A DNA stretch of 42,232 nt from Candidatus Scatovivens sp. (GTDB lineage Bacteria > Bacillota > Clostridia > TANB77 > CAG-508): assembly GCA_045602645.1 (NCBI GenBank), contig JAZSBZ010000085.1, positions 1 through 42,232 on the forward strand, written 5' to 3'. Below are positions 1 to 42,232 of the stretch, in pieces. The translations under genes and the position numbers were made by a program. Every line of letters starts with the position of its first letter. Within the stretch, counting starts at the first letter, position 1. Below the pieces are notes generated by a model. That model was given only the letters and a program-made list of their open reading frames with translations. It was not told the DNA's origin and made no database searches.

Positions 1-379
1 TATTATTAACTTTTTTATTTTTTGTATACTCTTTTATTAAAGAATATATTTCTAATATTGCTATAATTATCAAAAAGATTCCAAAACATTTCTTTAAAAT
101 TTTACTTTCTAATTTCAATGAACAAATACTCCCTATTATTCCTCCAATAACTCCAGAAAAAATCATCCATTTACCAATATCAAAATCTATATATTTATTT
201 TTAAAATTTAATAAAGTCGCAGTAAAAGCTGATACTACAAAAAAAATCAAATTAATACCCTGAAGTGTATGTTGTGAAAAATCTTTAAAAATATCCAAAA
301 ATATTATTAGTATTGTTCCACCACCCAAACCAAGTGCTGTAAAAAATCCAGCCACAATTCCTATAAAAATCTCACTCAT
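1..379 (-). CDS. TauE/SafE-family half-size membrane protein (C-terminus runs off the window)
   Basis: My own minus-strand translation from ATG at 379 stays open to position 2 (MSEIFIGIVAGFFTALGLGGGTILIIFLDIF...). It is hydrophobic and has the GxGGG motif of TauE/SafE. It is absent from the ORF track because no stop lies inside the window. Confidence 0.6.
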   Translation of the reverse strand, partial: MSEIFIGIVAGFFTALGLGGGTILIIFLDIFKDFSQHTLQGINLIFFVVSAFTATLLNFKNKYIDFDIGKWMIFSGVIGGIIGSICSLKLESKILKKCFGIFLIIIAILEIYSLIKEYTKNKKVNN

Positions 380-386
380 ATATCAC

Positions 387-743
387 CTAAATCATCATTT
401 TAATTCCTGCATAAATTAAAAATAAAGAAAAAATAATATTTAATACATTACTATTTAATTTATTTAAAATTTTAGTTCCAAAAACACTCCCAACACATCC
501 TCCTAATGCACATTTAACAGCAGGTATAAAATCTATATAACCATCTTTAAAATATAAAACTGCACTTACTAAAGTAATACATAAAATACAAAATATTGTT
601 GTTGCTCTAGCTTTTACACTATCTAAGTTTAATACAAGTAAACAAAATGGAAGTATTATTAGACCTCCACCAGACGATAAAAATCCACTTATAACTCCTG
701 CAAAGAAACCTACAAAAATGCATAAAAAAATACTCTTATCCAT
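387..743 (-). CDS. TauE/SafE-family half-size membrane protein
   Basis: 118-aa polytopic protein with FLSSGGGLIILP motif. It ends 7 nt before the start of the next TauE-like half at 379. Confidence 0.7.
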   Translation of the reverse strand: MDKSIFLCIFVGFFAGVISGFLSSGGGLIILPFCLLVLNLDSVKARATTIFCILCITLVSAVLYFKDGYIDFIPAVKCALGGCVGSVFGTKILNKLNSNVLNIIFSLFLIYAGIKMMI

Positions 744-780
744 AAAGAGTATTCTTTCATTTTTTTATTTAATTATTCTT

Positions 781-2025
781 CTAATCTTCAATATTTTCAT
801 CTTTTATATAATACTTTGTTCCAAGCATTTTATCAGGTAAATATTGTTGTTCTACATAATGACCAGGATAATCATGTGGATATTTATAACCTTCATGATA
901 TCCAAACTGTTCCATTCCTTCAGCTGGTGCATTTCTAATATGCATTGGAATTGTCCCTGTATCTTTACTTGATACATCTTCTAAAGCTTGATTTATTGCA
1001 TTATAAGATGCGTTTGATTTTTTTGAATTAGCTACATAAATAGCTGCTTCTGAAAGTATTATTCTTGCTTCTGGCATTCCAACCATTGTTACTGCTTGCA
1101 TAGCTGATGTTGCAAGTTGAAGTGCAAATGGATTTGCAAGACCAACATCTTCAGCTGCTGCAATAACTATTCTTCTTGCTAAAAATACTGGGTCTTCACC
1201 ACCATTTAAAGCTCTTGCAAGATAAAATACTGTAGCATCTGGATCTGATCCTCTCATTGATTTAATAAAAGCACTTATATTATCATAGTGACTATCTCCA
1301 CTTTTATCAAACATTGCTTTTCTTTTATTTAAACTTTGACTAGCAATTTCATCAGTAATTTCAATTACTCCTTCAGCATTCATTTTAGTTGTTAATACTG
1401 CAACTTCTAATCCATTTAATGCCGTTCTAACATCACCACCTGATACTTCTGCAATAGTCTCAAGTGTTGAATCATTAATTTTTATATTATAACTTGCTAA
1501 TCCATCTTTATTATTTAAAGCATTTCTTAATACTTTTAATATATCATCTTTTGTAAGCGGCTCTAGTTTTATTACCATTGATCTTGATATTAAAGCTTTA
1601 TTTACTTCAAAATAAGGATTTTCTGTTGTAGCACCAATTAATATAACAGTACCATCTTCAACAAATGGAAGCAAAGCATCTTGTTGAAGCTTATTAAATC
1701 TATGTATCTCATCTATAAATAAAATACATTTTCCACTTGGATTTAATAACGGATTATCAGCCTCTTCAATCGCTTTTTTAATATCTCCAACACCAGATGT
1801 AACCGCATTTAACTTTGTAAATTTATATTTAGTTGTTTCACTTATAACTTTAGCAAGTGAAGTTTTACCACATCCCGGAGGTCCCCATAAAATTAAGCTT
1901 GATAATCTATCTGCTTTAATAGTTCTATATAATAATTTATCTTTACCTACTACATGTTCTTGACCTACGAATTCATCTAACGATTTTGGTCTCACTCTAT
2001 AAGCTAAAGGCTTGCTCAAATCCAT
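781..2025 (-). CDS. rarA: replication-associated recombination protein A (AAA+ ATPase RarA/MgsA)
   Basis: 414 aa. Has Walker A GPPGCGKTS, Walker B ILFIDEIHRFNK and the conserved C-terminal MgsA block (HYDNISAFIKSMRGSDPDA...YLARAL..GEDP). Confidence 0.9.
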   Translation of the reverse strand: MDLSKPLAYRVRPKSLDEFVGQEHVVGKDKLLYRTIKADRLSSLILWGPPGCGKTSLAKVISETTKYKFTKLNAVTSGVGDIKKAIEEADNPLLNPSGKCILFIDEIHRFNKLQQDALLPFVEDGTVILIGATTENPYFEVNKALISRSMVIKLEPLTKDDILKVLRNALNNKDGLASYNIKINDSTLETIAEVSGGDVRTALNGLEVAVLTTKMNAEGVIEITDEIASQSLNKRKAMFDKSGDSHYDNISAFIKSMRGSDPDATVFYLARALNGGEDPVFLARRIVIAAAEDVGLANPFALQLATSAMQAVTMVGMPEARIILSEAAIYVANSKKSNASYNAINQALEDVSSKDTGTIPMHIRNAPAEGMEQFGYHEGYKYPHDYPGHYVEQQYLPDKMLGTKYYIKDENIED

Positions 2026-2039
2026 AACTAATTACCTTT

Positions 2040-2588
2040 CTATCCATTCATTAATAAATAAGCAAATGCTAATACTATAACTATAATTACAATAAGTGGA
2101 ATACCACCTGTTTTTTTCCTTGGCATTTCTCCTGATAAATCTTCCTCTTCATTTGATGTTACATCATTATTTATAACGTCTTCTTTATCCACTACTTTAG
2201 TATTACAATTTTCTTCTGCAGTTGTACTTATTATCTCTCCATTTGGACCAATACAAATTTCATTACCTTCACTATCAAGTTCATATGTTTCATCTAAATC
2301 CATAACATATCCAAATGAACCATTAGCATCTAACAGTGCAGCAACTTTTTCTTCATCTTCTTTTGATACTATCAAATATACAATATGATAGTCATTTCCT
2401 TTATATCTATCTTCTTCAATTTGAATATCATATTCAACAAAATTCTCTTCCATAATTTTACTTACTTCTTTTATTTCATTTGCAATATGATTTTCATCTT
2501 CTACAAAACTACCTGTAACTTCTAATTGAATTTTTTGAAACTTTTTCCCCACCACGCGTACTCCTATCTTGCAAGAATTACTAAACAT
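2040..2588 (-). CDS. hypothetical acidic protein with C-terminal transmembrane anchor
   Basis: ORF with tail anchor GGIPLIVIIVIVLAFAYLLM. The ORF-track start overlaps ruvA by 25 nt. A GTG near 2552-2555 preceded by AGGAG is a more likely start. Confidence 0.5.
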   Translation of the reverse strand: MFSNSCKIGVRVVGKKFQKIQLEVTGSFVEDENHIANEIKEVSKIMEENFVEYDIQIEEDRYKGNDYHIVYLIVSKEDEEKVAALLDANGSFGYVMDLDETYELDSEGNEICIGPNGEIISTTAEENCNTKVVDKEDVINNDVTSNEEEDLSGEMPRKKTGGIPLIVIIVIVLAFAYLLMNG

Positions 2589-3166
2589 TTCTTAATTAAT
2601 TCTTCTACAGATACATCTGTATTAGCAATTTTTTCAAATGCTTTTTCAATTTCTTTCTTATTATATCCAAGTATTTGTAACGCCTGTGTTGCTTCGTCAA
2701 CATTTTCACCTGTTTTAACATTACAAACTTCTTCATCACAAGAGCTTCCCGCAAGTTCTTGTTCTTTCTTTAATTTATCTTGAAGTTCTAATATAATTCT
2801 TTGTGCAGTTTTAGGTCCAATTCCTGGAATCTTCTTTAGTAATGACACATTGTTTGAAATAATTGCACAAGCAAATCCTGCTGGAGTTATATTAGAAAGC
2901 ATAGTTATAGCTGATTTTGCTCCAACACCACTAACTGATAATAAAAGTTCAAACATTTTTAATTCTTCATGTGTTAAGAATCCATATAAACTAATATTAT
3001 CTTCTCTTACATAATAATGTGTATGAACTTTAACTTTTGATCCTATTTCACCTACATCATTTATAGACATATTAGACATAAAAATCTTATATCCAATACC
3101 TCCAACATCTATTACAACATAATTGCTAGATTTCTCTTCTAGACTACCTTTTATATATGCAAACAT
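2564..3166 (-). CDS. ruvA: Holliday junction branch-migration complex subunit RuvA
   Basis: 200 aa. N-terminus MFAYIKGSL...VVIDVGGIGYKI, HhH motifs (VSGVGAKSAI, IPGIGPKTAQRI) and a C-terminal domain III (ALQILGYNKKEIEKA). Confidence 0.93.
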   Translation of the reverse strand: MFAYIKGSLEEKSSNYVVIDVGGIGYKIFMSNMSINDVGEIGSKVKVHTHYYVREDNISLYGFLTHEELKMFELLLSVSGVGAKSAITMLSNITPAGFACAIISNNVSLLKKIPGIGPKTAQRIILELQDKLKKEQELAGSSCDEEVCNVKTGENVDEATQALQILGYNKKEIEKAFEKIANTDVSVEELIKKCLVILAR

Positions 3167-3261
3167 GTTATTTTCTCCTTTGTTTTTCCAAACATCTTTT
3201 TGCTACATTTTATCACATATTTTAATTTAATCAATACTTTAAAAAAATTTTTATATCCTAT

Positions 3262-3302
3262 TTTAAATAAAAAGAGTAAGATCATTTTTATAACCTTACT
3301 CT
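3262..3302 (-). terminator. intrinsic terminator after the 1740-aa gene
   Basis: Minus-strand hairpin AGAGTAAG/CTTACTCT followed by a T-rich run (TTTTATTTAAAA), 13 nt after the stop. Confidence 0.6.
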
Positions 3303-3314
3303 CCTTAATATTAA

Positions 3315-6300
3315 TTATCTTATTTCATCATCTTGTGATGGTTTTTCTTCGGAATCCTTTTTATCTCCAAAAGAAACATTTCTTACTGTTCTTTTTTCAT
3401 TTTCTTCCTTAATTCTTGCATCTAATCCATCTATTATCATATCAAGTTTCTCTTGATCTTTAACTGTAATTATTCCACTTGAAGATTTTGAAATAGCACC
3501 TTCTTCAACTAATTTATCAAAGTTTATAAATTTACCATCTCTTTCTGAATCAATAACTAAACCTTTATTTTTCTTTGAAGCAATTCTAGCAAGTCCAAGC
3601 AATTCTCTTGCATATTCCGCTTTTGCTGCTTCTGCATCTTCTCCTTCTGGAAGAAGTAATGAATCTTCTATTGTAATTGAATTATCATTTTCAGATGCAA
3701 AAATATACCAATCATCACATTCACCAAACAATAATACAACATCTTTATTATAAAACGCTGAATAATTTTCTCTTAAAATTGCTGCCATATTGTTAGATTC
3801 TTGTCTAGCTAATATACTAGCAGCCTTAACATCTTCACCAGCTCTTGCATTCATATCTTTTACTCTTTGAATTAAATCAAAATGTATATCTGTATTTTTC
3901 TTTCTATTTATATCTCTTATTCTTGTATAACCATATCTAACATCTTGTGGTGCTGTTTTATGATCAAGTGATACAACATCTTCATTTTGAGCAATAGAAT
4001 ATTGACTATATGAATCAAGATATAAACGATGATCTACATTCATACCAGTATATTTCTTACCAGCTTCTAAAGGTGCAACACGTGAAGTTGTATCATCTCT
4101 TTTGATATTTGGAATATATTTTAAAAGATCATCACATCCTCCACCAATTGTAACTTCTTTTATTACTAAAGCATCATATTGTTCTTTAGTTATTTTGCCA
4201 TCTGCCAAAAATTGATCTAATACTTTTTTATCAACTTCAATCATTCTTTTAGCAACTTCTTGATATACTTCAAATATTTCTTGATGTGCATTTCTAGCTG
4301 CTAAACTTGCATGTAATGTATTTGGTATCTCAACATTGTCAAAGCATACTCTATCGCCATTTCTCCAAGTCCAACTTTGAGAAACAACTTGTATAACTTC
4401 TCCATTTTCATCAACTTCCTCAACAACAAATACAGAACCGTTTTCTTCAAGTGCTGAGTGAAGCATTGATGACTCTCCTGGCTGCCCCTCTCCTAATCTT
4501 TGACAACAAGTTGTGATGTTACCTATTGTTAAATGAAGTGGATCATCTATTCTAACAATTCTACCAACAAAACGCTTTCCTTTATGACTTACTGGTGGTA
4601 CAGATTGTCTTTCTCTTTCTTTCATTTGATCATAGATTTTTTTAGCTACATCAAATTCTTCTTGTGAAAGTCCTGATTTTTTTGCTCTATACGCAAGTTC
4701 ATAATATCCCGGTTCAATATTATTATATGTAACGCTCTTAATATCATCAGCAAGTTCACTTACTTTATAAAGTCCTGCTTGAAATCTTGATTTAATATCT
4801 GGTTGACTAATAACCGCATCCATTCTAGCATTCATCATTTGGAACAAAGTATAATATTCAGGTTTTCTTAATATTTCAGTCATATTAGCCATAAAGAATT
4901 CTCTGAAATTTTCTGAGTATGGTTGTCTTAAACCAGCAAACATAATCTCACCTTTTTCAAAAGTAAATACTCCTGGAAGTTCTAATTCTTTTAATATTGT
5001 ATATGCTTCTCTTATACCTTCTTCGCTTCTATCTTTAAGTTCTAATGTTTTTTCTGTAGGTATTCTATAACCTGTTTCACCATATAATCTTTGCTCTAAT
5101 GCAACAAGTTCTGGCTCAGTCATTCTTTGTTTTAAATTTCCTAGTTTTCTAATCCATCCTTGTCCAATTTTATCTTTTTCTGCTCCCACTATATCAACAA
5201 CTGACATATTTAGTCTCTTTGATATATCTTCGTTTGCATTCATATTACCCAAAAACATCATTAAATCTTCTAAATGATCTGTAACATGTGGTGAATAGAA
5301 TGTTGTACCATCTGGTTTTAATCTAGAAAATTCCTGTGTAATTAATTCTCTTATTCTATCTAAATCTAGTTTTTCATTTTCTGATAATGTTTTCTTTAAT
5401 GTATTATTTAAAACATCTCTTAATATTTTAATATTCTCTGGTGTTTCAATTACATTTTCACCTAAATATGCATCTAATGGTTCTGCAAGCAAGCTAAGTT
5501 TTTCTTGAACATTAGCAGAAACAGCAGCTTTAGTAATTGATTTAATTCTATCATCTTTTATATTAACACCATTTTCTCTTGTTACTTTTGCAATCAATTC
5601 TTCTATTGATCCATCAAATCCTTCTTCTAAAGCTTGATTTAATGATTTATATATAGCAAAAGTTCCTTTTCCTCCAGGTAATGCTGGATTAACTTTATCA
5701 AACAACGCTCCAACGATTTTTAAATTACCTGTTATAGTATGCATGTTTTCATATATACCAGATACAGCAACACCTGTTGTTCTAATTGCTTCTTCAAGTT
5801 CTGCTTCATCTATCTCTGGTAATTTTAAAACTTCTTTAGAAGCACCATAACCTAAAAATGCATACATTGATACCATAATTTGTTCTGCAGTATCTCTTCT
5901 ATAGTTATCTGAAATATCAAATTTACTTAATCTCTCTAAATCTTTGAATTCTCCAAAATCAAATGTATCTAATTTATCATCTGGACAATGAATTACATAT
6001 CCTGGTGTAGAAATAATATATTCTCTAAATTTATCTTTTTTAGATTCTAATAATTTTCTACCATTTAATATTTTCTCATCTTGTGTTTCTTCTCCAGATA
6101 ATATAAGTTCTACTTCTTCATCTAAATATCCATCTTTTTCTTTTAATTCTTTAATTGCATAATATTCTGGTCTTGTATCCAATAATTCTTTAAATCTTTT
6201 TATTGATTGTACAGAACTATTTCCAATTATTTGAATAGCCTCTGGATCTTTTTGAATTAATTCATATGCTTCATCTCCAAATAATTTCACAAATTCAACA

Positions 6301-8537
6301 AGTTTTGAATCACAATTTGCTAAAGATAAATCTTTGCCCTTTAGAAAATCAACATATTCTAAATGTGTTGTTAAATCATTTATTGTAAGTTGACCATTTT
6401 GCATTGATTTTTGGATACCATTCTCTTCGCAATATCTTTTATAATATTTAATTTTCAATTCTTCTGGAGCTTCCGGTAATAAGAATAATTCTGGATGTTT
6501 TTCTTTGAAGTAATCTGGAGCTTTTTCTCCATATTCTATACTTCCTCTTAATATTTCATTTTCAATATAATCTTTTATTGTAGTTAAAATTTCTTCACTA
6601 CTTAATCCATCATAATCTTTTATATCAGCTTTATATGCATAATTTCCAACTTCTCTTATTAATTGATATAAAACATCTTGAGGTAAAGTTATTATACTAT
6701 CCTTTGCTGGACAACGTCTAAATGCTAAGAATCTATTCTTACTTAAAATTTCTTGTACATAAGGTAAATTAGCTTCCTCATCTTCCATGAATCTTATTTC
6801 GTCAAAACTAACTGTACCTTCATAGAATTTTTCTTGCCATTCTTCAGGCATTGATTCATCCACAAATAAATCTGGATTTGAATCTCTAAATTTCCCTTTC
6901 ATATGTCTATGTCCAAGTGGTCTAGATATATAATTCCAATCAGTTGGTCCATACACAATCATTCTTCTTACTGCTTCATCAAAATGTTCTTCTGAATATT
7001 CTTTGCTATCATCTCCACCAACATACTCACCTGTTTTTAAATCATAATTCTTTGTAAAAATTGTTCTTCTAGAATCATGAACATTTCCTGCATAATGGAA
7101 AAAAGCATCGTCTATTAATTTTGCTCTTGCAAAACCATTTTCAGAAAAATATCCTCCATTTTGTCTATCAAATTCAAGAACTCTTCTTGTACCATATCTA
7201 TCAAAGAATTTCGCAATTTCTCCACTAGCTAAATCTCCTGGTGTTAATCCTGATTCTATTAATAGTCCAATAACACTCTCATCTTCTAGAACTCTTTCTA
7301 CATAATTTCTAGAATATGAATCTGTAACTAAATCTAATGCTAAGTCTTTATAGTCAATATATTCATACATTTCTGTATCTGAAAAATCTATATAATCTTT
7401 ATGTCTTTTTATATAATCAAGTGCTTTTCCTTTAAGTTCAGTCGAAATTTCTTCACCTGGCTTTGTTAAATCTAAATCATTAGCAGCTTGCATAATCATA
7501 TTTGGATTTTGACGCAAGAAGAATTTTGTAAATTCAGGTTCTCTATCTAGAACATATCTTAATTTTTCTTCTGTTATTTCTTCATAATCAAATCTTAAAC
7601 TATAAGTAGCAGAAATTGCATTTAATATATTCTTTCCTTCAAATAGTTCTTTATTTGCTATTATATCTTCTAAAGTTAACTCTTGTTTTAAAAATCCTTC
7701 TCTTAATTCTGTATTCTCTCCAAAATCAATATAATATTCAGGCAAGCCATCTCTAATAAAAGGTATATTTTCAAAACGTTCATAAATTCTTTTAAACGAA
7801 TATTTACTAGCAAGCTCACCTCTTACTTCATCAATCATAAGAGCTTTTGCGGTATCAAAATCATATTCTTGTCCTGATTCTTCAATTTTATAAACAGCTC
7901 TTCCTAAAAGATCTACCACATGTTCATCTTCTAATATAGTATCATCTATCTCTACAGCTTTATCCCAACCAATTCTTTGAACAATGTTTCTAATTTTATA
8001 GTCTAAATAATCAAGTGGTATTTTACCTGCTAAATCAAATCTTTTTACATCACTTAAAGTTAAACTTTTTGAATCATATCTTGCTCTAGCCTCTGGATCA
8101 TCAATTCCACTATCAGGAAATGCATCTGGATGTTCTTGCATTGCATCTTCAACAAATGCTTCATCAAAACTTTCTGTTGAATATCCAAGTTTTTCTCTAT
8201 CAAAAGTAAAGTTTCTAACATTACAACCCTTTAATCTTACCTCAAGTCTCATTGTTCCCATTTCTTCTGGTATAGTTAAATAATTAAAGTCTATATTAGC
8301 ACCTGTATTTTCTAGATTAAAATCTTCGTTAAATACAACATAATCTTTCCATTCTTCAAATGGTATTCCACTTAAATCACTATTTCTCAAAAGTTCAATA
8401 CTTTTTACTAGTTCTTCTTCTAATGCCTCTGCTTCCGTAATAGATAAATCATCCATTGTTCCATCTTTTACTTTTGCATACACACTTTGTGTAAAAGCAC
8501 ATATTTCTCTAAATCTTTCAATTGTCATTTTTTCCAT
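3315..8537 (-). CDS. giant (1740 aa) cytoplasmic orphan protein, function unknown
   Basis: Uninterrupted 5.2-kb ORF with host-like AT-rich codon usage and an AAAGGA SD. No signal peptide, TM segment or obvious Walker A. Has a Cys/His-containing C-terminal module (TIGNITTCCQRLGEGQPGESSMLHSALEENGSVFVVEE...QSWTWRNGDRVCFDNVE). Confidence 0.85.
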   Translation of the reverse strand: MEKMTIERFREICAFTQSVYAKVKDGTMDDLSITEAEALEEELVKSIELLRNSDLSGIPFEEWKDYVVFNEDFNLENTGANIDFNYLTIPEEMGTMRLEVRLKGCNVRNFTFDREKLGYSTESFDEAFVEDAMQEHPDAFPDSGIDDPEARARYDSKSLTLSDVKRFDLAGKIPLDYLDYKIRNIVQRIGWDKAVEIDDTILEDEHVVDLLGRAVYKIEESGQEYDFDTAKALMIDEVRGELASKYSFKRIYERFENIPFIRDGLPEYYIDFGENTELREGFLKQELTLEDIIANKELFEGKNILNAISATYSLRFDYEEITEEKLRYVLDREPEFTKFFLRQNPNMIMQAANDLDLTKPGEEISTELKGKALDYIKRHKDYIDFSDTEMYEYIDYKDLALDLVTDSYSRNYVERVLEDESVIGLLIESGLTPGDLASGEIAKFFDRYGTRRVLEFDRQNGGYFSENGFARAKLIDDAFFHYAGNVHDSRRTIFTKNYDLKTGEYVGGDDSKEYSEEHFDEAVRRMIVYGPTDWNYISRPLGHRHMKGKFRDSNPDLFVDESMPEEWQEKFYEGTVSFDEIRFMEDEEANLPYVQEILSKNRFLAFRRCPAKDSIITLPQDVLYQLIREVGNYAYKADIKDYDGLSSEEILTTIKDYIENEILRGSIEYGEKAPDYFKEKHPELFLLPEAPEELKIKYYKRYCEENGIQKSMQNGQLTINDLTTHLEYVDFLKGKDLSLANCDSKLVEFVKLFGDEAYELIQKDPEAIQIIGNSSVQSIKRFKELLDTRPEYYAIKELKEKDGYLDEEVELILSGEETQDEKILNGRKLLESKKDKFREYIISTPGYVIHCPDDKLDTFDFGEFKDLERLSKFDISDNYRRDTAEQIMVSMYAFLGYGASKEVLKLPEIDEAELEEAIRTTGVAVSGIYENMHTITGNLKIVGALFDKVNPALPGGKGTFAIYKSLNQALEEGFDGSIEELIAKVTRENGVNIKDDRIKSITKAAVSANVQEKLSLLAEPLDAYLGENVIETPENIKILRDVLNNTLKKTLSENEKLDLDRIRELITQEFSRLKPDGTTFYSPHVTDHLEDLMMFLGNMNANEDISKRLNMSVVDIVGAEKDKIGQGWIRKLGNLKQRMTEPELVALEQRLYGETGYRIPTEKTLELKDRSEEGIREAYTILKELELPGVFTFEKGEIMFAGLRQPYSENFREFFMANMTEILRKPEYYTLFQMMNARMDAVISQPDIKSRFQAGLYKVSELADDIKSVTYNNIEPGYYELAYRAKKSGLSQEEFDVAKKIYDQMKERERQSVPPVSHKGKRFVGRIVRIDDPLHLTIGNITTCCQRLGEGQPGESSMLHSALEENGSVFVVEEVDENGEVIQVVSQSWTWRNGDRVCFDNVEIPNTLHASLAARNAHQEIFEVYQEVAKRMIEVDKKVLDQFLADGKITKEQYDALVIKEVTIGGGCDDLLKYIPNIKRDDTTSRVAPLEAGKKYTGMNVDHRLYLDSYSQYSIAQNEDVVSLDHKTAPQDVRYGYTRIRDINRKKNTDIHFDLIQRVKDMNARAGEDVKAASILARQESNNMAAILRENYSAFYNKDVVLLFGECDDWYIFASENDNSITIEDSLLLPEGEDAEAAKAEYARELLGLARIASKKNKGLVIDSERDGKFINFDKLVEEGAISKSSSGIITVKDQEKLDMIIDGLDARIKEENEKRTVRNVSFGDKKDSEEKPSQDDEIR

Positions 8538-8572
8538 ATGATCAATTCCTTTTTCATCCTTTATATTTTTTA

Positions 8573-9445
8573 TTATCCAACTGGATACATTATTTTCTTT
8601 TTATGATAAAAACTACTATCTAAATGTTCTACTTCTTCTACATTATCTAAACTAGCATTTACAAATACATTATCTGCATCTACTAAGTTTATAAATCTAA
8701 ACGCATTATTTCCATCGCTAGTATATATACTTGCACCTTTTGATATTGACGAATTTATTTTTTCTAATACTTTTTCAAAAGTTCCACTTAAAAGTTCAAC
8801 TATCATACCTTTAGATCTAAATAATTGTAAATCTTTAAACGCTTCTGTTTTAAATTTATCATCATCAATGTATATATAATATTTATCACTTCTTTGTTTA
8901 TTATCTATAACAACATTATCAGTAACGATTATAGCTTTATCAAATCTTTCATAATAACATTCTTCAAATGGCATAATATCAATTAAATTTGGATCTAATC
9001 CATATTTTTCAAGGCTACTTTTAAATATTAGCATCAAACAATTTTTAACATCATTTTCTAAATACTCAAGATCAGATATTGTAATTGCATTTCTTGATTT
9101 AACTGCTTTAATAAAATATCTAAGCGCATCTAAAGTATTATCAACTTCAACAGCTAAGCTACCAACAGAAGTTGTATACACTCCTGAATAATAACTGTTT
9201 TTTACTATTGTTAAAGTCTTTTCTTTTTTGTAAAGTCCTTCTCCAGATTCTTCATCAAATACTTTTAATAATTCATCAAAAGTTATTTCATCTCCGCAAA
9301 CTTTTATTAAAGTTTCGAATAAATCTCTATTTTCTTCTACTCTACTTTTTGCATAACTAATAACCTTTTTATCAACACTATCGTCTTTAGAAAGGTTATA
9401 CACAGCATATGCTTTTTTCTTTAAATTAATTTGTTCAATATTCAT
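8573..9445 (-). CDS. truncated gamma-glutamyl-phosphate-reductase (ProA)-like protein, probably non-catalytic
   Basis: 290 aa. Blocks align by eye with ProA (VGSLAVEVD, VKSRNAITISDL, LEKYGLDPNLIDI, YIYIDDD, AFRFINLVDADNVFVNAS). It is about 125 aa shorter than ProA and I see no catalytic-Cys block. Confidence 0.5.
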   Translation of the reverse strand: MNIEQINLKKKAYAVYNLSKDDSVDKKVISYAKSRVEENRDLFETLIKVCGDEITFDELLKVFDEESGEGLYKKEKTLTIVKNSYYSGVYTTSVGSLAVEVDNTLDALRYFIKAVKSRNAITISDLEYLENDVKNCLMLIFKSSLEKYGLDPNLIDIMPFEECYYERFDKAIIVTDNVVIDNKQRSDKYYIYIDDDKFKTEAFKDLQLFRSKGMIVELLSGTFEKVLEKINSSISKGASIYTSDGNNAFRFINLVDADNVFVNASLDNVEEVEHLDSSFYHKKKIMYPVG

Positions 9446-9482
9446 ACTTTTTCACCCATTAAACGTAAATTTATACATTATA

Positions 9483-9511
9483 ATTATATATTTCACTATG
9501 TCTATATTCAA
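9483..9511 (-). promoter_or_regulatory. sigma-A-type promoter for the ProA-like/giant gene pair
   Basis: Minus strand reads TTGAAT, 17 nt, TATAAT, about 40 nt upstream of the 290-aa start. Confidence 0.45.
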
Positions 9512-9600
9512 TTACTAGTTCATAACATTTAAATTACAATTAAATATCTATCTAAAAACTTTAAAATAGTATATTTTTCCTACTTTTTACAAGAAAAAGC

Positions 9601-9629
9601 TTGACTTTTATTTCGTTTTATATTAAAAT
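9601..9629 (+). promoter_or_regulatory. sigma-A-type promoter for rplM-rpsI
   Basis: TTGACT, 17 nt, TAAAAT. Followed by an about 125-nt leader before the rplM ATG. Confidence 0.55.
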
Positions 9630-9756
9630 AATTAAGCATTGTATGTAGATATGTATTTATTTGGTTAACTTCTCCCCGGTAGTTACCAAAATTAAAGTAA
9701 TATTTGCATTAAGCAAGTTAAATATTTTAAAATTTGAAATGGAGGGTATTTATACC

Positions 9757-10194
9757 ATGAATAATACTACATATAGCCCAAAAGCAGGCGAAATTGAAAG
9801 AAAATGGTATGTAATCGACGCTACTGGAAAATCAGTAGGTAGAGTTGCTACTGAAGTTGCAACATTATTAAGAGGAAAACATAAACCAACATTCACACCA
9901 AATCAAGATGTTGGAGATTACGTTATAGTTTTAAATTGTAAAGATGCTGTTTTAACAGGTCATAAATTAGATCAAAAAATGTATAGACATCATTCAGGAT
10001 TCATTGGAGGAATGAAAGAAACTCCAGCTAGAGTAATGATGGACAAAAATCCTGAAAAAGCAATGTTCTTAGCAGTTAAAGGAATGCTTCCTCACACAAG
10101 ATTAGGAAGACAAATGATCAAAAAATTAAGAGTTTATGCAGGAAGCGAACATGAAAACGCTGCTCAAAAACCAGAAGTTTGGGAGGTAAAATAA
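9757..10194 (+). CDS. rplM: 50S ribosomal protein L13
   Basis: [22 protein letters not shown]... is a canonical L13 N-terminus. ATG at 9757 is preceded by GGAGGG. The ORF-track start at 9661 is an upstream in-frame extension. Confidence 0.95.
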
Positions 10195-10195
10195 G

Positions 10196-10600
10196 ATGGC
10201 AAAAAAATCTGAAAATATAGTATTCCAAGGAACAGGTAGAAGAAAAGAATCAATTGCTAGAGTTAGATTAATGGCAGGAAAAGGAAATGTTACAGTTAAC
10301 GGAAAAACATTAGATGAATATTTCGGAACAGAAATATTAAAAGTTATCGTTAACCAACCATTCGCTGTTACAAACACAGTTGGAAAATATGATGTTGTAG
10401 TTAAAGTTGTTGGTGGTGGATACACAGGTCAAGCTGGTGCTATCAGACACGGAATCGCTAGAGCATTAGATGCTGCTAACTCAGAATTTAGACCAGCATT
10501 AAAAGCTAACGGATTCTTAACAAGAGATCCAAGAATGAAAGAAAGAAAGAAATACGGTATGAAAAAAGCTAGAAAAGCACCACAATTCTCAAAAAGATAA
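10196..10600 (+). CDS. rpsI: 30S ribosomal protein S9
   Basis: 134 aa ending ...RKAPQFSKR, with [19 protein letters not shown]. Confidence 0.96.
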
Positions 10601-10631
10601 TTCGGAACTTTTATATATACCAAGTTTATTA

Positions 10632-10666
10632 AACGCTATGAAAAAATTCATAGCGTTTTTTGTTTT
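10632..10666 (+). terminator. intrinsic terminator of rplM-rpsI
   Basis: AACGCTATG / CATAGCGTT stem followed by TTTTTTGTTTT. Confidence 0.8.
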
Positions 10667-10719
10667 ATAAAAAAAGCAGAGCAAGATTATACGTATATCT
10701 ACGCAAAACTTTACTCTGC
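10666..10719 (-). terminator. probable terminator of the convergent 125-aa gene
   Basis: Imperfect hairpin GCAGAG...CTCTGC with a T-run on the minus strand (A-run 10666-10675 on plus). Confidence 0.45.
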
Positions 10720-10726
10720 CTTCTTT

Positions 10727-11104
10727 CTACTTCCAGCCGTACTTATAAATCCTCAATACAAAAGATATGGTACTTATTCCCATAATAACAACATCAATCA
10801 TCCATAACACTTCATTAGTCTCATGATAATCAATTTTGTTTTCTAAATTAGTTTTAAAGACCATAACAACTGCAAGGATAAAATGAGAAACTTTATTAAT
10901 TATCTCCGCCCTCTTCAGTCTTTTGCTAAACGACATGTCTTTTCTACTAATTAGTCTAGAGTATTTCTTAATTTTAATAACTGAAATATAGAATGCCACA
11001 ATGCATGTACATTGTAGTATTGTAAATAGTATAAGCGCCATCTTGTCATCTAGCACTCCGAATCTCCTCCTTTCATACGTATTTGCCATTAAGCATCGTT
11101 TCAT
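10727..11104 (-). CDS. hypothetical small membrane protein (about 3 TM)
   Basis: ORF with hydrophobic segments. The start is uncertain: GTG near 11056 follows AGGAGG, and ATG at 11041 is also possible. Confidence 0.45.
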   Translation of the reverse strand: MKRCLMANTYERRRFGVLDDKMALILFTILQCTCIVAFYISVIKIKKYSRLISRKDMSFSKRLKRAEIINKVSHFILAVVMVFKTNLENKIDYHETNEVLWMIDVVIMGISTISFVLRIYKYGWK

Positions 11105-11206
11105 CTGGAAGTCCTGATAAAACTGGAGATTCTATGTATTTACTATTTACATATCGTAACACCATTTAAGTTAAAAGTCAAATAAAAAAAGTCATAGAGC
11201 TTTACT

Positions 11207-12217
11207 CTATAACTTTTCCTCTTTTTCTTCTATTAAATTTATTCCTTCACTATTAAATAAAACTACTTGATCACCTTCATATGCTTTATAGAAAGTTTTA
11301 CATCCTATATTTTCAAGCCAACCTCTTATAATAATTGAAGTATAATTTCCTGTATTATATCCTTCTCCTCTATTATTTTCATATAGATCTTTATTAGCGT
11401 TTACAAATGCTACACTTGGTTTTATAGCTTTATATACCTCTTCTGTTACTCCCCAATTTCCATGATGCGCAAGTTGAACTGCATCAGCTTTTAATCTATC
11501 TTCTGCTTCTAATATTTCTGGACTTGCTTTTGACATAGCATCAGCTAGGAATAACATGCTTTTATTTACATCTGTAGCCGTTAATTTAAACACTAAACTT
11601 GCTTCATTTCCATTATCACCATTTGTAATTTCTGGGTTAGCGACTCTTAAAACATCCATTTCGATATTATCAATTATGAACTTATCCCCCTCTTTACAAA
11701 TCACATGATTTAATATTTTAGGATTTGAAAGTGCATCCAAAAATGCTTTTTCTGATGCATATCCTCTTTCATCATGTTCTTTATACCATTCTTCTGAAAG
11801 CATATTATAATACAAATTTTCAATCGTAATATTATCTTTATTTAATACTTCTAAAAAAGCTCCAACATGGTCATCATGTCCATGTGTTATAATCCAATGA
11901 TCAATATTTCCATCTGTATATAAATCAATATATGATTTAACTGATTCATAATCACTAGCTATACCACTATCTATAAAAATTACTTCACCTTTTCTACTTC
12001 TTACAATATAACCCATTGAACGAAGATTACCTTTATCAAATTGATTTGAACCACCTAAAAGCGTAACTCTCATTCCATCAACATATTCTACTCCAGATAC
12101 AAGTTGTATTATTTCTTCATGTAATTTAAATTTTATTCCAATTATTACCGCCAAAATAATAACAAGTATTGTTACAATTAATGCTATAACTTTTTTCATA
12201 TCTATTTCCCCAATCAA
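11207..12217 (-). CDS. membrane-anchored MBL-fold metallo-hydrolase (ComEC-type beta-lactamase domain)
   Basis: N-terminal TM, then an HGHDDHVG metal-binding motif and a later LAHHGNWG. Confidence 0.75.
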   Translation of the reverse strand: MIGEIDMKKVIALIVTILVIILAVIIGIKFKLHEEIIQLVSGVEYVDGMRVTLLGGSNQFDKGNLRSMGYIVRSRKGEVIFIDSGIASDYESVKSYIDLYTDGNIDHWIITHGHDDHVGAFLEVLNKDNITIENLYYNMLSEEWYKEHDERGYASEKAFLDALSNPKILNHVICKEGDKFIIDNIEMDVLRVANPEITNGDNGNEASLVFKLTATDVNKSMLFLADAMSKASPEILEAEDRLKADAVQLAHHGNWGVTEEVYKAIKPSVAFVNANKDLYENNRGEGYNTGNYTSIIIRGWLENIGCKTFYKAYEGDQVVLFNSEGINLIEEKEEKL

Positions 12218-12236
12218 TATTTCATATCAATAATTA

Positions 12237-12806
12237 TTATAATACTAATATACCTAAATGCTCTAGTAAAATTTTAACTCCTAAAAGTATTAATATTATA
12301 CCACCTGTAATTTCAGCTTTTTTCTCATATTTATCACCAAATACATTTCCAATTTTAACCCCAATTACCGAAATTACAAATGTTATTATTGCAATTAAAC
12401 TTACTGCTAATATTATATTTACATTTAAAAATGCAAATGTTACTCCTATTGCTAAAGCATCTATACTTGTTGCAATTGCTAAAACGATCATTGTCTTAAA
12501 ATCAGTTTTATCATCAGATTCTTCACAATCATCTTTACTTAAAGCTTCCTTTATCATGTTAAGCCCAATAAAAGTTAACAATCCAAAAGCAATCCAATGA
12601 TCTATAAATTGAATTTTTTCTTGAAAACCAATTCCAAGCAAATATCCTAAAATTGGCATTCCACCTTGAAAACCTCCAAAATATAAACCGATAATTAATG
12701 CTTTTTTTATATCTAACTTTTTCATCGATAAGCCTTTACATATCGACACTGCAAAAGCATCCATTGCAAGACCAATTGAAATAAGAACAAGTTCAATTAA
12801 CCCCAT
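12237..12806 (-). CDS. mntP: manganese efflux pump MntP
   Basis: 189 aa, 6-TM, duplicated DAFAV/DALAI motifs (LAMDAFAVS and TSIDALAIG). Confidence 0.85.
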
Positions 12807-12823
12807 ATTACACCTCTTTAACT

Positions 12824-12973
12824 CTATTTTGTTTCTAAAATTATATTTTTTATCTCAGCATTATTCTTACTATCTTCTGGTTTATAAGAAATAAAATGTA
12901 ATGCTGTAGCTAATGATAAAAAGGCTAAACCAATAACTCCTATTATCACTAACACTCTAGTAGGTTTATTCAT
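12824..12973 (-). CDS. 49-aa single-pass membrane peptide (not in ORF track)
   Basis: My translation: [49 protein letters not shown]. An AAAGGTGA SD sits immediately after the radical-SAM stop codon. The peptide ends 17 nt before mntP. Confidence 0.4.
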
Positions 12974-12984
12974 ATATATCACCT

Positions 12985-13872
12985 TTATCTATCAAATTTT
13001 GTTCTAAATCCACATCTTTTGCACAAATTGCAAATAATCTTATGTGATTCAAAACCTTTAATTATATCTTTAGTCTTATCTTTATTTAAAATATCTTCAA
13101 ATGATTCTTTAAATATGTTTCCTAAGTTTATATTCGCATCTTGATCTAAACAACATGGTACAACATCACCATTTGAAAGTACAGCTATTTGACTTCTTAA
13201 CCCTTGGCATGTACCAATATCAGAAACAAACTCTCCATCTATACTCGGCCATGTAAATTCAAAATCTTGATTTAAAAATGCATTTTTAGATAATTTTACA
13301 AAACTCTCTTTTTTTGCTCTTTCTTTTAAATTATCTATATTAAACTCTTCTTCTAATCTTTTTAATATAACTGAATTCTCATCATTTTCTTCTAATGACT
13401 CTAAATTCCACAATCTATACGAAATAATTATATTAGATTTTTCAAGTATTATTTTAGAAAATCTGATTACTTCATCTAAATATTTATCTAATGTGTATAA
13501 ATCTGTATTTTCATTTTTATTTATTGAATGTAGAGATAAATTTAATTGTCTAACACATCTAGAATCAATTAATAATTCTGCCCTCTTTTCCAAAAGAGTT
13601 GCATTTGTAGTAATATTTACTAGCACATTATTATCTGTACAAATATCTAAAATATCTTTTAAATTAGGATGTAAAAGTGGTTCTCCCTTAACATGTAGAG
13701 CTATTAAATTTGTATAATCTTTAATTTTCTCAATTATTTCTCTAAACTCATCAACACTTAGAAATCTTTTCTCTCTTTTACCATCTAAACAAAAAGAACA
13801 TTTTAAATTACATACATTTGTTATCTCAACATAAATTTTTTGAAATCTTTTTTCTTTCATAATTTTTACCAT
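12985..13872 (-). CDS. radical SAM / SPASM-domain protein
   Basis: CNLKCSFC (CxxxCxxC) at residues 21-28, plus a C-terminal Cys cluster (CQG...VVPCCLD...CNLCKRC). No N-terminal extension that could be an RRE. Confidence 0.8.
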   Translation of the reverse strand: MVKIMKEKRFQKIYVEITNVCNLKCSFCLDGKREKRFLSVDEFREIIEKIKDYTNLIALHVKGEPLLHPNLKDILDICTDNNVLVNITTNATLLEKRAELLIDSRCVRQLNLSLHSINKNENTDLYTLDKYLDEVIRFSKIILEKSNIIISYRLWNLESLEENDENSVILKRLEEEFNIDNLKERAKKESFVKLSKNAFLNQDFEFTWPSIDGEFVSDIGTCQGLRSQIAVLSNGDVVPCCLDQDANINLGNIFKESFEDILNKDKTKDIIKGFESHKIICNLCKRCGFRTKFDR

Positions 13873-13892
13873 TATATTCTTTAAAATATTTA

Positions 13893-14972
13893 TTAATTTA
13901 CTTTAACAACTTCAAAGCCATATCCAGTTAAAACGTCAAAACCTTTATCTCTTTCTTCATATGTTCTAACAACAACTCTTAATGCTCCATAATTATTTTC
14001 TCTATTGTTTAATACCTCTATATTCTTAATACCAATTTCATTTGCACTAAGAAGCGTAGTAATTTTAGCAATTGCTCCATTTTCATCTTTTACAGAAATA
14101 TTAAGTTCTGGATTGGTTTGACCATTAATTTTTCTATTTATAAAGCTATCTCTATAAACTTTTGATGAATCAAAAAAACTAAATGTAGAATCATAACTAT
14201 CAATTCCAGCTTTAAAATTATCTATAATATTTTCAAAAACATTTAATACTTTTAATATTTCTTCTTTATTATTTTCACATATATTTTGCCACATAGTTGG
14301 ATCTGATGAAGCAATTCTTGTTATATCTTTAAATCCACCCGCAGCTAACATTTTCATATTTTCAGTTTCATCATCAAGTTGTTTTACAAGATTAACTAAA
14401 CTTGCAGCAACAACATGTGGTACATGACTTATAGCCGCTGTAATAAAATCATGTTTATCTGCATCAACTATAACCGGTATAGCTTTTATTTTTTCAATTA
14501 ATCCTTTTAATTTTTCTATATTTTCATCTATGTTTTTCTCAGTTTTAGTAATTATGTAGTATGAATTTTCAAATAATAAATCTTTTGATGTTCTATATCC
14601 ACTTCTTTCAGATCCAATCATTGGATGAGCACCAATAAATTCTACATTTACATCTTTTACCCCTTCTAAAATTGATTTCTTTGTGCTTCCTGTATCAGTA
14701 ATTATACAATCACCTTTAACAACTTCAGCAAGTCTTTTTACATAATCAACAATATAATTAACTGGTGTACATATAAATACAAAATCACATTCTGAAAAAC
14801 TTCCATCTATTACTTCAACAAAAGAATCTATAACCTTTTCTTCCATTGCTGCATTTAAACTATCTATATTAGTATCGCAAGCAATTATTGATTCAACTTC
14901 ACCTGAATTTCTTAGTGCTTTAGCTAATGATCCTCCTAAAAATCCTAATCCTACTATTCCTACTTTGTACAT
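13893..14972 (-). CDS. tyrA: prephenate dehydrogenase with C-terminal ACT domain
   Basis: N-terminal Rossmann motif VGIVGLGFLGGSLA, a GAHPMIGSE block and an about 70-aa ACT-like tail. Confidence 0.88.
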   Translation of the reverse strand: MYKVGIVGLGFLGGSLAKALRNSGEVESIIACDTNIDSLNAAMEEKVIDSFVEVIDGSFSECDFVFICTPVNYIVDYVKRLAEVVKGDCIITDTGSTKKSILEGVKDVNVEFIGAHPMIGSERSGYRTSKDLLFENSYYIITKTEKNIDENIEKLKGLIEKIKAIPVIVDADKHDFITAAISHVPHVVAASLVNLVKQLDDETENMKMLAAGGFKDITRIASSDPTMWQNICENNKEEILKVLNVFENIIDNFKAGIDSYDSTFSFFDSSKVYRDSFINRKINGQTNPELNISVKDENGAIAKITTLLSANEIGIKNIEVLNNRENNYGALRVVVRTYEERDKGFDVLTGYGFEVVKVN

Positions 14973-15036
14973 TTATCTTTTACCTTTATCCTAAAAAATT
15001 TAACACAAATAGTATATCACTAAATAAACTTAAAGG

Positions 15037-15064
15037 CAAACAAAAAGAGCCTATTTCTAGGCCC
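15037..15064 (-). terminator. intrinsic terminator after the 32-aa small ORF
   Basis: Minus strand reads GGGCCUA-GAAA-UAGGCUC followed by UUUUUGUUUG, 13 nt after the small ORF stop. Confidence 0.65.
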
Positions 15065-15077
15065 CTTAAACTTAATT

Positions 15078-15176
15078 TTAGCTATCAAAATATGAATCAC
15101 TGTGAAAGTTCATAGCGTTATTATTATAATTGTTTAATTCATAGTTTTTGATCTCATTTACTACTTTCTCATCCAT
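15078..15176 (-). CDS. 32-aa hydrophilic Asn/Tyr-rich peptide (not in ORF track)
   Basis: My translation: MDEKVVNEIKNYELNNYNNNAMNFHSDSYFDS. It has a strong SD (GGGTGAGG, 2-nt gap before the ATG), its own extended -10 promoter and its own terminator. Confidence 0.45.
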   Translation of the reverse strand: MDEKVVNEIKNYELNNYNNNAMNFHSDSYFDS

Positions 15177-15222
15177 AACCTCACCCTATAATCCTTTCTT
15201 TACTTTAACTTTATTTGAAAGC

Positions 15223-15251
15223 ATTATATCACTAGTTACAAATTTATTAGT
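15223..15251 (-). promoter_or_regulatory. extended -10 promoter for the 32-aa ORF
   Basis: Minus strand reads TGATATAAT (TGn extended -10) with a weak -35 (ACTAAT) 17 nt upstream. Confidence 0.4.
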
Positions 15252-15530
15252 GTTTTTTATGTGAAAGTTATAAAAACTTCTTGTAGCCATATCGTGTTCA
15301 TTTTGTGAATTCATATATAGCAAAACAGACTCGTGCATCGCCCCCGAGTCCATCTTTTAAAAATATTTAACGCGTTTGGTAATTAATTAAATAATTAAAA
15401 ATTAATTATTTGATTAACTATGTTTAGATTATAACATTAAGATTATTTTTATGAGTGTTTTTTATATGAATTTTATGATAATTTCCTGTAACCAGAAAAT
15501 GTGTATTTTGTGAAGTTTATGACTTTTATG

Positions 15531-15893
15531 TTACTTACTTATCAAATTTTCTACATCAACATCACTTAATTTAAAAAGTTCTTTAGGTACTTCTTTTCCT
15601 TGTCTCTTAAGGTTTTTGTATATTGCAATATAAAAAAGTCTTTCACGTAAGTTTTCTAAAACTTGTTTTTCCGGTTCAGTATAATTTGATTTAAAAAATA
15701 ATTCTTCATTATTATTTAAATTTAATAAAATTTTTGTTTCTGCAGCATACTTAGATTCTATTTCAATTATCTTATCTTTATCATAAACATCATCATTCAT
15801 CATCTTTTCTACATCTTCTATATATCTAATCACTTCATAAGTTAAACTATTTTCTTTAAGTAAATCTAATATCTTTAATCTATCTTTATTCAT
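15531..15893 (-). CDS. hypothetical cytoplasmic protein (120 aa)
   Basis: ATG at 15893 (MNKDRLKILDLLKE...) is preceded by GGAGG. The ORF-track start at 15944 lacks an SD. Confidence 0.55.
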   Translation of the reverse strand: MNKDRLKILDLLKENSLTYEVIRYIEDVEKMMNDDVYDKDKIIEIESKYAAETKILLNLNNNEELFFKSNYTEPEKQVLENLRERLFYIAIYKNLKRQGKEVPKELFKLSDVDVENLISK

Positions 15894-16057
15894 ATTTTTC
15901 CTCCATACTAACTTAGTATTACCTGAAAAAATACAACTATTCAAAATACTATAACTTTATATCACTATTTTTAGTGTCAAAAATCATCTTTTTAACTTGT
16001 CCTATTTTTCCCTTAATTCTTTCGGTCTCTCTTACTTTTTTTATTGTATTAATTTTT

Positions 16058-16243
16058 CTAAAAAAAATTATTATCTACCTTATCTATCTCTGGATAATAC
16101 AAACATATTATTGTTCTTACAAAAGTTCTTATTCCAAATAATGTAACCCATATATAAGTAATAATCGAAAAATACACTCCAAAATAATATAAAATAGTGT
16201 ATCTAAAAGCTTCACTTGTCAATAATTTTATCAATTCATTCAT
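16058..16243 (-). CDS. 61-aa two-TM membrane protein
   Basis: AGGTGGAG SD 8 nt upstream of the ATG, and two hydrophobic segments. Confidence 0.45.
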   Translation of the reverse strand: MNELIKLLTSEAFRYTILYYFGVYFSIITYIWVTLFGIRTFVRTIICLYYPEIDKVDNNFF

Positions 16244-16375
16244 TTTTTAATCTCCACCTATTTTTTAAACAAGATGAATTATACAACTTCTTTATTTTCA
16301 AATCCATATCTAAAGCCAAATTTTCCTAAGAACTTATCGACTTTTTTCGACAATAGCTTAAAAATAACCTTATCA

Positions 16376-16406
16376 AACAAAAAAGACAGTAGATAATTCT
16401 ACTGCC
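16376..16406 (-). terminator. intrinsic terminator of the sugar-transferase gene
   Basis: Minus strand reads GGCAGUAG-AAUUAU-CUACUGUC followed by UUUUUUGUUUG. Confidence 0.7.
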
Positions 16407-16421
16407 TTCCATATTAACATT

Positions 16422-17783
16422 TTATGCTGCTCCATCTCTTTTTAATACAGCTGAAAAAGTTTTAAATAGTATTTCCATATCCATAAATAAACTAAAATCA
16501 TTGTGATATTTAATATCCATATCTAATCTATCTTGGAATGTTACACCACTTCTTCCGCTTATTTGCCATAACCCTGTTATTCCTGGTTTACATCTAATAA
16601 TCGTTTTATAAGCATCTCCCATTTCTGATTTTTCTGTAACCATATATGCTCTAGGTCCAATTATACTTAATTCACCTTTTAAAACATTTATAAATTGTGG
16701 AAACTCATCTAAACTTGTTTGTCTTATAAAATGTCCTACTTTAGTTACTCTAGGATCATTTTTTAATTTTTTATATGTATGATATTCTTCTCTAGCTTCT
16801 TCATCTCTTTCAAGAAGATCTTTTAATTTTTCTTCAGCTCCAACTACCATACTTCTAAATTTGTACATTTTAAAGATCTCACCATTTTTACCAATTCTAT
16901 CTTGTGTATAAAAAAGTGGACCTTTATCGCCACAAATACGATTTCCAATAAATATTCCTATTGAAAGTGGTACTAATATAAGCATTCCTACAATACCACC
17001 AATAACATCTACTACTCTTTTTATTCCAAAAACAATACATCTATTCATGTAACCGATAGCATCAGATGTTATCTCACCAATATTGTATGTTTCTTTTCTT
17101 CTAAATGTTACTAAAAGAGTAATCAACGCAATTTTCATATCCAATTTTAATGTTTTTGAATAATGATATTTAATATCCATATCAAGTCTTTCGTCAAATG
17201 TTACTCTTTCTTTTCCAGCTATTTGGAACACACCTGTCATACCTGGTTTATGACTTACAATTCTATTATAGTATTCTCCCATTCTTTCTACCTCTTCAGG
17301 CATATAAGGACGAGGTCCTACAATACTCATTTCACCTTTTAAAACATTTATAAATTGTGGGAATTCATCTAAACTTTTAGCTCTTAAAACTTTACCAAAA
17401 GTTGTTAATCTAGGATCATGTCTAAATTTTCTATATTTTTCATATTCTGCTCTTATTTCATCATTTTGTAGCATTGCTTCTAATATTTCATCAGCATTTT
17501 TAACCATAGTTCTAAACTTATACATTTTAAATGTTTTTCCGTTTTTCCCTACTCTTTCTTGTGTGTAAAAAATTGGTCCTTCATCATTATTTTTTAAATT
17601 TTGAAAAATTACAACAAGTGTAAGTGGAATAAGCATAATAAGCCCTATAATTGAAACTATAATTTCGAACACTCTCTTAAAAGCAGATTTTATTCCAGTA
17701 TTAACTTTTCTTAATAATCTTCTTAACGAATTTTCATGTATAGCACCAACATCAAATGGTATTGCTATTTCATGTTCATCCAT
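16422..17783 (-). CDS. tandem-duplicated monotopic phosphoglycosyl transferase (two Bac_transf domains in one polypeptide)
   Basis: Two about 200-aa repeats. Each has a re-entrant helix, a KF(R/K)(T/S)M motif, SLDEFPQFINVLKGE(M/L)S and a DMDIKYH block. Confidence 0.85.
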   Translation of the reverse strand: MDEHEIAIPFDVGAIHENSLRRLLRKVNTGIKSAFKRVFEIIVSIIGLIMLIPLTLVVIFQNLKNNDEGPIFYTQERVGKNGKTFKMYKFRTMVKNADEILEAMLQNDEIRAEYEKYRKFRHDPRLTTFGKVLRAKSLDEFPQFINVLKGEMSIVGPRPYMPEEVERMGEYYNRIVSHKPGMTGVFQIAGKERVTFDERLDMDIKYHYSKTLKLDMKIALITLLVTFRRKETYNIGEITSDAIGYMNRCIVFGIKRVVDVIGGIVGMLILVPLSIGIFIGNRICGDKGPLFYTQDRIGKNGEIFKMYKFRSMVVGAEEKLKDLLERDEEAREEYHTYKKLKNDPRVTKVGHFIRQTSLDEFPQFINVLKGELSIIGPRAYMVTEKSEMGDAYKTIIRCKPGITGLWQISGRSGVTFQDRLDMDIKYHNDFSLFMDMEILFKTFSAVLKRDGAA

Positions 17784-18075
17784 AATATATCCCCCACAAA
17801 ATATAATACTTTTACATTTCCTAACTTCAACAGGATGAAATCCTGCTTTCTAACATTTTTATTATAACATATTCTTATTACGGATTCAACATTTTTACGA
17901 CTTTTTTCGCATTCTATAATTTGTTCTATAACCACTATCATTACTGCATTTGAATATCTTATCAAAATTTTTTCCAAAAATTTCCTACTTATATTAAAAG
18001 AAAATCTTTAATAATTTTACTAATTTTATAATTATTTTATTTTTTTACACATATACTTTAAAAATATAATTTAAG

Positions 18076-19414
18076 GTGGTAATTGTGAAAAGATTTAAAA
18101 CATTTTTATTAAATACAATAGCTCTAGTGATTTCTTCCGTTATCTTTCGAGGAATTGACATTTATTTTTCATCATATATTTCGCAAAAAATCGGAAATGA
18201 AATGCTTGGAATATACCATTTAATCATGAGTGTATATCTATTTCGGCATTACACTTGGAACATCTGGAATAAATCTAGCTGTTACAAAAATTATATCTGA
18301 AAAACTAGCTAATAATAACAAAAATATTCATTCAACAATGACAAAATGTATCTATATTACCTTAATAACCAGTATATCTACTAGCATTATTCTTTGGAGT
18401 TTTAAAGATTTTATTGTCGAAACATTCTTACATAATAAAGTTAATTCTAATATTATAAAACTTATTTGCTTAGCCCTTCCATTAATTTCAATATCTTCTG
18501 CACTATCAGGTTATTTTGCTGGTGTAAGAAGAATCTATAAAAATGCTATTGGCCAATTTATTGAGCATACATTTAAAGTTTTAATATCTGCTTTTTTTAT
18601 AAATCTTTATTTACCTAAAGGATTAGAATATTCATGTTTTGCATTAATACTTGGTGACTTATTATCAGAACTCGTATCATTTATTTTTATATACATCACC
18701 TATTTTTTAGATAAGAAAAAACATTTTAATTTAAAAAATACTTCAACTGAAACAAATAAAAATGAAACTTCATCAATACTTAATATATTACTACCAGTAT
18801 CTTTTACATCTTATATTAGATCTGGTCTTACAACTTTAAAACAACTTATAATTCCTTCTAGTTTAGAAAAAAGTGGCTCAAGTTGTAATCAAGCACTAAC
18901 TAATTATGGAATTATAAATGGTCTAGCCCTTCCAATAATCATGTTTCCTGATATTTTAATAAAATCTTTTGCTAGTTTACTTATCCCTGAATTTGCAAGA
19001 TATCATGCAAAACATGATTATAAAAAAGCTAAGAAAATGTCTTTAATTTTACTTTCACTTTTATTCTTACTATCAATCTGTATTAGTATTTTTTTATATA
19101 TTTTTTCCAATAAAATCAGTCTACTATTATATAAAAGTTTAGATGCATCTTATTTTATAAAATTATTAGCACCACTTAGCATTTTCATCTATATTGATAC
19201 CGTTGTAGATAGTGTTTTAAGAGGTTTAGATGCACAAGTTGGTGTTATGATAGTCAATATATTAGATTTAATAATAAGTACTTCATTTATATATTTCATT
19301 GTCCCAAAAATAGGATTAATTGGCTATATAATATCAATTTATTTAAGTGAACTTATAAATTTCTTTTTCAGCCTTATGATACTTATAAATATATTTAAAA
19401 AGAGTACAAATTAA
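18076..19414 (+). pseudogene. spoVB: SpoVB/Wzx-type (MOP superfamily) flippase interrupted by a +1 frameshift near 18230-18240
   Basis: The 74-aa and 394-aa ORFs overlap. Joined they read ...IGNEMLGIYHLIMSVY/IYFGITLGTSGINLAVTKIISE, which is the continuous N-terminal pattern of SpoVB-like proteins. The likely true start is GTG 18085 after AAGGTGG. Confidence 0.7.
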
Positions 19415-19426
19415 TGTACTCTTTTT

Positions 19427-20134
19427 TCATTCTATAAAATTATAAGTTTCATCTTCATTTTCTATTCCTTCTAAATTATAGTATGTATCAGGAACTTCAC
19501 CAACAATTACAGCATCTGTTAATAAAACCTTACTAGATATTGTTTGAGAAAAAGATCCAAATGGAGTTAATATACCTATCTTTCCAAAAACATTCAAATA
19601 TATTTTATGCTGAGTTTGATTTATTCCAACCGAAGTAAATTCTGTATTAACATTTGAATTTAAAATCCCTGCACTTTCAAGTTCAATTTCAAACTGAGGT
19701 TTTAACTTATTTAACATACTTATTCCAGATATTGTCCCCATATTTATAAAAACTTTAACTCTAGGTATTTTATCAAATTCATCTTGGATATTTAAATTAA
19801 TTTGAGAAACTATCTTATTTATTTGTGTAGTATCCATTTTAATAAAATTAACTTTACCACTCTCATCTTTTTCAATACTTATTAAATCACTATAATTTAT
19901 ATTCTTCACGATTTCGTTTACTTCTTGATTTATAATATGAACTCCTTTAGATTTAGCTGTATTTTCACACGAAGACTTAAAAACAGGATATGCTGCATCT
20001 ATAAAAAAACATATCAATAAAAAAATTACTATCAAAAACGTTAATATCATAAAACTAAAAAAACTTTTCCATGAATTAATCTTTAATCTAATTCTTTTTC
20101 TTGAATATAATTTGTCAATCTTCACCACCTCCAC
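19427..20134 (-). CDS. yunB: sporulation protein YunB
   Basis: N-terminal TM plus conserved VGINQTQHKIYL and IVGEVPDTYY blocks. Confidence 0.8.
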   Translation of the reverse strand: MEVVKIDKLYSRKRIRLKINSWKSFFSFMILTFLIVIFLLICFFIDAAYPVFKSSCENTAKSKGVHIINQEVNEIVKNINYSDLISIEKDESGKVNFIKMDTTQINKIVSQINLNIQDEFDKIPRVKVFINMGTISGISMLNKLKPQFEIELESAGILNSNVNTEFTSVGINQTQHKIYLNVFGKIGILTPFGSFSQTISSKVLLTDAVIVGEVPDTYYNLEGIENEDETYNFIE

Positions 20135-20192
20135 ATTATATTAAATATCTTAAAAAGACGGTTAAAAACCGCCTTCTCACTTTAAATAAAGA

Positions 20193-21659
20193 TTATTTAA
20201 CTATATAAATTCTTTCTATATCTCTCAAATCTTCTTCACTTTTAATATCATTTACATCCATTATATTTTCTTTTTTAATATTAAATTTTTTGGCAATATT
20301 CCAAAGAGTATCTTCTGGTTTTACAAAATACATTTGCATAGTATAATCTTCTTGCTTTCTTTCCTCAATTTCAATATCTTTAATTATAACTACTTTCTTA
20401 TATTTTTCATCTGTATATTCTACTTCGATATCAACCTTATAACTTAACACTTGGCCCAATAAACTAACACTTTTAGATAAAACATTAAATTTTACTTGTT
20501 CAATTTTTGAAACAGTATTTTTAAATCTAAAATCAAAAGGAATTTTAAATGTTTTAACGTTTATTCTTGGACTTGAATCTACAAAATAAAACACATCCAT
20601 CATAATCTCAGCTTCTACTTTATCTGCCTTTTTTGAGATTACTTTAATAAAAGTATCTACATCAATTATTGAAGATGCACCTTCTAAGTCTAATTTATTT
20701 TCTAAATTAATTAACTCATTTTCTTTATTTATAAATAAATTTACAATTTCATCATCTTTTATAATTTTTATAAAATCTTTTTGACTATACATATCTTCAA
20801 TAATATTAATAGTTTCTTTTTTATAAACATATGCTTCTATTTCAAATTCTGCCTCAATATTAAATACATCTAAATTTAAATCATTTATTTTCACAGTACC
20901 TGTCTTCATTTTATATTCTGTTTCCACAATTAATCCCTCATTTGCACCTTCAACATCAATAAACCCCATTACAGGAAAGCATTCTTCTTTAAATTTTATT
21001 TCACCATTTTCTGTTAAATATACTATCTTTACTTCTAAATCAGCTTTAGATAAAACTTTATTATTACTTACTTTGTTTTCAAAATTCTTTAAATTATAAT
21101 TAACTTTAAAAATTTCAGCAATTTGTTCATTAGTAATTTTTAACTCTTCTACAATTGATGTTTTAGCTTTTCCAAAACCGCAAAATATTTCAATGTCATA
21201 TGCTGTTTCAAGTTTTTCAATCATTTCTAAATCATTATATTCACAAATACTACATTCTGTTTCAAAAAAAGCATCATATTTAAATGTTAAAAATATTCTA
21301 ACTTGTAACTTTCTTTCATTTAATATTTTACTTTCAATTATATCAATGTCTACTTTATTTCTTAACCTAATCCCCTCTTTTAAATCACTATCTTCTATTG
21401 TTTCTAATAGGCAAAATTCAGATTCTATACATCTATTTTCTCCATTATCTGAAAGATATATGATATTTGACTTAATTACTCCTTCTATTCTTAATTTGCC
21501 ATCCATTATATCTTCTTTATGTATGAAAGGATTAGCCCCTACATTTACAATATTAACGATATCAGGTTTTACATCTGGTACTATAACATCTCCAACAATT
21601 TCAATTTTCTTTTCTTTAGACAAAACTTTTTTATTTATTTTAAATGTTCTTTTTTCCAT
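20193..21659 (-). CDS. DUF3794 (SPOCS)-repeat protein with C-terminal LysM domain
   Basis: 488 aa. N-terminal VPDVKPDI motif and repeated beta-rich modules. C-terminal LysM (YFVKPEDTLWNIAKKFNIKKENIMDVN). Confidence 0.7.
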   Translation of the reverse strand: MEKRTFKINKKVLSKEKKIEIVGDVIVPDVKPDIVNIVNVGANPFIHKEDIMDGKLRIEGVIKSNIIYLSDNGENRCIESEFCLLETIEDSDLKEGIRLRNKVDIDIIESKILNERKLQVRIFLTFKYDAFFETECSICEYNDLEMIEKLETAYDIEIFCGFGKAKTSIVEELKITNEQIAEIFKVNYNLKNFENKVSNNKVLSKADLEVKIVYLTENGEIKFKEECFPVMGFIDVEGANEGLIVETEYKMKTGTVKINDLNLDVFNIEAEFEIEAYVYKKETINIIEDMYSQKDFIKIIKDDEIVNLFINKENELINLENKLDLEGASSIIDVDTFIKVISKKADKVEAEIMMDVFYFVDSSPRINVKTFKIPFDFRFKNTVSKIEQVKFNVLSKSVSLLGQVLSYKVDIEVEYTDEKYKKVVIIKDIEIEERKQEDYTMQMYFVKPEDTLWNIAKKFNIKKENIMDVNDIKSEEDLRDIERIYIVK

Positions 21660-21732
21660 AAAAAAATCCTCCTTAAATGTTATCTTTTATAACATTTATA
21701 TGAGGATAAACAAAAAAAATTCCTAAAACTAA

Positions 21733-22053
21733 TTAGGAATTTTCTATTACTTCATGATTGATTCTTGTTTTCTTTACGTCTAATTGTGGTTGAACTAATG
21801 GTTCATATGTTTCACCGTTATACATAGTCACTTCAACTGATCTTGTAAATAAATCAGTATAATTGTATGAACCTACTCTATCGGCTTCTTCAAATTTTAC
21901 TCTAAAATAACTATTATAAACATTTTCAATTACTGCTGCCTTCTCTTGTGGTTTACTTCTTTTACCTGGTGACTCTTTTATAATAATTTTTTGTCCTATG
22001 TTTTCTCCAATGTTTTTTCTTAAGTCTGCAATTTCAGATCTGTAAATTCCCAT
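21733..22053 (-). CDS. veg: Veg-family protein
   Basis: Alignable by eye to B. subtilis Veg (IADLRKNIGENIGQKIII..., VGSYNYTDLFTRSVEVTMYN), with an extra C-terminal tail of about 25 aa. Confidence 0.8.
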   Translation of the reverse strand: MGIYRSEIADLRKNIGENIGQKIIIKESPGKRSKPQEKAAVIENVYNSYFRVKFEEADRVGSYNYTDLFTRSVEVTMYNGETYEPLVQPQLDVKKTRINHEVIENS

Positions 22054-22089
22054 TTCTCAATCACCTTCTCTTTCGATTTACTTGAGCTT

Positions 22090-22118
22090 TTTATATCACG
22101 ATTAGGGTAAAAAGTCAA
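22090..22118 (-). promoter_or_regulatory. sigma-A-type promoter of veg
   Basis: Minus strand reads TTGACT, 17 nt, TATAAA. Confidence 0.55.
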
Positions 22119-22239
22119 AAGACTATGCTGCAGCCAAAAGGCAGCTTTTCATTGTTAGAGAAGCGATACAGAGTTTTATTTGGTTAATTATCATTTACGT
22201 TACATCTTCTTTACATTTTTATTACAAATTGACAAATGT

Positions 22240-22530
22240 TTATTTTAAGCACTTTTCGTCCGAATTATATAACAAATGACTATACTTAAGTTTTGTTGCC
22301 TGCCCACCTCTTATATGGCGTTCAGCCTTATTTTTATCTAACACTTTTCTAACTTCCTTGGCTAAAGCATAATTAATTTTTATTAACCTTTGACTAACAT
22401 CTTTATGTACGCTACTTTTACTTATCCCAAAAGTTTTAGCAGCTCCTCTTACTGTATCTTCAGTATCTATAATGTAATGAGCCAATAAAACAGCTCTTTC
22501 TTCTATAGACATTCTCTTAATCTTATGCAT
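22240..22530 (-). CDS. spoIIID: sporulation transcriptional regulator SpoIIID
   Basis: HTH block TVRGAAKTFGISKSSVHKDV and C-terminal HIRGGQATKLKY match SpoIIID. GGAGG SD. Confidence 0.9.
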   Translation of the reverse strand: MHKIKRMSIEERAVLLAHYIIDTEDTVRGAAKTFGISKSSVHKDVSQRLIKINYALAKEVRKVLDKNKAERHIRGGQATKLKYSHLLYNSDEKCLK

Positions 22531-22607
22531 ATAATCCTCCTTCTACTAAACTTTCTTTTTCCAAGTATATTCACATATACTTTTAGGTAGAACAAAGATT
22601 TTAAGCA

Positions 22608-22633
22608 CAAAAAAGCAGGTTTTTACACCTGCT
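22608..22633 (-). terminator. intrinsic terminator after the 160-aa gene
   Basis: Minus strand reads AGCAGGU-GUAAAA-ACCUGCU followed by UUUUUUG. Confidence 0.75.
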
Positions 22634-22646
22634 CTTAAATTTTTAA

Positions 22647-23129
22647 TTATTTTAAAAGATTCTTTATAAAAGATATTACTCTTTCCCAAAATGTTGCTTT
22701 ATTCATGCATACTAGTACGAATTTATCTTCAACATTTTCTATTTTAGGTTCTTCTATATTTTCTGATTTTTCTTCTTTCTTTTCATCTTTATTATCTTTT
22801 TTAAAAATATTATCTGGATTATATAATTCTCTTGCCTTTGTATCTTCTTCAATTTGATTTTGTTTACAAAGATCTAATATATACTCTTTTTCTTCTGTAG
22901 AATCATTGATATATTTTAAAAATATGTATGATAAAAATCGCTTTGTATTTTCATTCTCTATTTGAATATCCAAAGGAATATTTACATCTATGTCAAAGTC
23001 TACATTTTTATCTTTATTAACCTCTAAATAATTCTTTAAATCTTCAGGTAGTTTGGATAATAATTCAAGTTTGTTTAATATAATATAAGTTTCACAAGCA
23101 GTCTTTTTATCTATAATCTTATTCATCAC
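22647..23129 (-). CDS. acidic 160-aa hypothetical protein, translationally coupled to the upstream transglutaminase-core gene
   Basis: The start overlaps the upstream stop by 11 nt. Has a Lys/Glu-rich low-complexity centre. No motif I can assign. Confidence 0.6.
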   Translation of the reverse strand: MMNKIIDKKTACETYIILNKLELLSKLPEDLKNYLEVNKDKNVDFDIDVNIPLDIQIENENTKRFLSYIFLKYINDSTEEKEYILDLCKQNQIEEDTKARELYNPDNIFKKDNKDEKKEEKSENIEEPKIENVEDKFVLVCMNKATFWERVISFIKNLLK

Positions 23130-24837
23130 AAACCTCCTCTCTAGATTCTTCTTTCGGTTTTATCAAGCATAATTCTCCAACTTCTTTTGATATATCTTGA
23201 AGTTGATTTGCAGTCATTCCTCTTTTTGCAGTACTTATACATAAAGAACTAAGTGAAGATACTGCTCGAGCTTCTTTTTTCTCTTCTGGAGATTTCTCTA
23301 CAACAATTCCTTCAAATAATTCAAGTTGTTTTTCATCACTAATTGTTTCGTTACATCCTAACCATCTTTCATTATTTATACCTAGTTTAAATCTTTTATG
23401 ATTAAAATCATCTGTTGATTTCATGCAATATTTAAGAGGATATCTTCCTGCAACGATATCTGGCGCATCCCAAGTTAAATCTGTCCAATAATCTTCACCA
23501 TCAAGTGTAACTCTATTCCATGCATGACCACCAGGATCACTTAAATCAAGTGGAACTCCACCTTCTATATCAACATTAGCACCAGCATATTCTGAATGTA
23601 TTCCGACACAAGCAAGTGTATTTCTTAATATATCAGCATAACCTGCACACACCGCTTTATTTTCTAGTAGTCCACCAATTAGATTTCTACAAGTTATACC
23701 TAAACGTTCGTCTTTTCTTCCTTCTTTACTAATTGCATAATAATCATAAGAAATCTTTTTTCCTAGAGCTTTATATATTTGTGCAAATACCTTCTTATCT
23801 CTATCAGGATCATGTTCCTCCGGAAACTCAACAGACTCTATTATCTTATCTATTTCTTTTCTAACAGCAATATATTCATCTCTTGTATATGGTTCACCTT
23901 GTTGTTCCCATGTATTTTGGCCATCTTCCATTCTAACAGAATATACTGATTCTCTTTTTTCTAGTTCTTCTGCAGTTAAATCACTAGCATTTTTTATAAC
24001 AGCACTTGTTTGTGCCTTTAATTTAAATTCTGGATCTAAAATTCTAAGATTATTTATATCACATTCAAACATTATATTTTCAGCAGAATTTAACACTTCT
24101 AATATCTCTGGTGCTTTTTCTACATCAATATCTTTATCATTAGACACCTTTAAATTTGGTATTATAGATAAATCTACTGTATCTTTTAATTTTAAATAAT
24201 CTGAAAGTGTTATTCTTTTAAATTTATAAGCATTTGCAATTGTTTCAAGTTCAACTCCAGAAAAAACAAATCCAGCTTCTGAATTTTGAATCAATTTAAC
24301 CGTATCCATAAAATATTCCGGAGCTATAGAATTTTCTTTTAAAGAAACTCGTACTTTTTTTCCTAATGTTGATACTATTGCTGGATTACTAATATTGCAT
24401 TTTTCTAAAGAAACATACTTTAAACTATCAAATCTATCAAACATTTCAGGTTTTTCTTGAGATAAATCAACATTTCTTAATGATATGTTTTCAATATCAG
24501 TATTAAGATGTTTTAAGCATGATAAATCAATAGGAATTGGCGCTCCCTTTCCTATTGGTGAAATATGTATATACTCTAAATGCATTACATCTAAAACTTT
24601 ACCTAAAGCATCAAGAGCATCATTTATCTCTTCTTGTGACGTATTTCTTGTAGATATATTAACTCTTAAATTTCTTATTTTATTTAATGTTTCATCTGGT
24701 AATTCTAAACTTTCATCATCATGTTCTATAACATTCGAAAAATCAATTCTATCTGTTGATTCGTCAAAAAATCTATTATCATGATCAAGTAAAGCTGTCA
24801 TTATGTTAGATGCAATTATACCATTTTTAATTATCAT
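23119..24837 (-). CDS. LRR-like N-terminal domain fused to a transglutaminase-like cysteine-protease core
   Basis: Cys-His-Asp signature spacing: KAVCAGYADILRNTL ... PGGHAWNRVTL ... YWTDLTWD. N-terminal LxxLxLxxN-like repeats (ISLRNVDLS, LKYVSLEKCNIS). No signal peptide. Confidence 0.7.
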   Translation of the reverse strand: MIIKNGIIASNIMTALLDHDNRFFDESTDRIDFSNVIEHDDESLELPDETLNKIRNLRVNISTRNTSQEEINDALDALGKVLDVMHLEYIHISPIGKGAPIPIDLSCLKHLNTDIENISLRNVDLSQEKPEMFDRFDSLKYVSLEKCNISNPAIVSTLGKKVRVSLKENSIAPEYFMDTVKLIQNSEAGFVFSGVELETIANAYKFKRITLSDYLKLKDTVDLSIIPNLKVSNDKDIDVEKAPEILEVLNSAENIMFECDINNLRILDPEFKLKAQTSAVIKNASDLTAEELEKRESVYSVRMEDGQNTWEQQGEPYTRDEYIAVRKEIDKIIESVEFPEEHDPDRDKKVFAQIYKALGKKISYDYYAISKEGRKDERLGITCRNLIGGLLENKAVCAGYADILRNTLACVGIHSEYAGANVDIEGGVPLDLSDPGGHAWNRVTLDGEDYWTDLTWDAPDIVAGRYPLKYCMKSTDDFNHKRFKLGINNERWLGCNETISDEKQLELFEGIVVEKSPEEKKEARAVSSLSSLCISTAKRGMTANQLQDISKEVGELCLIKPKEESREEVCDE

Positions 24838-24941
24838 TTGTCTTATCTCCTAAAAAATCTAAGTTTATTATAACATTTAAATATTTTTTTGTATTAATTT
24901 TTATAAAATTAGATATATCATTTATATTACTATTTTAAAAC

Positions 24942-24965
24942 AAAAAAAAGAGCTTTTAAAAGCTC
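24942..24965 (-). terminator. intrinsic terminator of hppA
   Basis: Palindrome GAGCTTTTAAAAGCTC followed on the minus strand by an 8-T run. Confidence 0.7.
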
Positions 24966-25076
24966 AAGAGGCTACCAGGTAATTCTACCCAGTAGCCCGC
25001 AGTTATGAGTTAGCCCTAAAAGCCTATTTGAATCCGATGCTTTTTCCTGGTGCCACACTGGCACCTTACATGGAAA

Positions 25077-27221
25077 TCACTTGAAAAGCATTTCAATAAG
25101 ACTCATCAGGTTATATTCAGCAAAGATACATACGAAGATGATCGATACTGTACTCATTATTTTGATCAGAATATCCAGAGACGGTCCAACCGTGTCTTTC
25201 AGCGGATCTCCGACCGTGTCGCCGACAACCGCAGCATGGTGCTCAGGAGTGCCTTTTCTACCGAGAGACTCGATATACTTTTTAGCATTATCCCATGCGC
25301 CACCGCTATTACCACAAAATACAGCAAGCATAATTGCAGCAATTGTTGCGCCGACAAGAATACCAGCAACAAACTCAGGTCCAAATACAAATCCGGAAAC
25401 AATCGGAACCAATACAGAAATCAAGGCAGGAACCTTCATCTCTCCCAAGGCACCGTTTGTCGCAATCTGAATACACTTCTTGTAGTTAGGCTTAGTCTTT
25501 CCCTCTCGAAGTCCAGGAATAGTCCTAAACTGGTTTCTTACCTCATCAACCATTTTCTGTGCAGAATTAGATACTGCTTTGATCAAGAGGCTAGAGAAAT
25601 AGAACGTAAGCGCTGCACCTACAAGTGCACCCACCAGCGTAAGCGGATTCATAAAGTCGAGTACGATGTCAGCCGTTACAGGTGTAAACGTATACAAATA
25701 GCTGATCATCAAAGATACAGTTGCAAACGCGGCCGATCCAATAGCAAAACCCTTGCCAATAGCCGCAGTTGTATTGCCAACCGCATCAAGTTTGTCAGTA
25801 ATTGCTCGAACGTCATCACCAAGATTACTCATCTCAGCAATTCCGCCAGCATTGTCACTAATAGGTCCATACGTGTCAACAGACACCGTAATGGTAACGA
25901 ATGAAAGCATACCTACCGCGGCCATGGCTACGCCAAATGTACCGGAGCAGAAATATGCAATAAGCAGTGCTGTGCCAAGACTAAGAACTGTAAGAAGTGT
26001 AGAACGCATGCCTACAGACAAACCTTCAGTAATAGTTATGGCGGGGCTGTTCTTACATGCTTCTGCAAGTCTCTGCGTGGGACGATAATCATAACTCGTA
26101 TAATATTCACTTATCATACCAATTACAATTCCACACCCGATACCTACAATCGCAGATACCCAAGGAGACATCATGCCAAGCTTAAACGGAAGAGCACCAA
26201 AGTCTTCTCCCCAAAACGTGACAAGTGTAAGAACGAGTGTAGCAACTGCAGTGAGTCCTGCAGAAAGCCAGGTTCCTTTATTCATTTCCTTATGAGGGTC
26301 GGTAATATTTTTTCTACCAAACACATACATAAGACCAATGATACAAGATACAAGGCCAAGTGCTACAAACATAATCGGGAACATATAGAGCTTCTCAAAA
26401 AGCTCAGGGCTGAAGCCCATATTCTTAGCCTGATACGAAATGCACAAATGGAACACAAGTACAATCGCACTGACAATGGCACCCATATAGGATTCCAAAA
26501 GGTCAGAGCCAAGACCTGCAGTATCACCAACGTTGTCACCAACGCAGTCAGCAATTACAGCAGGATTTCGAGGATCATCCTCAGGGATATTCTCTTCCGT
26601 TTTACCTACAAGGTCAGCACCCATATCAGCAGCTTTAGTATAAATACCACCACCAACACGGTTAAACATTGCGACAATAGAACATCCAAGTGCATAGGAC
26701 GTCAATGTCATCGAAAACGGTACAAACGAGATTCCGCACCAGTTAGTTACGCTTTCCAGTTGGCCAATTTGACCACCGTATACAAAGAAAATAATTACAA
26801 GGCCGATCAGTGCGCAACTACTGACTAAAAGTCCCATGACGGAACCGCCCCGAAGAGCTACCTTAAGCGTTGCACCAATATCTTTGGTGGTTCTCGCTGT
26901 ATTAGCAACTCTTACGTTTGCGTGTGTTGCCATCTGCATGCCTACATAACCTGCAATAGCGCTCATGAAAACGCCCAGTACAAACGCAACTGCGCTAGAT
27001 ACTGACAGGAAAACTGCAAACAGCAGGGCTAATGCTACGACTACTATGCTAAGAACCTTATACTCACTCATGAGAAAAGTCTTTGCACCTACCCGGATAG
27101 CTTTTGCTATCTCTTTCATTTGATTAGTACCTGACGGAAGTCGCCTGACTTTACTAAAGCCATACGCCGCGTAAACGACTCCCATTACGGCGATTGTGAT
27201 TACTGCGAACAATACTCTCAT
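25077..27221 (-). CDS. hppA: K+-dependent-type membrane-bound ion-translocating pyrophosphatase
   Basis: 714 aa, about 16 TM. Conserved blocks DNVGDTAGLGSDL, GNTTAAIGKGFAIGSAA, GGAWDNAKKY and VGDTVGDPLKDT. The Ala in GNTTAA marks the K+-dependent subfamily. Confidence 0.95.
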   Translation of the reverse strand: MRVLFAVITIAVMGVVYAAYGFSKVRRLPSGTNQMKEIAKAIRVGAKTFLMSEYKVLSIVVVALALLFAVFLSVSSAVAFVLGVFMSAIAGYVGMQMATHANVRVANTARTTKDIGATLKVALRGGSVMGLLVSSCALIGLVIIFFVYGGQIGQLESVTNWCGISFVPFSMTLTSYALGCSIVAMFNRVGGGIYTKAADMGADLVGKTEENIPEDDPRNPAVIADCVGDNVGDTAGLGSDLLESYMGAIVSAIVLVFHLCISYQAKNMGFSPELFEKLYMFPIMFVALGLVSCIIGLMYVFGRKNITDPHKEMNKGTWLSAGLTAVATLVLTLVTFWGEDFGALPFKLGMMSPWVSAIVGIGCGIVIGMISEYYTSYDYRPTQRLAEACKNSPAITITEGLSVGMRSTLLTVLSLGTALLIAYFCSGTFGVAMAAVGMLSFVTITVSVDTYGPISDNAGGIAEMSNLGDDVRAITDKLDAVGNTTAAIGKGFAIGSAAFATVSLMISYLYTFTPVTADIVLDFMNPLTLVGALVGAALTFYFSSLLIKAVSNSAQKMVDEVRNQFRTIPGLREGKTKPNYKKCIQIATNGALGEMKVPALISVLVPIVSGFVFGPEFVAGILVGATIAAIMLAVFCGNSGGAWDNAKKYIESLGRKGTPEHHAAVVGDTVGDPLKDTVGPSLDILIKIMSTVSIIFVCIFAEYNLMSLIEMLFK

Positions 27222-27373
27222 AGTTACTCTCCTTTACTCTAGATTTTGATGTTGCTAAGTAATGCCCTTTGGTACAGTAATAGTTCTTCGCATTCCTCCT
27301 TTACTATTAGGGTAATATCTTGCAAATGCAAAATATTCCATCTATATTAAATCCGATATACGGATACAACAGT

Positions 27374-27402
27374 ATTTTAGCACCTTTTTTCGTGTTTTGC
27401 AA
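27374..27402 (-). promoter_or_regulatory. extended -10 promoter upstream of hppA
   Basis: Minus strand reads TTGCAA, 17 nt (ending TGC), TAAAAT. This leaves an about 145-nt leader. Confidence 0.5.
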
Positions 27403-27434
27403 TATTTTTAACTAATTATGTAAAATATTTTTAA

Positions 27435-27481
27435 ACAAACAAAAATAGCGTATTACCATTTTTTCTTTATGGTTATACGCT
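27435..27481 (-). terminator. intrinsic terminator after rusA
   Basis: 13-bp stem AGCGTATAACCAT/ATGGTAATACGCT (one mismatch) followed by ATTTTTGTTTG on the minus strand. Confidence 0.7.
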
Positions 27482-27515
27482 ACTTATTTTCTATCTTTTA
27501 TTATATGACAAACTA

Positions 27516-27929
27516 TTAATATTCTTCTATTTTAACATATACTTTTTCTATCTCATCTAGTGCATATAATTTTTCAACTTCTATCTTAGTAATTTGATTA
27601 TCATCTTTAAAAGCAATTCCATTTAAACTATCTAAAATAATCTTAACAATATTATCTATATCAGGCTTTTTAGTCGGACTTAAAACCCCCTCTTCAATCA
27701 ATTTTCTATCTTTTTTAGTTGTTGTTTTAGGAATTTTAAAATAAGCATTAATAGTAACTTTAACTCTATTTTCTAAAGGCAAACTTCTTGGATGTTTAAT
27801 TTTAAAATATTGTTTAACAAGCATTTCATAATCCTTAGTATCTCCTGGTGTATATGCTCTACAAGTTAATGTATTTACTCTTGGTCTTGCTTTTCCTTTT
27901 ATATCTCCTATTACTTCAAATTCAAACAT
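27516..27929 (-). CDS. rusA: RusA-family crossover junction endodeoxyribonuclease
   Basis: The KPDIDNIVKIILDSLNGIAFKDDNQI block parallels E. coli RusA [26 protein letters not shown]. N-terminal GKARPR motif. Confidence 0.85.
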   Translation of the reverse strand: MFEFEVIGDIKGKARPRVNTLTCRAYTPGDTKDYEMLVKQYFKIKHPRSLPLENRVKVTINAYFKIPKTTTKKDRKLIEEGVLSPTKKPDIDNIVKIILDSLNGIAFKDDNQITKIEVEKLYALDEIEKVYVKIEEY

Positions 27930-27933
27930 ATCA

Positions 27934-28920
27934 TTATCCTTTTATTGTTAATTTAATATCTTTACCATGAGCAGAAAGGATTGCTCTACCACCTACTGGG
28001 AATGTAAAAATAGGTGTTGAATGGCCAAAATCAGCTCCAGCAATAACTGGAATATGTGCTAATTCCTTTTTATTCTTAATCATTTTAATCCATTTTTCTT
28101 TTGTCATTTCTGTTGCTTTTTGACTTCTACCTAAAACAATTCCTTTAACTGTTTTAAACTCAGGCATATGCATTAATGATTGAAGATTTCTATCAAACTC
28201 CATTAAGAATATTTTTCCCGCCATATCATCATCTTCTAAAAATAATATTTTATTTTCAATATTTGGCATATATTCTGTTCCTTGAAGAAGATTTAAAGTG
28301 CATAAGTTACCACCTACTATATCTCCTTCTGCATCACCTTCATTAATAACATACATTCCATCATTTTTAACAAAGTCACGATTTTCTTGATCCATAAACC
28401 AAGGGTCATCACTCCATTCTTCTGATGATGTAAGTTCAAATTCATCTTCTTGGAAAAACATTTTCTTAAAGTTTTCTAATGTATATTCAAAACCTTTCTT
28501 CATTCCAAAGCTTGAATAATGTGGGCCTGAATATGTTACTAATCCTGTTTTTGCATGAATTGAACATGATAGTGCTGTAATATCAGAAAAACCACAGAAT
28601 ATTTTTGGATTTTCTTTAATTGCTTCATAATCTATATAATCTAATATTTGGTTAGAATTAAATCCACCAATTACAGTTAAAATCGCTTTAACATTTTTAT
28701 CACGAAATGCTTCATTTAAATCTGCAATTCTAGCATCCATGCTTGCAGCAAAATAATCAACATCATATTCCATTACATGTTTTCCAAATGTAACTTTTAA
28801 TCCTAATGCTTCTAATCTTTCTGTAGCTATTTTTTTACAATCTTCTCCTAAAATTGCCATTGATCTTGATGGAGCTATAACTCTTACTTCATCTCCCGCT
28901 TTTAATTTATTTGGTATCAT
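27934..28920 (-). CDS. S66-family LD-carboxypeptidase (LdcA/MccF-like)
   Basis: Nucleophile block FCGFSDITAL, a C-terminal GADFGH block, and family-typical length of 328 aa. Confidence 0.85.
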   Translation of the reverse strand: MIPNKLKAGDEVRVIAPSRSMAILGEDCKKIATERLEALGLKVTFGKHVMEYDVDYFAASMDARIADLNEAFRDKNVKAILTVIGGFNSNQILDYIDYEAIKENPKIFCGFSDITALSCSIHAKTGLVTYSGPHYSSFGMKKGFEYTLENFKKMFFQEDEFELTSSEEWSDDPWFMDQENRDFVKNDGMYVINEGDAEGDIVGGNLCTLNLLQGTEYMPNIENKILFLEDDDMAGKIFLMEFDRNLQSLMHMPEFKTVKGIVLGRSQKATEMTKEKWIKMIKNKKELAHIPVIAGADFGHSTPIFTFPVGGRAILSAHGKDIKLTIKG

Positions 28921-28994
28921 ATAAAATTCCTCCCGTCTTAAATCATTTTAATTATTTTTTAGTTTATCACCATTTTCCTTATTTTACAAGATTT

Positions 28995-29987
28995 TTAATC
29001 TTCAAGTAACAATAAATTTTTATATTTATCACTACTTTCAACCATTTTTCTAACCTTATCTTCTAAACCAAGTCCATATGCAAAAGGAATTACATCTTCC
29101 AAATTTTCAAATTGCTTTGATAAAGTTTTAACATCATCATTTAATAATGCATTATATACTTCTTCTAAATCATCTTTATATTTTTTTGCTCCAGGTGCCA
29201 TTGGATATATTGGAGCTAATTCTTCATTATCAATTCTGTTATTATACATGTTAAACAAATATATCAATACCGAAAATGTTGCAAAATATGACATTCCAGC
29301 CATCACAAGCATATGCGGTACATATATTTCTTCTATATTACCCATCAATAGGCAAAAATTTATCATTGCAGCAATTAATCCAAGCAACATATATTCCATC
29401 ATCGCATTTGCCTTGTATCTATCAGATCTTCTCTTTATTATTCCAACTAAAGATGCATCTTCTTTTAAAATATTATCAAAATCTGATACATCATCTATAT
29501 CAAAATTTTTATATTTTTTAAATACAAATATTTCATGTCTTAACCATTTACTATAATCAAGTTCATTTTGTAAAACATACCCGAATTCATTAATTGATAT
29601 AAAATCTTTATATAATAATCCCGCCATTACCGCTTTATAATTTAATTCTGTTTCTTCACAATCTACTAAAAATGGAATCATAAGTGGTGGAAATCCATTT
29701 TTTAATTTATAACTTTCTGAACCACGATTTCTATCAAAAAATGCTTCTGTTATTTTAAAAGCTTTAATAATACTCACACAACGCCAAATTGCAGTTATTG
29801 GAAAAACGACATATAAAAAAACATTAGCAAAAAATAGAATTCTTAAAGAAGAAAGTGAAAATAACGTTATTGCTGCTAAAATACCTAGAAAAATTGTTCC
29901 AAGCACTTCATAAGCAACATTAGTAGATAATATTGCATTTCCATAATTTTCTTGTTCTAATTTATTTTCCTTTTTCTTATTTTTCAT
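28995..29987 (-). CDS. hypothetical polytopic membrane protein (330 aa)
   Basis: Two TM pairs flank an about 120-aa soluble loop. No motif recognised. Confidence 0.55.
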   Translation of the reverse strand: MKNKKKENKLEQENYGNAILSTNVAYEVLGTIFLGILAAITLFSLSSLRILFFANVFLYVVFPITAIWRCVSIIKAFKITEAFFDRNRGSESYKLKNGFPPLMIPFLVDCEETELNYKAVMAGLLYKDFISINEFGYVLQNELDYSKWLRHEIFVFKKYKNFDIDDVSDFDNILKEDASLVGIIKRRSDRYKANAMMEYMLLGLIAAMINFCLLMGNIEEIYVPHMLVMAGMSYFATFSVLIYLFNMYNNRIDNEELAPIYPMAPGAKKYKDDLEEVYNALLNDDVKTLSKQFENLEDVIPFAYGLGLEDKVRKMVESSDKYKNLLLLED

Positions 29988-30121
29988 TGCATCTCCTCTT
30001 TAAATATCTTTATTTATTGTTTTTTATCCTTTATAACACAATTATTATATCATTAAAACTTTTTTATACTTTAATTGTTACTAAAAAGATATAAAAATCA
30101 CATCTTTATAGCATTTTGTAA

Positions 30122-30148
30122 ACAAAAAAGTAGCTATTTCTAGCTACT
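30122..30148 (-). terminator. intrinsic terminator of the zinc ABC operon
   Basis: AGTAGCTA/TAGCTACT stem flanked by an A-run and a T-run, so it could act in both directions. Confidence 0.7.
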
Positions 30149-30165
30149 TATTTTTATTTATAAAA

Positions 30166-30981
30166 TTAAATTTTTGCAAGTTTACAACAAATTGAACTAA
30201 TTGCAAGTAAAATTACATATACTAATACAATTCCAGCTCCTGTTGGCATATTTAAGAAGAATGATACAAATATTCCAATTACAAAACAAATTATAGAAGT
30301 AAGTACGCTCATTGCAACTAAACCTTTAAAACTTGTAGTAAACATCTTTGCAATAATTGCAGGAAATACTATTAAACTTGAAATTAAAAGTGTTCCCATC
30401 ATTCTCATTCCAACAACAACTACTAAAGCTGTTAAAAGAGCTATTAAAAATTGATAAAATGATACGTTTATTCCTGTTGTTTTTGCATATTTTTCATCAA
30501 ATGTTACTAAGAATAATCTATTATAAAATGCAACATATACTCCAATTGAAAGTACAGTAAGTATTATACTTAAAATAACATCTTTAGTAGTCATTGTTAA
30601 TATACTACCAAACATATAATTATAACTATCTGCACCAAATCCACTTGTAAAAGAAGTAATTATAACTCCAAATGCAAGAGCTCCTGTTGCAACTAGTGCA
30701 ATAATAATATCTGCTGATTCACCTTTCTTTTGACTAATAAACATTATTATTATTGCTGCAATTATAACTATCGGAATTGATACTGCAATTGGCTCTAAAC
30801 TAAGTGCTGTTGCTAAAGCTAGTGCAGCGAAACCAACTTCACCAAGTCCATGACCAATCATAGAATAATTTTTAAGTGTTAGAATAACTCCTATTAAAGC
30901 TGCTGAAAAAGATATCGCTATACCACAAAGAAGTGCTCTTTGCATGAATGTATATGATAAAAGATCTAATAATTCACCCAT
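30166..30981 (-). CDS. znuB: metal (zinc-type) ABC transporter permease
   Basis: Polytopic TroC/ZnuB-like protein. ATG at 30981 lies 1 nt after the ATPase stop. The ORF-track start 31017 overlaps the ATPase gene. Confidence 0.8.
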   Translation of the reverse strand: MGELLDLLSYTFMQRALLCGIAISFSAALIGVILTLKNYSMIGHGLGEVGFAALALATALSLEPIAVSIPIVIIAAIIIMFISQKKGESADIIIALVATGALAFGVIITSFTSGFGADSYNYMFGSILTMTTKDVILSIILTVLSIGVYVAFYNRLFLVTFDEKYAKTTGINVSFYQFLIALLTALVVVVGMRMMGTLLISSLIVFPAIIAKMFTTSFKGLVAMSVLTSIICFVIGIFVSFFLNMPTGAGIVLVYVILLAISSICCKLAKI

Positions 30982-30982
30982 T

Positions 30983-31645
30983 TTAAAATCCTTTCCAACC
31001 TTCAAAATTTCCGTCATACTTAACTGTTTTTGCTAATGAAATTATTCTTGGTTTAATTTCTTCTAATTCATCTAAATCATGTGTTGCCATTATAATTGTC
31101 ATTTTATTTTCTCTATTTTCATTTTCAAGAATTTTATATAATTCTTTTGTTATATGATAATCTAAACCTGTTGCTGGTTCATCTAAAATAAGTAATCTTG
31201 GTTTTCTAACTAACGCTCTAGCAATTAATACTCTTTGTTTTTGTCCACCTGATAAATCACCTATTCTTCTAGATTGAATATCTTCAATTTTAAGCTTCTT
31301 AACTACATCTTCATATACTTTCTTATCTTCCTTAGTATAAAACGCTAATTTGCCGTGTTTTTGTACTCCAGACATTATAATTTCTTTTGCTGTCGCAGGA
31401 AAATCTAAATCTTTTAAATTTGTTTGAGATAAATAAGCTACTTCATCTAATGAAATATTAAGTGCTACTTTTCCCTCTTCTTGTTTTAAAAGTCCAACGA
31501 TTGTTTTTACAAGTGTTGATTTACCTGAACCATTTTCTCCTACTAAACAAATATATTCTCCATCTTCTACTTTAAAGTTAACATCTTCTATTGCAACATG
31601 ATTTGAATATAAAACTCTTAATTTTTCTACTTCTAATATAGTCAT
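30983..31645 (-). CDS. znuC: metal ABC transporter ATP-binding protein
   Basis: Walker A GENGSGKST, signature LSGGQKQR, Walker B LLILDEP. Confidence 0.88.
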   Translation of the reverse strand: MTILEVEKLRVLYSNHVAIEDVNFKVEDGEYICLVGENGSGKSTLVKTIVGLLKQEEGKVALNISLDEVAYLSQTNLKDLDFPATAKEIIMSGVQKHGKLAFYTKEDKKVYEDVVKKLKIEDIQSRRIGDLSGGQKQRVLIARALVRKPRLLILDEPATGLDYHITKELYKILENENRENKMTIIMATHDLDELEEIKPRIISLAKTVKYDGNFEGWKGF

Positions 31646-31646
31646 T

Positions 31647-32660
31647 TTACTTCAATCCCTTTTCTAAACTTTCTATATTTTTTCTAAATAACGATACATA
31701 TGTATCTGCTTCTTGTCCATTATGAATAGAATATAAAACTAATGGTTCTGTTTGTGTCTCTTCTGCAATCATCTTTGCAACAGTACCTTCGCTTAATTCT
31801 TGATAATATACTACTGGTAAATTATGATTATTAATATAATCAATAACTGATTTAACTTTTGTAATACTTGGATCTTCTCCATGACCACAATTGCTATATA
31901 CACTAACAAATTTCAAATCATATTCTTCAATTAAATATGCATATGCAAATTCTCCACCAATTGCTATTTCTTTGTCTTTTGAAGAATCAACAATTAATTT
32001 TAGATCAGTGTCTAATTTTAAAATTTCATCTTTGTAGTTTTGAGCATTATTTTTATAATATTCTTCATTTTCTGGATCTAACTTTATAACTGACTCTAAT
32101 ATAGAATCTAACATTTTTACTGCGTTTAATGGACTTTGCCAAATATGTGCATCATAAATATGACTATGAGATTCATGTGTGCAACTTTCATCATGACAAT
32201 CTTCATCATGCTCATCTTCTTGATTATGCTTATGTTCATCTCTAATTTCACTATTTATGTGATTTTCTTCAAATTCTGATTGTTTTATCAATTCTATATT
32301 CTTAGATACATCTACAATTTTTGCATCTGTTTGTTTTAAATTTTCAACAATGTTTTCTGTCCATGGTTCAAGTTCTGTTCCTGTATACACAAACATATCT
32401 GAGTTATCTATTATTGTTATCATATCTTTTGCAGTAGGCTCATATGTATGAGTCTCCACTCCAGATGAAATAAGCAATTTAACATTCGCTTTATCTCCCA
32501 CAATTTGTCTTGTTAAATCATATTGTGGAAATAAAGTTGCGACGATTTGAAGCTTATCTGGATCTTTTACAATTGTATCTTTTTTAAAGACTACAATTAA
32601 AGATGTCATAACAACTATTAATATTAAAAAACTTATACAAGCTACTATAGTTTTTTTCAA
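31647..32660 (-). CDS. znuA: metal ABC transporter substrate-binding protein with His/Asp/Glu-rich loop (zinc type)
   Basis: Cluster A-I SBP pattern (THTYEP, DAHIW) plus the loop DEHKHNQEDEHDEDCHDESCTHESHSH that is typical of ZnuA/AdcA. Confidence 0.85.
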   Translation of the reverse strand: MKKTIVACISFLILIVVMTSLIVVFKKDTIVKDPDKLQIVATLFPQYDLTRQIVGDKANVKLLISSGVETHTYEPTAKDMITIIDNSDMFVYTGTELEPWTENIVENLKQTDAKIVDVSKNIELIKQSEFEENHINSEIRDEHKHNQEDEHDEDCHDESCTHESHSHIYDAHIWQSPLNAVKMLDSILESVIKLDPENEEYYKNNAQNYKDEILKLDTDLKLIVDSSKDKEIAIGGEFAYAYLIEEYDLKFVSVYSNCGHGEDPSITKVKSVIDYINNHNLPVVYYQELSEGTVAKMIAEETQTEPLVLYSIHNGQEADTYVSLFRKNIESLEKGLK

Positions 32661-32793
32661 TCTTTTTCTCCTTATTTTTCCTTTTTACATTATATAAGTA
32701 TACTACTTTTTATAGCATTTTGTCAACATTATGTAAATATCATTAAACGACAAAAAATGCCCAAAATATTATTATTTCGAGCATTTTCTTAAA

Positions 32794-33852
32794 CTAAATT
32801 GAATATAAGAAATTCTTTATAGAAGTTACTATATCTTTTGCATTTGATAAGTGAATCATATGATCACCTTCTAATACTTCTACCTTTTGAATTATAGAAC
32901 TTGTAATTAATTTTTCAGCAAGATCTGTTAAATTAACTGTGGCTTCTCCTGCTTCTTTAACAGCATTATATTCATCAACTGTTGTTTTTGATAATATTTG
33001 TAATACTGGTAAATAATCTGGATATACGTAATTAATCATTTCTCTCATATTGTCTTCAGATTTATTAATTTCTCTTATCATTGTTCTACTTAAATATTGG
33101 CTACCAATTCTATTTCTATAAACATCTATTTCTTCTTTTCCATAAATATCTGTCATTCCTTGCATTGTTTTAATATAAAATGTTTCAGGACTTACATAAC
33201 TTAATATTCTTTCATATCCAGTAAGTTCAAAAATAGATGTAATGTTTATATTAGAAACATCTTCTTTTAATTTTGTTTGATAATATTCTTCATTTAATTC
33301 TTGTGGGTATGTTCCATCTAAAGATACTATTCCTTGCACAAGTTCAGGATATGTTTGTTGGAAGTACATTGCATATACATTTGAAAGTGAATGTGGCATT
33401 AAAACATATGGTCCGTAAACACCTGCAACTTCTAATGAAGTTTTAATTTCATGAGCAATATTCTCATTTGTTCTAGCATGTTTTCTCATAGACATACTAT
33501 AACCATATCCAAAATATTCAACAACTACTACTTTATATTGATCTTTTAATCCATCAACTAATGTTTTATATTGAATTACTGGTGATTGCGAACCAAATCC
33601 TGGAAGAATTACAATAGTTTTATCTCCTTCACCAACTTGATAAATATTCATAAATTTATCTTCTTCTTCATATACAGGATATAATTTCTTATATTGTCCT
33701 TGATATCTTGAAGAAATCTCACCCATTTTTAATACATTGTGAACAATAATTAGTACAAAAAGCGCTACTAATATTCTAATTCCCCAATGAACTAAAAAAT
33801 CTTTTAGTAAGTCAAATAATCCAAATATTTTAAAAAGTAACTTATTTAGCAT
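32794..33852 (-). CDS. membrane-anchored alpha/beta-hydrolase-fold protein
   Basis: N-terminal TM, an oxyanion-like ILPGFGS block, a nucleophile-elbow-like HSLSN, and a C-terminal GDHMIH. Confidence 0.6.
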   Translation of the reverse strand: MLNKLLFKIFGLFDLLKDFLVHWGIRILVALFVLIIVHNVLKMGEISSRYQGQYKKLYPVYEEEDKFMNIYQVGEGDKTIVILPGFGSQSPVIQYKTLVDGLKDQYKVVVVEYFGYGYSMSMRKHARTNENIAHEIKTSLEVAGVYGPYVLMPHSLSNVYAMYFQQTYPELVQGIVSLDGTYPQELNEEYYQTKLKEDVSNINITSIFELTGYERILSYVSPETFYIKTMQGMTDIYGKEEIDVYRNRIGSQYLSRTMIREINKSEDNMREMINYVYPDYLPVLQILSKTTVDEYNAVKEAGEATVNLTDLAEKLITSSIIQKVEVLEGDHMIHLSNAKDIVTSIKNFLYSI

Positions 33853-33874
33853 AATTTTCTCCTTTGTTTTCTTC

Positions 33875-34321
33875 TTATTTATTTAAAGTATATTGTAAAT
33901 TATAAGTTTTGTCTGCTAGTGAAACCTCTACGGAAACAGTCTCTTTACCAGATTTATCCGTAATAATTTTAAATAATTCTACATTTTCACATATTTTAAT
34001 TTTATTAAAATAAATTATATTACCTTGCTTTAAAAATGTATTTGTTGTACCATCTGGATTTTCAAAAGTAATATAATAACTTGTATCATCATTATTATCT
34101 ACTAATCCAGAACTTTTTATTTTAACGCCATCATCTTTAGTTACATTCAAAAAGTATAAATTTAATTTAGTATATTCTGAATTAACAAATGAATCGTCAT
34201 TCAATCTTTTTACATTATGATAAAAGTGTGCCATAATAAAACCAAGCACAACTACAATAATTAAAAAAATACTTGTATATATTAACAAACTCTTCATTGC
34301 TTTAGTTAGGTTTGCTTGCAT
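33875..34321 (-). CDS. hypothetical N-terminally anchored protein (148 aa)
   Basis: Single TM, then a beta-rich domain. No motif recognised. Confidence 0.5.
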   Translation of the reverse strand: MQANLTKAMKSLLIYTSIFLIIVVVLGFIMAHFYHNVKRLNDDSFVNSEYTKLNLYFLNVTKDDGVKIKSSGLVDNNDDTSYYITFENPDGTTNTFLKQGNIIYFNKIKICENVELFKIITDKSGKETVSVEVSLADKTYNLQYTLNK

Positions 34322-34399
34322 TTTTAATCACTCTCTTTTAAATAATATATCTATAAAAAATCTTAACATATAATCATTTTTTATTCAATCATTTTATTT

Positions 34400-34431
34400 A
34401 AAAAAAGAAGAACCGAGCACGCGCCCGATTC
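34400..34431 (-). terminator. intrinsic terminator of the foreign 177-aa gene
   Basis: Minus strand reads GAAUCGGGC-GCGU-GCUCGGUUC (two G-U pairs) followed by UUCUUUUUUU. The GC-rich stem is unlike the host terminators. Confidence 0.7.
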
Positions 34432-34455
34432 TCCTTTTGTAGTCAAATAATCTTA

Positions 34456-34989
34456 CTATTCAATTGTTCTCAAAACTTCAGTCACAGTAACGAAATGATC
34501 CTGATATTCTTGCATCGTCTTAAAACGATCAAGCTGATTAAACTCCAGCTCCTGCTTAATAAAATCAGGAATTTCAATTCCGTAATCTATAAGTTTGTTC
34601 ATCGCCATTTTGGATTCTTCACGCGTTTCTTCAAATTTCTGTTTCAAAGCTCCATAATCGTCAATTTGGACTACTTTGTTCTCCATATAAGATAAATATG
34701 TGATATTTCCCAAATAAAACCTCAGAAACGAACCCGTGAATTCTGCAACAGCTGTTGCTCTTTTCAGTCTATTCTCGTTTTCTTCAGCACTTCGTTCTAA
34801 TTCTTTGGTCTTCACATACCGATCCCATCCTGGTTCAGTTTCTCTGAAGAACTTGATAGTATCGATAACCGAAGTAACATAGATGTACGGCTGTTTTACA
34901 AGCCACACGATCTTATGCCATAAGGCACTTAGATACATCCTCCGCATCACCTTTGACGTAAAAAATAGTTTGACTTTTTTCATCTTCAT
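34456..34989 (-). CDS. hypothetical protein, compositionally foreign
   Basis: Visibly more GC and more G/C-ending codons than its neighbours. The likely start is the third codon (ATG 34983), 7 nt after GGAGG. No motif recognised. Confidence 0.6.
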   Translation of the reverse strand: MKMKKVKLFFTSKVMRRMYLSALWHKIVWLVKQPYIYVTSVIDTIKFFRETEPGWDRYVKTKELERSAEENENRLKRATAVAEFTGSFLRFYLGNITYLSYMENKVVQIDDYGALKQKFEETREESKMAMNKLIDYGIEIPDFIKQELEFNQLDRFKTMQEYQDHFVTVTEVLRTIE

Positions 34990-35050
34990 ACCTCCAGTAA
35001 TTATATATTCTAAGGTCTTAATGATACGTTTTCTAAATTTGACTGCAATT

Positions 35051-35079
35051 ATTATATCATATTTTCACCTTCAAGTAAA
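35051..35079 (-). promoter_or_regulatory. extended -10 promoter of the 177-aa gene
   Basis: Minus strand reads TTTACT, 17 nt (ending TGA), TATAAT. Confidence 0.45.
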
Positions 35080-35109
35080 CGTTTTCGTTGATATATAGGC
35101 GTTTTGAAG

Positions 35110-35138
35110 CAAAAAAAGATGGACTAAATCGTCCATCT
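35110..35138 (-). terminator. intrinsic terminator of rplJ-rplL
   Basis: AGATGGAC/GTCCATCT stem followed by a 7-T run on the minus strand. Confidence 0.8.
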
Positions 35139-35158
35139 TCTTTATTTGTGAAATTAAA

Positions 35159-35527
35159 TTATTTTAATTCTACAGTTGCTCCAGCTTCTACGAATTTAGC
35201 TTTCATTTCTTCAGCTTCTTCTTTAGATGCTCCTTCTTTAACTGTTTTTGGTGCTCCGTCAACTAATTCTTTAGCTTCTTTTAATCCTAATCCTGTAATA
35301 TCTCTTACTACTTTGATTACAGCGATTTTGTTTGCTCCAGCGTCAGCTAAAACAACATCGAAAGATGATTTTTCAGCAGCAGCTTCTCCAGCAGCTCCAG
35401 CAGCTGGTGCAGCAACAGCAGCAGCTGTTACTCCGTATTTTTCTTCAATTCCTTTTACTAATTCAGCTAACTCAACAACTGTTAAGCTATCGATTTCTTC
35501 TAACATTTTATCTGTTTTTGCACTCAT
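35159..35527 (-). CDS. rplL: 50S ribosomal protein L7/L12
   Basis: Ala-rich hinge and C-terminal [23 protein letters not shown]...VELK. Confidence 0.97.
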
Positions 35528-35673
35528 TTTAAATCCTCCTAATATTTTTTATTTTATTTTTTATTTTAATTTTTTTTGATAGTTTACTATCATTTTGAGT
35601 GTTTGTACATTTAAGTACAATATATTTTAATTACTTTTGTTTTATTAGTTATAAACTAATATTTAATGTAAAA

Positions 35674-36180
35674 CTATTTTGCTTCTTCTTCTTTTTTAAC
35701 TCTAACTGCATCAAGTGTAGCAGCAAGTTTTGAAACATTTGCAAGTAAGCATCCAGCAAGTTTTGCGATAAGTTCTTCTCTTGATGGTAATTGAGCAAGA
35801 GTTGTTAATTCTTCTACTGAAGATAATTTTCCTTCTAATACTCCACCTTTGATTGTGTAGAACTCATTAGCTTTAGCAAATTTGTAAATTGCTTTTAATG
35901 CTGGTAAATATTCTTCTTGAGCGATGATAACTGCAGTTGGTCCAACTAAAGCTTCATCTAATTCTGTAATTCCGTTTTCAGCTAAAGCTCTTCTTGTAAT
36001 GTTATTTTTGATAACACTATATTCTGCTCCAGTTGCTCTTACAGTTTTTCTCAAAGCTGTATCATCAGCTACGTTGATTCCTCTGTAGTTTACTAATAAA
36101 ACTACGCTAGCATCTTTCATTTTTGCAGCTAATTCTTTTACTTCTTTCTCTTTTTGTTGAATAATTTTTTCACTAGCCAA
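35674..36180 (-). CDS. rplJ: 50S ribosomal protein L10
   Basis: 168 aa, TTG start after GGAGGTGA. Typical L10 blocks (VVLLVNYRGINV, ALRKTVRATGAEYSVIKN). Confidence 0.93.
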   Translation of the reverse strand: MASEKIIQQKEKEVKELAAKMKDASVVLLVNYRGINVADDTALRKTVRATGAEYSVIKNNITRRALAENGITELDEALVGPTAVIIAQEEYLPALKAIYKFAKANEFYTIKGGVLEGKLSSVEELTTLAQLPSREELIAKLAGCLLANVSKLAATLDAVRVKKEEEAK

Positions 36181-36248
36181 TTTAATTTCACCTCCACTTT
36201 ATTTGAATATATTTTATAAATTTCTTTACTAATATATTGTCGTCCTTT

Positions 36249-36303
36249 CAATAAGAAAAGACCTCTTTGATAACCCAAGTTCACAAGGTAATCAAAGAGG
36301 TCT
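36249..36303 (-). promoter_or_regulatory. terminator/attenuator hairpin in the rplA-rplJ spacer (L10-leader position)
   Basis: Perfect 13-bp stem AGACCTCTTTGAT/ATCAAAGAGGTCT followed by TTTTCTTATT, within a 207-nt spacer upstream of rplJ. Confidence 0.6.
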
Positions 36304-36387
36304 TTAAAATCCGATCTCTTAAATTTTCCTCGGTAAGATTTAGTTTATACTTACTGTCTTAGGTTATATATAATTTTTAATTATTAA

Positions 36388-37071
36388 CTATTTTTGGTTA
36401 ATATATACGCTTGGTCCCATTGTTGTTGTTAAAGCAACACTTCTAATGTATTGTCCTTTAGCAGCAGCTGGTTTAGCTTTGATAACAGCATCAACTAATG
36501 TTTGATAGTTTTCAGCTAATTTTTCTGGTCCAAATGAAACTTTTCCAATTCCAACATGGATAATATTTGTTTTATCTAATCTGTATTCAACTTTACCAGA
36601 TTTGATTTCTGAAATTGCTTTTGTAACGTCCATTGTTACTGTTCCTGATTTAGGGTTTGGCATTAATCCTTTTGGTCCTAATACTTTACCTAATCTTCCG
36701 ATTACACCCATCATATCTGGTGTAGCAACGATTACGTCATAATCAAACCAATTTTCTTTTTCGATTTTTGGAACTAATTCTTCAGCTCCTACGAAATCTG
36801 CTCCAGCAGCTTCAGCTTCTTTAGCTTTATCTCCTTTTGCAAATACTAATACTTTTAATGATTTACCTGTACCATGAGGTAATACTACTGTACCTCTAAC
36901 TTGTTGATCAGCATGTTTTGAATCAACACCTAATTTAATGTGTAATTCAACTGTTTCATCAAATTTTGGTTTTGGCATTTTGTTAATAATTTCTAAAGCT
37001 TCTTTAGCTTCATAAAGTTTTGAGCTGTCTACTAATTTAGCAGCTTCTTGATATCTTTTTCCTCTTTTCAT
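36388..37071 (-). CDS. rplA: 50S ribosomal protein L1
   Basis: 227 aa with [15 protein letters not shown]... and [11 protein letters not shown] blocks. Confidence 0.96.
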
Positions 37072-37152
37072 TTTTCCTCCCGTGGTATTAACGAGTTTAA
37101 TCTATAAACTCTCCCAAATTTTATTTATATATACTTTAAAATATATATCTAA

Positions 37153-37581
37153 TTATTCTTCTACAGTTACACCCATTGATCTACCTGTACCTGCAACCAT
37201 GCTCATTGCAGCTTCTACTGATGCTGCGTTTAAGTCTTCCATTTTTTGTTCTGCAATTGCTTTAACTTGATCTTTAGTTAATTTAGCAACTTTCTCTTTA
37301 TTTGGTTTTCCAGAACCACTTTTAATTCCTAATGCTTTTTTGATTAAAACTGCAACTGGTGGAACTTTTGTAATAAATGAGAATGTTTTATCTTTATATA
37401 CAGAAATTACAACTGGAATGATCATTCCTGGTTGATTAGCTGTTCTATCATTGAATTCTTTAACGAATTGCATGATATTAACACCTGATGAACCTAAAGC
37501 TGGACCAACTGGTGGAGCTGGTGTTGCTTTACCTGCTTCTATTTGTAATTTAATAACATTTACAACTTCTTTCTCTGCCAT
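37153..37581 (-). CDS. rplK: 50S ribosomal protein L11
   Basis: [21 protein letters not shown] is the canonical L11 N-terminus. Confidence 0.97.
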
Positions 37582-37601
37582 TTCGAACTAGCACCTCCTT
37601 C

Positions 37602-38138
37602 TTAATTAACTTTTTGAACTTGTGAAAATTCTAATTCTACTGGAGTTTCTCTTCCAAACATAGAAACTAGAACCTTAACTTTTTGTTTTTCTTTATTTAT
37701 TTCTTGAACTGCTCCAACAAAACCTTCTAATGGTCCGTTAACAACTTGTACAGTATCATTAACGTCATAATCAATGTTTACTGGAACTGCATCAAATCCC
37801 ATATTTCTGATTTCAGCATCTGTAAGAGGAATAGGATCTGTTCCTGAACCAACAAAACCTGTAACACCTCTTGTATTTCTTACGATATACCAAGACTCTT
37901 CTGTTACTATCATTTTAATAAGAACATAACCTGGAAATACTTTTTTAAGATTAGTTTTTCTTTTTCCATCTTTAATTTCAACTTGCTCTTCCATAGGAAC
38001 AACAATGTTAAAGAAGAAATCTTCTAGTTCTCTATTTTTGATTGTTTTCTCTAAGTCTGTTTTTACTTTATTTTCATAACCTGAATATGTATGAACTACA
38101 TACCATTTTGGTTCAACTTTATTCTCTTCTTGAGACAT
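37602..38138 (-). CDS. nusG: transcription termination/antitermination factor NusG
   Basis: NGN domain (KWYVVHTYSGYENKV) and KOW motif (VVNGPLEGFVGAVQEI). Confidence 0.95.
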   Translation of the reverse strand: MSQEENKVEPKWYVVHTYSGYENKVKTDLEKTIKNRELEDFFFNIVVPMEEQVEIKDGKRKTNLKKVFPGYVLIKMIVTEESWYIVRNTRGVTGFVGSGTDPIPLTDAEIRNMGFDAVPVNIDYDVNDTVQVVNGPLEGFVGAVQEINKEKQKVKVLVSMFGRETPVELEFSQVQKVN

Positions 38139-38174
38139 AGTTTAGCCTCCTCTTAAATACTTTCTTATTTAATT

Positions 38175-38591
38175 CTATTCTACAGAATTTGTAGTATCAT
38201 TTGTAGCTTCGTTTGTTGTGTTTGTTGTTTCTTCTGCAGTGTTTGTGCTATCTGTTGCTTCCGCTTCATTAGAAGTTTCAGTAGCTGCATCTTCACTGTG
38301 ATCATGTTCTTCAACAACTTCACTTGAGCTAGATGTAACTAGGGCTTTTAGTTTTTCTACACCAAATTGATTTAAACTTTCAAATATAACATCTAGTACG
38401 AATACTATTGCTGCAATTAAAAGCACAATTGCAATAACTGCTGATGTATTATTGATAAGTTGTTTTTTTGTAGGCCAACTAACTCTTTTTAATTCTGCTT
38501 TAAAATCTTTGAAAAAGCTTTTATTTTCCTTCTTCTCTGTTTTTGTTACTTTTTTTTCTTTTTTTACTTCTTTATTATTTTCTTTAGCCAT
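38175..38591 (-). CDS. secE: preprotein translocase subunit SecE with long Thr/Asn/Glu-rich C-terminal extension
   Basis: SecE core FFKDFKAELKRVSWPTKKQL plus one TM, in the conserved position between rpmG and nusG. About 65 extra residues follow the TM. Confidence 0.85.
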   Translation of the reverse strand: MAKENNKEVKKEKKVTKTEKKENKSFFKDFKAELKRVSWPTKKQLINNTSAVIAIVLLIAAIVFVLDVIFESLNQFGVEKLKALVTSSSSEVVEEHDHSEDAATETSNEAEATDSTNTAEETTNTTNEATNDTTNSVE

Positions 38592-38615
38592 CTTAACTCC
38601 TCCTAATAGATTTAA

Positions 38616-38780
38616 CTATTTTGTTTCTTTATGAGTTGTACGTTTTTTGCAGAATTTACAATATTTAACTACTTCTAGTCTTTCTGTATTGTTTCTTTTA
38701 TTTTTTGATGTCATATAATTTCTTCTTTTACATTCTGTACATTCTAATATAATGTTTTCTCTTGGACCTTTTGCCGCCAT
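38616..38780 (-). CDS. rpmG: 50S ribosomal protein L33
   Basis: [22 protein letters not shown]...[19 protein letters not shown] 38780 follows GGAGGTG. The ORF-track start at 38867 is an upstream extension. Confidence 0.93.
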
Positions 38781-38880
38781 TCTAACTACACCTCCGTTTT
38801 CACTAATATGAAGCTTTAATTTTTTATATTTATAATTTTTTAACGATGTGATGCATGTTTTTCTCAATACATGCTTATAT

Positions 38881-38910
38881 AGTTTACCACAAAAACACGC
38901 TAAATGTCAA
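38881..38910 (-). promoter_or_regulatory. extended -10 promoter of the rpmG-secE-nusG-rplKA cluster
   Basis: Minus strand reads TTGACA, 18 nt (ending TGG), TAAACT. Confidence 0.55.
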
Positions 38911-39108
38911 CTATTTTCATAGATTTTTTTATGTTTTTTTAACATTTTTCTACTTATATTATTTAGAAAAAAATAATCAAAAGATTTTGCTTAAAAAACT
39001 ATATAATTAAAAGACAAAAATATGATTTTATTACATAAATTTGTCTTCTAACATCCCATTTATAAACCTTTTAAAGCTTTTTTATAATTTAAAAATTTAT
39101 AAACTAAT

Positions 39109-39801
39109 TTATTTATGCCTTCTCATTGGCTTTGGATCTTTTTTTCCAATCCTCTTTCGTGGCTTTGGTTTAAGTTCAATAGAATCATCTTTTTGAGATT
39201 TCTTATGTTTTCTTGGTACAACGTTAAATATCTCTGTCTTTTTCTTTTTTTCAACTGAATAACCAAATTTGCCAACTTTATCTCCAAGTGAATAATATCC
39301 ACCATTTGCATATGCTACTAAATCACACTTAGAAATATCAAAAGCACCTTTTTCATCTATATATTTCTCATCAGCATTAATACATAATACTTCAGCAATA
39401 AATGTTGTATGAGAACCATATTCTTTTTCTTCAATGACTCTACATTCAACAGATACTGGTGATTCTTTAATTAAAGGTGCTGAAACATAATTTGCTTTTT
39501 CTTTAGTTAAATTCATTTCTTTAAATTTATCAAAATTAGCACCACTTTTAACACCACACCAATCTGTTGCATATGTTAAATCTTCTGTTGTTAAGTTAAT
39601 AACAAACTCTTTTTTATCTTTAATTATATTATATGAATATCTCTCTGGTCTTACGGAAATATACACAATTGCAGGATTTGTATTCAAAATTCCAGTCCAA
39701 GCAACTGTAATAATATTAGAATTTTCCATATCACCACAAGAAACCATTACTGCTGGTATCGGATAAATAAACGTACCAGGTTTCCATACTACTTTTCCCA
39801 A
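39109..39801 (-). CDS. flavin reductase-family (FMN-binding split-barrel) protein with Lys/Arg/Pro-rich C-terminal tail
   Basis: Typical IYPIPAVMVSCGD...NIITVAWTG...PAIVYISVRP pattern. The start is TTG, immediately after the upstream TAA. The last about 45 aa are strongly basic. Confidence 0.75.
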   Translation of the reverse strand: MGKVVWKPGTFIYPIPAVMVSCGDMENSNIITVAWTGILNTNPAIVYISVRPERYSYNIIKDKKEFVINLTTEDLTYATDWCGVKSGANFDKFKEMNLTKEKANYVSAPLIKESPVSVECRVIEEKEYGSHTTFIAEVLCINADEKYIDEKGAFDISKCDLVAYANGGYYSLGDKVGKFGYSVEKKKKTEIFNVVPRKHKKSQKDDSIELKPKPRKRIGKKDPKPMRRHK

Positions 39802-41466
39802 TTATACTCTTTCTCCATCTTCATTTTGTTTATCAAAATCATATTCACCTTTAGTAACATCTCTAACTATTCCTAAATGTTTACTCATAAGCTCTGTTGA
39901 TTTACAGTAAGCTTCAAAATTCTCAAATGTTCTTCTTCCAATTCTACCTGGAAATCTTTGAGCATACATTAAAGCTTCTATATCATAAGGATTATATGTA
40001 TAGCTTGAATCTAATGTAATTCCAGAACCATATTGTGTTGTTTTAACACCACCAGCAAATCTATGATTACTTTCTATTGCACCTTCAAGAACTCTATCTG
40101 AAAAAGCTACTTTTGCATAATAATCAGCTTGACTTGGATCTATCTTATCAGTTAGAACCATATGCATAATACCTCTTTCTTTTACATATCTATAATAGCT
40201 ACTTCTTTCGCTATATCCATCCTTTTTAAGTCTATCTAACCTTTGTTGTGTTTCATGATCAATAATTTCAGTTTCTCTGCCATTAAGCATGAATTTTCTT
40301 TCTTGGTCAACTCCTGGAACAAATTCAGCAGCTGTTTTTAATTTTAATTCACTAAATGGTGCAACAACAAAATATGTATGTACTCCATCTTTTCCCATAC
40401 GAGTAACACCAACTAAATCTAAAGCTTCTGAAGCAATAGTTGGATTGCCATCTCTATTAAACATTGTTCCATAATTGAATTTACCATAACTTACAGCTAC
40501 AACTCTTTGATTAGCCTCGCCTGTTGGTGTATATTCTGCAACTGTATCTAAAATTACTTTAGGTTCTCTTAATTCTCTAACTGACCATGTAAAAGTACCT
40601 TCTCTTGATGGTCTTCTTTTTTTATTTTCAAATAAAACTGATTCAATACCTTGCTCTTTAGCTCTTTTAAATTGTTCTGGAGTAAATCCAAGTGTTAATT
40701 CTGATGCAATAACTCTATCTCTTTTAACTCCAAGTTTAGCTGCTAAAGCTTGTTTTTCCATATATGCTCTTATTTTCTCATTATATGCTCCAATATAATC
40801 ATCATATTGTCCCATTTTATTTTTATCAACTAAAGTATTAGCAGCATACATTAGTAAATCAGCTTCTTCAATATAAATTGTTGCTCTATTTGGGAATCTT
40901 TTTCTTATTTCATTATTAATTCTAGGATAATAAGCACCTTTAAATATTAAATTTCTATTATCTAATAAAAAGTTTTTTATTGATCCATCTGGATCTTGCT
41001 TATCTTCAATTGCTTTTTCATATTTTTTAATAATACTTCCAACAACAACATTTAATAATGATTCATACTCTTGTTCAAAGCCAACATTTCTTCTAGTAAT
41101 GTCTTTTTCTTTAACTGAAGTAACATATTTATTTTCATTATCTTTTAAATATTTAACACATTCATCCATAGTTTTAAAATTAAATTTTCTAGGATTAATA
41201 TTATTAAAGTCAGTTACTGTAACAAATTGTTCTCCTGTTGTAAGTACATTATCAATTCCAGATGTGATTTTTTCAAAAACTAAATCAAAAGTTTGATTAC
41301 CAAATTTAATTTCATCTAAATCTCCAGATCCTGATACTTTTAATGCATTACAAATTAATCCAGTTGTTGAAAAATCAGTAATACCAACTCTTCCTAAAAT
41401 ATCATATAAAGATTTTCCTTGACCTATAAAGTCATACATGTCTCTAGTTACTGCTTTTATAGCCAT
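39802..41466 (-). CDS. 554-aa hypothetical cytoplasmic protein (orphan)
   Basis: Long ORF with host-like composition. ATG 41466 (MAIKAVTRDMYDF...) follows a TGAGGT SD. The predicted -10 (41533-41538) lies upstream of the ORF-track start, which would leave essentially no 5' UTR or SD for ATG 41529 and favours the 41466 start. Confidence 0.7.
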   Translation of the reverse strand: MAIKAVTRDMYDFIGQGKSLYDILGRVGITDFSTTGLICNALKVSGSGDLDEIKFGNQTFDLVFEKITSGIDNVLTTGEQFVTVTDFNNINPRKFNFKTMDECVKYLKDNENKYVTSVKEKDITRRNVGFEQEYESLLNVVVGSIIKKYEKAIEDKQDPDGSIKNFLLDNRNLIFKGAYYPRINNEIRKRFPNRATIYIEEADLLMYAANTLVDKNKMGQYDDYIGAYNEKIRAYMEKQALAAKLGVKRDRVIASELTLGFTPEQFKRAKEQGIESVLFENKKRRPSREGTFTWSVRELREPKVILDTVAEYTPTGEANQRVVAVSYGKFNYGTMFNRDGNPTIASEALDLVGVTRMGKDGVHTYFVVAPFSELKLKTAAEFVPGVDQERKFMLNGRETEIIDHETQQRLDRLKKDGYSERSSYYRYVKERGIMHMVLTDKIDPSQADYYAKVAFSDRVLEGAIESNHRFAGGVKTTQYGSGITLDSSYTYNPYDIEALMYAQRFPGRIGRRTFENFEAYCKSTELMSKHLGIVRDVTKGEYDFDKQNEDGERV

Positions 41467-41532
41467 ACTTTTGTACCTCATTTTTCCCAAATTAATACAA
41501 TTATCCATATTAATTAAATTATTACACACTAA

Positions 41533-41560
41533 ATTATATCATAAGCAATATTTTTTTCAA
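41533..41560 (-). promoter_or_regulatory. extended -10 promoter of the 554-aa/flavin-reductase pair
   Basis: Minus strand reads TTGAAA, 16 nt (ending TGA), TATAAT. Confidence 0.5.
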
Positions 41561-41673
41561 GCTAATTTAATATTATATTGTAAAAAAAATCGCCTTATTT
41601 TTCATTCTAAAGCGTCGAATTTGTTGCATATTAAGCAACACATGCAATCCTAGCTTTTAATTATTATTATACA

Positions 41674-41700
41674 TAAAAAAAAGACTACTTACTGTAGTCT
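41674..41700 (-). terminator. intrinsic terminator of the rRNA/tRNA operon
   Basis: AGACTAC/GTAGTCT stem followed by an 8-T run on the minus strand, 3 nt after the tRNA CCA end. Confidence 0.8.
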
Positions 41701-41703
41701 TTT

Positions 41704-41779
41704 TGGCTCCTCTTGTTGGACTCGAACCAACGACCTATCGGTTAACAGCCGAGCGCTCTACCAACTGAGCTAAAGAGGA
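41704..41779 (-). tRNA. tRNA-Asn (anticodon GTT), CCA encoded
   Basis: The reverse complement folds as a cloverleaf: acceptor TCCTCTT/AAGAGGA, anticodon loop CTGTTAA, T-arm GTTGG-TTCGAGT-CCAAC, and 3' GCCA. Confidence 0.95.
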
Positions 41780-41788
41780 ATATAAAAA

Positions 41789-41903
41789 CTGGCGACTTCC
41801 TATTTTCCCAACAAGGTAACTCGTAAGTATCTTCGGCACTAAGGAGCTTGACTTCTGTGTTCGGCATGGGAACAGGTATTTCCTCCTCGTTATTATCACC
41901 AGA
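41789..41903 (-). rRNA. rrf: 5S ribosomal RNA
   Basis: The reverse complement contains CCTGTTCCCATGCCGAACACAGAAGTCAAGC and ends ...GGAAGTCGCCAG. Length is about 115 nt. Confidence 0.93.
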
Positions 41904-41979
41904 AATTTTTGTATACTACTTTTTCATAGCACACTCAAAAATACATAGATAAATGTTACTCTTCGTCAGATAGAGCAAA

Positions 41980-42232
41980 ACTTGTGGTTAAGCCCTCGAT
42001 CTATTAGTAATGGTCAGCTACATGTATCACTACACTTCTACCTCCATCCTATCAACCAGGTCGTCTTCCTGGAATCTTACTATCTTACGATATGGGATAT
42101 CTTATCTTAGGGTGGGCTTCACACTTAGATGCTTTCAGCGTTTATCCCGTCCATACTTAGCTACTCAGCCGTGCCACTGGTGTGACAACTGATACACCAT
42201 CGGTATGTCCATCCTGGTCCTCTCGTACTAAG
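41980..42232 (-). rRNA. rrl: 23S ribosomal RNA, 3'-terminal part (continues beyond window)
   Basis: The reverse complement reads CTTAGTACGAGAGGACCAGGATGGACATACC...GCTGAAAGCATCTAAGTGTGAAGCCCACC..., which is the conserved 23S domain VI. The 3'-end position is approximate. Confidence 0.9.

What the first reader, a model, noticed from the sequence alone, without database searches (positions are those of the whole stretch)
3315..9445. Self-contained pair: degenerate ProA-like pseudoenzyme plus a 1740-aa cytoplasmic orphan giant
The two co-oriented genes are 35 nt apart with no hairpin between them. A TTGAAT-17-TATAAT promoter (9483-9511) lies upstream and a hairpin/T-run terminator (3262-3302) lies downstream, so this looks like an autonomous unit wedged between ruvA and rplM. 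The first product aligns by eye with gamma-glutamyl phosphate reductase. Compare E. coli ProA blocks LGVIGVIYE, LKTGNAVILRGG, LKSCGLPAGAVQAI, HIYVDES and RFVNEVDSSAVYVNAST. It is only 290 aa and lacks the stretch that carries the catalytic Cys, and no proB is nearby, so it looks like a recruited non-catalytic ALDH-fold scaffold. The second product is 1740 aa, acidic and predicted soluble. I find no Walker A, HExxH or secretion signal. Short helical motifs recur (PEEWQEKFY, PEELKIKYYKRY, PDYFKEKHPELF). A Cys/His-bearing C-terminal module (DDPLHLTIGNITTCCQRLGEGQPGESSMLHSA, then a beta-hairpin-like VFVVEEVDENGEVIQVVSQSW) is vaguely reminiscent of PcfJ-type domains found in large polyvalent proteins. 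Composition is host-like, so it is not a recent import. I cannot name any described system with this architecture.
Basis: partly seen in the sequence, partly recalled or inferred. Interest (0 to 1): 0.72.

Follow-up and report, generated by a model that had tools for sequence, protein, structure and literature searches.

The report
Dead ProA-like protein plus uncharacterised giant
Two neighbouring genes in an uncultured gut Clostridium encode a catalytically dead relative of the proline enzyme ProA and a 200 kDa cytoplasmic protein; they form a conserved pair from a large family that no database describes, and the giant probably ends in a new kind of transferase-like domain.

Summary
A 290-aa gene and a 1740-aa gene lie 35 nt apart on the minus strand, with no hairpin between them and a strong terminator hairpin after them. 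The promoter hexamers are present but are not above chance in this AT-rich DNA.

The small protein is a truncated ALDH/ProA homologue. It aligns with E. coli ProA residues 14-371 (hhalign E 2.4e-6). About 70 residues are missing, including the catalytic Cys.

The giant is not a true orphan. Its C-terminal half matches 1037 representative proteins (50% identity clusters), almost all unnamed proteins of 1100-1900 aa. No Pfam, NCBIfam, PHROGs or PADLOC model and no PDB sequence matches its core.

AlphaFold models are confident. The N-half is all-alpha with no PDB fold match. The C-half ends in a GNAT-like, probably tandem module that lacks the acetyl-CoA motif. Invariant residues include G1339, C1345, Q1346, D1400 and E1403, and these are also kept in phage proteins.

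A small-gene homologue lies next to the giant in all 22 relatives checked that have a long or C-half giant, in either gene order and in unrelated neighbourhoods.

PcfJ-like, polyvalent, adhesin and known-defence readings all fail. Function is unknown. My best guess is a two-subunit, scaffold-tethered transferase.

The parts
9477..9511 (-). Promoter-like hexamers upstream of the small gene: TTGAAT-17-TATAAT at 9511..9483, overlapping TAGACA-16-TATAAT at 9504..9477
   Evidence: and sequence. The count of such sites in the region is not above shuffles (46 against 47.9), so this is positional evidence only.
8573..9445 (-). Small gene, 290 aa: truncated, catalytically dead ProA/ALDH-fold protein
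   Evidence: Profile hit to ProA structures (8zok, E 4.4e-4). hhalign to E. coli ProA: probability 88.9%, E 2.4e-6, query 13-268 against ProA 14-371, with a gap opposite the catalytic 'STCNT' region.
8538..8572 (-). 35-nt spacer with an AGGA ribosome-binding site and no hairpin
3315..8537 (-). Giant gene, 1740 aa, 200 kDa, pI 4.75, cytoplasmic
8118..8537 (-). Giant residues 1-140: N-terminal cap. Helices plus a short beta-rich stretch carrying the conserved motifs DLSxIPFEEW, GANIDFN and GCNVRNF.
   Evidence: Replaced by BspA-type LRR_5 or DUF4116 repeats in relatives.
5958..8117 (-). Giant residues 141-860: all-alpha scaffold with no fold match in the PDB
   Evidence: Model pLDDT 89.9. Best Foldseek E against PDB is 1.5. 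The residue 441-860 unit recurs 3-6 times in distant relatives.
6822..6875 (-). Repeat motif copy 1, residues 555-572: PDLFVDESMPEEWQEKFY
   Evidence: conserved residues.
6441..6494 (-). Repeat motif copy 2, residues 682-699: PELFLLPEAPEELKIKYY
   Evidence: conserved residues.
4638..5957 (-). Giant residues 861-1300: mostly helical first part of the conserved C-half, including the KIGKGWIRK motif
4098..4637 (-). Giant residues 1301-1480: the 'CCQ' module with a GNAT-like fold (b1-a1-a2-b2-b3-b4-a3-b5). Residues invariant across the family and its phage relatives: G1339, C1345, Q1346, D1400, E1403, G1465.
   Evidence: Also found in Microcystis phage MaMV-DC ORF68L and in IMG/VR viral contigs.
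3318..4097 (-). Giant residues 1481-1740: second beta-rich, probably GNAT-like domain and an acidic tail
   Evidence: secondary structure. Tandem-GNAT proteins top the PDB matches.
3260..3307 (-). Intrinsic terminator: 18-bp hairpin plus a U-run, 8 nt after the giant's stop codon
   Evidence: dG -19.2 kcal/mol, z -5.8.

Best explanation
This is a chromosomal two-gene operon from a large, undescribed family found in low-GC gut Clostridia.

Gene 1 encodes a ProA-derived pseudoenzyme. It keeps the ALDH-fold framework but has lost the catalytic Cys segment and the glycine-rich cofactor loops.

Gene 2 encodes a 200 kDa cytoplasmic protein with three parts. An N-terminal cap is exchangeable in relatives for LRR or DUF4116 repeats. 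A long helical repeat scaffold follows. The conserved C-terminal half ends in a probably tandem GNAT-like module.

Proposed mechanism, all inferred:
- The two proteins form a complex.
- The N-terminal cap and scaffold bind a macromolecular target or localise the complex.
- The first GNAT-like domain transfers an acyl or aminoacyl group. It uses the invariant Cys1345-Gln1346 at the end of helix a1 and Asp1400/Glu1403 on strand b4. The donor is probably not held by the classical acetyl-CoA P-loop.
- The dead ALDH subunit acts as an adaptor or regulator. In about a quarter of relatives it may also tether the complex to the membrane through a C-terminal amphipathic helix.

Shown here: gene pairing, homology of the small protein to ProA without the catalytic Cys, the predicted folds and the conservation pattern. 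Not shown: complex formation, catalysis, donor, acceptor.
For: Pairing:
- 17 of 17 close and medium relatives have the small gene directly upstream on the same strand. Only 3 of them share the rplM/ruvA context.
- 5 of 5 distant giant loci with DNA have a small-gene homologue. In L028, L029, L034 and L036 it lies directly downstream of the giant. In L035 it lies upstream, separated by one small gene on the opposite strand. hmmsearch E-values run from 3.5e-80 to 1.3e-08.
- In L029, L034 and L036 the giant's stop overlaps the small gene's start by 14 nt, which suggests translational coupling.
- L016 pairs the small gene with a 1072-aa protein that has only DUF4116 repeats plus the C-half. The partnership is therefore with the C-half.
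- Paralogues with the same N-scaffold but a different C-terminus (P0045, P0047) have no small gene.

Small protein:
- Matches to ProA.
- Two distant family members pass the Pfam Aldedh gathering score (32.3 and 25.5 bits against 23).
- No Cys is invariant across the wider family.

Giant:
- AlphaFold models have pLDDT 84.7 and 89.9.
- The secondary-structure order of residues 1317-1465 equals the GNAT core.
- The top PDB matches and many viral matches are GNAT, tandem-GNAT or FemX proteins, some with probability 0.95-1.0.
- A 656-aa phage protein matches the C-half at E 8e-10.
- Polar invariant residues (C, Q, D, E, plus nearly invariant Q1387 and S1388) persist from Clostridia to cyanophage. 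This argues for a catalytic or ligand-binding site.

Membrane tail: 26 of 105 small homologues carry a basic amphipathic C-terminal helix (hydrophobic moment 0.66-0.99).
Against: - Foldseek E-values against PDB GNATs are weak (0.02-0.8), with very high rmsd over the long alignments.
- No GNAT, FemAB or other acyltransferase HMM hits any member.
- The Q/RxxGxG/A acetyl-CoA motif is absent after b4.
- I could not inspect model coordinates, so the clustering of invariant residues in one pocket is inferred from GNAT topology only.
- The window's own small protein lacks the amphipathic tail.
- Both partners could be non-catalytic.
Confidence: 0.45

Rival explanations
1. It is a conflict system: an anti-phage defence or an inter-microbial effector. 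The variable N-terminal repeats act as a sensor or targeting domain. The C-terminal enzyme domain is a swappable effector. The ALDH-like protein is an accessory or regulator. Phages carry the effector fold as a counter-measure or for their own use.
For: - The N-terminus is exchanged between a helical cap, BspA LRR_5 repeats and DUF4116 repeats.
- Paralogues P0045 and P0046 keep the N-scaffold but end in a different C-terminus. By eye it carries a Pol-beta-type nucleotidyltransferase motif, GSTGRGTNxPGDGDFD.
- The pair evolves much faster than its neighbours: 50-57% identity against 82-96% for RuvA and RplM in the same genomes.
- Several paralogues occur per genome, some in tandem (L018-L020, L028).
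- The pair sits at a different chromosomal site in each lineage.
- The core module occurs in phages.
Against: - No PADLOC hit.
- Flanking genes are housekeeping genes, not defence islands or mobile elements.
- There is no NTPase or other typical sensor switch.
- Composition is host-like.
- No homologues in plasmids.
- The position is conserved in three related genomes.
Confidence: 0.2
2. It is a non-enzymatic structural or scaffolding complex. Both the ALDH-like and the GNAT-like parts are pseudoenzymes, reused as interaction modules of a large cytoplasmic assembly, for example one linked to the cell envelope, cell division or sporulation.
For: - The small protein is clearly dead.
- The GNAT-like domains lack the cofactor motif.
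- More than half of the giant is helical repeat with no enzyme signature.
- The protein is very large and acidic.
- The amphipathic tails in relatives suggest a membrane-associated scaffold.
Against: The strictly invariant polar residues C1345, Q1346, D1400 and E1403 are kept even in small phage proteins that lack the scaffold. Such residues are typical of active sites rather than of interaction surfaces.
Confidence: 0.15
3. It is a polyvalent protein of a mobile element with a PcfJ-type domain.
For: Only a loose visual similarity of an 'E..M.H[CS] ... G ... strand-strand' pattern between the module and the PcfJ C-terminus.
Against: - No PF14284 hit in any of more than 50 members scanned.
- hhalign of the module profile against pCF10 PcfJ gives probability 0.16%.
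- No conjugation or phage genes nearby.
- No plasmid or phage tblastn hit for the C-half.
- None of the known domains typical of polyvalent proteins are present.
Confidence: 0.02

Closest known systems
Gamma-glutamyl phosphate reductase ProA (ALDH superfamily, Pfam PF00171)
   Same: The small protein aligns collinearly with ProA residues 14-371. The blocks GVIGVIYE, GNAVIL, HIYVD and VYVNAS are recognisable. Distant family members pass the Pfam Aldedh threshold.
   Different: - It is 290 aa against 417 aa.
- About 70 residues carrying the catalytic Cys are deleted.
- 'LRGG' and 'PRGG' are replaced by ISDLEY and IVTDN.
- The Asn aligned with ProA's 'RPNV' is not conserved.
- There is no proB nearby.
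- It is always paired with a giant gene.
- Some relatives add an amphipathic C-terminal helix.
Tandem-GNAT proteins (FemX, Legionella VipF, Eis-like acetyltransferases such as 3n7z and 2i00, clavulanate tandem-GNAT protein 2wpw)
   Same: These are the best structural matches to the predicted C-half. There are two consecutive beta-rich domains, the first with canonical GNAT strand and helix order. Like FemX, the module lacks the classical acetyl-CoA P-loop (FemX property from my own knowledge).
   Different: - No sequence-level relationship to any GNAT or FemAB model.
- A different invariant set (TxCCQ, QSW, FDNxE).
- The module is embedded at the end of a 1740-aa protein.
- It has an obligatory ALDH-like partner.
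- Match statistics are weak.
Protein acetyltransferase Pat/PatZ (a GNAT fused to a catalytically inactive NDP-forming acyl-CoA-synthetase-like domain; from my own knowledge)
   Same: The concept is similar: a GNAT-type transferase working with a large dead-enzyme module that serves regulation or oligomerisation.
   Different: The pseudoenzyme is unrelated (ALDH against acyl-CoA synthetase) and sits on a separate polypeptide. There is no sequence similarity, and Pat has a canonical acetyl-CoA site. This was not tested here beyond the absence of Pfam hits.
PcfJ-domain and polyvalent proteins of conjugative elements and phages (PMC5512222)
   Same: Very large multidomain proteins. The C-terminal module also occurs in phage proteins.
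   Different: No PcfJ homology, no recognisable polyvalent-protein domains, and a chromosomal housekeeping context.
BspA-type LRR (PF13306) and DUF4116 repeat proteins
   Same: Relatives of the giant carry these repeats in place of its N-terminal part.
   Different: The window protein has neither. No family member tested has a signal peptide or anchor, so these are not surface adhesins.

Membership tests
ALDH superfamily / ProA | Significant profile similarity to ProA or Aldedh across the fold | tested here: met
   The family profile hits ProA PDB chains (E 4.4e-4). hhalign against E. coli ProA gives probability 88.9%, E 2.4e-6 over 252 columns. The window protein alone is below the Pfam cut-off (12.2 against 23 bits). 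Family members L028_383 and L029_335 pass it and match the small-protein HMM at E 3e-20 and 3e-11.
ALDH superfamily / ProA | Catalytic cysteine (the 'STCNT' loop of E. coli ProA) | tested here: not met
   The alignment has a gap opposite ProA residues of roughly 245-315. No Cys is invariant in the wider small-protein family. C163 is invariant only in the near clade and aligns with a non-catalytic ProA region.
ALDH superfamily / ProA | Glycine-rich NAD(P)H-binding loops ('LRGGKE', 'IPRGG') | tested here: not met
   The aligned positions read ISDLEY and IIVTDN in the window protein and are Gly-free in the near clade. Reading these loops as cofactor-binding is from my own knowledge of ALDH folds.
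ALDH superfamily / ProA | Proline-pathway context (adjacent proB) | tested here: not met
   None of the 22 called genes in the syntenic locus L001 has a glutamate-kinase (amino-acid kinase) domain. The only conserved neighbour in all loci is the giant.
GNAT acyltransferase superfamily | Core topology b1-a1-a2-b2-b3-b4-a3-b5 | tested here: met
   DSSP of the pLDDT 84.7 model gives strands and helices in this order for residues 1317-1465. This is a prediction only.
GNAT acyltransferase superfamily | Significant structural match to solved GNATs | tested here: inconclusive
   The top PDB matches are GNAT, tandem-GNAT or FemX proteins, but E is 0.02-0.8. Probabilities reach 0.95 for single-domain matches. 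Viral GNATs also match.
GNAT acyltransferase superfamily | Acetyl-CoA pyrophosphate-binding motif Q/R-x-x-G-x-G/A after strand b4 | tested here: not met
   The segment after FDNVEIP has no conserved Gly motif across the family.
GNAT acyltransferase superfamily | Hit to a GNAT or FemAB sequence model | tested here: not met
   No such Pfam or NCBIfam hit, even at E<=1, for the module or for 50 relatives.
PcfJ-like domain (PF14284) | Sequence or profile similarity to PcfJ | tested here: not met
   No PF14284 hit. hhalign of module alignment A9 against pCF10 PcfJ gives probability 0.16%.
Polyvalent proteins of mobile elements | Several known conflict domains in one polypeptide, located on a phage or conjugative element | tested here: not met
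   No known domains. Chromosomal housekeeping flanks. No plasmid or phage tblastn hit.
Known anti-phage defence systems (PADLOC) | Match to a defence-protein model | tested here: not met
   0 families for both proteins.
Surface adhesins (LRR / giant surface proteins) | Signal peptide, transmembrane segment or wall anchor | tested here: not met
   No hydrophobic N-terminus or transmembrane segment in the window protein or in 11 relatives, including those with LRRs. This was a hydropathy scan only; no dedicated signal-peptide predictor was available.

The most novel reading that the evidence does not exclude
The pair founds a new class of two-component cytoplasmic machines, widespread in low-GC gut Clostridia. 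A modular giant combines an exchangeable recognition domain, a helical repeat ruler and a previously unrecognised Cys-dependent GNAT-fold catalytic domain (TxCCQ ... QSW ... FDNxE). That domain is shared with phages. It works only together with a dead ProA-derived subunit. The machine modifies a macromolecular target, either in envelope biogenesis at the membrane or in phage-host conflict.
Probability: 0.3. Interest if true: 0.8.

Novelty: categorically new. Interest (0 to 1): 0.65.

Why it matters
More than a thousand sequence clusters of 1100-1900-aa proteins from gut and rumen Clostridia share this C-terminal module, and phage proteins carry its core. None has a name, a domain model or a solved relative. 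That makes it one of the larger blind spots in gut-microbiome proteomes.

The strict pairing with a ProA-derived pseudoenzyme is a clean case of a core biosynthetic enzyme being recruited as a non-catalytic partner.

The invariant Cys-Gln and Asp-x-x-Glu constellation on a GNAT-like frame gives a directly testable hypothesis for a new transferase chemistry. If the conflict reading is right, it would add a new sensor-effector architecture. If the envelope reading is right, it would add a new lineage-specific cell-biology module.

Tried and rejected
- Pfam, NCBIfam, PHROGs and PADLOC scans of both proteins gave nothing significant. The same holds for 20 and then 30 relatives, apart from LRR and DUF4116 repeats in N-terminal parts.
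- PDB sequence searches with profiles of the whole giant (A1) and of the module (A9) gave nothing.
- Foldseek of the N-half against PDB gave no match.
- tblastn of the C-half against GenBank phages and PLSDB plasmids gave no match. A distant short family member did find Microcystis phage ORF68L.
- The PcfJ hypothesis is rejected.
- I considered a 4-Cys/His metal site (C1344, C1345, H1360, C1398, C1468). I rejected it as a general feature because only C1345, and nearly C1344, survive in the wider family.
- I considered E162-C163 of the small protein as a substitute active site. It is not conserved in the distant partners.
- The last word-indexed homology search, with module profile A9, returned only 5 fragments and no domain fusions.
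- A PDB search with the nucleotidyltransferase-like C-terminus of paralogue P0045 gave nothing. That assignment therefore rests on a motif seen by eye.
- Literature searches on PcfJ and polyvalent proteins, DUF4116, ProA-like with GNAT, and MaMV-DC found no description of this family.
- The first genome scan with alignment A1 failed for lack of a conserved stretch and succeeded with A3.
Full report
**1. Observation**

The small gene is 8573..9445(-) and encodes 290 aa. The giant gene is 3315..8537(-) and encodes 1740 aa. They lie between ruvA (2564..3166, -) and the divergent rplM-rpsI (9661..10600, +).

The 35-nt spacer carries an AGGA ribosome-binding site and does not fold (MFE -1 kcal/mol, z 0.01).

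Eight nucleotides after the giant's stop codon there is an 18-bp hairpin followed by a U-run. Its dG is -19.2 kcal/mol, z is -5.8, and 0 of 200 shuffles fold as well. The simple consensus scan missed it.

The TTGAAT-17-TATAAT hexamers at 9511..9483 exist, and an overlapping TAGACA-16-TATAAT scores higher. In this 28% GC DNA, promoter-like sites are no more frequent than in shuffles (46 against 47.9). Only their position speaks for them.

The giant is acidic (pI 4.75) and weighs 200 kDa. It has no Walker A, no HExxH, no transmembrane segment and no signal-peptide-like N-terminus.

The recurring motif occurs twice: PDLFVDESMPEEWQEKFY at 555-572 and PELFLLPEAPEELKIKYY at 682-699. Both copies contain residues that are invariant or nearly invariant in the family.

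GC3 is 0.098 for the giant and 0.100 for the small gene, against 0.08-0.12 for neighbouring genes. Composition is host-like.

**2. The small protein**

No library gives a significant hit for the single sequence. The only hits are weak ProA/Aldedh matches over residues 222-271.

The protein has 105 homologue clusters, all unnamed. A profile of 25 of them hits ProA crystal structures (8zok E 4.4e-4, also 1vlu and 4ghk).

I added five distant partners found later and ran hhalign against E. coli ProA. The alignment is collinear over 252 columns, query 13-268 against ProA 14-371, with probability 88.9% and E 2.4e-6.

It also leaves one large gap opposite ProA residues of roughly 245-315, which include the catalytic 'STCNT' segment. 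The ProA glycine loops 'LRGGKE' and 'IPRGG' align with ISDLEY and IIVTDN.

Two distant family members pass Pfam's Aldedh gathering score (32.3 and 25.5 bits against 23). They match the small-protein HMM at E 3e-20 and 3e-11. Homology to the ALDH superfamily is therefore secure by transitivity.

E162-C163 is invariant in the near clade but not in the wider family. No substitute catalytic Cys exists.

**3. The giant is not an orphan**

The word-indexed search found 48 clusters at 33-54% identity over the full length. None has a name or a Pfam domain.

An exhaustive HMMER search with a profile of the C-terminal half (residues 861-1740) found many more. It returned 1037 representative proteins at E<=1e-3, 536 at E<=1e-10 and 240 at E<=1e-30. 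Most are 1100-1900 aa with the match at their C-terminal end.

I built local HMMs for seven segments of the giant and scanned the listed representatives. The full architecture appears in 50 of them. A reduced N1-N3-C2-G1 architecture appears in 44. C-half-only proteins appear in about 40.

In distant members the residue 441-860 unit matches 3-6 times. The scaffold is therefore a helical repeat of variable copy number.

Pfam and NCBIfam scans of 30 distant members hit only BspA-type LRR_5 or DUF4116 repeats in some N-terminal parts. A profile of the whole protein and a profile of the core module find nothing in the PDB by sequence.

All genomic hits are low-GC (23-33%) metagenome-assembled genomes (MAGs) of uncultured Clostridia. 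Records include Ca. Scatovivens and MAGs whose names point to rabbit, human and rumen samples.

**4. Predicted structure**

Two AlphaFold2 jobs with 46-sequence alignments gave confident models. The N-half (1-870) has pLDDT 89.9 and the C-half (861-1740) has pLDDT 84.7.

The N-half is almost entirely helical, with a short beta-rich cap at residues 72-108. It has no fold match in the PDB (best E 1.5).

The C-half starts helical. At residues 1317-1465 it shows the order b1-a1-a2-b2-b3-b4-a3-b5, followed by a second beta-rich domain at about 1599-1692.

The top Foldseek matches in the PDB are GNAT-superfamily proteins. Tandem-GNAT proteins rank first (2wpw, 3n7z, VipF, FemX, 2i00). E-values are only 0.02-0.8, although probabilities reach 0.95 for single-domain matches.

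Against predicted viral structures the best match is an uncharacterised 656-aa phage protein (A0A7G9A3X2, E 8.2e-10, probability 1.0, 755 alignment columns). Many viral GNAT and FemAB proteins follow.

I conclude that the C-terminus has a GNAT-like, probably tandem, fold. This is a fold-level statement only. No GNAT or FemAB HMM hits, and the acetyl-CoA motif Q/RxxGxG/A is absent.

**5. The core 'CCQ' module**

I aligned residues 1301-1480 with distant bacterial members and three phage proteins. The phage proteins are Microcystis phage MaMV-DC ORF68L and proteins from two IMG/VR contigs.

Invariant residues are G1339, C1345, Q1346, D1400, E1403 and G1465. Nearly invariant residues are D1332, T1342, C1344, Q1387 and S1388.

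By GNAT topology these sit at the end of a1, on b3 and on b4. That is the face which forms the active-site cleft in GNAT enzymes. This placement is an inference, because I could not read the coordinates.

H1360, C1398 and C1468 are conserved only in the near clade. A Cys/His metal site is therefore not a general feature.

The PcfJ idea fails. There is no PF14284 hit, and hhalign of the module against pCF10 PcfJ gives probability 0.16%.

**6. The pair is the unit**

In all 17 loci holding a long homologue of the giant, the small gene lies directly upstream on the same strand. Only three of them share the rplM/ruvA neighbourhood. Clustering of all flanking ORFs shows that nothing else is conserved.

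All five distant-family loci with DNA also carry a small-gene homologue. In L028, L029, L034 and L036 it lies directly downstream of the giant. In L029, L034 and L036 it overlaps the giant's stop by 14 nt. In L035 it lies upstream, separated by one small gene on the opposite strand.

L016 pairs the small gene with a 1072-aa protein made of DUF4116 repeats plus the C-half only. The partnership is therefore with the C-half.

Paralogues that keep the N-scaffold but end differently have no small gene. These include P0045 and P0046, which by eye carry a nucleotidyltransferase motif, and P0047.

Neither do the module-only proteins (L022, L023), the extra paralogues (L018-L021) or the phage proteins.

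Within the three genomes that share the window's context, RplM is 92-96% identical and RuvA 82-85%. The small protein is only 49-57% identical and the giant 50-53%. The pair evolves fast.

**7. Interpretation**

Three things are shown:
- a conserved, probably co-translated two-gene module;
- a dead ProA-derived partner;
- a modular giant whose conserved end is a GNAT-like module with an active-site-like set of invariant polar residues.

The most economical mechanism is a two-subunit transferase. The N-terminal cap and scaffold recognise or position a target. The first GNAT-like domain carries out an acyl or aminoacyl transfer, possibly through Cys1345. The ALDH-like subunit acts as an adaptor or regulator.

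One clue to location comes from the small-protein relatives. Of 105 homologues, 26 carry a 45-70-aa extension ending in a basic amphipathic helix such as NPWYKRIIDAIKxFFKK (hydrophobic moment 0.66-0.99). This resembles membrane-targeting helices. The window copy lacks it.

I give this reading 0.45. The rival readings are:
- A conflict system (0.2). It is supported by the swappable ends, fast evolution, paralogue bursts and phage homologues. It is opposed by housekeeping contexts and the absence of defence signatures.
- A purely structural complex of two pseudoenzymes (0.15).
- The PcfJ/polyvalent reading (0.02).

**8. Novelty**

I could find no described system that combines these parts. The core module has no model in any library searched, and four literature searches found nothing.

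The component folds (ALDH, GNAT-like) are known, but the system is not. I therefore rate it categorically new. The caveat is that function is unproven and the GNAT assignment rests on predicted structure with weak match statistics.

Noticed in passing
window 25077-27221 (-): A membrane pyrophosphatase gene (phmmer E 9.5e-230 to 4av3) has GC 44% and GC3 0.38. Every other gene checked in the window has GC3 of 0.08-0.17. It is strongly atypical in composition and may be a recent horizontal acquisition.
   Followed up: partly
small-protein homologues P0107-P0153 (alignment A2, columns 301-382): 26 of 105 homologues of the 290-aa protein carry a low-complexity linker plus a basic amphipathic C-terminal helix, such as NPWYKRIIDAIKxFFKK or ILGKIKEFLRKLFK. 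This looks like a membrane-targeting sequence. The window copy ends right after the ALDH-like core.
   Followed up: partly
L018 3225-3344; L019 864-983; L020 1152-1271: Three paralogues in one MAG each split into a BspA-LRR ORF and a C-half ORF. The two ORFs overlap by about 10 nt at an identical junction (...AAGCGGATTAGATAAAGTATTAAG...). The frame change could be inherited from one disrupted copy or could be programmed.
   Followed up: partly
P0045 (L026 7001-11980), P0046: These paralogues share the giant's N-terminal 800 aa but end in a different C-terminus. By eye it carries a Pol-beta-type nucleotidyltransferase motif (ELIDTGSTGRGTNVPGDGDFDF ... DIDITY). There is no adjacent ALDH-like gene. 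A PDB sequence search of this part found nothing.
   Followed up: partly
L028 1249-17619: Three family paralogues lie in tandem (1872 aa, 1305 aa, and one cut off by the locus end). A single ALDH-like gene follows the first, and an RCC1/WD40-repeat protein of 1096 aa lies upstream.
   Followed up: partly
L015 6001-11372: The giant homologue in an Oscillospiraceae MAG is broken into ORFs of 228, 1222 and 358 aa. This is either a pseudogene or an assembly error.
   Followed up: no
L033 2684-4777 (Microcystis phage MaMV-DC ORF68L); L030 6768-9143; L032 7293-8744: Phage proteins of 483-791 aa, from hosts as different as cyanobacteria and a 52% GC lineage, carry the TxCCQ ... QSW ... FDNxE module with unrelated N-terminal parts. 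They are annotated as hypothetical and have no PHROG.
   Followed up: partly
window 2040-2588 (-): A 182-aa acidic protein with a C-terminal hydrophobic tail lies between ruvA and the MgsA/RarA-like gene, and its ORF overlaps the end of ruvA. This gene order is conserved in L001, L003 and L004. No ruvB lies next to ruvA.
   Followed up: no
window 36245-36381 (-); 41704-42232 (-): A ribosomal protein L10 leader lies at 36245-36381. The 3' end of an rRNA operon (the end of 23S rRNA, 5S rRNA and tRNA-Asn) lies at the window edge.
   Followed up: no
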